Of a stretch of DNA of 55,632 nucleotides, positions 1-55,632 are shown piece after piece. How positions within the stretch are numbered: position 1 is the stretch's first letter; each line of letters starts with the position of its first letter. The notes beneath the pieces are model-generated. The model searched no databases. It saw only the letters and a list, made by a program, of their open reading frames with translations, and had not been told where the DNA came from. A program made the position numbers and the translations under genes. Location: sequence record SRR2962707_1079; one strand, 5' to 3'.

Positions 1-360
1 AAATGGCATTGCCATAAAGATGATCATGATGACACCGTGCGCCGTAAAGACTTGGTCATAGTGATGGGGCGGTAGGTAACCTGGGTCACCATTGGTCGCC
101 AATGCGAGCTGCAAACGCATCATAATAGCGTCCGAGAATCCTCGAAGCAGCATGATAAGCGCAAGTACTATGTACATTACACCTAGACGTTTGTGGTCAA
201 TAGACGTAATCCAGTCGCGCCATAACACACCTAGCAAGTTGTACTTGATAAGCAAATAAGCAAGCGCTATTGCACCAACCACAATGGCACTAAATGTTCC
301 GACCAAAATTGGTTCATGGTATGGAATCGCGTCTAACGATAATTTACCTAGAATAGACAT
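1..360 (-). CDS. cyoB: Cytochrome bo3 ubiquinol oxidase subunit I, 5' part (runs off the window edge)
   Basis: Minus strand from ATG at 360 reads [18 protein letters not shown]...DHKRLGVMY...[19 protein letters not shown]; its start overlaps the cyoA stop (TAATG). Confidence 0.95.
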
Positions 361-1391
361 TACTTGTCTTCCTCCACGTGTTCAGGCGATTCATGGCTCA
401 TTTCACTATGATTCATGCTGCCGTGGTCCATATCGCTATGATCCATGCTGCCTTTAATCATTGTAGAATCAAAAGGGGTGCCTTTTAGAAGCTCAACTTT
501 GCCGTGATCTTTCATGAATTTCATGACATTGTCATGGAAGATGCCTGGTTTGATTGAGTTGTAGTACTGAACAGGAGTCGCTACATGTACATGATGAGGA
601 TCGGCATCATACTCAGCAAGCTTGTCATAAGACGCTTGATCCAAGATGGCATGATTAATTACATCGCCATGAGTACCTGCTTTCACACCTTCAACCCAAG
701 CTTCAAAATCCGCTTCAGTTGGAGTAGCGATGGCTTCAAACTTCATTCCACTGAAACCAGCGCCGCTGTAGTTTGCAGAGAAACCTTGGTAAGTACCAGG
801 CTCGTTTGCAATCAAGTGCAGCTTAGTCACCATGCCAGCCATTGAGTAAATTTGACTACCCAATTGCGGAATGAAGAACGAGTTCATAGTTCCTTCTGAA
901 GAAAGTTTGAATGAAACAGGAACATCGGTTGGGAATACCAACTTGTTCACGGTCGCAATTCCTTGCTCTGGATAGATGAATAACCACTTCCAGTTCATAG
1001 AAACGACTTCTACCGTAATATGGTCTTTATCAGACTTTAACGGCTTATAAGGATCTAGTGCGTGTGTAGATTTCCAAGTAATTACGCCCAAGATTAGGAC
1101 GATAATGATTGGAACTGCCCAACATACAGCTTCGATTTTAGTGGAGTGGGACCACTTAGGTTCGTAGATCTCATCACGACCTTCACGATATTTCCAAGCG
1201 AAATAAAGCGTTAAGAAGATCACTGGGATCACAACAAGTAGCATTAAAACGGTTGATACAATGATCAACTGCTTTTCATCAACGCCAACTTGCCCTTTTG
1301 GATCAAGCACGCCACCTTGGCAACCAGCAAGCAAGCCTACTGTAATAGCCAACGCGATTTTACTTAGGATACGAGTTAACAAAAGAATCAT
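360..1391 (-). CDS. cyoA: Cytochrome bo3 ubiquinol oxidase subunit II (lipoprotein)
   Basis: Lipobox LLAGC, then VLDPKG, two TM helices, [41 protein letters not shown]; His/Met-rich tail. Confidence 0.96.
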
Positions 1392-1588
1392 CCTCTAACC
1401 CTGAGGTTCACAACACTGCATCTTTACCATTAAAAATGCAGAACGAAAAATCCGGTCTAAACCGGGTATTTCAGCAAAGATGCTCCGCACACTGAAATCA
1501 GTATTACAAAGATCCCCACCTCATTAATCTATATTAACGAGGTAAGTGTCTTGTTGGATCACCTAAATCTGAAAAAGGGTGCTCTATT

Positions 1589-1873
1589 TCATCCTGTCGT
1601 GGGCCGTGCCTCAACACGAACCAACTGCTCTATTAAAGAGTCATCACGATTAATCAAGGAGGCCAATTTTTGGCGAGCTAGGTTGATATTTGCGTTTATG
1701 CGCCAATATCTAACCAATAAATAGGTAACGTTTGTGCTGATTAACAGCACCGACGTAAGAATAGGGGAGTTGAGAAGGTGCGCTTGCGTTGGAGGCATAA
1801 GAAAAGTCAAAACAGACAGCGCGCTAACGAAAAACGACAGGCACAACAAAACTGTCAACCATTTAGGTGACAT
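1589..1873 (-). CDS. Possible small membrane protein (about 94 aa, two hydrophobic segments)
   Basis: Part of track ORF 1589-1987. From MSPKWLTVLLCL it has two TM-like stretches and a polar tail. No family recognised; start uncertain. Confidence 0.35.
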   Translation of the reverse strand: MSPKWLTVLLCLSFFVSALSVLTFLMPPTQAHLLNSPILTSVLLISTNVTYLLVRYWRINANINLARQKLASLINRDDSLIEQLVRVEARPTTG

Positions 1874-2164
1874 TTGCTGAGAAAGTAGGGCTTTCTTATG
1901 CAAACTATTTTGTAGTGAGTTCAATTTCTCGTCCAAAATTATCAAGTAATAAACGCGTAATAACCGTGTTTTCTGTATTACACTCATTCTAGTGCGCGGA
2001 ATATATCAAAAATTATACAATCGCACAAAGTCTAGTTTAGCCTTTGTCGGCATTCGCTTCACGGCCTTTTTATAAAAAAGCGCCTTATTGATCATAACGA
2101 AGGCTTATGCTGACCATTCAACTTACGTTATAAAGAAGATTCCTGACGATTGTAAGACCAAGCG

Positions 2165-3673
2165 TCATTCATTGTGGTGTAAAAACCATTTTTTTAGCAC
2201 ATTAATAGACTGGCGCATTGTCTCCATTGATGATCCACTAAAGCCTAAAATAAACCCCTGACGCTCATAACTAATTGAAAAATGTTGGGTTAATGGTGAT
2301 AAAACAACCCCTTCCTTTACTAAAACCTGCGCAATTTCTCTGTCCCATTTAATATCTTCTCTTGCCTGTAACCAGTCTGGTTTTATTTCCAACAAGATGT
2401 GCATCCCTCCTTGCGGCTTTTGCCACTCACACCATAAAGCCAGTTGCTCAGTTAATATTGTCAGCAATGCGTCGCGCTTTAGTCGGTAATGCCGACGCAT
2501 CCGATTAATATGTCGATCAAACCCTCCGCGGTGCATGAAGTCCGCAACCGCTGGCTGGATCGGCAAAGAGGCAGAAAAGCCTATCGTGCGCTGACTTTCA
2601 TTAAGCTGTGCTATATGACCCTGTGGCGACACGATAAAGCCTAATCGTAGGCCACGGAAAAGCACCTTAGAAAAACTGCCAATAAAGAAGGTGCGATCAA
2701 TGGCGTCTTTATGCAAAGAGGCCGTTTGCATAAAAGGCACATCGACTCGACCTTGGTAGACAAACTCGTTGTCATAATCGTCTTCAATCAACCACCAATT
2801 CTGCGTTCTGGATTGCAGGCGCTGTAACCATTGTTGGCGACGTAAGGAGCTCATGCTTATCCCTAGCGGATACTGCCTATTCGGGGTCAACAGCGCCACA
2901 TTCGTGACCTGCTGCGTCGCGTCTTTTGTCGGCACCAACAAGGCGCCTTCGTCATCGACTGGAATAAAAGAAAGCGGCCCTTGCTGCGACAGAACTTCTC
3001 GTATCGGCGGATAAGTAGGATCTTCGGCCCACCAAGCTATCTTTCCTAGAGCAGACTCACCGACGGAAGAGTCAAGAGAGTCGGGGGGGAGCGCCAAACA
3101 AGACAGGGCATGATGCAACAACATCAAGCTGTCTCGGCTTCCTGCTGTCACGATAATTTGCTCAGGTACACAGCTTAATCCGCGAACGCGGTAAAGGTAA
3201 TCAACAATGGCGACTTTCAGCTCGGGTAACCCAGTATGATACTGTCCTTGCAGCACCGCAGGGTCTGGCGCCAACCAACTACGACGCATGCTGGCCGCCC
3301 ACTCTTTATTCGGGAAGACATCCACATCCACCCCAGAATCAAACGTCCATTGCAGCGCAGGCTCTGCTGGCGGTACCACAATCTTGTCCTCTTCTCGCTT
3401 CGCCTGCCTGACAATAGGCTGGGCAGCCACAAAGACACCGCGTTTTTCCTCGCTTAACAAAATGCCTTCCGCGACCAAATGTTCGTACGCTTTGGAGGTA
3501 GTGCTTCGAGAAACACCTAAGGTAATGGCGAGCGCCCGTGACGATGGCAACTTATCACCAACCGATAACTCACCCGAGACAATGCCTTGCTGGATCTGGG
3601 TCATCAGTTGCTGATAATAGGCGGCGCCGCCTTCATCCAAAGAAAAGCGCAAACTGGCAATGGCGTGCTTCAT
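2165..3673 (-). CDS. MocR/GabR-family PLP-dependent transcriptional regulator
   Basis: N-terminal GntR wHTH (LPSSRALAITLGVSRSTT) and aminotransferase-I domain (EDPTY, TPNRQYPLG, IEDDYD, GSFSK, LRLG). Confidence 0.93.
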   Translation of the reverse strand: MKHAIASLRFSLDEGGAAYYQQLMTQIQQGIVSGELSVGDKLPSSRALAITLGVSRSTTSKAYEHLVAEGILLSEEKRGVFVAAQPIVRQAKREEDKIVVPPAEPALQWTFDSGVDVDVFPNKEWAASMRRSWLAPDPAVLQGQYHTGLPELKVAIVDYLYRVRGLSCVPEQIIVTAGSRDSLMLLHHALSCLALPPDSLDSSVGESALGKIAWWAEDPTYPPIREVLSQQGPLSFIPVDDEGALLVPTKDATQQVTNVALLTPNRQYPLGISMSSLRRQQWLQRLQSRTQNWWLIEDDYDNEFVYQGRVDVPFMQTASLHKDAIDRTFFIGSFSKVLFRGLRLGFIVSPQGHIAQLNESQRTIGFSASLPIQPAVADFMHRGGFDRHINRMRRHYRLKRDALLTILTEQLALWCEWQKPQGGMHILLEIKPDWLQAREDIKWDREIAQVLVKEGVVLSPLTQHFSISYERQGFILGFSGSSMETMRQSINVLKKWFLHHNE

Positions 3674-3674
3674 A

Positions 3675-3723
3675 TCTGGCCTGCTTATTTATCTATATTC
3701 TGGCTATTTTTATAAATACCAGA
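3675..3723. promoter_or_regulatory. Putative MocR-family operator (two direct repeats plus one inverted repeat)
   Basis: TCTGG at 3675-3679 and 3699-3703, CCAGA at 3719-3723, in the divergent intergenic gap. Confidence 0.6.
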
Positions 3724-3778
3724 TCACTCTAGAGTCTTGTTATAGCCAGTCACTTAACAAGACACAAGAAGAGAAATC

Positions 3779-4426
3779 ATGCCCCAGACTTTAGAAACGC
3801 CACTTAGCAAAGTAAAACGCGGCCCGAACAGAGCACAGTACGACCCAGAGACCGCCTTTCGCATCATTGATGACACACTAATGTGCCATGTGGGACAGAG
3901 TAAAAATGGACAAGTCTTTGTCACGCCAACCTGCCATTGGCGTGAAGGGGAGTATTTTTATTGGCATGGTCATGCCAAGGCAAGAAACATCAAGGCGCCG
4001 ATCGATGATGCAGAGAAAGTTTGCATTAATATTTGCCAGCTAGATGGCTTAGTGATGGCGCGCTCAGCCATGCACCATTCTGTCAATTACCGTTCAGTAA
4101 CCTTGTTTGGCGTTCCTGAATTAATTGAAAACACGGATGAAAAGATCCGTCAGTTTAAGATCTTTGTCGATAAAGTCAGTCCTGGTCGTTGGGAGACATT
4201 AAGACCGATCAATGACATTGAAATCAAAGCGACAGGCTTATTAAGAATCAAAATAGAAGAAGCATCGATCAAGATGAGAGCGGAGCCGCCCGTCGATGAT
4301 CTCGAAGACAAGGATTGGCCTGTTTGGGCTGGCGTTATTCCACTGCATCAGCAATGGGGGCCAGCAGAGCAAGACCCGATACAACAAGCGTCATTTGCGC
4401 TGCCCACGAACCCGAACGCATTCTAA
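3779..4426 (+). CDS. Pyridoxamine 5'-phosphate oxidase-like FMN-binding split-barrel protein (NimA-like)
   Basis: RAQYD...IIDDTLMCHVG, LDGLVMARSAMHHSVNYRSV, WAGVIP; divergent from the MocR regulator, a common pairing. Confidence 0.88.
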   Translation: MPQTLETPLSKVKRGPNRAQYDPETAFRIIDDTLMCHVGQSKNGQVFVTPTCHWREGEYFYWHGHAKARNIKAPIDDAEKVCINICQLDGLVMARSAMHHSVNYRSVTLFGVPELIENTDEKIRQFKIFVDKVSPGRWETLRPINDIEIKATGLLRIKIEEASIKMRAEPPVDDLEDKDWPVWAGVIPLHQQWGPAEQDPIQQASFALPTNPNAF

Positions 4427-4436
4427 ATAAACCCGC

Positions 4437-4476
4437 ATAAAGATAAGTGGTTATTGATATAGCCACTTATCTTTAT
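4437..4476. terminator. Long hairpin between convergent genes (probable terminator)
   Basis: ATAAAGATAAGTGGTTAT-TGAT-ATAGCCACTTATCTTTAT, 18-bp stem with one wobble. Confidence 0.7.
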
Positions 4477-4534
4477 AAAAAGTATCCGCTGCAGACACCC
4501 ATGGGCAGCTACGCTCGATATCGCGAGCAATCCG

Positions 4535-7399
4535 TTACTGGCAAGGCTGACTCAACTCATCAACTAGATAGACAATCGACTGATAATCCAACCCGCTGTG
4601 CTCACTTAAACCAATTTCACACGTCCGGCTATTCGAGTAACCAGCGTCACACCCTTCGACCGCTTTAGATAACGTTTTTAAGGCACTTGCATTCAGTTCA
4701 GGGGTTGAGAATCCCTTGTCACCAGCGAAACCACAACACGTAATATCAGCAGGAATCACCACTTCGTCCGCAAGTTGATGCGCTAACGCGACAAAACTAT
4801 CCGCTAAGCCCATACGAGTAGTACTGCAGGTAACGTGCACCGCAATACGCGCTGACTTTTTGCTGATCTGCAAATGTGGCAAAGCAAACTCATTGATAAA
4901 TGACACCTGCTCGTACAGCTTCAGTTTCTCGTCCAAGGTTTCTTTCATACGCAGCAAACAAGGGCTGGTATCGCAGACAATTGGGTAGCGACCATTCTCA
5001 CTGGCGGCTAATAACGATGTATTGAGATCGTTCGCTTTCTGCTCCGCGACAGCGAACTGCCCTTTGCTCTGAAAAGCCAAACCACAGCAGCTACTTTCTA
5101 CGCCGTCGGGAATAATCACGCGATATCCTGACTTTTTCAGCACACTCAACATCACTTCCATAACAGGGCGCTGATCTTTAGACTCAGGGCCACTGCCCAT
5201 TACTCGAGTCGCACAGCTGGGTAAATACACAACCGTAAGTTGGTCACTCTGAGTGGCGCTACAATCATTGTTTTCAAGCAAGTTTTTCAGTGGGATTGAC
5301 GCCTTCGGCATCGTCGACCGCCATTTTGGGACCACGCCGCCCGAGACGGCATTCGCAACCCCTGTGATGGCTTTCATACCACCATCACCAACGACTCGTT
5401 TCATAGTCGCAGCAGAAGCCAGTCCAAAGCGCGCGGTTTTAGTCACCCCTTCAAAATGATCACCGATCCAATAGCCGACTTTATTATCTGGATGACGATC
5501 GTGTCGTAATTCTCGCGTTAAATCGCCGGTATTAATACCAACTGGGCACTGCATAGAACACAGCCCACAGCCAGCACAAGTATCAACACCTTGATAATCA
5601 TAGTCTTTTTTCAATAGAGCTAAGCGTTCCGCTTGGTCGCCTGCCGCGCTGAGCCGTTGAATTTCACGCCATATCACGATGCGTTGACGAGGGGTCAAGG
5701 TCAGGGATTTAGAAGGGCAAGAGGATTCACAAAAACCACACTCAATGCAGGTATCCACCTTGTCATTGGCTTTGGGCAACGGCTTAAGATTTTGTACGTG
5801 CAAGTTCGCATTGTGGGTCAAAATAACATCTGGATTCAGCAGGCTATCGGGATCGAAAGCTCGCTTGATTTCCCACATGATGTCATACGCTTCTTGACCC
5901 CACTCTAGGGACACATAAGGCGCCATGTTTCGGCCAGTCCCATGTTCGGCTTTTAATGAACCTTGATATTTTACGGCCACCAACTGGGCAACTTCATCCA
6001 TGAGTTTTTCATAACGAATCACTTCGGCTGGTGCATCAAAGCCTTGCGTAAACACAAAGTGCAAGTTGCCTTCTAAAGCATGACCAAACAAGATCGCCTC
6101 GTCATAACCATGTTTATGGAAGACGCCCTGCAGTTCCAAAACGCCTTCTGCTAATTGCTCAACAGGGAAGGCCACGTCTTCAATGATCACTGTGGTGCCA
6201 ACAGGACGAACCGCGCCTACAGCGGGGAATAGCCCTTTGCGAATTTTCCAATAAGAATCGTAAATCGCTTTTTCTTGTGTGAATTCAATTGGGTTGATCG
6301 GTTCAGAGTGGCAAAGCGACGCAGAAACTTGTTCAAGATGACGTAACAACTCCTGTTGATCTGAGGCTCGTACATCAATCAATAAGCCTGCCGCTTTATC
6401 GCCCAGCGAAGAAAGCATGTCTGGCATACCGGGTTTGCCTTCGACCGCTCGTAATCCCGCTCGGTCAATCAGCTCAACAGCGGCCACTGGAGCACTTTTT
6501 AATGCGGTTACTGCACGGCATGTGACTTCCATGTCTTCAAAAAACAACATGGTGGCGGCTTTGACGGGGTGATCCACGACCGTTTGATAGGTCACTTCGC
6601 TTAAGAAGCCTAATGTGCCCTCAGAACCAATCATTAAATGCAGCAAAATATCGAATGGATCTTGATAATCCACCAAGCTGTTTAGACTGTATCCCGTTGT
6701 ATTCTTAAGACGGTATTTGTGTCTTATTTTATCCGCAAGCGCCGTATTACTGCGGGTTTTCTCACCCAATTCCGCTAAGGTTTCGAGTAAATGGGCATGG
6801 GTTTGGGCAAAGCTTGCTTTACTTGCCTCATCGGCGGTGTCGAGAAGCGTGCCGTCGGCCAATAAGATGCGAGCGCTTTGGATGGTGTTATAGCTGTTTT
6901 GCGCGGTACCGCAACACATGCCACTGGCATTATTCGCCGCTATCCCACCAATCATACACGCATTAATAGACGCTGGATCAGGGCCTATTTTACGCTGAAA
7001 AGGCGCCAATAATTGATTCGCACGAGCACCGATAACCCCTGGTTGCAACGAAATAATCTGCCCGTGTTGATGGATTCTATGACCTTTCCAATTATCCGAA
7101 AGTTGGATCAAGATGGATTCTGTTACCGCTTGACCAGACAAGCTAGTGCCCGCCGCGCGAAAGGTAACAGGAAGACTTCTCCGCTTCGCCTCTTTTAATA
7201 CCAAACGAACTTCTGCTTCGTCATTAACACGGACCACTAATTGCGGAATCAAGCGATAGAAGCTGGCGTCTGTGCCGTACGCCAAGGTACGCAGCGGATC
7301 ACGGATCAAACGGTCGTCATCAATGGTCTTTGTTAACTCTCGATACAAGTCTAAATAGAGAGGGTGGGTATTTTGTGAGGTTAATAATGGAGAAGTCAT
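4535..7399 (-). CDS. FAD/4Fe-4S D-lactate dehydrogenase (Dld-II type)
   Basis: FAD_binding_4 (FRAAGTSLSGQ, GPDPAS), GHALEGNLH, KAEHGTG, two ferredoxin motifs (CIECGFCE...CP, CAGCGLCS...CP), CCG domains; divergent from an LldR-type regulator. Start placed at MTSPLL rather than the track start 7468. Confidence 0.9.
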   Translation of the reverse strand: MTSPLLTSQNTHPLYLDLYRELTKTIDDDRLIRDPLRTLAYGTDASFYRLIPQLVVRVNDEAEVRLVLKEAKRRSLPVTFRAAGTSLSGQAVTESILIQLSDNWKGHRIHQHGQIISLQPGVIGARANQLLAPFQRKIGPDPASINACMIGGIAANNASGMCCGTAQNSYNTIQSARILLADGTLLDTADEASKASFAQTHAHLLETLAELGEKTRSNTALADKIRHKYRLKNTTGYSLNSLVDYQDPFDILLHLMIGSEGTLGFLSEVTYQTVVDHPVKAATMLFFEDMEVTCRAVTALKSAPVAAVELIDRAGLRAVEGKPGMPDMLSSLGDKAAGLLIDVRASDQQELLRHLEQVSASLCHSEPINPIEFTQEKAIYDSYWKIRKGLFPAVGAVRPVGTTVIIEDVAFPVEQLAEGVLELQGVFHKHGYDEAILFGHALEGNLHFVFTQGFDAPAEVIRYEKLMDEVAQLVAVKYQGSLKAEHGTGRNMAPYVSLEWGQEAYDIMWEIKRAFDPDSLLNPDVILTHNANLHVQNLKPLPKANDKVDTCIECGFCESSCPSKSLTLTPRQRIVIWREIQRLSAAGDQAERLALLKKDYDYQGVDTCAGCGLCSMQCPVGINTGDLTRELRHDRHPDNKVGYWIGDHFEGVTKTARFGLASAATMKRVVGDGGMKAITGVANAVSGGVVPKWRSTMPKASIPLKNLLENNDCSATQSDQLTVVYLPSCATRVMGSGPESKDQRPVMEVMLSVLKKSGYRVIIPDGVESSCCGLAFQSKGQFAVAEQKANDLNTSLLAASENGRYPIVCDTSPCLLRMKETLDEKLKLYEQVSFINEFALPHLQISKKSARIAVHVTCSTTRMGLADSFVALAHQLADEVVIPADITCCGFAGDKGFSTPELNASALKTLSKAVEGCDAGYSNSRTCEIGLSEHSGLDYQSIVYLVDELSQPCQ

Positions 7400-7492
7400 A
7401 ACAATGCATCCCAAGGCGTATGAGGCCAACTTACTGTTATTATTTTGGTCATTTAAACGAATAAACAACTAGACAGAGATCGTACAAAATAA

Positions 7493-7513
7493 TAAATTGG
7501 TAATACCAATTTA
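7493..7513. promoter_or_regulatory. LldR/PdhR-type (FadR subfamily) operator
   Basis: Perfect inverted repeat TAAATTGGT-AAT-ACCAATTTA, matching AATTGGTnnnACCAATT. Confidence 0.88.
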
Positions 7514-7602
7514 CCTTGTAAAACTGAGCTACAATAAAAACCCTGCTAGCATTTGTCAACCTATACAATAGTAGTGAGTTAGCGGATTTTAGCGTCATTT
7601 AA

Positions 7603-7619
7603 TATTGGTTTGACCACTT
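7603..7619. promoter_or_regulatory. Second, weaker LldR/PdhR-type operator (autoregulatory)
   Basis: TATTGGT-TTG-ACCACTT upstream of the regulator gene. Confidence 0.65.
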
Positions 7620-7687
7620 TTAATGTTATCAACAGATACGCATTCTCTCGGTCGCTCAGCACTGTCAAACAAGGCTTAACTTACTAA

Positions 7688-8482
7688 ATGGAAGAAAGGC
7701 AGCTCATGGAAACCAATCGCTTTGCCCGCGTGAAACAACCTAAAATCTCAGACATCATTATGCAGCAGCTAGAAAGCATGATTTTGGAAGGCAGCTTTAC
7801 ACCGGGTCAAAAACTGCCCCCAGAGCGAGAGTTGGCGACGCGGTTTGAAGTGTCGCGTCCCTCGTTAAGAGAAGCGATTCAGAAATTGATTGCGCGCGGT
7901 ATCCTCTACAGCCGACACGGTGGCGGCACTTACGTATCAGATCAAATAGGCAGCTCGTTTGCCGACCCTCTGCACGACTTACTCAGCGCTCATGACGAGT
8001 TTTTATACGATCAACTTGAGTTTCGAGATGCTCTAGAAAGTCTGTCTGCCTATTACGCGGCACACCGTAGTACCGATGCGGACAAAGCCCGATTAAGCCA
8101 ATGTTTTCACCAATTAGAAAGAGCAAATCAGCAGCAAGATTTTGCCTTAGAAGCGAAACTAGACGCGGAATTTCATATGATTATCGCCGAATCTGCGCAT
8201 AACGTCGTATTACTTCACACCTTGCGCAGTCTGTTTTCAATTCTAGCCAGCAGCATTTCGGCTAACTTAAAAAACCTCTTTGAAAAGAAGGCTGCGCGCA
8301 AGCTGATTATGGATCAACACCGAGCCATGTATGAGGCCATCATCGCTGGAAACGCCGAAAGCGCCCGCGACGCCGCGCATGCACATCTTGTTTTTGTGGA
8401 AGAAAATTTGCTCAAAATGCGCCAAGAAGAAACCCGTATTCAACGTTCACTCAGACGCAACGAAAGCCTCAGCCCACAATAA
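7688..8482 (+). CDS. lldR: GntR/FadR-family regulator (LldR/PdhR-like)
   Basis: wHTH LPPERELATRFEVSRPSLREA, GGGTYV, FCD domain (DAEFH, HN, QH). Symbol chosen from context. Confidence 0.85.
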   Translation: MEERQLMETNRFARVKQPKISDIIMQQLESMILEGSFTPGQKLPPERELATRFEVSRPSLREAIQKLIARGILYSRHGGGTYVSDQIGSSFADPLHDLLSAHDEFLYDQLEFRDALESLSAYYAAHRSTDADKARLSQCFHQLERANQQQDFALEAKLDAEFHMIIAESAHNVVLLHTLRSLFSILASSISANLKNLFEKKAARKLIMDQHRAMYEAIIAGNAESARDAAHAHLVFVEENLLKMRQEETRIQRSLRRNESLSPQ

Positions 8483-8511
8483 AATTAGGCTCAACAAATA
8501 CTAGGCTCAAC

Positions 8512-8542
8512 GCCTGCTAAACCGCTGAATTTAGCAGGCTTT
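8512..8542. terminator. Hairpin between convergent lldR and MATE genes
   Basis: GCCTGCTAAA-ccgctgaa-TTTAGCAGGC-TTT. Confidence 0.6.
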
Positions 8543-8590
8543 CAATCCAGAAATAGGGTTGAGCCCGAAGGCCAGCCACGGCCAGATAAG

Positions 8591-9973
8591 CTAGTCGCTG
8601 ACGGCCTTCGACTGATTACTAAACCAACCCCCGGTTTTCATATTTTGCCGATAGCACCAATACAAGGTGAGTCCACGGGCAACAAATAACAGCGCTTGGC
8701 TTAGCCACAAGCCATGATTCCCCAATCCTTGAGTCAAATACCAAGAAGGGAAAAAGACGCCGATAACACACACTATCATGGTGTTTTGCATCTGCTTTAC
8801 ACTGGTAGTTCCAACAAAAACACCATCCAGCATAAAAGACCAAATACCCAACAGAGGAAAAATAATAAGCCAAGGTAGGTACAGAGCAGCATCGTCTCTA
8901 ACTGACTGAACGCTGGTTAATAACCCTATGATTCCATTACCAAAAACCCAAAAAATAACCACAAGGATTAGCGCAGCAAGAAGCGCCCAATAGGTGGAAA
9001 GGCGCAATACTTTTTGAAATGAGGCTTTATCCTTGCGACCATAGTACTCACCGCAAAGCGCTTCAACAGAGAAGGCAAAGCCATCTAAGCCATTGGAAAT
9101 AATCATTAAAAATGTCAGTAATACGGCATTGGCCGCCAACACAGAATCCCCTTGGCGAGCGCCTTGCGCGGTAAAAAATAGCATCACCAGCAACAACAGA
9201 ATCGTGCGCACAAACAGATAGCGGTTTACCCGAATCAACGCCATGTATTCACGCCATTTTGCCAACGCTTTAAGTGGCACATGACCGCTGAAACCTTTTA
9301 GCTTATGCCACGCAATTACCCCAGCCACAGTCACGCCAATATAATGCGCAAAAACAGTTGCCCAAGCGACGCCATCACTAGCCATACCTAAGCCATAGAC
9401 GGCAATATAATCCAACACCATATTGGCCAGATTAATGATCAATAACATCCACAGTGGGCCTTTGGAATACTGCACCCCAAAGAACCACCCCATTAAGGCG
9501 TACCCTGCTAGTACCGCCGGGGCGCTAAAAATTCTCGCCTCACAATATAAACGAGCCCAAGGTTCTACGTCGGCACTCGGTGCCATCAGGGTGATTGCTA
9601 AGTCAATAATAGGGTGACGGAAAAGAATCAGCATTAAGCCAATGAATACCCCCATCAAAATAGACTGCAACAAGAGCTCTCGTACACGCCGCTCATCGCC
9701 TTGGCCTAACGCTTGCGCCGTCAGCCCAGTTGACCCCATGCGCAAAAAGCCAAATGCCCAAAACAAAAAGCTAAAAATACTCGCGCCAATCGCCACCGCC
9801 CCTAGGTGAGTCGCGGTGCCTAAATGCCCAACAACCGCCGTATCCACAAGTCCTAATAATGGCGTTGTGATATTGGAGATCATAGGAGGCCAAGCCATAC
9901 GCCAGATTTTCTGATGTAAGGCGGCATCGCTTTTATAAGAGTGGATAATCTGTTGAAAACTTAATAACGGCAC
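8591..9973 (-). CDS. dinF: MATE-family efflux transporter (DinF-like)
   Basis: SNITTPLLGLVDTAVVGHLG, FGFLRMGSTGLTAQALG, LAANAVL, LDGFA; about 12 TM helices. Start uncertain; GTG at 9973 with AAGG upstream is preferred over the track start 10051. Confidence 0.88.
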   Translation of the reverse strand: MPLLSFQQIIHSYKSDAALHQKIWRMAWPPMISNITTPLLGLVDTAVVGHLGTATHLGAVAIGASIFSFLFWAFGFLRMGSTGLTAQALGQGDERRVRELLLQSILMGVFIGLMLILFRHPIIDLAITLMAPSADVEPWARLYCEARIFSAPAVLAGYALMGWFFGVQYSKGPLWMLLIINLANMVLDYIAVYGLGMASDGVAWATVFAHYIGVTVAGVIAWHKLKGFSGHVPLKALAKWREYMALIRVNRYLFVRTILLLLVMLFFTAQGARQGDSVLAANAVLLTFLMIISNGLDGFAFSVEALCGEYYGRKDKASFQKVLRLSTYWALLAALILVVIFWVFGNGIIGLLTSVQSVRDDAALYLPWLIIFPLLGIWSFMLDGVFVGTTSVKQMQNTMIVCVIGVFFPSWYLTQGLGNHGLWLSQALLFVARGLTLYWCYRQNMKTGGWFSNQSKAVSD

Positions 9974-10261
9974 CAGAATCACAACCTTGTGGATATTTTT
10001 GACATTGTGGATAAAAGTTTGTCCACATTGCATAGCGAATTCTATTTTCAATGTGGGTAATTTGCCTAGTTATACACAAATAGCCACTTTATAAGGGAAA
10101 TAGTGCCGTATTTTAACCGTGATCGGGGTCTTTGGGGGCATTTTTCTCTTATTTTTGGGAATAAGCCTATTTTACCCCCCAATAAGTTTTGTTCACTCAT
10201 ATTCGGTTTTTTATGGGATAAGTGATGCTTTTTTCCACAACTAGGACTACAACGCGGATAA
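9940..10261. promoter_or_regulatory. DnaA-box cluster
   Basis: Three exact TTWTNCACA matches (10006-14, 10070-78, 10231-39) and six one-mismatch boxes (9940, 9951, 9988, 10019, 10052, 10156) within about 320 bp. Confidence 0.8.
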
Positions 10262-10304
10262 ATTTTGTTAAACTCGCGCTTATTTTTTATGCACCGGAGA
10301 CACT

Positions 10305-10508
10305 ATGAAAAAGCAACTTAGACCTTGGTTAGAAGGATTGGCCGTAGGTTGTGTGTTTATCAGCATCACCATGCTGTTTCAAATTCCACTGTATATGAGT
10401 TTTATTATTGGTGCTTTGGCCGCACTTGGCGGTTACCGCAATTCGATTAAGATGGATCGTGCTAAAAACGACAAAAAAACCGATAGCAGCACATCGGATT
10501 CAGAGTAA
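10305..10508 (+). CDS. Small hypothetical membrane protein (67 aa, 2 TM)
   Basis: GGAG RBS, two hydrophobic segments, stop abuts the next ATG (TAAATG). Confidence 0.7.
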   Translation: MKKQLRPWLEGLAVGCVFISITMLFQIPLYMSFIIGALAALGGYRNSIKMDRAKNDKKTDSSTSDSE

Positions 10509-10943
10509 ATGACAGATTCTTTTCGTCCACCTTATGGCGAAGGCGATGGAACATTGCAAGCCGTCGGTGGATTATCGGGGTTGCAAACATTGGTCGAAAC
10601 CTTCTATCGACTAATGGAAAATACGCCAGAATTTCGGCCGTTATTCGACATGCACCCCAATAACATCGAGCTGACTATTGAAAAACTCGTGGCTTTCTTA
10701 TCCGGTTGGATGGGAGGAGAACGTTTATTTTCGAAAAAGTTCGGCCCCATTAGCCTACCGCAAGCCCATGCTCACTTGGTCGTCACCGAGAAGGAAAAGG
10801 CCATGTGGCTCAATTGCATGGAAGCGGCGTTAATCGAGCTAGGTTACCAAGACGAACTACGCGCTTATTTGCTTACTAAGCTTGAGTTTCCTGCAGAGCG
10901 GGTCCGTCAAGTCAGTGCTGCCCGCCATGGTCATAGCGACTAA
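10509..10943 (+). CDS. Group II truncated haemoglobin (2/2 globin)
   Basis: VGG...LVETFY, MHP, FLSGWMGGERLF, LPQAH (proximal His), WLNCM. Confidence 0.9.
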   Translation: MTDSFRPPYGEGDGTLQAVGGLSGLQTLVETFYRLMENTPEFRPLFDMHPNNIELTIEKLVAFLSGWMGGERLFSKKFGPISLPQAHAHLVVTEKEKAMWLNCMEAALIELGYQDELRAYLLTKLEFPAERVRQVSAARHGHSD

Positions 10944-12526
10944 CTTTTTATTTCCTTTCCTACACTGATGCCTAAGCGCTTGGCTAATCGTGTCAAATTG
11001 GCACGATCCATCGCTAAAGAGCGCGCGGCTTGCGACCAGTTTCCATGTGCTGCTTCCAGTGCATGGCGAATTCTATCCTTTTGATATCGCTCAGTTTCTA
11101 GTCGTAAGTCGATAGGTTCAAAGCCAGCTTCTTGAGGTGATTCAAGCGCGGTTTCTGTTGTTTGTACCTTTTCTTGATAAGAGTTATCAACCTGTAACCC
11201 TGTTAGATGCTGCGGCGTAATAATAGTGATGCCTGTGGGCGCATCCGCTTTAGCAAATAGGGCAGCCCGAGAAATAACATGCTCTAACTCTCGAACGTTT
11301 CCAGGCCAATGGTACGCTTCTAACAAGGTGATGGCGGCGGCCGACAACGTCAGCTGTTGAAGCCCGAGTTTGCGGCGAAAACTTTCGGCAAAAAAGCCCG
11401 CTAATAGAGGAATGTCACCTTGCCGTTCTTTTAATGAAGGCACTTGAATAGGAAAAACACTAAGTCGATGAAAAAGGTCTGAGCGAAAACGATGCTCTGC
11501 CACTTCTTGCTCTAGTCGTCGGTTGGTCGCCGCGATAATACGAACGTCGACTTTGCGAATATCGTCCTTACCTACCGCTTGTATCTCTTGGTTTTGAATC
11601 GCTCTTAACAAACTGCCTTGTACTTCTAGTGGCAGCTCTCCAATCTCATCGAGAAAGAGGGTGCCTCCATCCGCTAAGACAAACTTGCCTTCGCGATCAC
11701 GATCGGCGCCGGTGAACGCGCCTTTTACGTGTCCGAACAGCTCACTTTCAATCAAATTCTGCGGGATAGCGGCACAATTCACATACACCATGGGCAAATT
11801 GCTGCGATTGGAAGCATGATGCAAAGCGCGCGCGACCAGCTCTTTACCAACCCCGGTTTCACCTTCAATCAAAATGGCAAAATCAGAAGGAGCAACCAAC
11901 TTAATCGCTTGATAAAGCGTTTTCATCACGTCACTTTGACCGATCATTTCATGGCCATCGTTGACTCTTGAATGCTCGTTCATCGCTTGCAAAGCATGCT
12001 CTGCTCGTTGTGACTTCGCTTCTAGCTGCTCCATTAAAATCGCAGTATTCAACGTCATCGCCGCCATGGTGCCAATGATTTCAAGCGCTCGCGAATCAAT
12101 ATCATCAAACACATTCGGAGTAATGCTGTCTAACGTCACCACGCCAATCAAAGTGCCATCCAAGTACAAAGGCACACCCATGCAAGAATGCACCCGCAGA
12201 TGCTCATCGTGACCAAGCACCATGCCATCGTAAGGATCGGGCAAAGCGGAATCAGCAGGAAATCGAACCGGATAATGACCCGCACAGATTTCACGCAAGC
12301 GTGGGTGCTCAGCAATGGTAAAACGACGCCCCATTAGGTCTTCCGACAACCCCCGTTGAGCTATCGGTGTCAACACACCATGATGATGTATCAATAGCAC
12401 CACAGCATCACAATTAATCGTTGCTCGAACCGCATACACTAGCTGTTCAAATCGATTAGTCTGTGTGACTGCACTCGCCAAATCGAGGGCAAAGCTCAGC
12501 AAGGCATTGTTGGACACCTGATTCAT
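10940..12526 (-). CDS. norR: NO-sensing sigma54 activator NorR
   Basis: GAF domain (LMGRRF, HPR, LPDPYDG, VHSCMG), AAA+ (GETGVGKE, GAFTGA, FLDEIGEL), C-terminal HTH; divergent from hmp. Confidence 0.95.
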   Translation of the reverse strand: MNQVSNNALLSFALDLASAVTQTNRFEQLVYAVRATINCDAVVLLIHHHGVLTPIAQRGLSEDLMGRRFTIAEHPRLREICAGHYPVRFPADSALPDPYDGMVLGHDEHLRVHSCMGVPLYLDGTLIGVVTLDSITPNVFDDIDSRALEIIGTMAAMTLNTAILMEQLEAKSQRAEHALQAMNEHSRVNDGHEMIGQSDVMKTLYQAIKLVAPSDFAILIEGETGVGKELVARALHHASNRSNLPMVYVNCAAIPQNLIESELFGHVKGAFTGADRDREGKFVLADGGTLFLDEIGELPLEVQGSLLRAIQNQEIQAVGKDDIRKVDVRIIAATNRRLEQEVAEHRFRSDLFHRLSVFPIQVPSLKERQGDIPLLAGFFAESFRRKLGLQQLTLSAAAITLLEAYHWPGNVRELEHVISRAALFAKADAPTGITIITPQHLTGLQVDNSYQEKVQTTETALESPQEAGFEPIDLRLETERYQKDRIRHALEAAHGNWSQAARSLAMDRANLTRLAKRLGISVGKEIKS

Positions 12527-12556
12527 TCTTTTTCCCTATCAACCCATTAATCTTGA

Positions 12557-12611
12557 GTCATTTTGACACAGAAGAAACTAAATGACCTATTTTTATTTAG
12601 GTCTAAATGAC
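12557..12611. promoter_or_regulatory. Three NorR enhancer sites (GT-N7-AC)
   Basis: GTCATTTTGAC 12557-67, degenerate AACTAAATGAC 12576-86, GTCTAAATGAC 12601-11. Confidence 0.8.
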
Positions 12612-12664
12612 TCACTTTTAAAATAAAAAATCGTAAAGTATTGAAATATATGAATTTATTTTAT

Positions 12665-12680
12665 TGGCACGCCTTTCGCA
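12665..12680 (+). promoter_or_regulatory. Sigma54 (-24/-12) promoter of hmp
   Basis: TGGCAC-GCCTT-TCGCA with GG and GC 12 nt apart, downstream of the NorR sites. Confidence 0.88.
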
Positions 12681-12735
12681 ATAGAAGGAGTAATTGATAT
12701 TTAACGACGACATTTCAGTAGAAAGGAGCACCACA

Positions 12736-13929
12736 ATGCTATCGCAGAAACACATAGATACAGTAAAAGCGACTATCCCATTACTAGCCTCTGCCGGACC
12801 AGCCATTACTGAGCATTTTTACAAACGTATGTTTAAACACAACCCAGAGCTAAACGATGTGTTTAACATGACCAACCAAAAAACAGGCCGCCAACCTGCT
12901 GCCTTGTTCAATGCGATTGCCGCTTACGCCACACATATCGACAACTTAGAAGTGCTCACAAGCGCCGTTATGCGCATTGCTCACAAACACACAAGTTTCA
13001 ACATCCAACCAGACCAATACGACATTGTTGGTCATCACTTGATTGAGACCTTGCGTGAACTTGCTCCTGAAGCCTTCACTCAAGACGTAGAAGAAGCTTG
13101 GGGCGCCGCCTACGGTCAATTGGCTGAAATCTTCATCAAAGTGGAAGGCGATTTGTACGAGAAAAATGCCGCAGAAACCGGTGGCTGGAAAGATTTCCGT
13201 CAGTTCCGCGTGGCGTCTAAAACCCCAGAGTCTGAATTGGTAACTAGCTTTGTGTTAGAGCCTGTCGATGGTAAAGCAGTGATCGATTACACACCAGGTC
13301 AGTACCTTGGCATTAAAGTTCACCCTAAAGGCAACCAGTACGAAGAGATTCGTCAGTATTCTTTGTCTACTACTGCCAACGGCAAAAGCTACCGCATTAG
13401 CGTTAAACGTGAAGGCAGCGATGATATGGCAGGCGTCATGTCTAACTACTTACACGATCACATCAATGTCGGCGACATTGTCGAAGCCATGCCACCAGCG
13501 GGTGATTTTATCTTCGAAGATAAAGCAAAACCTGTGGTATTGATTTCTGGAGGCGTTGGCTTAACCCCTATGCAAGCGATGTTGGATACCTTCGCGAAAC
13601 AAGGTTACCGCCAACCAATTAGCTACTTACACGCTTGTGCTCACGAAGGTCAGCATTCGTTTAAAGCGCACGTAAGCAGCGTTAAAGCGCAGTTGCCTCA
13701 ACTGTCTGTTCATACTTGGTATGAACGTGCTAGAGAAACAGAAGAGGGTGTGTACGAAGGCAATATGCAACTTGCAGACATCCAAGATGAACTGCCATTA
13801 AGCGAAGGGGATTTTTACCTTTGTGGTCCAGTGGGCTTTATGATGTTCGTGAAACAGCAATTGCTCACACTGGGCGTTGAAGCGGATCGAATTCATTACG
13901 AATTATTTGGCCCACATCAAGACGTTTAA
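12736..13929 (+). CDS. hmp: Flavohaemoglobin (NO dioxygenase)
   Basis: Globin domain (FYKRMF, IAHKH, QYDIVG), FAD domain (RQYSL), NAD domain (GGVGLTP, YLCGP, YELFGP); AAGGAG RBS before ATG 12736. Confidence 0.97.
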   Translation: MLSQKHIDTVKATIPLLASAGPAITEHFYKRMFKHNPELNDVFNMTNQKTGRQPAALFNAIAAYATHIDNLEVLTSAVMRIAHKHTSFNIQPDQYDIVGHHLIETLRELAPEAFTQDVEEAWGAAYGQLAEIFIKVEGDLYEKNAAETGGWKDFRQFRVASKTPESELVTSFVLEPVDGKAVIDYTPGQYLGIKVHPKGNQYEEIRQYSLSTTANGKSYRISVKREGSDDMAGVMSNYLHDHINVGDIVEAMPPAGDFIFEDKAKPVVLISGGVGLTPMQAMLDTFAKQGYRQPISYLHACAHEGQHSFKAHVSSVKAQLPQLSVHTWYERARETEEGVYEGNMQLADIQDELPLSEGDFYLCGPVGFMMFVKQQLLTLGVEADRIHYELFGPHQDV

Positions 13930-13999
13930 GAGTGTGGTAGCAACCGCTTCTGCCCATTAGAAGCGGTTCAGCCTGAGCCGAGCAATGGCTATTTAGCCA

Positions 14000-15163
14000 T
14001 TAGCGAGGTGCTTGTTTGAAAGGCAATAATGCGTGGGTATCTTGATGATACTCACGTACCGCTTGCGCTTCTTCCTCACAGAAATTGCCAATCGCGTCAC
14101 GAAATCCTTGGTGGGCAATGTAATGCACACTATGGCTAAAAACAGGTTCAAAACCACGGGCAATCTTGTGTTCCCCTTGTGTGCCAGGATCGAAATGCTG
14201 TAACCCTTTTTCAAGACAAAACTCAATGCCTTGGTAATAACAGGCTTCAAAATGCAAACAATCCACCTCTTCCATACAGCCCCAATAGCGACCATACAGC
14301 GAATGATTGTCAAAGAAACACCAAGAAGCAGCAATCGCTTCGCCTTCTCGGTACGCCTGCACTAATAGAATTTGTTCACCCATGGTGTCTGCCAACAGGC
14401 CAAAGAACTCTCTCGTTAGATAGCCTTGCTGACCGCGCTTTGCATAGGTCGATTGGTAGCACAGGTAAAAGAAATCGATCTCAGCGGATGTCAGTTCATT
14501 GCCCAGTGTTCGCGTCAAGGTCACACCTTGTTGAACAACCTTATTACGCTCTTTGCGCGCCGCTTTACGTTTACGACTCGAGAAGTGTGAGAAATAGTCG
14601 TCCATGTCGCGATAATCACGATTAAACCAATGAAATTGACAGGAAATACGCTGTAATAGCATTTTATCGTGACGAAATAAGTCAGCGTGTTCAGGTTTGG
14701 TAAACAGCAAATGCCAACTTGAAAAGTGGCGCTCTTGATTGGCTTCTGTCATTACTTTGGCGAGCGCTGGATACAGATTAGCAAACTCCGCATCCTCGCC
14801 ATTTGGGTCCAAGTGAGAGAACAGACGAACCCCAGTAACCGGCGAAAAGGGAACCGCCCAAACGCGCTTAGGGTAATATTCCATGCCATAGCGCTGGTAC
14901 GCATCGGCCCAAGCCCAGTCAAACACAAACTCACCTTGAGAATGGGTTTTCAGGTAGGTGGGCGCGATGGCCAAAGGCTGGTCATCGTCGTCTGACACCA
15001 GTAAGTATTCTGGATACCAACCAGTGCCATCACCAATGCTATTACTTTGCTCTAATGCTTGATGGAACGCATACTGCGCAAAGGGATAACGGGTCTCTCC
15101 AATAGCAGCTTGCCAATTGGCTTCACCGATCTGATCAACGCGATTAAACCACTGCGCTTTCAT
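14000..15163 (-). CDS. GNAT/FemAB-like protein (DUF482 type)
   Basis: YLKTHSQGEFVFDWAWA, VPFSPVTG, LYGRYWG, LHFEACYYQGIE, QGEHK-ARGF. Confidence 0.88.
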   Translation of the reverse strand: MKAQWFNRVDQIGEANWQAAIGETRYPFAQYAFHQALEQSNSIGDGTGWYPEYLLVSDDDDQPLAIAPTYLKTHSQGEFVFDWAWADAYQRYGMEYYPKRVWAVPFSPVTGVRLFSHLDPNGEDAEFANLYPALAKVMTEANQERHFSSWHLLFTKPEHADLFRHDKMLLQRISCQFHWFNRDYRDMDDYFSHFSSRKRKAARKERNKVVQQGVTLTRTLGNELTSAEIDFFYLCYQSTYAKRGQQGYLTREFFGLLADTMGEQILLVQAYREGEAIAASWCFFDNHSLYGRYWGCMEEVDCLHFEACYYQGIEFCLEKGLQHFDPGTQGEHKIARGFEPVFSHSVHYIAHQGFRDAIGNFCEEEAQAVREYHQDTHALLPFKQAPR

Positions 15164-15165
15164 CC

Positions 15166-15972
15166 TTAAGCTTCCATCTCCTGACGCATTTTGGTGACCA
15201 AAGAGCTGGTTTCAGGGCGAACTTGGCGCCATAAATAAAACGATTCTGCCGCTTGGCAAACCAACATTCCTAAACCATCGACGCCTTGTGCGCCATGCTG
15301 CTCAGCCCACGTCAGAAACAATGTGCGCTCTTTACTGTAAGCCATGTCGTAACACCAGGTGTTGGCGTCGATAATGCTGTCTTTTAATGGCGGTAAGCTG
15401 CCTGAAATACTGCTGGCTGAGCCATTGATAATCACATCAAACGTCCCCTCTAATGCCTCAAAGGAAGAAGCCAGACAGCCGTATTGTTCAGCCAGCGCTT
15501 CGGCTTTAGAAACGGTTCGATTCACTATGGTGACAGAGGCGGGTTTTTCGGCCAAAACAGGTTCGAGTACACCACGTACTGCACCGCCCGCGCCAATCAC
15601 CAACAGGCGTTTACCCTGTAAGGTTTGCCCATGGTTTTTGGTGATGTCGTTGACCATGCCAACACCGTCTGTGGTATCACCAAAGATGTCGCCATTTCTT
15701 CCCATCATTAGGGTATTAACCGCACCGGCTAGCTTGGCTCGTTTACTCAGCACATCACACATATCATAAGCACGACCTTTAAAAGGCATGGTGACATTTA
15801 ACCCTTTGCCACCATTTTTAAAGAATTCTGTTACTTGCTCTTCAAAGCGCTCTTCGTCGCCTAACAGCGTCGAATAGTGTAAATCTTGTTGAGTGTTCTG
15901 CGCAAAATAGGTATGAATACTCGGCGATTTGCTGTGTGCTATAGGGTTACCAACAACTGCGTATAAATCCAC
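15166..15972 (-). CDS. aroE: Shikimate dehydrogenase
   Basis: GNPIAHSKSP, NVTMPFK, AVNT, GAGGA, DGLGMLV-QA; GTG start with GAGG RBS. Confidence 0.96.
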   Translation of the reverse strand: MDLYAVVGNPIAHSKSPSIHTYFAQNTQQDLHYSTLLGDEERFEEQVTEFFKNGGKGLNVTMPFKGRAYDMCDVLSKRAKLAGAVNTLMMGRNGDIFGDTTDGVGMVNDITKNHGQTLQGKRLLVIGAGGAVRGVLEPVLAEKPASVTIVNRTVSKAEALAEQYGCLASSFEALEGTFDVIINGSASSISGSLPPLKDSIIDANTWCYDMAYSKERTLFLTWAEQHGAQGVDGLGMLVCQAAESFYLWRQVRPETSSLVTKMRQEMEA

Positions 15973-16040
15973 GATCTAGCCTCTTTGTCTCAATATTGTT
16001 AGTCACTAGAAGATCATCTAGTAACGCTACTTTTTCGCGC

Positions 16041-17009
<969 letters not shown>

Positions 17010-17160
17010 CTACTACGCAATAACAGGCAATCGATGAGCCGCAGTTCATCATTGAAAGTGAAAGCATATGAAGCGGAGAAGCGGCGTTTCAACAAAGAAA
17101 AACCGCTTCTACAACAACATCATATTTTACGTTTCGTTTTTGAGTGTCGTCTCTTTGACG

Positions 17161-18099
17161 TTAATAAAGCTTGCTGCCGTCTGGGCGACTGCGCAGCAAA
17201 TTTAAAATCCACATGTATTGTTCAGGGTGCTCTGCAATCAGCGTTTCCATGGCTTGGTTCATGGCAATGGCGTCTTGCTCTTCATCCCCTGTCGGGAAGT
17301 TTTCTAACGCCGGTAAAATAAACAACTCATACTTACCGTTTTTAGCGTTATAGGTCGGCAACATAGGCACCACAACCCCCTTTGTCAGCTTGGCAAATTT
17401 GCCTAAACCTTTCATGGTGGCTTTGGTTTCACCGAAAAAGGGAACAAAGACAGAATGCTGCGGACCTAGATCTTCATCCGGCAAATAATAGCCTAGATAA
17501 CCCTCTTTGACGGATTTTAGAAAAGGCTTAATACCGGCTGATCGTGGGTAAATTTTGCCACCAAATTGCATGCGCTGTTTGTGAATCAACCAATCGACAA
17601 TTTCTTTTTTCTGCGGCTTCATCATGGTTGAGACTTGATAGCCCTTAGCCGCAATCATCACAGCGGCGTAATCAATCGCCCAACAGTGAGGAACCAAGGC
17701 AATGATCTTTTCGCCACGGTCTAATAATGGCAACAAATTCTCTGCGCCTATCATGACGCCTTTGGCTTGGTTGTGCTTTTTGCTGCGTACTAGCAAACCA
17801 GCATAGCCAAGAAAAAACTGCACGGCGGTTTCAAAGCAACGTGTCAAAATGTCTTCACGCTCTTCTAGTGACTTTTCTGGAAAGCAGTGTTGTAGGTTTA
17901 GGCGCGCGCGCTTTAACGCGCTGTTGTTCCGCTTCACCAAGAGGTGCGCGATCTTCGCGCCAACCTTATCTCGTATCCGAAAGGGAACAAACGCAATCAA
18001 GGCTGCAAAAAAAAGACCGAGCCAAGTCAACCAGTGTTGAGGAAGAAGAAAGCGCCACTTGAACGTAGGATTATGTAAATGTTTGTCTGTTGTGCTCAT
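17161..18099 (-). CDS. lpxM: Lipid A late acyltransferase (LpxM/MsbB type)
   Basis: HxxxxD motif (PHCWAID), GYYLPDED, FVPFFG, PEQYMW, RSRP; start at MSTTDK. Confidence 0.85.
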   Translation of the reverse strand: MSTTDKHLHNPTFKWRFLLPQHWLTWLGLFFAALIAFVPFRIRDKVGAKIAHLLVKRNNSALKRARLNLQHCFPEKSLEEREDILTRCFETAVQFFLGYAGLLVRSKKHNQAKGVMIGAENLLPLLDRGEKIIALVPHCWAIDYAAVMIAAKGYQVSTMMKPQKKEIVDWLIHKQRMQFGGKIYPRSAGIKPFLKSVKEGYLGYYLPDEDLGPQHSVFVPFFGETKATMKGLGKFAKLTKGVVVPMLPTYNAKNGKYELFILPALENFPTGDEEQDAIAMNQAMETLIAEHPEQYMWILNLLRSRPDGSKLY

Positions 18100-18501
18100 C
18101 TTGACCAATATCTTGCCTGAATGAAATAAGCCCACATAGTACATCAAGGCGAATTAGCCTCAAAATAACCACACGATTTAAATCAGAAAATAACTCGTGA
18201 AAACAAACTATTTACCCTTTTTCACTCTCTTATTTCGCACGACTAACATCCATCATGGTGTTATAACCTATGCTCAAAAGGCTGCGTTCTCACAGTTTCG
18301 CTCTGTTTTTACTTCCAAATCCTCACACCCACTTACAAATTTATGACAATTAAATACCGGAAAAAGCGCCATACTGCATTCTTTCGCTAATCGTTTACTG
18401 TATATTTACTAAGCGATTTGTTGTTCCAATTCCCCCCTCCGTCCAATGAACAAGCGGCGAGATACAGCAATTGGAAAGGTTTTACGAGCGAGCATGACAT
18501 A

Positions 18502-19911
18502 ATGACATTAGCAGAGAAGAATCAAGTAGCGCAGCTAGAAAACTTGCTGAAGTTTGCGCCTATGGCGGTCGCTGTATTCGACACCGCATCAACGCAAACC
18601 CTATTGCTTAATAACACCTTCCAAACGTTATTTGGTTACACTCTAACGGACATTCCTGACCTCGCTACCTGGTACGATAAATCCTTACCGCTTTCTGAAG
18701 CCAATGAACAAAACGTGGAGCCGTGGTTAACACGGATCGAAGAGGGCGCATCACCAAATCTGCCGCCTTCCAGCATAGAAACAAGTCTAGGAAGCAAAGA
18801 CGGCAGCGTTCGACAAGTTTGTATATCTTTGACCCTATTTGAAGGGAAAAAGTTTTTTTACGTGAACGACATAACCGATCATTTGATCATTGAGCAACGC
18901 CTGCAAGTACGCAGTGATATGCTGGAAATGGTCGCCAAAAGCTCCTCTCTGAAAGACGTACTGACGGTTATTGTTCAGCAAGTACAACGAGAAAGCCCCC
19001 CATCGCTGTGCAGCGTTTTATTGTTCGACAAACAAGAACAGCGCTTATTACTGGGAGCTGCACCAAACCTTCCAGGTTTTTACAATCAAGCAATACACGG
19101 CATCCATGTGGGACCTAACATCGGCTCTTGTGGGGCTGCGGCCTACCATAACCAACGCGTCATAGTAGAAGACATAGACACTCACACTAACTGGCAAGCG
19201 TTTACTGAATTAACACAAAAAGCAGGGCTCACCTCTTGCTGGTCAGACCCCATCAGAGACGCTGACGGCACGCTGCTCGGCACCTTCGCCATTTACAACA
19301 GCCCGTCGCCCACACCAACACAAAAAGACATTGAGCAAATTCAATTCGCCAGTAACCTTGCCAGCATTGCCATTGAAAACCACAACGCTCATCAAGAACT
19401 GGAACGCCGAGCTTATTTTGATTATCTAACGGGGCTCGCCAACCGCCGCTCCTTTTTTGAACTCAGTAGTAACCTGCTCAAACAAGCTAGCGCCTTAAAG
19501 GAAAATTGCGCGCTGCTCATGATGGACGTCGACCATTTCAAAAAAATTAACGATATTCATGGTCACGATCTCGGCGACCTAGTATTAAAACATCTGGCTA
19601 AAAACAGCCTCGCTAACCTGCCTGAAGGCGCCATTATGGGCCGTATCGGCGGTGAAGAGTTCGCTATTTTACTGCCCGACACAGACCGAGTTTCCACCTT
19701 AGAAGTGGCAGAATCCCTGCGTGAATCCCTGTCTGCAGAAGGCCTAACAAGCCACGATAAACAAACGATTTACTATACCGTTTCGCTCGGAATTACCTTC
19801 AGCTTTGGGCTGCATTGCTACACAGATGAATTACTGCGAGAAGCGGATACAGCGCTTTATAAAGCGAAACAGACAGGGCGAAATCGCGTCTGCATGTTCA
19901 ACGGCTGCTAG
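18502..19911 (+). CDS. PAS-GAF-GGDEF diguanylate cyclase
   Basis: PAS-like N-terminus, GAF (GSCGAAAY, SCWSDPI, LGTFAIY), DYLTGLANR, DVDHFK, GRIGGEEF, ALYKAK-GRNRV. Start uncertain (track 18418). Confidence 0.92.
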   Translation: MTLAEKNQVAQLENLLKFAPMAVAVFDTASTQTLLLNNTFQTLFGYTLTDIPDLATWYDKSLPLSEANEQNVEPWLTRIEEGASPNLPPSSIETSLGSKDGSVRQVCISLTLFEGKKFFYVNDITDHLIIEQRLQVRSDMLEMVAKSSSLKDVLTVIVQQVQRESPPSLCSVLLFDKQEQRLLLGAAPNLPGFYNQAIHGIHVGPNIGSCGAAAYHNQRVIVEDIDTHTNWQAFTELTQKAGLTSCWSDPIRDADGTLLGTFAIYNSPSPTPTQKDIEQIQFASNLASIAIENHNAHQELERRAYFDYLTGLANRRSFFELSSNLLKQASALKENCALLMMDVDHFKKINDIHGHDLGDLVLKHLAKNSLANLPEGAIMGRIGGEEFAILLPDTDRVSTLEVAESLRESLSAEGLTSHDKQTIYYTVSLGITFSFGLHCYTDELLREADTALYKAKQTGRNRVCMFNGC

Positions 19912-19956
19912 AGACGTTTCTTAGCCTTCTCACCAGCCTCAGCTCGTCCTTAGGCA

Positions 19957-20310
19957 CTAGCTCACATAGATAATATGCTGTTCGTTATCGTAACTGAAAT
20001 TCAGACGGATCAGGATTTGAGGCGCTTCAATATGCAACTTAGAAACAAGACTAGACGTGCCGATCTCGGCTTTCTTCGCCAACATAATTAATTGCTTTTC
20101 AAGCATGGTCCAGGCCAGATCATCCCTTGAATCATCCATGCCAACGATGGATGTAGAGGCCGTCCGCAAGCTGCGAAAATAGGCCAACGAATTCGCTTTA
20201 ATATCAAATTTATCGCCACTACCTGTTTCTACATAGCTCAGCCCACAGTGGGAAAGATGTTGTTTTAAATACATTTTCCACTGCTGCATAAACTGCTCTA
20301 AATAAGACAA
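19957..20310 (-). CDS. Hypothetical protein (117 aa)
   Basis: TTG start with purine-rich AGGAGAGAAGG upstream; fills the gap between two genes; no family recognised. Confidence 0.65.
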   Translation of the reverse strand: MSYLEQFMQQWKMYLKQHLSHCGLSYVETGSGDKFDIKANSLAYFRSLRTASTSIVGMDDSRDDLAWTMLEKQLIMLAKKAEIGTSSLVSKLHIEAPQILIRLNFSYDNEQHIIYVS

Positions 20311-20402
20311 TACCTTCTCTCCTAATTCAATCTGTCTCTATTCGGCTATAAAACTTTTCATTCATTATAACTTTATAGCGTTGACTGTTTTTTACTCAAA
20401 AT

Positions 20403-20420
20403 ATATTTTGTATCCAATAT
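20403..20420. promoter_or_regulatory. Putative GntR (HypR-like) operator
   Basis: ATATTTTGTATCCAATAT, an imperfect palindrome resembling TTGTATACAA-type GntR boxes, upstream of the hydroxyproline operon. Confidence 0.5.
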
Positions 20421-20470
20421 CCAATTGTGAGATAACAAGAAACACAAACCAACAACAAGAGGCGCGGACA

Positions 20471-21430
20471 ATGAACAAATCTGTTTTTAACGGCGTAATG
20501 CCTGCACTCATGACACCATGTAAAGCCGATCGCACACCAGACTTCGACAACTTGGTGAAGAAGGGCAAAGAGATGATCGCGGCAGGGATGTCTGCCGTGG
20601 TGTATTGCGGCTCTATGGGTGATTGGCCCTTGCTAACAGACGCTGAGCGCATGGAAGGCGTTGAACGCTTGGTGAATGCAGGCATTCCGGTTGTTGTTGG
20701 GACGGGGGCCATTAATACAAAATCTGCTGTGGCGTTGGCCGCTCATGCCGAAAAAGTAGGCGCCGCCGGGTTAATGGTCATTCCTCGTGTGCTGTCTCGC
20801 GGTTCCGTCATCAGCGCACAAAAACATCATTTTAAAGCCATTCTGAGCGCCGCACCTTCTATTCCGGCGATCATTTACAACAGCCCTGTGTATGGCTTTG
20901 AAACTCGCGCTGACCTATTTTTTGAGCTGCGCTCTGAACACACGAATCTGATCGGCTTTAAAGAGTTTGGCAGCAAAGAAGCCATGCGTTATGCAGCCGA
21001 AAATATCACCTCTAAAGACGATGACGTTTTATTAATGGTGGGAGTCGATACCGCTGTTTATCATGGTTTTGTGAAATGCGGTGCGGTTGGTGCCATTACC
21101 GGAATAGGAACCGCTTTGCCCAAAGAAGTGCTGTTGCTGGCTGAGTTGTCCAAACGCGCCGCTGCTGGCAACGCAGAAGCTCGAATACGCGCTCAAGAAT
21201 TAGAAGAAGGCATGTCTGTATTAGCCAGTTTTGATGAAGGCCCTGAATTGGTGTTGTTCTTCAAATACCTCTTGGTATTAAATGGAGAACAAGAGTATCA
21301 CTTACATTTTAACGAAACAGATGAACTAAACGCCGCCCAACGGACTTATTGTGAACAGCAGTATGCTTTGTTTAAAGCCTGGTTTGCGGATTGGTTTAAA
21401 CAAGGTGGAGTCATTACAGAATGTTGGTAA
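20471..21430 (+). CDS. DHDPS-family protein, probable delta1-pyrroline-4-hydroxy-2-carboxylate deaminase
   Basis: GVMPALMTP, YCGSMGDW, IIYNSP, Schiff-base Lys in GFKEF; first gene of the epimerase operon. Confidence 0.85.
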   Translation: MNKSVFNGVMPALMTPCKADRTPDFDNLVKKGKEMIAAGMSAVVYCGSMGDWPLLTDAERMEGVERLVNAGIPVVVGTGAINTKSAVALAAHAEKVGAAGLMVIPRVLSRGSVISAQKHHFKAILSAAPSIPAIIYNSPVYGFETRADLFFELRSEHTNLIGFKEFGSKEAMRYAAENITSKDDDVLLMVGVDTAVYHGFVKCGAVGAITGIGTALPKEVLLLAELSKRAAAGNAEARIRAQELEEGMSVLASFDEGPELVLFFKYLLVLNGEQEYHLHFNETDELNAAQRTYCEQQYALFKAWFADWFKQGGVITECW

Positions 21431-22374
21431 TCGATAGTCATACAGAAGGTGAACCTACCCGAGTCATTTTAGAAGGCGGCCCAGACCTTGGTTCTGGCCC
21501 CTTGTCTGAACGTGCTGCACGACTGGCAAACGACTTCACCGACTTCTACCGCTCCGTGGTCACCGAGCCTTATGGTCAAGAGGCGATGGTCGGTGCTCTG
21601 TTAGTTGAACCGACTGACCCAGATTGCGTAGCGGGCGTCATTTTCTTTGATGCTGCTGCGGTCATTGGCATGTGTGGACACGGCACCATTGGCGTAGCCG
21701 CGACCCTAGCGCACATGGGTAAAATCGGTATCGGCTCCCACAAAATTGAAACCCCCGTTGGTATTGTTAACGTGACGTTAAGTGATAAAAACACCGTCAC
21801 GGTAAAGAATATCGACAGCTATCGTGCCCAGAAAGCAGTAACAGTTGATGTAACTAACCTTGGAAAGGTAACAGGTGATATTGCCTACGGTGGCAACTGG
21901 TTTTTTATCATCAATGACAGCCCAATCCCTGTTATTCCCAGTAATATCAGGGAGTTAACAGAAGCAGGCATTCGTGTCCGAGACGCCATTTATGGGGCTG
22001 GAATAGAAGGTGCGCATGCTGGAGTGATCGATCACATTATTTTCTACGGTCCGGCGCAAACAGCGACACACCACTCTCGCAATTTCGTCCTATGCCCCGA
22101 CAATGCCTACGACCGCTCACCTTGCGGTACTGGCAGTTCGGCGCGTTTGGCCTGTTTGGCGGCGGATGGTTTGCTGCAAGCGGGTGAGGAGATTTATCAG
22201 GAGAGCATTATCGGCAGTGGTTACACCTTAAGCTATCAACACTCTCATGGTCCCAATGCGCCTGCGGGAGCCGTGATTCCTTCTATTACGGGACAGGCGT
22301 TTATCACTCGCGAAGCGACCCTCGTCAGCAACCCTAATGACCCATTGCGTCATGGGGTGAGATTCGCTGAGTAG
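21421..22374 (+). CDS. Proline racemase family protein, probable 4-hydroxyproline 2-epimerase
   Basis: IDSHTEGEPTR, catalytic Cys pair in MCGHG and DRSPCGTG, YGGNWF. Confidence 0.9.
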   Translation: MLVIDSHTEGEPTRVILEGGPDLGSGPLSERAARLANDFTDFYRSVVTEPYGQEAMVGALLVEPTDPDCVAGVIFFDAAAVIGMCGHGTIGVAATLAHMGKIGIGSHKIETPVGIVNVTLSDKNTVTVKNIDSYRAQKAVTVDVTNLGKVTGDIAYGGNWFFIINDSPIPVIPSNIRELTEAGIRVRDAIYGAGIEGAHAGVIDHIIFYGPAQTATHHSRNFVLCPDNAYDRSPCGTGSSARLACLAADGLLQAGEEIYQESIIGSGYTLSYQHSHGPNAPAGAVIPSITGQAFITREATLVSNPNDPLRHGVRFAE

Positions 22375-22391
22375 CTCATCATTATTAAGGA

Positions 22392-23660
22392 GTGCTCTTG
22401 AGCCATTCACATGTTCAAGATGTTATCGTGATCGGTGCCGGTATTATCGGCATCAGTATTGCGTTAAAACTGCAATCAGAAGGTCGGCAAGTGCTGGTAC
22501 TTGATCGTAGCGGCGTGGCAGCGGAAACCTCCGCAGGAAATGCTGGCGCCTTTGCCTTTGCTGATGTCATTCCTTTGGCAACGCCTGGTATTATGCGCAA
22601 GGCACCAAAATGGCTACTGGACCCATTGGGGCCTCTGTCTCTGCGTCCTGCTTATGCACTGAAAATCCTACCATGGATGTGGCGTTTTTGGCGCGCCAGT
22701 TCCGCAACGAAATACCACTCAGCATTGACCGCTCAAGCCAGCTTAATGACATTGTCAAAAGCCGCTCTTGAGCGTCAGATACAAGCGACTCATGGCAACG
22801 CGCTGATTCGCCATGAAGGCCAACTGCAACTGTATGAAGGTGAAGCCGAGTTCAACGCCAGTCTTGCAAGCTGGCAAACCCGCAAAGAACATGGGGTCGC
22901 CTTCGAGCTTTTAGACAGCCCTGAAGCCATCGCAAAAATCCAACCCGGCATTCACCCTAGATTTACTCACGCAGGCTTCACGCCTGAATGGAAGAATGTG
23001 GTGGACCCAGCCTTATGGACTCAACACCTTGCGACAGCGTTCAATAAAAAGGGCGGTAAAATAGCCGTTTCCACAGTGCGCGCTATAGAGATCAAAGAGG
23101 ATCATGTGCTGCTAAAGGGCGACACGGCCGACTATCAATGTCATCAGCTTGTGGTCGCAACCGGTGCTTGGTCAAAAACATTAGCGCAATCAATAGGGGA
23201 CAATTTACCGCTTGATACAGAACGAGGGTACAACACAACCTTTTCAAGCAGTGAATTTGACCTAAAAACCCATCTTACCTTTAGTAATCATGGCTTTGTG
23301 GTCACAAAAATAGGTAAGGGAATTCGCGTTGGAGGTGCTGTAGAACTCGCGGGGCTACAGTTAAAACCGAACTTTCAGCGCGCCGATGTACTACTCAAGA
23401 AAGCCGCGGCGTTCCTGCCCACATTAGACATTAGCGCAGGTAAGCAATGGATGGGGTTTCGTCCCTCGATGCCTGACAGCTTGCCAGTCATCGATTATTC
23501 AAGTAATTCTAAGCGCGTTGTGTATGCGTTTGGACACGGTCATTTAGGGCTAACTCAATCCGCAGGCACCGCCGAACTGGTGGCGACATTACTCTCAGGG
23601 GAGACACCCAGTATTGCCATGGCGCCCTATTCAGTAGAACGCTTTAAAACATGGTTTTAA
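22392..23660 (+). CDS. FAD-dependent D-amino acid dehydrogenase, probable D-hydroxyproline dehydrogenase
   Basis: GAGIIG, TSAGNAG, ERGY, WMGFRPSMPDSLPVI, FGHGHLGLT; operon context. Start is 22392 or 22398. Confidence 0.87.
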   Translation: MLLSHSHVQDVIVIGAGIIGISIALKLQSEGRQVLVLDRSGVAAETSAGNAGAFAFADVIPLATPGIMRKAPKWLLDPLGPLSLRPAYALKILPWMWRFWRASSATKYHSALTAQASLMTLSKAALERQIQATHGNALIRHEGQLQLYEGEAEFNASLASWQTRKEHGVAFELLDSPEAIAKIQPGIHPRFTHAGFTPEWKNVVDPALWTQHLATAFNKKGGKIAVSTVRAIEIKEDHVLLKGDTADYQCHQLVVATGAWSKTLAQSIGDNLPLDTERGYNTTFSSSEFDLKTHLTFSNHGFVVTKIGKGIRVGGAVELAGLQLKPNFQRADVLLKKAAAFLPTLDISAGKQWMGFRPSMPDSLPVIDYSSNSKRVVYAFGHGHLGLTQSAGTAELVATLLSGETPSIAMAPYSVERFKTWF

Positions 23661-23712
23661 GCTTCTCTATAATGTCGATTCAACGGGACAATCCACAATA
23701 GAAGGAAAAAAC

Positions 23713-24729
23713 ATGAGTGACAATATCATCCTGAGTTTGGCGCAAGCGCGCGAGCTCAGCGAAAGTATTCTAATGGACAACGGATTCAGCGAAGATCACG
23801 CCAAGTCCATCACGGATGTGATTCTGGCCTGTCAGCAAGACGACTGCCATTCTCATGGTTTGTTCCGCCTTCTCATGTGCACGCAAAGTATGAAATTTGG
23901 TCGTATTAACGGCTCAGCCAAGCCCACTATTGTGGATGCGGCGCCTTCTGTTGTGAAAGCCGACGCCAACGGAGGCATCTCATTATTGGCAATGGATGCC
24001 GCCTTACCTTTATTAATTGAGAAGACCAAAAAGAATGGCATTGCCGCGTTGGCCATTAACCGCTGTTTCCATTTTTCTGCGTTGTGGCCAGAGGTTGAGA
24101 AGCTCTCTGCCGCGGGTTTGGCAGGCTTAGCCATGGTGCCGAGCCACGCTTGGGTTGCGCCAGCGGGCGGTTCACGAGGCACGCTTGGTACCAACCCTTT
24201 GGCCTTTAGCTGGCCACGCCAAGGGCAACATCCGTTCACGTTTGACTTTGCCACTAGTCAATTCGCTCGGGGTGAAATAGAGCTTTATCGCCGCGCCGGC
24301 AAACCACTCCCAGAGGGCGTAGCCATTGATAAAGAAGGTCAGCCAACGACCGATGCCGAAGCCGCTATGGGGGGCGCTATGCTGACATTTGGAGATTATA
24401 AAGGCTCTGCACTGTCGATTATGATCGAGTTGCTCGCCGGCCCTTTAATTGATGATTTAACCAGTAAAGAGAGTATGGAAGCCGCCAACGGACAGCCTGA
24501 AGCGCCTTACCATGGGGAAATTATTATTGCCTTTGATCCTAACCTATTGAGCGGTGGCAAGGCGGCCGCTAACAACGATAGAGCAGAGCGCTTATTTGCG
24601 GATATTATTGATCAAGGTGCTCGCTTGCCTTCCCAGCGTCGTTATCAAGCTCGTGAGCGTAACCTTGCTCGTGACGCCGTAGAAATCCCTCAAACTCTGT
24701 ACAACGACCTATTGGCGTTACGTAAATAA
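23713..24729 (+). CDS. Ldh_2-family oxidoreductase, probable delta1-pyrroline/piperideine-2-carboxylate reductase (DpkA-like)
   Basis: SHGLFR, HFSALW, GTNPLAF, FDFATS, YKGSAL, ARLPSQRR. Confidence 0.87.
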   Translation: MSDNIILSLAQARELSESILMDNGFSEDHAKSITDVILACQQDDCHSHGLFRLLMCTQSMKFGRINGSAKPTIVDAAPSVVKADANGGISLLAMDAALPLLIEKTKKNGIAALAINRCFHFSALWPEVEKLSAAGLAGLAMVPSHAWVAPAGGSRGTLGTNPLAFSWPRQGQHPFTFDFATSQFARGEIELYRRAGKPLPEGVAIDKEGQPTTDAEAAMGGAMLTFGDYKGSALSIMIELLAGPLIDDLTSKESMEAANGQPEAPYHGEIIIAFDPNLLSGGKAAANNDRAERLFADIIDQGARLPSQRRYQARERNLARDAVEIPQTLYNDLLALRK

Positions 24730-24748
24730 TCTCTTATAAAACAGAAGA

Positions 24749-25417
24749 CTAAGCGCGGGTTTCGGCGATTAACTCCAATACCTGGCGCTTAGTATCTTCT
24801 ATATGAGAACGCAGTTTTTCCGCAGCAGAGTCGATGTCTCTCTGGCGCGCAAACGTCAATAACGCTCGGTGATCTTGTTGGGCACTGTCTGATTTTTTCA
24901 ACTGATCGATGTGCATACTGACGTAGCGATTCGCCTGCAAGCTCACCCGTGCTAATAAATTGGTGGTTAATTCTCGGCCTGCCGCTTCATACAATGCTGC
25001 GTGGTATCGAGCATTGAGCGGGCCCCAGTCTGCCACATGACCGTCTCGATACGAGGTTTCCATTTCTTCTAGGATGGCTTCGCATTCGGCAAAATGTACG
25101 TCTTGCATTAGCGGGATAGCGCGCTTAAAAAGGTCCACTTCGAGTAGCGTTCGAACATCAAAGATCTCACGAATTTCATCCAATGTATGTGTCGTTACTG
25201 TGGCGCCACGGTTGTTAATAAACACCACTAGACCTTCTGCGTCCAAGCGGCGCAGCGCCTCACGAACAGGCATTCGCGATACATCGTATTCTTCAGCAAG
25301 CACTTCTTGGCGAATCAGTTCTCCCTCAGCAAGGTCACCTGATAAAATACGCTGTCGAAGATCTGCAACAATAACATCCGGTAAGCTTTGACGGACAACC
25401 GCTCGATTCTGAGCCAA
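24749..25417 (-). CDS. GntR-family regulator (probable regulator of the hydroxyproline operon)
   Basis: RQEVLAEEYDVSRMPVREAL wHTH plus FCD domain; TTG start at 25417 with GAGGAAAG RBS. Confidence 0.88.
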   Translation of the reverse strand: MAQNRAVVRQSLPDVIVADLRQRILSGDLAEGELIRQEVLAEEYDVSRMPVREALRRLDAEGLVVFINNRGATVTTHTLDEIREIFDVRTLLEVDLFKRAIPLMQDVHFAECEAILEEMETSYRDGHVADWGPLNARYHAALYEAAGRELTTNLLARVSLQANRYVSMHIDQLKKSDSAQQDHRALLTFARQRDIDSAAEKLRSHIEDTKRQVLELIAETRA

Positions 25418-25648
25418 TATTCTTTCCTCTTTAAAATCTCTGTGCAGCACGTTAAACACACACAATCGCCTCTATTATACGCAAAAGTTCGTGCAAAGAA
25501 GGGCTAAAGTTTTTCTGGCCTTAGCGTATTCTTCACCTTTTACGTGCCTTTATCTCATTCAGGGATAGACTGAAAGAAAAGGGCTACCTTTTAGTAAAAA
25601 GCCATCAAGAACAAAGAAGATGGCAACAGCAAATTGTGCTTTCGCGCG

Positions 25649-25680
25649 AATGTTTGAGAAACTTCAAACATTGCATTGAT
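25649..25680 (+). promoter_or_regulatory. LysR-type operator copy 1 (gabD)
   Basis: AATGTTTGA-GAAACT-TCAAACATT palindrome followed by CATTGAT; candidate -10 TACTAT at 25713. Confidence 0.75.
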
Positions 25681-25788
25681 AGCTTTTCATTTTTCTATCC
25701 CAATGCTTTATCTACTATCGAAGAACGCGGTTATTTCTACCTTAACGGCACTTTACAACGATTCTCCCAAGTGAGTTTGGAGTTATTT

Positions 25789-27252
25789 ATGTCAGTACAG
25801 TTAACACAGCCAGCCCTCCTTAAAAGCCACTCTTATATTGGTGGTGAATGGGTATCTTCCGCATCAGGAAAAACCTTTGCGATTATCAACCCATCGAATG
25901 GCGAACACCTAATCGATGTGCAAGATTTAGGTGCGCAAGAGACAACGCAAGCGGTTGAAGCCGCTGCCATTGCTCAAAAAGAGTGGCAATCTCGTACTGC
26001 TAAAGAGCGAGCGACATTAATGCGTCGCTGGAATCAGCTGATCTTAGAAAACCAAGATGACCTTGCGGCTCTCATGACTTTAGAACAAGGTAAACCGCTT
26101 GCAGAAGCGAAAGGCGAAGTACTTTACGGTGCGTCTTTTATTGATTGGTTCGCAGACGAAGCTCGCCGTCTAAATGGCGACACCATACCAACCTTTGCAA
26201 AAGACAAACGCGTGTTAACCATCAAACAGCCAATTGGTGTTGTTGCGGCTATTACGCCTTGGAACTTTCCCATTGCCATGATCACTCGTAAAGCAGGGCC
26301 TGCGTTGGCGGCCGGTTGTGCGATTGTGATCAAACCGTCTGATGAAACGCCATTGTGCGCTCTTGCACTCGCTGAATTAGCGCATCAGGCAGGTATTCCT
26401 GCTGGCGTATTAAACGTCGTTGTTGGGCGTGATGCTAAAGCCATTGGCGGTGTGTTAACCGGTCATCCTACGGTTCGTAAATTGTCTTTCACGGGTTCCA
26501 CACCTGTGGGCAAGCTATTGCTTTCTCAATGTGCGCAAACCGTAAAACGTACCTCGATGGAGTTAGGCGGCAACGCACCTTTCATCGTCTTTGATGATGC
26601 TGATCTAGACGCGGCAGTGGAAGGCGCTATTGCTTCCAAATATCGCAATGCAGGACAGACCTGTGTTTGTGCGAACCGTTTGTTGATTCAAGAAGGTGTG
26701 TACGATGCCTTTGCGGAAAAACTTGCAAAACGTGTGGCCGAATTTAGTACCGGTGATGGCTTCTTAGACGGCGTGACCATTGGCCCACTGATTAATAATG
26801 CCGCGGTAGACAAAGTTGAGCAGCTAGTGAGCGGCGCGATCAAACAAGGCGCTAAAGCCATCATTGGCGGCACAAAATCACACGCTGGCGAGCGTTTCTT
26901 TGAACCGACTATTTTGACAGGCGTCACCGACGACATGGAGATTTTCTCCAATGAAATCTTCGGTCCAGTCGCGCCCTTGTTCAAATTTAAAACGGAAGAA
27001 GAAGCGGTTGCTATGGCTAACAATACCCCATTTGGTTTGGCATCTTATTTCTATTCCCAAAATATTGCTCGTATTTGGCGTGTTTCTGAAGCCTTAGAGT
27101 ACGGCATGGTAGGCATCAACGAAGGTATTATTTCTAGCGAAGTCGCCCCTTTCGGTGGTGTAAAAGAGTCAGGAAGTGGCCGTGAAGGCTCGTCGTATGG
27201 CATCGATGAATATGTTGAAATCAAATACTTGTGCATGGGCGGTTTAGCTTAA
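25789..27252 (+). CDS. gabD: NAD(P)-dependent succinate-semialdehyde dehydrogenase
   Basis: ITPWNFP, SFTGST, MELGGNAPF, RNAGQTCVCANR, EIFGP, APFGGVKESG; GGAG RBS before ATG 25789. Confidence 0.93.
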   Translation: MSVQLTQPALLKSHSYIGGEWVSSASGKTFAIINPSNGEHLIDVQDLGAQETTQAVEAAAIAQKEWQSRTAKERATLMRRWNQLILENQDDLAALMTLEQGKPLAEAKGEVLYGASFIDWFADEARRLNGDTIPTFAKDKRVLTIKQPIGVVAAITPWNFPIAMITRKAGPALAAGCAIVIKPSDETPLCALALAELAHQAGIPAGVLNVVVGRDAKAIGGVLTGHPTVRKLSFTGSTPVGKLLLSQCAQTVKRTSMELGGNAPFIVFDDADLDAAVEGAIASKYRNAGQTCVCANRLLIQEGVYDAFAEKLAKRVAEFSTGDGFLDGVTIGPLINNAAVDKVEQLVSGAIKQGAKAIIGGTKSHAGERFFEPTILTGVTDDMEIFSNEIFGPVAPLFKFKTEEEAVAMANNTPFGLASYFYSQNIARIWRVSEALEYGMVGINEGIISSEVAPFGGVKESGSGREGSSYGIDEYVEIKYLCMGGLA

Positions 27253-27369
27253 GTCGTAGACTTGGCACTACTGACTTAGCATAACAGGTTTACCCATTAA
27301 ATTAGCAAAAGCGGTGCTTTAGGCACCGCGTTTCCAACATTGAGCATGCTCTAAAAGGTGAAAAACAAA

Positions 27370-28653
27370 ATGAACAACGCTGACCTACAAAAACGTAAAG
27401 AAAGTGCGATCGCTCGTGGCCAAGGCAACATGGCTCCTGTTTATGTTGACCGCGCTCTAAACTCAGAAATCTGGGATGTTGAAGGCAAACGCCACATTGA
27501 TTTCGGCGCCGGTATTGCCGTCGTCAACACAGGCCATAACCACCCAAAAGTCAAAGCGGCCGTACAGGCTCAGCTTGAGCGCTTCACTCACACTTGCGTG
27601 ATGGTCAGCCCATATGAATCTGCTGTCGCTTTGGCGGAAAAGCTAAATGCGGCGGCACCAGGTAATACTCCGAAAAAGTCCATCTTTGTCACTACCGGTG
27701 CTGAAGCGGTTGAAAACTGTGTGAAAATCGCCCGCGCTTACACGGGTCGCCCAGGTGTTATTGCCTTTAACGGTGGTTTCCACGGACGTACTAATATGAC
27801 CATGGGGCTAACGGGCAAAGTCAATCCATACAAAATTGGCTTTGGTCCTTTCCCAAGTGATATTTACCATATTCCTTATCCAAACGATTACCTTGGCATT
27901 ACTGAAGAGCAAGCACTTGCTGACCTCCAAATGCGCTTCACTTGTGACATTGAGCCGTCTCGCGTTGCGGCTATCATCATTGAGCCAGTACAAGGCGAGG
28001 GTGGTTTCTACCAAGCGTCGGCCAACTTCTTGCAAACGCTTCGTAAACTGTGTGACGAGCATGGCATTCTATTGATTATGGATGAAATTCAATCAGGTTT
28101 TGCCCGTACTGGCACCATGTTCTGCCACGAACAAGCTGGCATTGAAGCGGATCTGATGACCGCAGCCAAAGGCATCGCCGGCGGTTTCCCTATTGCTGCT
28201 GTAGTCGGTAAAGCAGACATAATGGATGCGCCAATTCCAGGAGGTTTAGGCGGAACATACGGCGGTTCTCCTGTCGGTTGTGCTGCAGGTCTTGCGGTGT
28301 TTGATGTGATCGAAGAAGAACAGTTGTGTGCCCGTGCAACACAAGTCGGTGCCCACTTTGTCGAGCACCTAAAAGGCCTTCAAGCTGAATACCCACACAT
28401 TATTGGCGAAGTCCGTAATGCTGGTGCCATGATCGCGGTCGAGTTCGTACACGAGGGTGACGTCAACAAACCTTACCCAGAGCTGGCTAAGAAATTGTCT
28501 GCAAAAGCCGCTGAAAATGGCTTAGTACTTTTGTCTTGTGGTATTCGCGGCAACGTTATCCGCTTTTTACCAGCATTGACCATTGAAACTGACATTATCG
28601 ATGAAGGCATGGCCATCTTTAAACGTTGTTTCACAGAGCTTACTCAAGCCTAA
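27370..28653 (+). CDS. gabT: 4-aminobutyrate (or 5-aminovalerate) aminotransferase
   Basis: TTGAEAVEN, FHGRT, EPVQGEGGF, DEIQSGFARTG, PLP Lys in AKG, GLGGTYGG. Confidence 0.93.
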   Translation: MNNADLQKRKESAIARGQGNMAPVYVDRALNSEIWDVEGKRHIDFGAGIAVVNTGHNHPKVKAAVQAQLERFTHTCVMVSPYESAVALAEKLNAAAPGNTPKKSIFVTTGAEAVENCVKIARAYTGRPGVIAFNGGFHGRTNMTMGLTGKVNPYKIGFGPFPSDIYHIPYPNDYLGITEEQALADLQMRFTCDIEPSRVAAIIIEPVQGEGGFYQASANFLQTLRKLCDEHGILLIMDEIQSGFARTGTMFCHEQAGIEADLMTAAKGIAGGFPIAAVVGKADIMDAPIPGGLGGTYGGSPVGCAAGLAVFDVIEEEQLCARATQVGAHFVEHLKGLQAEYPHIIGEVRNAGAMIAVEFVHEGDVNKPYPELAKKLSAKAAENGLVLLSCGIRGNVIRFLPALTIETDIIDEGMAIFKRCFTELTQA

Positions 28654-28705
28654 TCACGGGTACCTTAACAACCTGTATTTCAAGCAATATGATTACCTCC
28701 CTTTC

Positions 28706-28738
28706 ACCGCAGTGCCCCATAGCACTGCGGTTTTTTTT
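28706..28738 (+). terminator. Intrinsic terminator of gabDT
   Basis: ACCGCAGTGC-CCCATA-GCACTGCGGT-TTTTTTT. Confidence 0.92.
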
Positions 28739-28945
28739 AGCTTAAAAGACCAATCACACACAAACACATCCTGCGGCTAAATGTTGTCAACGTCTTCTAT
28801 AAAACGCTTAATCTGAGCCTAAATCCCTTTTCTTCTTCACATAAAAACCGCGGCGACAGCCTTTCTAGATGCACACTTATTCAGAAGTTTAAGTCTTTTA
28901 TCTATGTTATGATTTTGCGAAAATTTACCTAAGAATGATCTTTAT

Positions 28946-30799
28946 ATGACTGTTATCAATTACCAACCTAAAAAGACATTACGCTGGAGTCTAAAAATGA
29001 GCAGCGTGGTGCTGCTGATTATTTATGCTATTGGAACGCGTTATTACACCAATGTCCCCTTACCAAGTGACTTCTTAGGATACAGTTATTTTATTTCTGC
29101 TTATCTTGGGCATTTCGGCTTTCTTGCCATTCTCGCTTGGTTATTCATCGCACTGCCCATTAGCTTAATCATTCCCAATCAATGGCTTGCGCGAGCCTTA
29201 ATTACACTGGCTGCCATTTCCATTGTGGTTTTAGTCTTGCTCGATACCTTTGTTTTCCAGCAATATCATTACCATTTGAATTCATTCGTTTGGGCACTGG
29301 TTGTCAATAACGGCAAAAACGATATTTTTACCTTCTCCGTGATGATGCAAAGTATTGCGGTGGCCGCCATTGCGATTATTTTAATTGTGATGTTTTGGAT
29401 CAATCGCACCCTGTGGCGCTATAACAGCAAGCCTGTGCCAGCCAAAAGAACCATGGCGGGCATTATCTTTGTGTATTTGATCGCTAACTTTATTCATATT
29501 TGGGCCGCCGCTCAAAACCTACAAGGTGTCACTCGATACGACGCTGGGCTGCCTATTTTTTACCCTGCCACAGCCAATGGCTTTATGAGCCAACACGGCT
29601 GGATTGACCGCGAAGCTCAAAAAGCCAATGCGGCTATTAAGATAAAAAGCAATCAATCTACGATTAACTACCCGCTAAAGCCCTTAACCATTATTCCGCC
29701 GACACAGCCGATGAACATTCTTATCGTCGCTTTAGATTGTTGGCGCAGTGATGACATGAATGCGCGCAACACCCCAAATATGTGGGCAATGGCGCAACAA
29801 TCTACCGTGTACGAACATCATTTCAGTGGTGGGAATGCGACTCAGACTGGGATTTTCTCGCTTTTCTATGGACTACCAGGCAAGTATTGGAATGCCATGT
29901 TAGGCAACAAAAAAGCACCAGCTCTTATGGAAGTCATGAAACAGCAAGGTTATGAATTTGGTATTTTTGGCAGTGCAGGCTTAACCAGCCCGGCTTTCAA
30001 CGAGACGGTGTTTCGTAACGTAGATAACTTGCGATTGTATTCAGAAGGGAATTCGCCAATTTCTCGAGACACGAAAACAACCCAAGATTACCTAGCGTGG
30101 ATGCAGCAGCATCAAACGAATAAACCCAACACGCCATTCTTCAGCTTTATCTTCTACGATGCGCCTCATGGCTATTCAGTCGATAAAAGTCAGCCGATGC
30201 CTTTCCAACCAGACGAAGACATGGACTACCTGACACTCACCAATAACACCGATCCTACGCCGTACCACAACCGCTACCGTAACGCCGTTTACCAGGATGA
30301 TATGTTAGTTGGCAAGGTGATGGACGACCTTAAAAAGCGCGGTCTATTAGACAATACCATTGTGGTTTTCACTGGCGATCATGGCCAAGAATTTAACGAC
30401 AATAAACACAATTTCTGGGGGCATTCTAGTAACTTTACGGCGGCACAAACCCATGTTCCTTTCATTATGTATTGGCCAAACAAACCAGCCAAAACCGTCG
30501 AAAAAACAACGACGCATTTTGAATTAGCGCCCACACTCCTTAAACACGCTCTGGGAGTAACCAATGACGAGAAAGATTATTCAATGGGCAATGACTTAAT
30601 CGACGTGCAGCCCAAGCCGTGGCGCTTAGTCAGCAGTTATCATAATTTCGCCATCATAGATAACGAGCAAATTATTCTGTCGGACTACAACAGTAAGCTG
30701 CAAGTGTATGACATGCATATGAATAAAATTGAAAAGCCCACATTGAACTATGCCCATATGGCAGAAGCAATGGACGAGCTAAGCCGCTTCTACAAATAG
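28946..30799 (+). CDS. YejM/PbgA-family inner-membrane protein (DUF3413 plus sulfatase-like domain)
   Basis: Five N-terminal TM helices with LGHFGFL and DTFVFQQYHYHLN, YP-TA, NYPLKPL, HFSGGN, GIFSLFYGLP, TGDHG, WGH. Confidence 0.88.
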   Translation: MTVINYQPKKTLRWSLKMSSVVLLIIYAIGTRYYTNVPLPSDFLGYSYFISAYLGHFGFLAILAWLFIALPISLIIPNQWLARALITLAAISIVVLVLLDTFVFQQYHYHLNSFVWALVVNNGKNDIFTFSVMMQSIAVAAIAIILIVMFWINRTLWRYNSKPVPAKRTMAGIIFVYLIANFIHIWAAAQNLQGVTRYDAGLPIFYPATANGFMSQHGWIDREAQKANAAIKIKSNQSTINYPLKPLTIIPPTQPMNILIVALDCWRSDDMNARNTPNMWAMAQQSTVYEHHFSGGNATQTGIFSLFYGLPGKYWNAMLGNKKAPALMEVMKQQGYEFGIFGSAGLTSPAFNETVFRNVDNLRLYSEGNSPISRDTKTTQDYLAWMQQHQTNKPNTPFFSFIFYDAPHGYSVDKSQPMPFQPDEDMDYLTLTNNTDPTPYHNRYRNAVYQDDMLVGKVMDDLKKRGLLDNTIVVFTGDHGQEFNDNKHNFWGHSSNFTAAQTHVPFIMYWPNKPAKTVEKTTTHFELAPTLLKHALGVTNDEKDYSMGNDLIDVQPKPWRLVSSYHNFAIIDNEQIILSDYNSKLQVYDMHMNKIEKPTLNYAHMAEAMDELSRFYK

Positions 30800-30833
30800 C
30801 AGCGGCTTAATAAGAAACCGTGTTGCGTCTTAG

Positions 30834-31772
30834 CTAATAAGGCGCAGCGCTCAGCTCTTGAAAGGTTTGTGTGAGAAGGTTAAGAAACAGTTCTTGCGGC
30901 TTATTAGGTTGAGAAGACTTCTTACAAATCACCGCCACTCCTAAGGTATAAGAGCGATGCTTTTCTGCCACTTTCACTATTTTGCCTTGCTCAACATAAG
31001 GTTGGCCGTACAACTCAGGCAAAAATCCAATGTATTTACCAGATAAGATCAGCGCCAAACGACTGTCGTAAAAATAAGACACCGCGGTCATGTTCATTCT
31101 TGCTATTTGATTGCTGATCGCTTCATGGGGTTTCAAACCAGCATGAGTCGCTGGATAGAGGTCAGCGGTGCTGTCTTGCTCTTGTTCCGACATGCCTGCC
31201 AACAGGTGCTCGCTGCCACAATACAAATAACACACATCGCTATAGAGGTGGATATACTCCAAACCTTCTAGTTTACGGTGGTAAGGTATAAAACCTATGT
31301 CCGCCTCATCGTTCAATATCATACGCTCAATATTCGACATAGACGCGACATTCGTGGTGATAGAAACTTCTGGAGCCTCGTTAGAAAAACGTTGAATCAG
31401 CTCAGGAAAATGACTGCGTGGGTCTAAGCTCACCTTATCAGACAAGGCGATTCTTAACTTACCAGTAAGGCTGGCATTTAGATTGTTTACCGTGGTTCGA
31501 AAGGCGTCCAAAGAATCCAGTAGATTTTCTGTCATTTGATAAATGACAACGCCTTCTTCGGTAAGAGAAAAGCCACCACGACCACGCTTACAAAGCACCA
31601 AGTTTAAGCGAGATTCTAAGTTTGAAATATGCAAACTGATGGTTGAACGCCCGATGTTTAACGCCGTTTCTGCCGCCGAAAAACCACCGCAATCCACCAC
31701 GCTTTTAAACACTTTTAATTGCTTAATCTCATAATCACCAACTTGACCCAGTGAGTAATTTTTTGCGCTCAT
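30834..31772 (-). CDS. LysR-family regulator (BauR-like)
   Basis: QVGDYEIKQLKVFKSVVDCGGFSAAE...IGRSTIS...LESRL...LCKRGRGGFSLTEEG, recalled as resembling Pseudomonas BauR; not verified by search. Confidence 0.9.
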   Translation of the reverse strand: MSAKNYSLGQVGDYEIKQLKVFKSVVDCGGFSAAETALNIGRSTISLHISNLESRLNLVLCKRGRGGFSLTEEGVVIYQMTENLLDSLDAFRTTVNNLNASLTGKLRIALSDKVSLDPRSHFPELIQRFSNEAPEVSITTNVASMSNIERMILNDEADIGFIPYHRKLEGLEYIHLYSDVCYLYCGSEHLLAGMSEQEQDSTADLYPATHAGLKPHEAISNQIARMNMTAVSYFYDSRLALILSGKYIGFLPELYGQPYVEQGKIVKVAEKHRSYTLGVAVICKKSSQPNKPQELFLNLLTQTFQELSAAPY

Positions 31773-31907
31773 CGCCTCCCCCTATGTGTACTCACATGCA
31801 TTTTATTATTTTAGGCCTGTGCAAACCAAACAATAGTTTGGTCGATATGCAGTATGACTATAATACGACGAGCACAGATCGCACATAATAAATGATCGTC
31901 GCAATTT

Positions 31908-31937
31908 AGTTCGTTGATTCTCTAACTTTACATTGAT
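31908..31937 (+). promoter_or_regulatory. LysR-type operator copy 2 (divergent from the LysR gene)
   Basis: AGTTCG-ttgattct-CTAACT-tta-CATTGAT; candidate -10 TAAGGT at 31970. Confidence 0.7.
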
Positions 31938-31981
31938 TTATCCGACTTTCATCCCTCTTTCTGCTTCTTTAAGGTAAGAAG

Positions 31982-32151
31982 CGTCGGTTACCACAGCAAA
32001 ACTGTCTTCATAATGACGTTTTATGCATTCAGGATGATTCGTATCCGCTTGGTTAAACCCTGAAATAAAGCGTCGAATTTTGGCCTTTCATTTCATTCTT
32101 CCAGCACGTTATTGTGGCCTGTTTGTCTTGCTTGATAAACAGGCTTTTTTT
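31982..32151 (+). ncRNA. Candidate structured RNA of about 170 nt (sRNA or cis-regulatory leader)
   Basis: Predicted promoter upstream, long hairpin 32015-32074, CU-rich linker, strong intrinsic terminator. 5' end inferred. Confidence 0.55.
32117..32151 (+). terminator. Intrinsic terminator 51 nt upstream of the chemoreceptor start
   Basis: GCCTGTTTGTC-TTGCTT-GATAAACAGGC-TTTTTTT. Confidence 0.88.
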
Positions 32152-32202
32152 GTCATTTTGATTGCTTCCCTTCTTTTCAGAAAGGGTTTAAAGGAGGTTG
32201 AT

Positions 32203-34092
32203 ATGTCCATTACGTTATCCGTTCGTCAGAAACTCATTGCTATTGTTGTTTTAGTCTGTATTGGGTACGCAGGGTTTGGCGCTTACTCCATTTATAACTT
32301 GTCGCAAATGTCGAACGCGTCCGATGAGGCCACCGAGCTGAGCAGGTTAACCAATGAAGTTAAAGACGTTGAAATTGCTTTACTAAAATTTGAACGAGAA
32401 ATGGCAACGATCTCACCTGATAATGTTGATGCTATCAGCCAAACATTAGTAAGGATAAAAAATGAGACCGCCGCTGGATTGAACATCAGAGCAGATTTAC
32501 TGGATACCGAAGGCAAGACGCTATTAGAGAATAGCCAAACCTTACAGCCTAATTATTTATTAGCACTTGAAAGTCACCTGCAAAGTTTAATCACCCTTGG
32601 GCTAAGCGGCGAAACGGGCGCACTGGGCCGATTAAATCAATCCGCACAAGATTTGGCAGAGCAACTCAAATCGTTAGCCAGTTTTGCTTCTAGTTTTAAA
32701 GAGGTAAGAGCGAGAGAAAAAGATTTTCTAGCTTACAGCGATCCTGAACACCAAGCCGCTTTACAATCTGCTATTCAGGCTCTCAAAAATAATGTCGATA
32801 ATGTAGGCTTTGGCGATGTATTTGGCCCGAAGATTCAAACCTATGAGGATGCATTGGCGCCTGTTATTGGACTGTCTACTACCTTAAAGAAACAACAAAG
32901 CAAACTCGCATCATTAAGTAATCAATACACTCACTCCATGGATAAGAGTGCCAACTATTTACAAAATACTCTGCTGGCTCAGGCGCAAATACGTTCATTA
33001 GAAACAGCCAAACAAGCGCGCAGCTCTTTAGTGATCGCTTGTGTCTTACTTGCTCTAGTTATTGGTCTTATTTTATCGACGGTGATCCGCTCTTTAAACC
33101 GCAATCTAAAAGCCGTGTTAGCGATATTAAAAGAAGTCGCGCAAGGTAGACTTCATTCCCGTCAACAAAGCCAAGACTCAGATAACCCCGATGAGTTCCA
33201 GCAGCTGTTCATTGCCTCAAACCAAATGTCTGATAGCTTACGCTTGTTGATTAGTCATTTAATAAACAGCAACGAAAAACTGGTACTAACGGCCGATGAG
33301 CTGGACAGTGGTATTCAAATTATTGTCAGCGGCAGCGAGCGTATTCGTGATCGGAGTAACACACTGGCCGCCTCGACTGAAGAAATATCCGCCACCGCAG
33401 ATACCGTACAATCGATGACGCAGAACGTTCAAAGTGCTGCGGAACTGGCTTATGGGTCCGCCACCAGTGGTGTGAATGCAATGCGTGATGCTATGACCAG
33501 CATCAGCGATGTAGCAGACACAATTCAAGATACCAATGAGCGAGTCGCTCGCCTTGGTACTCTGTCTAAAGAAATAGATGTGGTTATCGAGCTTATAGTC
33601 GGTGTCGCAGAGCAAACGAGTTTGTTAGCACTTAATGCCGCAATAGAAGCGGCTCGAGCAGGGGAAGCTGGGCGAGGTTTTGCCGTCGTGGCAGACGAAG
33701 TTAAAACACTGTCTGAGCAAACAGTGAAGGCATCTGGAAGTATTACAGAGAAAGTCGAAAACATTCAGAAAGAAACTCAAGCGGTGATTGATGCCATGAC
33801 GCTGAGCCTAAGTAAGGTTGGCCGCAGTAAAGAGCAAGGCGAAAACGCAGTGAAAATTATCCACCTAGTTGAGCAAAACACCCTAGAAGCGATGAACAAT
33901 ACGCAAGAAATTACCCAAGCGATAAAAGAGGTCGCGTTGACGACGGCGCAAATGGCACAAGACATGGACATCATTGCTCATGATATTAAAGACAACCATG
34001 TCGCAACTCAATCCATCCAAACGGCCAATAAAAATGTTCACCATCAAACCAAAAGATTAGACAACCAAATACAAGGCTTTGACATCACTTAG
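32203..34092 (+). CDS. Methyl-accepting chemotaxis protein with a large helical periplasmic sensor domain
   Basis: TM1, about 270-aa helical periplasmic region, TM2, HAMP (DEF), signalling hairpin [42 protein letters not shown]. Confidence 0.95.
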
Positions 34093-34356
34093 CGATCAAA
34101 ATCTTGCAGAAGGGCTTCTATGAAAACCCATAAAGCCCTAATTTGGTGCGAGAATAAAATGCAGATAAAAGACTCGAAAGAATATTAAAAAAAGCAAAAA
34201 AAATGCACGTTTTCAACACTATAGATCAATAATCTTCACGCTATTGATGCATTCAGCTAATCTATTTTTTGCATCGAAAAAGATCACTAAGCCTCTTTTT
34301 TGTGCATTACTTTTCAGTTAGTTATATGATTTATAACAGATTTTGGCTTTTTTGAT

Positions 34357-34386
34357 TGTTTGATGACGACAAAACTTTAGATAGAT
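34357..34386 (+). promoter_or_regulatory. LysR-type operator copy 3 (TRAP operon)
   Basis: TGTTTG-atgacgac-AAAACT-tta-GATAGAT; weak -10-like AAGTAT at 34419. Confidence 0.62.
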
Positions 34387-34491
34387 TTTGCGAGCTTTAT
34401 TACGCTCGGGCTTTTTGAAAGTATCAATTACAAGGTGTCACAACATCAAAAACGTGACTTTTTTATGCACTTTTGTTCTCGAGGTAACTCA

Positions 34492-35517
34492 ATGATTAAG
34501 ACGATACTAAAAGTAAAAAAACGATTGGTTGTAAGTTCTCTAGCGGTAGCTCTTGGATTAAGCGCGGTCGCGTCTTCTGCACATGCTGCAGATTATAACT
34601 GGCGCTTCGCTAACCTATACAGCCGCGGCTCTGCATTCGGCGCGGTATACGAAGATTTAGCAAAGAACATTGAAACTATGTCTGATGGCCGTATCAAGGT
34701 GCAGGTTCTTTATGACGGTGAAGGTGTTGGTTCTTCTGGTATTTTTGGCGCCGTGAAAACAGGCCTAATAACAATGGGGGCGACTTTCCAATCTTTGAAC
34801 GCAGGTGAGCTTCCTGCAGGCTTGGTTGAAATTGGTCTACCTGGCGGCACGAGCGATGTTGGCGAGCTGACTACCTTATTCCAAGAAAAAGGCTGGGCAC
34901 CAATTCTTAAAAAAGCATACGGTGAACAAGGGCTAGTGTGGCTTACCCCTTACATTCAACCTGCTGTTTACGTTATTACTAAAAAACCTATCAACTCTAT
35001 TAAAGACTTCCAAGGGTTGAAAATTCGCGCTCCCGGCGCATACGGTAAGTTCTTACGTAACCTAGGCGCATCACCTGTTTCTCTTGCCTGGTCTGAGATC
35101 TACACAAGTCTTTCCACTGGCGTTATCGACGGTTCTATCGGTTCTAATATGATTGACCACCGAGATGGTAACCATGTTGAAGTAGCAAAATATATGTATC
35201 CACTTCCTCTAGCTGGTGCACAAGTGCTACCTATTATTGTCAACCAAAGCGCTTGGAACAAACTTCCTACAGACTTAAAAGCCATTGTTAAAGCAGCGAC
35301 TACAGTTCACGCCCAAGAGCAAATGACGAAGTCTAGACTATGGGAATCTGAAGCCGTTGCCGATATGGAAGCAAAAGGTTTACAGTGGAGCCCTGAACCA
35401 AGTGCAGCAGATAAAGCAGCATGGAAAGAAGCAGGCTCTAAACTATGGGATGAGTACGCTTCAGCAGACAAATACAGTAAAGAGTTGATTGATATTCTTC
35501 GTCTAGAACAAAAATAA
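34492..35517 (+). CDS. dctP: TRAP transporter substrate-binding protein (DctP family)
   Basis: Signal peptide ending AHA, MSDGRIKVQV, GLKIRAPG, LGASPV, EIYTSLSTGVIDG, WNKLPTDLK; GAGGT RBS. Confidence 0.93.
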   Translation: MIKTILKVKKRLVVSSLAVALGLSAVASSAHAADYNWRFANLYSRGSAFGAVYEDLAKNIETMSDGRIKVQVLYDGEGVGSSGIFGAVKTGLITMGATFQSLNAGELPAGLVEIGLPGGTSDVGELTTLFQEKGWAPILKKAYGEQGLVWLTPYIQPAVYVITKKPINSIKDFQGLKIRAPGAYGKFLRNLGASPVSLAWSEIYTSLSTGVIDGSIGSNMIDHRDGNHVEVAKYMYPLPLAGAQVLPIIVNQSAWNKLPTDLKAIVKAATTVHAQEQMTKSRLWESEAVADMEAKGLQWSPEPSAADKAAWKEAGSKLWDEYASADKYSKELIDILRLEQK

Positions 35518-35595
35518 TCTACTCAGTAATAACTAAAACGGCCTTCATTAAGAAGGCCGTTTTAATTTTCGATCCATCCTAACAGGTACAAAACA

Positions 35596-36150
35596 ATGAT
35601 AATGACTGCGATTAGGCGCTATTGTCTTGGAGTCCACGCATTAGTGGCTTTCATTGGGAATTCCGTTTCCTATCTTATGCCGGTATTAGCATTTGTCGTT
35701 GCTTTCGAGGTTTTCTCTCGTTACATCTTAGACAGCCCAACCATCTGGGCTTACGACACTTCGCTATTTATCTTTGGCTATATTGCCGCATTAGGTGGTG
35801 CTTATGCCCAACAGCAACGTGCGCACATCAATGTCGATATCCTTTACAACAAAGTTTCAACTCGAACGAAAAGCATATTTAACCTATTTTCATTCGCTCT
35901 CGCCATGTTCTTTATGGTTATCGTCTGCAAAATGAGCATAGGTAAGTTTGAAGAAGCGCTCGAATTTAACTATCGGCGCCAAAGTGAATGGGCTCCTCAC
36001 ATGCATCATTACTGGTTAATGATGGCAATCGCTAGCGTGCTACTTATTTTGCAACTTTCCAGTGACTGGATTGATTCATTACACCAAGCAATTACTGGTA
36101 AACCCTTATTACCAGAAGCACCGACCGAACAAGAGGAATCCGTACAATGA
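35596..36150 (+). CDS. dctQ: TRAP transporter small permease
   Basis: EVFSRY, PTIWAYD, AHINVD; 4 TM; overlaps the dctM start (ATGA). Confidence 0.92.
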   Translation: MIMTAIRRYCLGVHALVAFIGNSVSYLMPVLAFVVAFEVFSRYILDSPTIWAYDTSLFIFGYIAALGGAYAQQQRAHINVDILYNKVSTRTKSIFNLFSFALAMFFMVIVCKMSIGKFEEALEFNYRRQSEWAPHMHHYWLMMAIASVLLILQLSSDWIDSLHQAITGKPLLPEAPTEQEESVQ

Positions 36151-37466
36151 TTAGTATTGAATTATTAACGGGCATTTTATTTGCCTGCATCATAGCTGCG
36201 TTTGCCTTGGGAGCACCGGTTGGTTTAGCGCTTGGCGGCATCGCGATGGGCATCGGCTATATGACGTGGGGCGACGCTTTATTTAACGTCATTCCGACCA
36301 CGCTCGAATCAACCCACTTTAGTTTTATTTTACTTGCTATCCCTTTGTATATATACATGGGGCAGTTGCTAACTCGCTCTGGTATTGGCGATGCTATGTT
36401 CGCTGCCAGCCAAATGTTGATTGGTCGTGTCCGAGGATCATTAGCCATCAGCGTTATTGTGGTGTGCTCTATGATCGGCGCTATGGTGGGTATTATCGGC
36501 GCGGGCATCATGACGTCTGGAAGTATCGCACTGCGTCCTATGTTAGAACGAGGTTACGATAAACGCCTAGCACTTGGCGTTATTATGGCTGGTGGTGGTT
36601 TAGGCATCTTGATTCCACCAAGCATCCCAATGATCATGTTTGCGTCATCTACACAAAACTCTGTTGGCCGTATGTTTATTGGTGCTTTGATTCCAGCACT
36701 TATTACTATCATTTTGCTGATCGGTTACGTGATTATTTCGTGTAAGTTGAATCCTAAACGCGCTCCTATGGATGTTGTTCCAGAAGTCCAACCAACGCCA
36801 AAAGAGAAGTTCCTAACGGCTCGTGATGGCTTATTGTCTCTACTGCTGATTGTGGCCGTACTTGGCAGTATTATCATGGGAATCGCGACACCAACAGAAT
36901 CTGGTGCGATAGGTGTTGTCGGTGCTATTGTTCTTGCGATTTTCTTTAAACGCTTCAAACCACGCATGGTACAAAAGGCTGGCATGCAAGCAGCGCTGCT
37001 GGTAAGTGTGGCAATGTGGATTATTGTTGGTGCGTCGGTATTCAGTAACTTTCATTTGCTGATGGGCGTGCAAAACATGGTTGCGGGGTTTACTCAAGAT
37101 TTGGGATTACCGCCAATTGTTGTCATCATGTTGTTCCAATTGATCATGCTATTGCTAGGCTTCATTATCGACGAATTTATCATCGTCCTAATGTGTGCAC
37201 CTATATTCACACCGATTGCCGTGTCACTTGGCTACGATCCAATTTGGTTTGGTATCTTGATGATTCTAAACATTGAGATCGCCGTACAAACACCACCTTA
37301 TGGTTTTGCTTTGTTTTACCTAAAAGGCATCGCGCCTCCTGGTATCACCATGTTGGATATCTATAAATCCATTACGCCATTTGTATTGCTGAAACTTTTG
37401 GTTCTTGTCATCGTAATGATGTTCCCAGAGTTAGTAACTTGGTTGCCTAATCAGCTTATGGATTAG
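36147..37466 (+). CDS. dctM: TRAP transporter large permease
   Basis: LLAIPLY, GGGLGILIPPSIP, ATPTESG, DPIWFG, TPPYG. Confidence 0.95.
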   Translation: MISIELLTGILFACIIAAFALGAPVGLALGGIAMGIGYMTWGDALFNVIPTTLESTHFSFILLAIPLYIYMGQLLTRSGIGDAMFAASQMLIGRVRGSLAISVIVVCSMIGAMVGIIGAGIMTSGSIALRPMLERGYDKRLALGVIMAGGGLGILIPPSIPMIMFASSTQNSVGRMFIGALIPALITIILLIGYVIISCKLNPKRAPMDVVPEVQPTPKEKFLTARDGLLSLLLIVAVLGSIIMGIATPTESGAIGVVGAIVLAIFFKRFKPRMVQKAGMQAALLVSVAMWIIVGASVFSNFHLLMGVQNMVAGFTQDLGLPPIVVIMLFQLIMLLLGFIIDEFIIVLMCAPIFTPIAVSLGYDPIWFGILMILNIEIAVQTPPYGFALFYLKGIAPPGITMLDIYKSITPFVLLKLLVLVIVMMFPELVTWLPNQLMD

Positions 37467-37520
37467 CCCCTTGTTAATCCATAATTGTCATTTCTAAGTT
37501 TTACTTTTGCATATTTACAT

Positions 37521-37547
37521 AAAAAAGGCGACTCACTGAGTCGCCTT
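37521..37547 (-). terminator. Intrinsic terminator downstream of the fabF-like gene
   Basis: AAAAAAGGCGACTC-ACT-GAGTCGCCTT; U-tract on the minus strand. Confidence 0.8.
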
Positions 37548-37595
37548 AGATTAACCATTTCAATAAAATAAGTAAGTACACACTTACTTATTTAT

Positions 37596-38870
37596 TCATG
37601 CAGTATAACGTTTTAAGATCAAGGCCGCGTTGACACCACCAAAACCAAAACCGTTTGAAAGCACATATTCCACATCTTTCTTACGCGCGACTAATGGCAC
37701 AAGATCTAAATCTTCCATGCCTTCATCTGGTTCATGTAAGTTCAAGGTTGGCGGTAGCGTTGAGGTTAGAATCGCTTGTGCGCTAAAGATACTTTCAATA
37801 CCGCCAGCCGCGCCTAACAAATGACCTGTTGCCGATTTAGTCGATGAAATGGCCACGTCTTTAACCCCTTCGCCAAAAATACTGCGTAGCGCATTAATTT
37901 CACCACGATCACCCACAGGGGTTGAAGTCGCGTGTGCATTAACATAACCAATTTTACTAGGGTCAAGGTCTGCCATTTTCAGTGCTTGTTTCACCGCACG
38001 AGCTGCGCCTTCACCGCTTTCTGGACCAGATGTTAGATGATAAGCATCGCCGCTGGTGCCGTAACCGACAATCTCAACAAGTGGCGTAGCGCCACGTTCT
38101 AAGGCGTGCTCTAACGTTTCAATAACCAATAGACCAGAACCTTCACCGATAACAAAGCCGTCACGGTCCTTACTAAACGGGCGAGAGGCATGCTCTGGCG
38201 CTTCATTCAAAGTTGACAAGGCTTTCAAAGCACCAAAACCTGCGAGAGACAATGGATCGATACAAGCTTCGGTACCGCCTGCTAGCGCAACTTTTGCCTC
38301 ACCCGTGAGCAACATACGAACCGCATCGCCAATCGCTTGCACACCGGCTGCACAAGCAGTCACTGGCGTACCAAGTGGGCCTTTAAAACCGTATTTGATT
38401 GAGACATTCCCAGCCGCCAAGTTGGCTAGGAAAGAGGGCACTGTGAATGGCGACAAGCGTCTTGGGCCTTGTGCGTCTAATATTTTTTGGGCATTCGTTA
38501 ACGCCGGCAAGCCACCGATTCCGGTGCCGATAATAGTCGCAGTTGCTTCTTTATCTTCATCCGACGTTGGGAACCAGTTTGCTTGGGTCAGCGCTTCATC
38601 GGCGGCAGCCAAAGCAAACAAGGTAAATAAATCAATGCGCTTACGCTCTTTTGGCGTCATATAGTCTGCTTCATTCAGACCATTTTCTTGTTCTGTGTGA
38701 CTAGGTACTTGACCTGCTATTTGGGTTGCTAATGGTTCAGAGCCTTCCAAAGCCAAACGGCGAATGCCGGATTCGCCTTTGGTAATACGGTCCCAAACAG
38801 CATTCACTCCCAAGCCTAAAGGAGATACCAAGCCCATGCCCGTGATAACAATTCTTTGCTTGATTGACAT
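37596..38870 (-). CDS. fabF: Beta-ketoacyl-ACP synthase II paralogue (stand-alone)
   Basis: Cys-His-His triad (TACAAG, NAHATST, TGHLLGAAG), NGFGFGG; no acpP or fabG nearby. Confidence 0.9.
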   Translation of the reverse strand: MSIKQRIVITGMGLVSPLGLGVNAVWDRITKGESGIRRLALEGSEPLATQIAGQVPSHTEQENGLNEADYMTPKERKRIDLFTLFALAAADEALTQANWFPTSDEDKEATATIIGTGIGGLPALTNAQKILDAQGPRRLSPFTVPSFLANLAAGNVSIKYGFKGPLGTPVTACAAGVQAIGDAVRMLLTGEAKVALAGGTEACIDPLSLAGFGALKALSTLNEAPEHASRPFSKDRDGFVIGEGSGLLVIETLEHALERGATPLVEIVGYGTSGDAYHLTSGPESGEGAARAVKQALKMADLDPSKIGYVNAHATSTPVGDRGEINALRSIFGEGVKDVAISSTKSATGHLLGAAGGIESIFSAQAILTSTLPPTLNLHEPDEGMEDLDLVPLVARKKDVEYVLSNGFGFGGVNAALILKRYTA

Positions 38871-38927
38871 AAGAAAACCTCTTTTACTTTCGACTCAAGG
38901 AAACATGACATGGTAAAGTAGATCTAT

Positions 38928-38945
38928 ATATGATCAAGATAATAT
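38928..38945. promoter_or_regulatory. Putative TetR operator
   Basis: ATATGATC-AA-GATAATAT, a one-mismatch palindrome in the divergent gap. Confidence 0.5.
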
Positions 38946-38959
38946 TTAGGAGACTAAAT

Positions 38960-39571
38960 ATGCCTTACACGCCACAGCATAAAGAACAAACCCGTCAGCG
39001 GATTCTGCAGACGGCCGCTAAACTATTTTGCACCTATGGGTTTGATAGCGTCACATTGGATCAAATCATGAAAAAAGCCAACATGACCCGTGGTGCTTTT
39101 TATGGTCATTTCTCAGGCAAAAGCAGCCTCTATGAAGCGGCGTTGCAATTTGCTGCCTCAAATTCCTTTTGGGCACGCAGAGAAAAGCAATCAGAAGACA
39201 AAGAAACCCATATAAAAGCCTTGGTCACGCGCTACCTTAGCTGGACTCATAACGATGATGAAGCGCCTTCACCATTAGAGTTCCTAGTCACAGACGCGGC
39301 GCATAAAGAAGAGAAAGTCCGTAAAGCCTACCAAGCTTGTCTGGACAGTTTGATCGAGCGTTTGACGGTCATTCTGCAAAAACAAGGCACGACTGGGGAT
39401 GTCAAAGACCTAGCGGAAGAAACCGTTGTGTCGCTTGTTGGTACCGTCGCCATTGCTCGTTCTATTACGCACCCACTCCAAGCAGACTTTTTGAAACGAG
39501 CACAAACGCGTATTTTTAACCGTATCCATGCCGCGATTAAAAACCCACAAACAGTGTCCAATAACCAATAA
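38960..39571 (+). CDS. TetR-family transcriptional regulator
   Basis: TRQRIL...GFDSVTLDQIM...TRGAFYGHFSGK; AGGAG RBS. Confidence 0.92.
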   Translation: MPYTPQHKEQTRQRILQTAAKLFCTYGFDSVTLDQIMKKANMTRGAFYGHFSGKSSLYEAALQFAASNSFWARREKQSEDKETHIKALVTRYLSWTHNDDEAPSPLEFLVTDAAHKEEKVRKAYQACLDSLIERLTVILQKQGTTGDVKDLAEETVVSLVGTVAIARSITHPLQADFLKRAQTRIFNRIHAAIKNPQTVSNNQ

Positions 39572-39593
39572 GGGCAAGAAGAGTAGCGAAAAC

Positions 39594-40445
39594 CTACTCT
39601 TCTTCGTCTGCCTTCTGCTGATACCAAGCCATCACGTTAGGCGCGATTTCTGGACCAGACACAAAGAAATGCCCATTCAATAATGTTTCTCTTTGGTTAT
39701 AACGGAAAGGGTCGCCTGTCGGAGAGACCAACATACCGCCAGCGGCTTCAATAATGGCTTGCTGTGCCGCCGTATCCCATTCGCTGGTTGGACCGCGACG
39801 TAGATGTAAATCTGCCACGCCTTCGGCAATACGACACGCTTTGATAGAGCTGCCTTTTGGAATTTCTCGTACCGATTCATAACTGTCTTTCAGATCGGCT
39901 TTTAGCTCGGCAGGAAGAGAAGGGCCGTGACTGCGACTGGTCATGGCAATCAGTGGTGTATTGGGTTTGCGTACGGTAATGGTTTCCACTTCTTGACCTT
40001 GCCATTTCACAGCACCAAGTGGCAATCCGCGCCAGCTTTTTGTAACCCCAAAATACCCTTCAGACGTCGTCGGTAAATAGACCATTCCAACGATAGGCAC
40101 GCCATTCTCTACCAACGCAATGTTGATACTGAACTCTCCATTGCGCTTAATAAACTCTTTGGTGCCATCTAATGGATCGACAATCCATAATAAAGGCCAC
40201 TGAGATCGCTCTTCAAAAGGCACCACGCCTTCTTCTGATAACACAGGCACATCCGGTGCCATGGCGTTCAAGCCCGCCAAAATCGTTCTGTGGGCTGCAA
40301 TGTCCGCTGCCGTCACGGGACTATGGTCTGACTTTTGCTCAATACCCAAATCGGCACGCTGATAAATTTCCATGATCACATCGGCGGCATCGTGTATTAT
40401 TTTTTGTAACGCTTGGAAAATAGGGTGATGACTTACATCCCGCAT
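39594..40445 (-). CDS. cysQ: 3'(2'),5'-bisphosphate nucleotidase
   Basis: KSDHSPVTAAD, VLSEE, VDPLDGTKEF, GSSIK, TSEWDTAA; GAGG RBS before ATG 40445. Confidence 0.93.
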   Translation of the reverse strand: MRDVSHHPIFQALQKIIHDAADVIMEIYQRADLGIEQKSDHSPVTAADIAAHRTILAGLNAMAPDVPVLSEEGVVPFEERSQWPLLWIVDPLDGTKEFIKRNGEFSINIALVENGVPIVGMVYLPTTSEGYFGVTKSWRGLPLGAVKWQGQEVETITVRKPNTPLIAMTSRSHGPSLPAELKADLKDSYESVREIPKGSSIKACRIAEGVADLHLRRGPTSEWDTAAQQAIIEAAGGMLVSPTGDPFRYNQRETLLNGHFFVSGPEIAPNVMAWYQQKADEEE

Positions 40446-40493
40446 AACAGCCTCGAACATGACAATAAACAAAATTGGATCAATACGTAACTT

Positions 40494-40913
40494 ATGAGTA
40501 AAGCAGAAAAACAACCAGCACCACAAGCAGTACGTTTGGATAAATGGCTTTGGGCCGCACGATTTTTTAAAACGCGCTCTCTTTGTAAGGACGCGATTGA
40601 TGGCGGTAAGGTCACTTACAATGGCAGCAAAGGCAAAGCCAGCCGCAATGTCGAAGTTGGAGCACTGATTGGTTTACGCCTTGGTTGGGATGAAAAGGTC
40701 GTCGAAATCAAAGCCATTAGTGGGCAACGCCGTGGCGCACCAGAAGCGCAATTGCTCTACGAGGAAACACCAGAATCCGTAGAGAAACGAGAAAAAAGAG
40801 CACTGGAACACAAGTCGTTTGGTGGCCGCATCATGTCAGACCACAAACCCAATAAAAAAGAACGTCGCGATATTAAGCAGCTAAAAAAAGACATTTTTAG
40901 CGGCACCGAATAA
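40494..40913 (+). CDS. hslR: Ribosome-associated heat shock protein Hsp15
   Basis: VRLDKWLWAARFFKTRS, RRGAPEAQLLYEET, KPNKKERR. Confidence 0.95.
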   Translation: MSKAEKQPAPQAVRLDKWLWAARFFKTRSLCKDAIDGGKVTYNGSKGKASRNVEVGALIGLRLGWDEKVVEIKAISGQRRGAPEAQLLYEETPESVEKREKRALEHKSFGGRIMSDHKPNKKERRDIKQLKKDIFSGTE

Positions 40914-40920
40914 AAGCGCC

Positions 40921-42300
40921 TCAACAACGCACATACACACCGTGGCGGTTCTCGATGCACTGACAAAGCTCCAGCTCCATCAAAACCTGCATCATGCTGG
41001 GAGCCGCTAACTGCGTATGCCGCACTAGAGCATCAAAATCCATCGCTTGAGACTCTGTCTCTAATAGCGCGGCCACAGTTCGAGCATTGTCCGACAAATG
41101 CGCGGGTAACGCCTTTTTAGGATTTATTTCAATCAAAGAAAAGGCCGTGTCTTTTGTGTTGGCCGCATCTTCTGTTAACTGTCTTTTGGTCTGTCCAGCT
41201 GCTTGTTTTAACAATGTTTCCCGTGAAACAATGCGCCTGTTATTACCTCCCTTGATGGATTTTTTCTCTGTGGATTTCGTTACTTTCGTGCCGGTCGTTT
41301 CTCCATTTTGGAGGCGGCTAGCGGGTAGAATCTCATCTAAAATATCCTCAGCATGACGAACCAATATGGCACCTTGGCGTATCAATTGATGACACCCTTC
41401 TGCCTGAGCGTCTTTCACTCGCCCAGGCAATGCAAAGACCTCGCGATTTTGTTGCACCGCATAATTAGCACTGATAAGAGAGCCACTTTTTGGCGAGGCT
41501 TCTGTGACTAACACGCCCATACTCAAACCACTGATGATTCGATTTCGAGGCGGAAATAGGTGAGGGCGAACTTCGGTCATCAATGGGTACTCGCTGACTA
41601 AGCAACCACCCTGGGCTAAAATTTCTTGAAACAAGCCTTTGTTTTGTTTCGGATAATGCATAAACAATCCGGTTCCCATTACTGCGATGGTCGGAGTAAT
41701 GACCGCTTCTAGAGCACCTTGGTGGGCGGCGGTATCAATGCCTCTGGCACCACCACTGACCACCGAAATGCCTTGGCGTGCTAATTGGCACGCAAGTTGT
41801 CGGGTAATTTCACGACCGTATCCCGTGCAATGACGCGCTCCGACTATGCCCAATTTAGGCAATGCGAAGCTGGCTAACGCGCCATCCACATAAAGAAAAG
41901 CGGGCGCTACACTGATCTCTTTTAATTCATTAGGGTACAGAGGATCGCTTTGTAGCAACAAATGATGATAATCGTCTGCCAACCAATCTAATGACAGTCG
42001 CTTCTTTTCAGCTTGCTCTGACGATAAGGTCTGATGATCAAGGTACGTCATCGCTTCGCGAGCTGTCACGTCCGGCCATTTAAGATGGCGAAGCAGTTCG
42101 TAGTTAACCTGATCCGGAAATGGTTGAGCATCCGTCTCAGACAATAAATCGGTCTCTTGCATACGATCGAGTTGATCAAAATAGGTGAACAGGCGAGATA
42201 AGCGAGCCGGCCCAATGCCAGACAAAAAACTCAGGCTGAGCCAATCTTCGTGATTCAGCCCTCCAAGTAAACGAGAAGAAGTGGTCATATTGCTGTGCAT
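40921..42300 (-). CDS. dprA: DNA-processing protein DprA
   Basis: GIVGAR, VSGGARGIDTAAH, FPPRNRIISGLS, SGSLISA, REVFALPG, GCHQLIRQGA, C-terminal wHTH; divergent from def. Confidence 0.95.
   Translation of the reverse strand: MHSNMTTSSRLLGGLNHEDWLSLSFLSGIGPARLSRLFTYFDQLDRMQETDLLSETDAQPFPDQVNYELLRHLKWPDVTAREAMTYLDHQTLSSEQAEKKRLSLDWLADDYHHLLLQSDPLYPNELKEISVAPAFLYVDGALASFALPKLGIVGARHCTGYGREITRQLACQLARQGISVVSGGARGIDTAAHQGALEAVITPTIAVMGTGLFMHYPKQNKGLFQEILAQGGCLVSEYPLMTEVRPHLFPPRNRIISGLSMGVLVTEASPKSGSLISANYAVQQNREVFALPGRVKDAQAEGCHQLIRQGAILVRHAEDILDEILPASRLQNGETTGTKVTKSTEKKSIKGGNNRRIVSRETLLKQAAGQTKRQLTEDAANTKDTAFSLIEINPKKALPAHLSDNARTVAALLETESQAMDFDALVRHTQLAAPSMMQVLMELELCQCIENRHGVYVRC
41215..41230. 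other. parS site (inside dprA)
   Basis: TGTTTCCCGTGAAACA, 1 mismatch to TGTTTCACGTGAAACA. Confidence 0.85.
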
Positions 42301-42551
42301 CCTTGCGACAGTGAAACAAATAGCGGCCGATATTTTTACAATGCCCCTATCTTGGTCTAGATTGAAAATTGCTTTTTTGCCATTAAAAACGATGAAATAG
42401 ACAGATTCTATTAAGTCGATTGTATCGAATTGCTTAAAAAACCGGCATCACAGCAATGCCCATCTCAGTGACTTGCGGTACAATATAGGAAAGCAAAGAG
42501 TCGAACCAAAAATGGCGAGACCGACGAATATAAGACATATTGGAAAAGATC

Positions 42552-43058
42552 ATGGCAGTTTTACCCGTACTTGAATACCCGGATCCGCGCCTTCGTAAAG
42601 TCGCAGAACCCATTACAGACTTCACACCTGAATTACAAACCCAAATCGATGACATGCTAGATACCATGTACGATGAGAATGGTTTGGGACTGGCAGCGAC
42701 ACAAGTGGATTACCATTACCGTCTTGTTGTCATGGATTTCTCAGAAGAGCGTAATGAGCCGCTTGTGTTCATTAACCCTGAGTTTGAAATCATCAATGAC
42801 GAGCCTAATGAATTCCAAGAAGGCTGCTTATCTGTGCCTGGTTTTTATGAACATATTTACCGTGCCGCAGAAGTCATTGTGAAAGCGCTTGATCGTAACG
42901 GCAAACCGTTCGAAATGAAGGTTGATGAGCTAATGGCGGTTTGTGTACAGCATGAAGTTGACCATCTAGATGGCAAATTAATGGTTGATTACCTGTCACC
43001 ATTAAAGCGCAATCGAATCAAAACCAAACTGGTTAAAGCTCAGAAAAAACGCGATTAA
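42552..43058 (+). CDS. def: Peptide deformylase
   Basis: [19 protein letters not shown]. Confidence 0.97.
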
Positions 43059-43153
43059 ACTTTGATGTACATAGCGCTCGCTTCAACGGCGACAGTCAGT
43101 CGTACTAGAGCGCTATCAAAGGCCGCCGTTCAGCCCATTAATACCCGTTTTGT

Positions 43154-43178
43154 AAATCAGGCCTCGGCCTGATTTTTT
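43154..43178 (+). terminator. Terminator-like hairpin between def and fmt
   Basis: AAATCAGGC-CTCG-GCCTGATTT-TTT. Confidence 0.65.
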
Positions 43179-43194
43179 CGTTAAAGGAAACCAA

Positions 43195-44181
43195 ATGACT
43201 ACCTCACCGCTGCGTATTGTTTTTGCAGGCACACCCGAATTTGCTGCCACCAGTCTTCAAGCGTTATTAGATAATCAAGAACAAAATCACTATGAGTTGG
43301 TTGGCGTCTATACCCAGCCAGATCGTCCTGCTGGGCGTGGCCACAAACTTGTAGCAAGTCCGGTTAAACAACTGGCGCTTGAGCACGACATTCCCGTTTT
43401 CCAACCCGTGAACTTTAAATCAGAAGAAGACAAGGCCGCGTTAGCCGCTCTAAATGCTGACATCATGATAGTGGCGGCTTATGGCATCATTTTGCCAAAG
43501 GCCGTACTCGATACACCAAAACTAGGTTGCCTTAATGTGCATGGCTCTATCTTGCCACGCTGGCGTGGTGCTGCGCCTATTCACCGTGCGCTCATCGCTG
43601 GCGATGAAACAACGGGCATTACTATTATGCAAATGGATGTGGGGCTGGACACCGGCGACATGCTGCTAAAAGCCTATTGTGATATTAAGCCAACAGACAC
43701 TTCTGCGAGCCTGCACGACAAGTTGGCAACACTGGGAGGAGAAGCGCTGGTTGATGCTCTTGAGAAACTCAAAAAAGGCGAGCTGGTTGCAGAAAAACAA
43801 GATGATAGCTTGAGTAACTATGCGGCGAAACTCACGAAGCAAGAAGGTAAGCTTCAATGGCAACAAGCCGCTGAATTAATAGAACGCCAAGTCAGAGGCT
43901 TATCTCCTTGGCCATCGGCTTTCACACAAAGCAGCGAAGGGGTGATGAAGATCCATGGGGCAGAATTGGCTAACGTGGAATCCGAAAACGCAGCGCCTGG
44001 CGAAATTCTAGTGGTCAGTAAAGAGGGCGTTATTGTGGCAACAGGACAAGGCAGCGTTCGAATTACTGAAGTGCAATTTGCCGGTGGCAAACGCATGAAA
44101 ATCCAAGACGCATTAAACGGCAAACACAAAGCCGCCTTACAAATTGGTCAACACTTCGGCCTAGTAGAGTCATTATCATGA
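43195..44181 (+). CDS. fmt: Methionyl-tRNA formyltransferase
   Basis: FAGTPEFA, TQPDRPAGRG, NVHGSILPRWRGAAPI, GLDTGD. Confidence 0.97.
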   Translation: MTTSPLRIVFAGTPEFAATSLQALLDNQEQNHYELVGVYTQPDRPAGRGHKLVASPVKQLALEHDIPVFQPVNFKSEEDKAALAALNADIMIVAAYGIILPKAVLDTPKLGCLNVHGSILPRWRGAAPIHRALIAGDETTGITIMQMDVGLDTGDMLLKAYCDIKPTDTSASLHDKLATLGGEALVDALEKLKKGELVAEKQDDSLSNYAAKLTKQEGKLQWQQAAELIERQVRGLSPWPSAFTQSSEGVMKIHGAELANVESENAAPGEILVVSKEGVIVATGQGSVRITEVQFAGGKRMKIQDALNGKHKAALQIGQHFGLVESLS

Positions 44182-45548
44182 AACCAACAGATGTACCTTC
44201 TATCCAGCACAGTGCTCGTCAGGTCGCGATTCAAGTAGTGACGAATATCTTGTTACAACAAGGTTCTTTGAGTACTCAACTAGCACGCCACCAACACGAT
44301 GTGGCCAGCGAGCATATTCCGCTGCTAAAGGAATTGTGCTTTGGCGTTTGCCGTCAGTACCCTTTATTAAACAGTATTGCGCTGCACCTTTTAAACCATC
44401 CTTTCGAAGAAAAGGACATGGACCTTTATGCCGCGTTATTGATTGGCCTGTATCAACTGGGATACATGAATACGCCAGATCATGCGGCGGTAAACGAAAC
44501 CGTCGAAGCCTGTCGCATACTTAATAAAGATTGGGCAACCAAACTCATCAATGCAGTACTACGCCGCTACCAACGCGAAGCCGATGATATCATTGAAGAA
44601 CTGGAGGCCATGCCATCCGTTGAGTACAACCAACCTAAATGGCTGGTTAAGCGTTTCAAAAAACATTGGCCAGAGCAATTTGAACAGATAATAGAAGCCA
44701 GCAACGCGCACCCTCCAATGTGCATTCGCGTTAACGAGAGCCAAGTTTCACGTGAAACATACAAGGCACAAATGGCTGAAGAGGGTATAGACTCAGAAAA
44801 TGGTCAGCTTTCTCCTACCGCTTTGTACCTAAGATCTGCTGTTAGAGTAAATGAGTTACCTGAATTCGATGAAGGCTTTTCTAGCGTACAAGACGAGTCT
44901 GCTCAACTTGCTGCCCATATTCTGGCTCCTGAGGTAGGGGAACATGTATTGGACGCCTGTGCTGCGCCTGGAGGTAAAACAGGTCATCTATTGGAATTTG
45001 CAGCCGCAAAGCAAGACCAAGAAGAAACGCTCGATCTAACCGCCGTTGAATTAGAACCATGGCGCTTAGAAAAAATCGAAGCCAATTTGGAACGCATTGG
45101 ACTCATGGCGAACCTACAATGTGCCGATGCTGGGGATCTTGATACTTGGTGGGATGGGGCGCAATTCGACAAAATTCTTCTTGATGTGCCTTGTTCCGCT
45201 ACTGGTGTCATTCGTCGGAATCCAGACATCAAAATAAACCGCAAGCCTGCAGACATAGATGAACTCGTCACCATTCAAAAAACAATTTTGGCGCAAGTTT
45301 GGACCACCTTAAAACCTGGCGGCCACCTTCTTTACGCAACCTGCTCTCTGATGCCCGAAGAAAACGAACAGCAGGTTGCTGCTTTTCTGACTTCTCATGA
45401 CGATGCCAAAGAAGTGCCATTGAATGCATTAAACTCGGTATTGAATGTAGCCTCGGGAGTCTCTGTGTCACACGGCCAACAACTCTTCCCGACGATCAAA
45501 GGCAACGATGGTTTTTATTACTGTTTAATTCAGAAAAATATCGTCTAG
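44178..45548 (+). CDS. rsmB: 16S rRNA m5C967 methyltransferase
   Basis: NusB-like N-terminus, VQD, LDACAAPGGKT, LDVPCS, YATCS, DGF. Confidence 0.96.
   Translation: MKPTDVPSIQHSARQVAIQVVTNILLQQGSLSTQLARHQHDVASEHIPLLKELCFGVCRQYPLLNSIALHLLNHPFEEKDMDLYAALLIGLYQLGYMNTPDHAAVNETVEACRILNKDWATKLINAVLRRYQREADDIIEELEAMPSVEYNQPKWLVKRFKKHWPEQFEQIIEASNAHPPMCIRVNESQVSRETYKAQMAEEGIDSENGQLSPTALYLRSAVRVNELPEFDEGFSSVQDESAQLAAHILAPEVGEHVLDACAAPGGKTGHLLEFAAAKQDQEETLDLTAVELEPWRLEKIEANLERIGLMANLQCADAGDLDTWWDGAQFDKILLDVPCSATGVIRRNPDIKINRKPADIDELVTIQKTILAQVWTTLKPGGHLLYATCSLMPEENEQQVAAFLTSHDDAKEVPLNALNSVLNVASGVSVSHGQQLFPTIKGNDGFYYCLIQKNIV
44744..44759. other. parS site (inside rsmB)
   Basis: AGTTTCACGTGAAACA, with a perfect 14-bp palindromic core. 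Confidence 0.88.
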
Positions 45549-45611
45549 GCTAATTTACGAAAACGCACTTTAGGCTAGATCCACTACCATTAAAAATGTG
45601 CTCAGATAAAC

Positions 45612-45671
45612 ATGCCCAGATACCAGATAGTTGTTTCACATGAAACAATTCTATTATCTGGGCATTTTTTT
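45612..45671 (+). terminator. Long hairpin and U-tract after rsmB, with a parS site at its apex
   Basis: ATGCCCAGATA (45612-22) pairs with TATCTGGGCAT (45655-65), followed by a T run to 45671. Confidence 0.75.
45632..45647. other. parS site (intergenic)
   Basis: TGTTTCACATGAAACA, 1 mismatch to consensus. Confidence 0.85.
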
Positions 45672-45967
45672 ACGCATAAAAAAGTCAGTGAACTCATAAA
45701 CCCATCACCTTGATACGTCGCTCGTACACACATTAAAGAATCATTGTGTGTACGAGGAAGTACAGACAAGGTGAGGTTTTACTTCCTAGGCAAAGACAAA
45801 AGTGTATTTTTTTCACTATTTCAGAGATGTCGTTAAATAATTGGTTGAAGTGGCTAAATTTCGGCCTAACATAGAGGGCAACTCAAAATCGGTTTTGGCA
45901 CTCATATGAGCCAACAAGAATAACCAGAAAAAGAGCCCGTATTTAACATTGTGCTCTAAGGCAAACT

Positions 45968-47341
45968 ATGAAAATCATCATTATTGGGGCAGGCCAAGTT
46001 GGCGCTACTCTGGCTGAGAATCTCGCAAATGAAGACAATGATATTACCGTCATTGACCCTGATCTAACGCGCTTAAGAGAGCTGCAAGACCGTTTAGATA
46101 TTCAAACGGTTGAAGGCAGCGGTTCGCATCCGGCGGTACTGGCACAAGCCGGCTGTAATGATGCCGATATGCTTATCGCGGTGAGCAACCAAGACGAAAC
46201 CAACATGGTGGCTTGCCAAGTTGCCCACACACTATTTAAAACACCAACCAAAATTGGCCGAGTTCGTTCCAGCGCCTATGCCGGTTACCCTGAGCTGTTT
46301 AACGATCAAGCTTTGCCTATCGATGTACGTATCAGTCCAGAAAAAGAAGTGACCAAACACTTAAGTCGCTTAATTCGTTACCCTGGTGCATTGCAAGTGA
46401 TGGAATTTGCCGATGGCAAGGTTCAGCTCGTCGTCGTAAAAGCAGAAAAGGGCGGTCCACTGATTGATCAGCCAATCAGCTATTTACGCGAACACATGCC
46501 ATCGATTCAAACCCGAATAGCCGCTATTTATCGCGATGGTCAATCTATAAAACCCGATGGCAATACTTGCATTCGAGCCAATGATGAAGTCTTCTTCCTC
46601 ACGCCACAACGCGATGTGCTGGATGTAATGAGTGAGTTGCGCCCGCTAGACACACCTTATCGTCGCATCATTATTGCTGGCGGTGGCAACATTGGTGAGC
46701 GTTTGGCGCAGAGCTTAGAAAAAGAATACCGTGTCAAAATCATTGAGCGGGATTTAGAGCGCTGCCGTTATTTATCAGAGAACCTAGACAGCACGATCGT
46801 CCTTAACGGAGACGCGTCGAAAAAAGAATTGCTGTTAGAAGAAAACATAGAATCTACCGATGTGTTCTGTGCACTGACCAATAACGACGAAGCCAACATC
46901 ATGTCGTCTATGCTGGCGAAAGTATTAGGCGTACGCACGGTAATGACCATCATCAATAACCCTGCCTATGTCGATATAGTGCAAGAAGGTATGATCGATA
47001 TCGCCATCTCGCCACAGCAAACAACGATCAGCTCCTTGTTGAGTTATATTCGTCGTGGCGACGTCGTCAACGTTCACTCTATGCGCAAAGGCGCAGCAGA
47101 GGCATTAGAGGCGGTGGCCCATGGGGACATTCGTTCGTCAAAAGTGGTTGGCCGAAGCATAGCTAAAATCAACCTACCAGAAGGCGCGACGATAGGCGCA
47201 GTAGTCCGTGATGATGACATCATCCTAGCAACTGGTGATGTGGTCATTCAGGCTGAAGATCACGTGATTATTTTCGTCTCGAATAAGAAACAGATCCCTG
47301 CTGTAGAGCAACTATTCCAAGTGGGATTAACCTTCTTTTAA
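45968..47341 (+). CDS. trkA: Trk K+ uptake system NAD-binding subunit
   Basis: MKIIIIGAGQVG, DETNMVAC, second RCK unit IAGGGNIG, DEANI. Confidence 0.97.
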   Translation: MKIIIIGAGQVGATLAENLANEDNDITVIDPDLTRLRELQDRLDIQTVEGSGSHPAVLAQAGCNDADMLIAVSNQDETNMVACQVAHTLFKTPTKIGRVRSSAYAGYPELFNDQALPIDVRISPEKEVTKHLSRLIRYPGALQVMEFADGKVQLVVVKAEKGGPLIDQPISYLREHMPSIQTRIAAIYRDGQSIKPDGNTCIRANDEVFFLTPQRDVLDVMSELRPLDTPYRRIIIAGGGNIGERLAQSLEKEYRVKIIERDLERCRYLSENLDSTIVLNGDASKKELLLEENIESTDVFCALTNNDEANIMSSMLAKVLGVRTVMTIINNPAYVDIVQEGMIDIAISPQQTTISSLLSYIRRGDVVNVHSMRKGAAEALEAVAHGDIRSSKVVGRSIAKINLPEGATIGAVVRDDDIILATGDVVIQAEDHVIIFVSNKKQIPAVEQLFQVGLTFF

Positions 47342-47474
47342 ATAACCAACCTTGCTTTTTTATCGTGTGAACACTGAGTAAAGCCACACATAAAAAAGCG
47401 CTGAAAATAAGAAGACCTTCAGCTAGGTGATTAAATTAAGCCAGACTCGGCAGAGTCTGAGCTAGGAAGCAACT

Positions 47475-48923
47475 ATGCACATTAAAGTAATTTTGCGGGT
47501 TATTGGTTTGTTGGTGATGGTATTTAGCCTCTCCTTAATTCCGCCAATGATTGTCTCCTTAATTTATTCCGATGGAGTATTAGACTCCTTTGTTTATGCT
47601 ATGTGCATCAACCTAGTCGGCGGTTTCCTTCTTTGGTTTCCTGTGCGGAATCATAGAGGCGAGCTCAAAATCCGCGATGGCTTCTTAATTACCGTTCTAT
47701 TCTGGACAGTACTTGGCCTCTTCGGCTCAGTCCCTTTCTTCTTGGCGGACACACCAGATCTGTCTTTTACCGATGCTCTGTTTGAATCCATCTCAGGCTT
47801 AACCACAACCGGTGCAACCATACTGACAGGCATTGATGATCTGCCTAAATCCATTCTCTTTTACCGTCAATTGTTAACCTGGTTAGGCGGGATGGGGATT
47901 ATCGTTTTGGCCGTGGCTATCATGCCAATGTTAGGCATAGGTGGTATGCAGCTTTACCGAGCAGAAACACCAGGCCCAGTAAAAGACACCAAGCTGACGC
48001 CTCGTATTGCCGAAACCGCCAAAGCACTTTGGTACATTTATGCCACGCTCACGTGCGTTTGTGCGATAGGCTATTGGGTTGCAGGAATGAGCCTATTTGA
48101 TGCTATTTGTCACAGTTTCTCGACCGTTGCGATCGGTGGTTTTTCCACTCATGATGACAGTATTGGTTATTTTAATAGTGTGCCGATAGAGATGATTGCC
48201 ACCTTCTTCATGGTGGTTTCAGCGTTTAACTTCGCGCTGCATTTTCACGCTTGGCGACACAAAAGCGTATTGCATTACCTAATGGATCCTGAGGCACGTT
48301 TCTTCCTCTTTATCCTGCTTTGTACCATTTCTTTGTCTACGTTTGTTCTCGCCATGACCTCCACCTATGACTGGGGCTCGTCATTGCGTTACGCTGTATT
48401 TGAGAGTGTCTCGATCGCCACAACCTCAGGGTTTGGTACTTCGGACTTCTCAACCTGGCCGCATTTCTTACCCTTCTTATTGATTGTCACCTCATTTGCT
48501 GGCGGCTGTGCGAGCTCTACTGGTGGCGGTATGAAGGTCATTCGGATTCTACTGATCCTCAAGCAGGGACTGCGTGAAATTCAACGCCTCGTACACCCAA
48601 ATGCGGTTATTCCCGTTAAGGTGGGTGGCAAAGCCATTCAAGAACGAGTGGTGTCAGCGGTATGGGGCTTTTTCTCCGCGTACCTGTTGGTCTATGTCAT
48701 CTTGATGATCGGGTTAATGGCAACGGGGCTCGACCAAGTCACCGCTTGGTCTGCGGTTGCAGCGACTTTAAACAACCTAGGCCCTGGGCTTGGCAGTGTT
48801 TCAAGTACCTTTGCTGGGGTCAATGACCCTGCCAAATGGATGCTGTGTTTTTCTATGTTGCTAGGTCGTTTAGAAGTCTTCACCTTGCTGGTATTATTTA
48901 CCCCTATGTTTTGGCAGAAATAA
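47475..48923 (+). CDS. trkH: Trk K+ uptake membrane subunit
   Basis: FESISGLTTTGAT, WLGGMG, KLTPRI, GGCASSTGGGMK, NNLGPG, MLLGRLE. Confidence 0.97.
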   Translation: MHIKVILRVIGLLVMVFSLSLIPPMIVSLIYSDGVLDSFVYAMCINLVGGFLLWFPVRNHRGELKIRDGFLITVLFWTVLGLFGSVPFFLADTPDLSFTDALFESISGLTTTGATILTGIDDLPKSILFYRQLLTWLGGMGIIVLAVAIMPMLGIGGMQLYRAETPGPVKDTKLTPRIAETAKALWYIYATLTCVCAIGYWVAGMSLFDAICHSFSTVAIGGFSTHDDSIGYFNSVPIEMIATFFMVVSAFNFALHFHAWRHKSVLHYLMDPEARFFLFILLCTISLSTFVLAMTSTYDWGSSLRYAVFESVSIATTSGFGTSDFSTWPHFLPFLLIVTSFAGGCASSTGGGMKVIRILLILKQGLREIQRLVHPNAVIPVKVGGKAIQERVVSAVWGFFSAYLLVYVILMIGLMATGLDQVTAWSAVAATLNNLGPGLGSVSSTFAGVNDPAKWMLCFSMLLGRLEVFTLLVLFTPMFWQK

Positions 48924-48936
48924 CGACGAGGTTGTC

Positions 48937-49410
48937 ATGACGCCCGCGATTAACCTATTAAAGAAACAAAAAATGGCCGTCTCTATTCACGAATACGAGC
49001 ACGATACTAACTGCCATAACTTTGGCGAAGAGGCGGCAACAAAGCTCAACTTAGACCCTGAGTCTGTGTTTAAAACGTTGTTAATAAGCGACGACAAACA
49101 CTTCTTTGTGGCCATAGTCCCTGTAACAAGCACGTTGAATTTGAAACGAGCAGCAAGCGCTTTTAACGTTAAAAAATTGCGCATGGCTGATCCTAAAGAA
49201 GCAGAAAGGCTCACTGGCTATTTGGTCGGTGGTATCAGTCCTATAGGTCAAAAGAAGCGACTAGTCACTTGCATCGATAGCAGTGCAAAAGCGTTTTCTA
49301 CAATCTATGTCAGTGGCGGCAAACGTGGCTTAGACATCGGCCTTGCTCCGGAAGATTTAAGCCGCGCTTGTCATCAGGCTCAATTTGCGGATATCCGCGA
49401 CACGAAATAA
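48937..49410 (+). CDS. ybaK: Cys-tRNA(Pro) deacylase
   Basis: MTPAI, VFKTL, TGYLVGGISP-GQK, VSGGKRGL. Confidence 0.95.
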   Translation: MTPAINLLKKQKMAVSIHEYEHDTNCHNFGEEAATKLNLDPESVFKTLLISDDKHFFVAIVPVTSTLNLKRAASAFNVKKLRMADPKEAERLTGYLVGGISPIGQKKRLVTCIDSSAKAFSTIYVSGGKRGLDIGLAPEDLSRACHQAQFADIRDTK

Positions 49411-49467
49411 TCGACTATTCACTCAGCCTTGTTTAAGGCGAATCATGTTCCCAAAAGGTAGCTCACC

Positions 49468-50025
49468 ATGGCGCAAGTTAAACCCATTATTCTATTAGAC
49501 CGAGACGGCGTCATTAACCAAGACTCTGACGCCTATGTAAAATCGGTGGACGAATGGATTCCATTACCAGGCAGCATCAAATCCATTGCCGCATTATCAA
49601 AAGCAGGCTTTCAAGTTTTTGTCGTAACTAACCAATCTGGCATCGCTCGTGGTTATTACGACGAAGCAACACTCAAGGCCATGCATGACAAAATGAAAAC
49701 ACTGGTAGAAGCAGAGGGTGGCGCCATTGCTGGAGTCGAATATTGCCCACACGGACCTGATGATAATTGCCAGTGTCGTAAACCAAATAGCGGCATGATT
49801 GAGGCCATTGAAACTCAACTTGGTGTCTCTTTTGAAACCACACCTGCCATCATGGTAGGGGATTCATTACGAGATTTGCAGGCCGGTAAGGCAAGAGGCT
49901 GCGCTCCTGTGCTTGTGCTAACAGGAAATGGACGTGAGACACAGTATAAAGAGATCGATTTCTACTTTGATATCTACACAGACCTAGCGGCATTTACCAT
50001 AGCAACACTACAGAAATACAGCTAA
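49468..50025 (+). CDS. gmhB: D-glycero-D-manno-heptose-1,7-bisphosphate phosphatase
   Basis: LDRDGVIN, TNQSG, CPH...C-CRKP, VGDS. Confidence 0.93.
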   Translation: MAQVKPIILLDRDGVINQDSDAYVKSVDEWIPLPGSIKSIAALSKAGFQVFVVTNQSGIARGYYDEATLKAMHDKMKTLVEAEGGAIAGVEYCPHGPDDNCQCRKPNSGMIEAIETQLGVSFETTPAIMVGDSLRDLQAGKARGCAPVLVLTGNGRETQYKEIDFYFDIYTDLAAFTIATLQKYS

Positions 50026-50409
50026 CAAAGCTGAGATTAATAGAGTAAGAAGTAGGTAAGTGCTTACTTTCTTCTTGCTCTATTGGTCATTCCTATTGTT
50101 TTTTCCTGATAGAAACCCACCGCTTTCCATATTGCACCAAGGACGCCTTTTTGTTCTCGATGTATCAACAAACATCAAAATACATTTCTCATTGGAACGG
50201 CGCTTAATCTGCCGACGATAAGGCAGGTTAATACACTGACTGCTTATTCAGTAGGTTCAACGCCGCTTCGCAAAGTCTTAACTCATACTCTAATAGGCAT
50301 TCAGAAAAAGCGCATGCATTTTGAGCCTCTTTAGCACGAATTACGTATTCTCTATCGACGGGACTTCTGTTTTAAAATCACACAAAAGTTGGTATTTTAT
50401 AGACCCATA

Positions 50410-50428
50410 GATGATAATGGTTATTATT
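50410..50428. promoter_or_regulatory. Fur box upstream of the AraC regulator
   Basis: GATGATAATGGTTATTATT, a GATAAT-hexamer array. Confidence 0.7.
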
Positions 50429-50447
50429 AATTTATTCGTATCTTATT

Positions 50448-51320
50448 ATGGCTCAGCAAAACAGACTCACTCGCATCGAAAAGGTTTTAGATTACATCCA
50501 TGACAATCTGGATGAACCTATTAATGTGACGAACCTAGCAGAAAGAAGCTGTTGGTCACGTTGGCAATTCCAACGCGTTTTTGGCGAAGCCACGGGGCTT
50601 ACGGTCGCTCAATACATTAGAGAGCTTCGTTTAAGCAAAGCCGCTGAGTTGCTGCTTTCTAGCACAAGCCGCCAAGTGGACGTAGCGATGCAATGTGGCT
50701 TTGATTCAGAAATCAGTTTCTCCCGCGCTTTCAAACAGATGTTTCATTGCACCCCTCGATCGTATCGCCAGAGAGGCAAGCGCCAAGGGTTAAGAACCCC
50801 CTTACACTATCGAACGAACAATGCGCTATCGGCAGACAAATCCAAAGCCTTTACGCAAATCCGAATTGAAAATCACGATTCACTTTGCCTTTATGGCACG
50901 CACGACTGGATTCGAGGGCCTTTTTCTTCAGCCCCAGACTTTCTTGAACGTGTGCCCAAACTATGGAACAGCGTTGAAAAACAAGCCGCAGCCATCAAAG
51001 ACAAAAGCCCCATCGGCATAATAGACACACATTATGATGCTCAGCACCCAGAGCAAATGTGTTATTGGGCAGGGTATTTAGGGGAGCGATTAGAAGGCCA
51101 AGAGAGCATTGTAGTTCCAGCTCAAGAATATGCAGTGATCCCAGTACACGGTAAAGCCTCTGAAGTCGAAAAAGCAGTAGGCTGGTTTCTGCATTGCTGG
51201 CTACCTGAGTCAAATTACTACAGTGTTTCAGGTTATGAATTGGAGAAATATGATGTCAATTATGACCCAAACAGCACTCAGAGTTACATGGAGTACTGGC
51301 TGCCGATTCAGCCAAGATAG
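50448..51320 (+). CDS. AraC-family regulator with C-terminal GyrI-like effector domain
   Basis: SRWQFQRVF, LRLSKAA, GFDSEISFSRAFK, P--YR; C-terminal WLPES...E-Y...EYWLPI. Confidence 0.92.
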   Translation: MAQQNRLTRIEKVLDYIHDNLDEPINVTNLAERSCWSRWQFQRVFGEATGLTVAQYIRELRLSKAAELLLSSTSRQVDVAMQCGFDSEISFSRAFKQMFHCTPRSYRQRGKRQGLRTPLHYRTNNALSADKSKAFTQIRIENHDSLCLYGTHDWIRGPFSSAPDFLERVPKLWNSVEKQAAAIKDKSPIGIIDTHYDAQHPEQMCYWAGYLGERLEGQESIVVPAQEYAVIPVHGKASEVEKAVGWFLHCWLPESNYYSVSGYELEKYDVNYDPNSTQSYMEYWLPIQPR

Positions 51321-51387
51321 AGTAAAGAGTTTTGCTTATTTCATTCAAGATGCACCAAATCGTTAAGTTTTATCCACTCCTGAGAAA

Positions 51388-51412
51388 TATAATGAGATTC
51401 ATTCTCATTATA
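51388..51412. promoter_or_regulatory. Fur box upstream of the TonB-dependent receptor
   Basis: Perfect 10-5-10 palindrome TATAATGAGA-TTCAT-TCTCATTATA. Confidence 0.8.
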
Positions 51413-51438
51413 AAATAAAACACACTCTCGGAGTCAAA

Positions 51439-53613
51439 ATGAAATCCTCTTTGCCGATTCAACCCACTTTACTCGCACTCGCGATTGCCAGTGCTTCATC
51501 ACATTCATTTGCGGCTGAGTCCTCAAATACTAATACCTCGGCAGGGAATGCAGCCAATACTGAAGAAGAGATCACTCTATCCACTGATCAACTAAGCCCG
51601 TTAGTGGTTAAAGGACAAACCTACCGCAACACCGCGACCAAAACCCAATTAGACCCCGAAGAAACACCTCAGGGCATTTCGGTTGTTGATCAAGAAACCT
51701 TACAGCAAAGAGGAACTGAAACCGTTGCTGAAGCGGTTAGATACACATCAGGGGTGAATACCGAACTTCGTGGCGGCGCAGTGACACGCATAGATTTGTT
51801 TAATATTCGAGGCTTCCAAAACTATCAAACCTACTACGATGGTTTGCAATTACTGTTTAACGACTGGAACTTACAACCGCAAATCGACATGGCTGCGGTT
51901 GAACAAGTTGAAGTCTTTAAAGGACCCACCTCGACGCTATATGGCTCTATGCCACCAGGTGGCATGGTGAACATGATCAGTAAATCACCACAAAAAGAAA
52001 GTAAAAGCAGTGTTGAAGTCACCCTTGGTAACGACAATAAGCGCGAAACACAAATCGACAGCACAGGCGCTCTAACCGACGATATAAATTATCGAGTGAT
52101 TGGTCTGTTCCGCAAGAAAGACGGCCAAGCAACAACGACGGAAGAAGAGCGCATCATGATTGCGCCATCGATTGACTGGCAAATCAGTGACGACACGCTA
52201 TTAAACATCAATATGTATTACCAAAAAGACCCAAGTATGGGTGCCTATACCTCATTACCTTCTAAAGGAACGGTATACAGCAACATTAATGGCTCATTGG
52301 ATTCAGATGCATTTTCTGGAGACGCCGACTGGAATACCTATCGCCGAGAAGAGTTTTTACTTGGCTATAAAATAGACCACACCATTAATGATACTTGGAG
52401 CTTCTTGCAAAATGCCCGCTTCATGGACGCCACCGCTTATCAAGAAAATACTTATACAGCAGGTTTAAGCGCTGACGAAACAACAGTATCAAGACGTGCC
52501 TACCTAACCGACGAGTCCAGTAAAGGCATCACTATTGATAACCAGTTTTCTGGTGTCTTTGACCTAGGTGAAACAGAGCATAACTTACTGATTGGGGTGG
52601 ATTATCTGAAACTAAAATCCGACATTCAATATGAAGATGCGGCGGCGCCTAGCCTTAATTTATACGATCCAGATTATTATCAAATCTCTTACAATAATCT
52701 AGATTTCGCAGCATCTGGCTACAGCAGTGATTTCACTATTAAGAAAGAGCAAACCGGTTTATACATTCAAGACCAAATACGCCTTAACCAATGGATTCTG
52801 ATCGCCGGAGGCCGTTACGACAAATACCACTCGACCACTAAGGGTATTCAGTACGGTTCCGATGTCGATAGCTCAGTAGACCAAGATCAATTTACAGGTC
52901 GCCTTGGTGTGCTCTATAAAATGGACAATGGTCTATCGCCCTTTATTAGTTACGCACAGAGCTTTGAACCCATTTCAGGCACAGACAAAGATGGCAATGC
53001 TTATGACACCTCCACTGCGAACCAATGGGAAGCTGGGGTTAAGTATGAATCAGGCCGTACCAAAGCAAGTTTGGCAGGTTTTCAGATCCTCAAAGAAAAC
53101 GTGCTAACCCGCGATCCGAATGGTACTGCTTACGACAAAATCCAAGTAGGTGAGATTCGCTCTCGAGGCCTAGAACTTGAGATCCAACAGCAGCTCACGC
53201 CTGCCATTAACTGGCGCGCAGCTTATACATTACAAGATGTAGAAGTAACAAAAGACAACAGCGGCATTGAAGGCAACACGCCGATTTGGGTGCCTGATCA
53301 GCAGCTGTCTACTTGGCTTTCTTACGCACCACAAGATGGGCAACTAACAGGCGCGACGTTCGGGGCTGGGGTTCGCTATGTTGGTGAAATGGAACTGAAC
53401 TCAACCAATACCGATACTGTACCTTCTTATACTCTTGTTGATTTGTCTGTAGGGTATGATTTGGCCATGCTCGGCTCAAAATGGAAGGGGGCAAGCGTTC
53501 GTTTCTCCATGAACAACGCCTTTGATAAAACCTACTACAGCTGTTACGACGAAGATAACTGCTGGTATGGCGACTCACGCTCTTTCGAAATCACAGGTCG
53601 TTATGAATTTTAA
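51439..53613 (+). CDS. TonB-dependent siderophore receptor (FhuA/FoxA-like)
   Basis: Signal peptide, TATKT-ETPQ, IRGF, EVFKGP-S-LYG-PGG-VN, C-terminal Phe (RYEF). Confidence 0.93.
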   Translation: MKSSLPIQPTLLALAIASASSHSFAAESSNTNTSAGNAANTEEEITLSTDQLSPLVVKGQTYRNTATKTQLDPEETPQGISVVDQETLQQRGTETVAEAVRYTSGVNTELRGGAVTRIDLFNIRGFQNYQTYYDGLQLLFNDWNLQPQIDMAAVEQVEVFKGPTSTLYGSMPPGGMVNMISKSPQKESKSSVEVTLGNDNKRETQIDSTGALTDDINYRVIGLFRKKDGQATTTEEERIMIAPSIDWQISDDTLLNINMYYQKDPSMGAYTSLPSKGTVYSNINGSLDSDAFSGDADWNTYRREEFLLGYKIDHTINDTWSFLQNARFMDATAYQENTYTAGLSADETTVSRRAYLTDESSKGITIDNQFSGVFDLGETEHNLLIGVDYLKLKSDIQYEDAAAPSLNLYDPDYYQISYNNLDFAASGYSSDFTIKKEQTGLYIQDQIRLNQWILIAGGRYDKYHSTTKGIQYGSDVDSSVDQDQFTGRLGVLYKMDNGLSPFISYAQSFEPISGTDKDGNAYDTSTANQWEAGVKYESGRTKASLAGFQILKENVLTRDPNGTAYDKIQVGEIRSRGLELEIQQQLTPAINWRAAYTLQDVEVTKDNSGIEGNTPIWVPDQQLSTWLSYAPQDGQLTGATFGAGVRYVGEMELNSTNTDTVPSYTLVDLSVGYDLAMLGSKWKGASVRFSMNNAFDKTYYSCYDEDNCWYGDSRSFEITGRYEF

Positions 53614-53663
53614 TCCGGCCAGCCAACAGGGACGTTTAGCCGCGAAGGAGGGTAGAAGCTAAT

Positions 53664-54413
53664 ATGGAAAACCCTTTGCCTCGCCTTTTTAAAACTGCGG
53701 CTTCTTTTATTCCCATTCTAGAGGGGCGGATGCTAAACACACCTGCGGACAGAGACATTGGCTCTTTGTCCGCCGATGAACCAGAACAAGCACTGCGTAC
53801 ATTGCATCATGCTTTGCAAGAGGCGCATCCGGAAGCGGGTGCGCCTTATTGGCGTGTACGCTGTTGGGGATTAGTCTGTTGGCAGCCTATTTATCTTGCG
53901 CTGATCTGCGTTTACCAATTAAAAAGCGTCCCTCTGAATCTACAAACATTAGTACAAAATCAGCAAGCGACCATGGTAGCGGGTTACCAATTGCCTGACG
54001 GAGAATGGCAAGAAGGCCATAAAGAGGAGCTTATTAACACCATTTGCCAGTCACTAGCTAGGCTCTTTAAGACGCTTCAGCATGCTCATATGGCCTTATT
54101 TGGCGGCAACCCCATTCTGTACCAAACCTTGCTGGCAGATCAGTTGTTAGCCTCTCTTGTTGTCGCAGGGCAATTATTTCCAGCGTTTGACGAAGCGGCA
54201 ATTAACACGGACTTTAAACACTGGGCCAACGCCCTTGCGCTGCCACTAACGCCACTCAAAGGGCTGCAATACAGCCCAGATAAAAAAGTCAGATTTGTCC
54301 GTCAAACCTGCTGTTTGCACTTTCGCCGTTGTGATGGTGCGCTTTGTTCGAATTGCCCAAGGTTGCAGGCAAAACACGCCAGAGAGCATAAAAAACGCCA
54401 ATTATCGGCCTAA
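53664..54413 (+). CDS. Siderophore ferric-iron reductase (FhuF-like 2Fe-2S protein)
   Basis: C-terminal CC-x10-C-x2-C (RQTCCLHFRRCDGALCSNCP); HPEAG-YW-R-W-WQP. Confidence 0.88.
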   Translation: MENPLPRLFKTAASFIPILEGRMLNTPADRDIGSLSADEPEQALRTLHHALQEAHPEAGAPYWRVRCWGLVCWQPIYLALICVYQLKSVPLNLQTLVQNQQATMVAGYQLPDGEWQEGHKEELINTICQSLARLFKTLQHAHMALFGGNPILYQTLLADQLLASLVVAGQLFPAFDEAAINTDFKHWANALALPLTPLKGLQYSPDKKVRFVRQTCCLHFRRCDGALCSNCPRLQAKHAREHKKRQLSA

Positions 54414-54637
54414 TCAGCGCTCGATATGAAGCAATATAAGGTAAGTACTCACTATCGATTTTTAACTGATTTATTAAGAAGCGGCCTTCTGTCAGTGCTT
54501 TAGTAAAACATCGACACTGATCGGACGACCAACGACACTAATCGAAGACTGCATCAAAGCCGTGTAATAACGATTCTACAACCATCCCACAACAAGAAAG
54601 CCCACCTCTATTATCAGTGAAAGGTTTATCTAGGCAT

Positions 54638-54675
54638 AAAAAAAACGGCTAGAGCGTTCACTCTAACCGTTTTTT
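54638..54675. terminator. Bidirectional intrinsic terminator after gyrB
   Basis: A8-CGGCTAGAG-CGTTCA-CTCTAACCG-T6. Confidence 0.8.
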
Positions 54676-54696
54676 GAAGAATGCTGGTACGAAGAA

Positions 54697-55632
54697 TCAG
54701 ATGTCCAAGTTCGCTACATTCAAGGCGTTGTCTTGAATGAAGTTACGACGTGGTTCTACTTCGTCGCCCATTAAGGTTGTGAACATTTGGTCAGCAGCAA
54801 CGGCGTCATCGATGGTTACGCGCAACATGCGACGTGCATCAGGGTCCATTGTGGTTTCCCAAAGTTGCTCAGGGTTCATCTCACCCAGTCCTTTATAACG
54901 CTGTGTCGTTAAGCCACGAGACGCTTCTTTCATCAACCAAGCTTTCATATCGCTGATGGTTTCTACTGGCTGACGACGTTCGCCGCGCTGGATGAAAGAT
55001 TCTTCACCAAACAATTCAGCAACCGTTTCAGACATAGCAACAATGCGTTTGTATTCAGGTGAGCTGAAGAAAGTCGCTTCAAAACGGTAACGGTTCGACA
55101 CACCATGAGACATGATGTTGACCACTGGCAAGTACAGGTTGCGCTCTTCGTCTTTCTCTACTGAGAAGTCAAAACGGAAACCGGTACGTGCATCTAATGG
55201 CATTTGGTTACGAATCGCTTCAACCCATTCGATAACAGCCGCTTCGTTCATTAGATCGTCTTGGGTTAACGCTTTGCAGTACAGAAGTTTGCCCATTACA
55301 TCTTTTGGATACACACGAGACAAACGATCAATATCGGACTCAATGCGGATATAATCACGTACTAATGTTGCCAAAGGCGCGCCTTGAATGCCTGGAGCGT
55401 CTTCATTGACGTGCATGTGAGCGCCGTCTAGAGCCACTTCAATTAAGTACTGTTCCATCGCGGCTTCGTCTTTAATGTATTGCTCTTGCTTACCACGTTT
55501 GATTTTGAACAAAGGTGGTTGCGCAATAAAGATATGGCCACGTTCGATAATTTCCGGCATTTGACGGAAGAAGAAGGTCAGCAACAAGGTACGGATGTGC
55601 GAGCCATCGACGTCGGCATCGGTCATGATGAC
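54697..55632 (-). CDS. gyrB: DNA gyrase subunit B, C-terminal part (start is outside the window)
   Basis: [57 protein letters not shown]. Confidence 0.98.

Follow-up and report, generated by a model that had tools for sequence, protein, structure and literature searches.

Comparison of a 55,632-nt stretch of DNA (hereafter the window) with orthologous loci, among which the nearest named record is Marinomonas arenicola, indicates that an RNA encoded next to a LysR-type regulator gene most likely functions as a regulatory small RNA, rather than switching the adjacent gene for a methyl-accepting chemotaxis protein (MCP). The explanation that we favour, at somewhat better than even confidence, is that positions 31982-32151 (+ strand) constitute a LysR-paired sRNA gene that is activated by LysR, terminated independently and probably trans-acting, with the MCP probably being expressed by read-through. 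The basis of this reading is what was observed in the comparison: the RNA is conserved, the unit has a fixed geometry, the helices covary, and the RNA persists in loci without the MCP. The candidate RNA is ~170 nt long, with a 5′ end predicted to within a few nucleotides and a 3′ end formed by the U tract of a terminator. A reading of the sequence alone had proposed a structured, terminated RNA of this length divergent from LysR, and the comparison of orthologues bore this out; all strings that it quoted were also found where it had placed them.

The RNA gene adjoins and points away from the LysR-type regulator gene (30834-31772, − strand; 312 aa; Pfam HTH_1 and LysR_substrate), and this order is identical across orthologous loci. 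Orthologues of the regulator were found in 80 loci, and no NCBIfam equivalog matched the LysR protein at or above its cut-off. Downstream lies the MCP gene (32203-34092, + strand; 629 aa; Pfam MCPsignal), the ATG of which is at 32203 and not, as previously given, at 32204. Orthologous loci have in common a unit of near-constant length, made up of a dyad box (31908-31936 in the window), a -10 hexamer of the form TAnnnT, the ~170 nt RNA and the terminator. A box-RNA-terminator layout of a similar kind adjoins the orthologous LysR gene in 42/80 loci, ahead of varied downstream genes: the gene 3′ of the layout is an MCP gene in 25 of these 42 loci, an MCP-like gene in one and dctP in two, and in the remaining 14 there is another gene or none within 1.5 kb. 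A covariance model of the RNA gave single-copy matches with E <= 1e-14 in 22/64 genomes of the genus. In a deeper Marinomonas clade an RNA with three predicted stem-loops occupies the same place (RNAalifold on an unfitted alignment: 26 pairs, 7 of them compensatory), and the likeness of the Oceanospirillum RNAs is one of layout and short motifs, with a lone weak match to the model (L103, E 0.054). The region 31970-32205 itself folds modestly better than its shuffles in energy folding (z -2.54; 3/200 shuffles equal). The sequence-only reading had matched the RNA to no riboswitch class, and this agrees with Rfam 15, in which no family reached its gathering threshold on the window, the best hits being chance-level matches to eukaryotic families. 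Six related loci likewise gave nothing meaningful with Rfam; the sole sRNA match was GlmZ in one locus, which scored 26 bits where the threshold is 60.

Upstream of the RNA is a putative LysR site, box-R (31908-31936, + strand), which consists of the dyad AGTT (31908-31911)-N12-AACT (31924-31927) followed by TTTACATTGA. Box-R occurs once in the window and is nearly invariant across orthologous loci, where it lies 211-243 nt from the terminator and 46-185 nt from the lysR start; the centre of its dyad is ~64 nt upstream of the predicted RNA start. The presence of this LTTR-type box upstream of the RNA is in keeping with the proposed layout of a regulator with a divergent RNA, as known from gcvA/gcvB and oxyR/oxyS. 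We infer from the sequence comparison that LysR binds box-R and that transcription of the RNA depends on LysR. The putative promoter core (31946-31975, + strand) has a weak -35 element, CTTTCA (31946-31951), an 18 nt spacer and the -10 hexamer TAAGGT (31970-31975). In the lineages compared by eye the hexamer keeps T-A-n-n-n-T (TAAGGT, TATGGT, TACAGT, TACTGT), and it is this conserved hexamer, together with a box at fixed spacing, that points to a promoter here; a consensus promoter scan of the region did not call the TAAGGT core.

A second LysR-type box, box-D (GTTTGATGACGACAAAACTTTAGATAGATTTTG; 34358-34390, + strand), is related to box-R and lies upstream of dctP. It precedes the TRAP transporter genes dctP, dctQ and dctM (34435-37466, + strand), which comprise an ORF from 34435 for dctP (Pfam DctP and NCBIfam), 35596-36150 for dctQ and 36147-37466 for dctM. 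The start of dctP is, to judge by homology, probably the ATG at 34493. NCBIfam identified dctM and gave no family for the window's dctQ ORF, which was named from its position between dctP and dctM, Pfam DctQ being shown only for the counterpart in L047. In four loci (L074, L076, L077, L080) lysR is divergent from dctP with no RNA, and a box of the box-D type is the sole box; a terminator was found after none of eight dctP-proximal boxes (0/8). The same LysR seems, from these box sequences, to drive the TRAP genes from the box at 34358.

The intrinsic terminator (32116-32151, + strand) has a 12-bp stem (32116-32127/32134-32145) with 5 G-C among its 12 pairs, a 6-nt loop and a T7 tract (32145-32151). 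It folds at -18.0 kcal/mol, and the terminator scan returned 2 terminator-like sites in the region where 0.7 were expected. All 20 aligned orthologues keep the terminator; at one pair, 5/20 show a fully compensatory change from U-A to C-G, and the terminator forms in 20/20 full-length folds. The claim that a terminator with U7 ends 51 nt before the MCP ATG is sound. The comparison went against the pairing that had been proposed between the 5′ end (31986-31996) and the base of the terminator (32112-32119): no pair was changed on both sides, 500/500 shuffles reached the observed values, the central C-G pair occurred in the window only (1/13 sequences), and a near-identical genome, G001, has T at 32114. 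We also considered and rejected an antiterminator formed by the terminator arm and the 5′ end, which appeared in 12/20 folds compared to 8.7/20 after shuffling and was not clearly above base composition. A riboswitch or attenuator would be expected to have a covarying and mutually exclusive terminator and antiterminator, and none was found in the aligned orthologues; nor was there a conserved ligand core with a constant link to a regulated gene, as the interior of the 5′ domain varies and the downstream genes differ. With no covariation in the proposed competition between P1 and the terminator, and with a downstream gene that varies among relatives, the riboswitch/attenuator part of the sequence-only reading was not supported.

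Upstream of the terminator, the 5′ domain (31985-32047, + strand) is formed by helix P1 (31985-31991/32041-32047, with one U.U mismatch) around helix P1a (31998-32006/32015-32022), and is followed by the hairpin SL2 (32062-32094, + strand; 32062-32070 paired with 32086-32094). In the fitted alignment 5/7 pairs of P1 and 7/7 of P1a showed changes in both partners. When group B was left out of model building, the resulting model nevertheless aligned its members with compensatory pairs in P1 (CGGUUAC/GUAUCCG versus CAAACAC/GUGUUUG). The U.U mismatch of P1 turns up in several lineages. The pairing of SL2 is kept as GAGAUGAAGCGC/GCGCUUCAUCUC in L020 and AAAAUGAAG/CUUCAUUUU in L019, and 3/6 of its outer pairs were changed on both sides in an unfitted alignment. 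For the fold P1/P1a/SL2/terminator as a whole, the fitted 20-sequence alignment had 94.5% of cells paired and 19/35 pairs changed on both sides, while 0/500 shuffles scored as high and slid controls reached <=53%; these figures, the best obtained for covariation, were taken from a structure-fitted alignment and lean towards the model's fold. In an unfitted 13-sequence MAFFT alignment 92.6% of cells were paired with 7/36 double changes, and 0/500 shuffles reached this paired percentage. RNAalifold on the unfitted 20-sequence MAFFT alignment recovered the terminator only; MAFFT misaligns the variable 5′ domain, and the covariance model was therefore used for realignment. Together, the covariation in these alignments supports the helices P1, P1a and SL2 and the terminator, and the structural conservation in relatives, the lack of which the sequence-only reading had named as a possible refutation, is present.

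A different internal fold, a long hairpin (32015-32024/32065-32074 and 32028-32033/32059-32064), had been drawn from the sequence alone. This hairpin can form in the window, but it is not the fold that the comparison supports best: it cannot coexist with P1a and SL2, whose overall scores are better, and its main helix was 62% paired on 20 sequences. L016 seems, in an alignment read by eye, to keep P1a perfectly by compensatory changes with the long-hairpin helix lost. In the unfitted 13-sequence alignment the long hairpin had 85.0% of cells paired and 5/16 pairs changed on both sides. Because it keeps 85% of its pairs and shows some double changes, both internal folds remain candidates, and the long hairpin may be an alternative conformer of the RNA.

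The longest conserved stretches of the RNA are linear single-stranded motifs, not junctions, and most of the 5′ domain differs in sequence between lineages, with a wholly different P1a, deletions and one 20-nt duplication. The linker CUUGGUUAAACCCUG (32048-32062, + strand) carries the motif ACCCUG (32057-32062) and is kept in the window's clade as GCUYGGUUAWACC(C/U)U; ACCCU recurs in RNA loops of deeper Marinomonas lineages and of Oceanospirillum. A candidate seed, the core CUUCCAG (32098-32104, + strand), sits inside a CU-rich single-stranded stretch (~32095-32115) and was identical in 19/20 aligned RNAs, L019 having UUUCCAG. Its predicted unpaired probability averaged 0.69 compared to 0.42 for the whole RNA, and was above the average of its own RNA in 20/20 cases. 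CUUCCAG is thus predicted to provide the conserved, accessible seed expected of an Hfq-type base-pairing sRNA. The build of the RNA appears to be the usual one for this type, with Hfq binding itself a prediction, and an hfq gene was found in the nearest genome. No small ORF was found to be conserved in the RNA across the lineages compared. A duplex-energy scan against all start regions in the window was counted as noise, since its top matches were unrelated internal starts; the MCP and dctP starts of the locus were inconspicuous. A pairing of GGUUACC in the RNA with the dctP ribosome-binding region (GAGGUAAC) was dropped because GGUUACC is part of P1 and group B lacks it.

Between the terminator and the MCP start lies a 51 nt spacer (32152-32202, + strand), in which a consensus scan found no promoter and which contains a subgroup-specific hairpin and the Shine-Dalgarno sequence AGGAGG (32192-32197). 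In orthologues the spacer measures 30-78 nt, and those of other lineages are unrelated to that of the window. The hairpin proposed to hide the MCP ribosome-binding site (32165-32197) stands in part: its inner helix CCCUUCU/AGAAAGGG occurs in the window's closest subgroup only, and the Shine-Dalgarno sequence is not inside it. The proposal that the RNA gates the chemoreceptor is not supported: there are loci in which the RNA is kept and the MCP gene is deleted or absent. In L014/L062 the MCP gene has been deleted and dctP comes after the RNA; in L083 (M. balearica) the order is box, RNA, terminator, second box and dctP, with no MCP; and L047, whose LysR is only 75% identical, has the order of L083, also without an MCP. 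In L007/L008 the 3′ arm and U tract of the terminator have been lost, and a copy of the box lies ~130 nt upstream of the MCP ATG. This layout shows that a promoter of this type can drive MCP directly, which also fits a role as a leader. In the window, MCP is probably expressed by transcripts that read through the terminator, a reading favoured by the shortness of the spacer and by the L007/L008 arrangement.

Two side observations concern transcription of this region. A possible separate MCP promoter within or directly past the terminator was noted (TTGATA-N16-CATTTT, with a conserved CATTTTGATTGC past the U tract), which is weak and not present in all lineages. Among public runs the region was present as contigs only, and one of the four runs compared was clearly RNA; gaps in X1-X3 carry no meaning. 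In run X4, of unspecified kind, one contig of 160 nt spans 31991-32150, and lysR and MCP are covered by contigs of their own. As contigs cannot show transcript ends, strand or level, the X4 contig counts neither way.

In the model that we favour, transcription, LysR dependence, trans action, Hfq binding, read-through and targets are all predictions. LysR would bind the dyad box (31908-31936), the centre of which precedes the start by ~64 nt, and activate a weak sigma-70 promoter (-10 TAAGGT). The majority of transcripts would end at the strong intrinsic terminator (to 32151), giving an RNA of ~170 nt composed of the P1+P1a domain, SL2, the single-stranded CU-rich stretch with CUUCCAG, a U-rich stretch and the terminator hairpin. 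This RNA would most likely act in trans on mRNAs with purine-rich ribosome-binding regions, which it would contact through its CU-rich stretch and perhaps through the ACCCUG linker as well. A minority of read-through transcripts would reach MCP, so that two products could come from one LysR-dependent promoter, and the regulator LysR also seems to drive the TRAP genes from the second box at 34358. A more elaborate version, which we consider improbable, is that one LysR-dependent promoter yields a two-state RNA, in which a P1/P1a/SL2 conformer would alternate with the long hairpin, the latter freeing a longer CU-rich stretch; both sRNA activity and MCP read-through would then depend on the balance of conformers or on how efficiently the terminator works, and the pairing of this RNA with LysR would be an old module of Marinomonas, Maribrevibacterium and Oceanospirillum. 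If true, TRAP uptake, MCP chemotaxis and post-transcriptional control would be tied to one signal.

The rival that carries most weight, although we regard it as doubtful, is a mainly cis-acting leader, in which the LysR promoter serves MCP (and possibly dctPQM as well). The terminator would then act as an attenuator, with read-through controlled by a protein, a ligand or translation, and the 170-nt RNA would be a by-product. MCP does follow the RNA in 25/42 layout loci, at a short distance (spacer 30-78 nt) in which no promoter was called, and the box copy of L007/L008 drives a terminator-less remnant of the RNA straight into MCP. Against this, box, RNA and terminator are kept without MCP where dctP has its own box, and the downstream gene varies among relatives. 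On the structural side, two mutually exclusive folds each keep most of their pairs, and the 5′ arm of the terminator can pair with the 5′ end in 12/20 folds of truncated transcripts, but this is near the value for shuffled 5′ ends (8.7/20), no antiterminator covaries, and the terminator is present in all 20 full-length folds. A conserved leader peptide and an Rfam riboswitch or leader match were both lacking in the sequences compared. A new metabolite-sensing riboswitch, in which the P1 domain binds a compound of the TRAP system and switches the terminator, is very unlikely. A structured domain followed by a terminator ahead of transport and chemotaxis genes does resemble riboswitches, and P1 is conserved with covariation and a U.U mismatch recurrent in several lineages. 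However, the interior of the 5′ domain is conserved in neither sequence nor length (P1a wholly different, deletions, a 20-nt duplication), conservation is highest in linear single-stranded motifs, no competition in an expression platform covaries and no Rfam family matches. Moreover, a ligand-sensing LTTR would already control the RNA, which also persists ahead of unrelated genes.

Conservation could also reflect elements that act at the level of DNA, namely regulator sites and an insulating terminator in an intergenic region that makes no functional RNA. The box and promoter region is indeed the most strongly conserved part in sequence. Yet three helices 3′ of the promoter carry compensatory changes, a sign of selection on RNA pairing. 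The distance between the terminator and a promoter-like box is fixed, with no coding gene between them and no obvious use for this at the DNA level, and the lysR-proximal intergenic part is free in length whereas the RNA part is not; we give this explanation very little credence. A small protein, encoded by the 16-aa ORF at 32013-32063, is scarcely credible as the product of the region. This ORF is in frame in the window's closest subgroup, where 8/9 sequences have it at 16-17 aa, but it has no upstream Shine-Dalgarno sequence, its start is lost in L015, and L002, L003, L027 and group B have no equivalent, which speaks against a conserved role.

If confirmed, the locus offers a candidate sRNA with well-defined limits, for which both a regulator (the divergent LysR) and a seed are predicted. 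It also offers natural 'knock-out' lineages, in which the RNA or the MCP is missing or the terminator has been lost. The predicted regulator, the seed and the natural knock-outs would make it an easy entry to the coupling of transport, chemotaxis and post-transcriptional control in a marine heterotroph. A full-text literature search (Marinomonas + sRNA + Hfq) returned incidental mentions only, and no described Marinomonas sRNA was found.

The pairing of LysR with an RNA is no new principle and belongs to a known kind of system. In enterobacteria, GcvB/GcvA and OxyS/OxyR each consist of an Hfq-type sRNA that is divergent from the gene of its activating LysR, has its own terminator and exposes a single-stranded seed. 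The Marinomonas RNA is also divergent from a LysR gene and has its own intrinsic terminator and a conserved, predicted single-stranded seed; in contrast to GcvB and OxyS, it matches neither of their Rfam models in sequence or structure, it has a codirectional protein gene 51 nt past its terminator, and its LysR appears, from the second box, to have a further target promoter nearby (dctP). Its seed is CU-rich (CUUCCAG), whereas that of GcvB is GU-rich. AbcR1/AbcR2 of the Rhizobiales offer another parallel: the LTTR VtlR/LsrB adjoins sRNA genes that it activates, and with their C/U-rich motifs these sRNAs target ribosome-binding regions, many of which belong to transporter mRNAs. The Marinomonas locus is likewise tied to a transporter (TRAP), although it belongs to a different phylum-level group and carries a different RNA without an Rfam match, which is present as a single copy and not as a tandem pair. 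Leader sRNAs that arise by premature termination, such as SreA/SreB (SAM riboswitches of Listeria) and rnTrpL (the trp attenuator of Sinorhizobium), share with it the possible output of one promoter, a short terminated RNA that may be active in trans and a longer read-through mRNA. Those leaders sense a ligand or work via a leader peptide, whereas for the Marinomonas RNA neither an antiterminator, a ligand domain nor a leader peptide is supported, and the RNA outlives the loss of its downstream gene. If confirmed, the Marinomonas system would enlarge the short list of LTTR-sRNA pairs by one, distinguished by the read-through product that it may also make.

The candidate RNA lies in the 430 nt of intergenic DNA (31773-32202) that separate a LysR-type regulator gene on the minus strand (30834-31772; Pfam HTH_1 and LysR_substrate) from a gene for a methyl-accepting chemotaxis protein (MCP; ATG at 32203, to 34092; Pfam MCPsignal). 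The TRAP transporter genes dctP (ORF from 34435), dctQ and dctM stand 3' of the MCP gene; dctQ was named by position alone because no NCBIfam family was found for the window ORF. The closest named record was Marinomonas arenicola, whose LysR is 100% identical to that of the window. Alignments of orthologous loci revealed a nearly invariant box, AGTTCGTTGATTCTCTAACTTTACATTGA, with the dyad AGTT-N12-AACT (box-R, 31908-31936), which is unique in the window. Conserved CTTTCA lies 3' of the box, before a -10-like hexamer, TAAGGT (31970-75), that retains T-A-n-n-n-T across the alignments, and ~170 nt closing with a terminator complete the conserved unit. Box and terminator were 211-243 nt apart in every orthologous locus, whereas the lysR start and the box were separated by anything between 46 and 185 nt; thus, the box belongs with the RNA and not with lysR. 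Taking the RNA to start near 31982, the dyad centre is ~64 nt upstream, and LysR-type activators usually recognize a site at about this distance. We infer that box and hexamer form a putative LysR-type promoter of the RNA; the consensus scan called no promoter at 31970-75.

The flank of lysR also bears on the history of the locus. Compared with window 30834-33300, one related locus (L011, genome G055) showed 64-77% nucleotide identity across lysR, with a jump to 90-96% precisely where lysR starts; this level is maintained over the intergenic region and the RNA and into the 5' part of the MCP gene. Two named species without the RNA-MCP-dctPQM block have a LysR sharing 96% and 92% identity with that of the window. 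The identity comparisons suggest mosaic ancestry, with recombination or transfer of the block and a breakpoint at the lysR start. In the public sequencing runs found, contigs alone cover the region; those of two runs (X1 and X2) track lysR to its start at window 31772 and then carry other sequence, the first 17 letters of which equal the lysR-flanking stretch of the two block-less species named above.

We then considered the fold of the RNA (31982-32151). All strings quoted in an earlier sequence-only reading of 31970-32205 were present where it placed them, and the intrinsic terminator it described (stem 32116-27 with 32134-45, U7 to 32151) was picked up by the scan, with a folding energy of -18 kcal/mol; the whole region showed a modest folding excess over shuffles (z -2.54). 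From a 20-sequence MAFFT alignment, in which the variable 5' part was misaligned, RNAalifold recovered the terminator alone, with 12 pairs, of which one showed a fully compensatory change in 5 sequences. From single-sequence folds and inspection, four helices were proposed: P1 (31985-91 with 32041-47), the hairpin P1a enclosed by it (31998-32006 with 32015-22), the hairpin SL2 (32062-70 with 32086-94) and the terminator. A covariance model built from 13 sequences aligned the left-out, most divergent subgroup (group B) with a P1 of different bases (CAAACAC/GUGUUUG versus CGGUUAC/GUAUCCG). In the model-fitted alignment of 20 sequences, which is biased towards the structure used for fitting, 94.5% of cells were paired and 19/35 pairs changed on both sides; 0/500 shuffles were as high, and slid controls reached at most 53%. 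With 13 sequences in an unfitted MAFFT alignment, 92.6% were paired, 7/36 pairs showed both-side changes, and 0/500 shuffles reached the paired percentage. Covariation analysis, which the sequence-only reading had proposed, found both-side changes in these helices. The long hairpin of that reading, which draws its strands from the 3' side of P1a and the 5' side of SL2, fared less evenly: with 13 unfitted sequences it was 85.0% paired with 5/16 both-side changes (8/500 shuffles reached the paired percentage), but its main helix was only 62% paired on 20 sequences and, read by eye, seems broken in L016, where P1a seems intact through a change of GUC/GAC to GCC/GGC. On these alignments P1, P1a and SL2 are better supported than the long hairpin, which may be a second conformer of the RNA. 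Four species (L015-L018) carry a ~20-nt insertion inside the RNA, repeating a CUGAAAU motif; in two of these species a 12-nt deletion additionally leaves P1a shorter and still paired.

A riboswitch had been envisaged, in which the 5' end (31986-96) pairs with the terminator base (32112-19). No pair of this helix changed on both sides (0), and every shuffle reached the observed values; its central C-G occurs in the window only (1/13), and the near-identical genome G001 has a T at 32114, within the pairing. When truncated transcripts, ending short of the 3' arm of the terminator, were folded, its 5' arm paired with the extreme 5' end in 12/20 cases, but this was still expected in 8.7/20 after the first 14 nt were shuffled, so base composition accounts for most of the pairing. 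No competing helix covaried, the terminator formed in 20/20 full-length folds, and most of the 5' domain varied in sequence and length between lineages; a riboswitch is therefore considered unlikely. An Rfam search of the window gave no meaningful match to a riboswitch or sRNA class; the sequence-only reading, too, had recognized no riboswitch class. The hairpin proposed to hide the ribosome-binding site of the MCP gene occurs only in the subgroup closest to the window, and the Shine-Dalgarno sequence lies outside it. A conserved short ORF was also rejected: the 16-17-aa frame is limited to that subgroup and lacks a Shine-Dalgarno sequence. The M. balearica RNA (L083, 1181-1360, minus strand) scored below threshold against the Rfam model of GlmZ (26 bits versus a threshold of 60; E 0.008); this match, seen at none of the other five loci searched, is probably due to chance.

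The RNA also occurs without the chemoreceptor. In one species (L014/L062) the MCP gene is cleanly deleted, and dctP comes next after the RNA, which shares ~93% identity with that of the window. The M. balearica locus has no MCP gene: lysR, box, RNA and terminator are separated by ~300 nt from a second box and dctP. A locus whose LysR is 75% identical (L047, genome G066) has a similar order. The window itself carries a second LysR-type box, GTTTGATGACGACAAAACTTTA... (box-D, 34358), and the dctP ORF begins ~75 nt downstream of it. Species in which lysR and dctP are directly divergent neighbours carry the dctP-type box alone and no RNA, and a terminator followed 0/8 dctP-proximal boxes. Since the RNA is kept without the MCP gene and dctP has its own box, the RNA is a separate box-to-terminator unit. 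Judging from these layouts, LysR probably has two local promoters, one for the RNA and one for dctP. In the 34358-34492 region, box-D shares AACTTTA-n-AT-GATTT and CTTT(C/A)(A/T)T with box-R at equal spacing, and the dctP leader contains a small hairpin followed by U6 (GUCAC...GUGAC UUUUUU, ~34437-34465), resembling a weak attenuator.

As to the MCP gene, the spacer from U tract to ATG is 30-78 nt among orthologues, and the consensus scan called no promoter in it. L007 and L008 lack the 3' arm of the terminator together with its U tract, and a second box copy lies ~130 nt upstream of the MCP ATG. Given the short spacer and this layout, MCP transcripts would start at the RNA's promoter and pass through the terminator, and such read-through is probably their source; a weak MCP promoter overlapping the terminator may be the alternative. 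The intergenic region of these two loci, and of L058, is rearranged, with two box copies ~290 nt apart and unrelated sequence between; past the second copy, no more than a leftover of the RNA's 3' portion (GCUCCCAGC ... UAGCCUGUUUACCG) is present and runs straight into the MCP gene. The L007 MCP gene aligns as two segments that lie in different frames. Just past the U tract, CATTTTGATTGC (32152-32167) is kept in several lineages (group A, L003 and L020/L021), where spacers otherwise differ, and could be a promoter element, processing site or binding site.

DNA searches gave matches in 9/41 related genomes and later in 28/64 genomes of the genus, and the strong ones are all flanked on one side by an orthologue of this LysR gene and on the other, in most cases, by one of this MCP gene; a second covariance model found strong matches, in single copy per genome, in 22/64 genus genomes. 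We also scanned 80 loci with LysR orthologues, using a custom script, for a box followed by a hairpin and T run. This layout was present in 42, including deeper Marinomonas lineages, Maribrevibacterium and Oceanospirillum, with hairpin and T run 134-236 nt past the box; at L087, outside the 42, it is visible by eye and below the script's threshold. The downstream gene encodes an MCP in 25 of the 42, an MCP-like protein in 1 and dctP in 2, while the other 14 have a different gene or none within 1.5 kb; products of these different genes are, for example, a fumarase-family lyase, a periplasmic binding protein and a flavoprotein. RNAalifold, run on an unfitted alignment of nine deeper Marinomonas species, predicted three stem-loops (26 pairs, 7 with compensatory changes); these RNAs have AUCACCC in the first loop and single-stranded GAGAAUCUUCGUACUU before the terminator. 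The most distant RNAs gave weak model matches (E 0.002-0.07; six loci at the expected place), and their position, box, length and short motifs hint at homology to the window's RNA. In Oceanospirillum (L095-L104, 150-600 nt from the lysR start), the box is followed by a first terminated unit of ~140 nt and, ~110 nt further on, by a second strong terminator, which suggests a tandem pair of short units.

Between SL2 and the terminator, a CU-rich stretch contains CUUCCAG (32098-32104), identical in 19/20 RNAs and with a predicted unpaired probability of 0.69 versus 0.42 for the whole RNA, higher in 20/20. The linker carries a second conserved motif, GCUYGGUUAWACC(C/U)U, a U-rich stretch precedes the terminator, and an hfq gene was found in the nearest genome. 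Accessible motifs as predicted by folding, a U-rich stretch and a terminator are the usual build of a base-pairing sRNA. A duplex scan for targets, covering the window, returned nothing above noise, and in the full-text literature Marinomonas together with sRNA and Hfq came up in incidental mentions only. Of the original sRNA-or-riboswitch proposal, a conserved, structured, terminated RNA divergent from lysR is supported and gating of the chemoreceptor is not, as the RNA is kept without the MCP gene; the chemoreceptor is most likely a frequent downstream passenger rather than the RNA's purpose. We are fairly confident that a real, structured, terminated RNA is produced from the region, and lean slightly towards the full reading, a LysR-controlled small-RNA gene. 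The RNA is a new family in a layout of a known kind: LysR-type regulators with divergent sRNAs are known from the GcvA/GcvB and LsrB cases.
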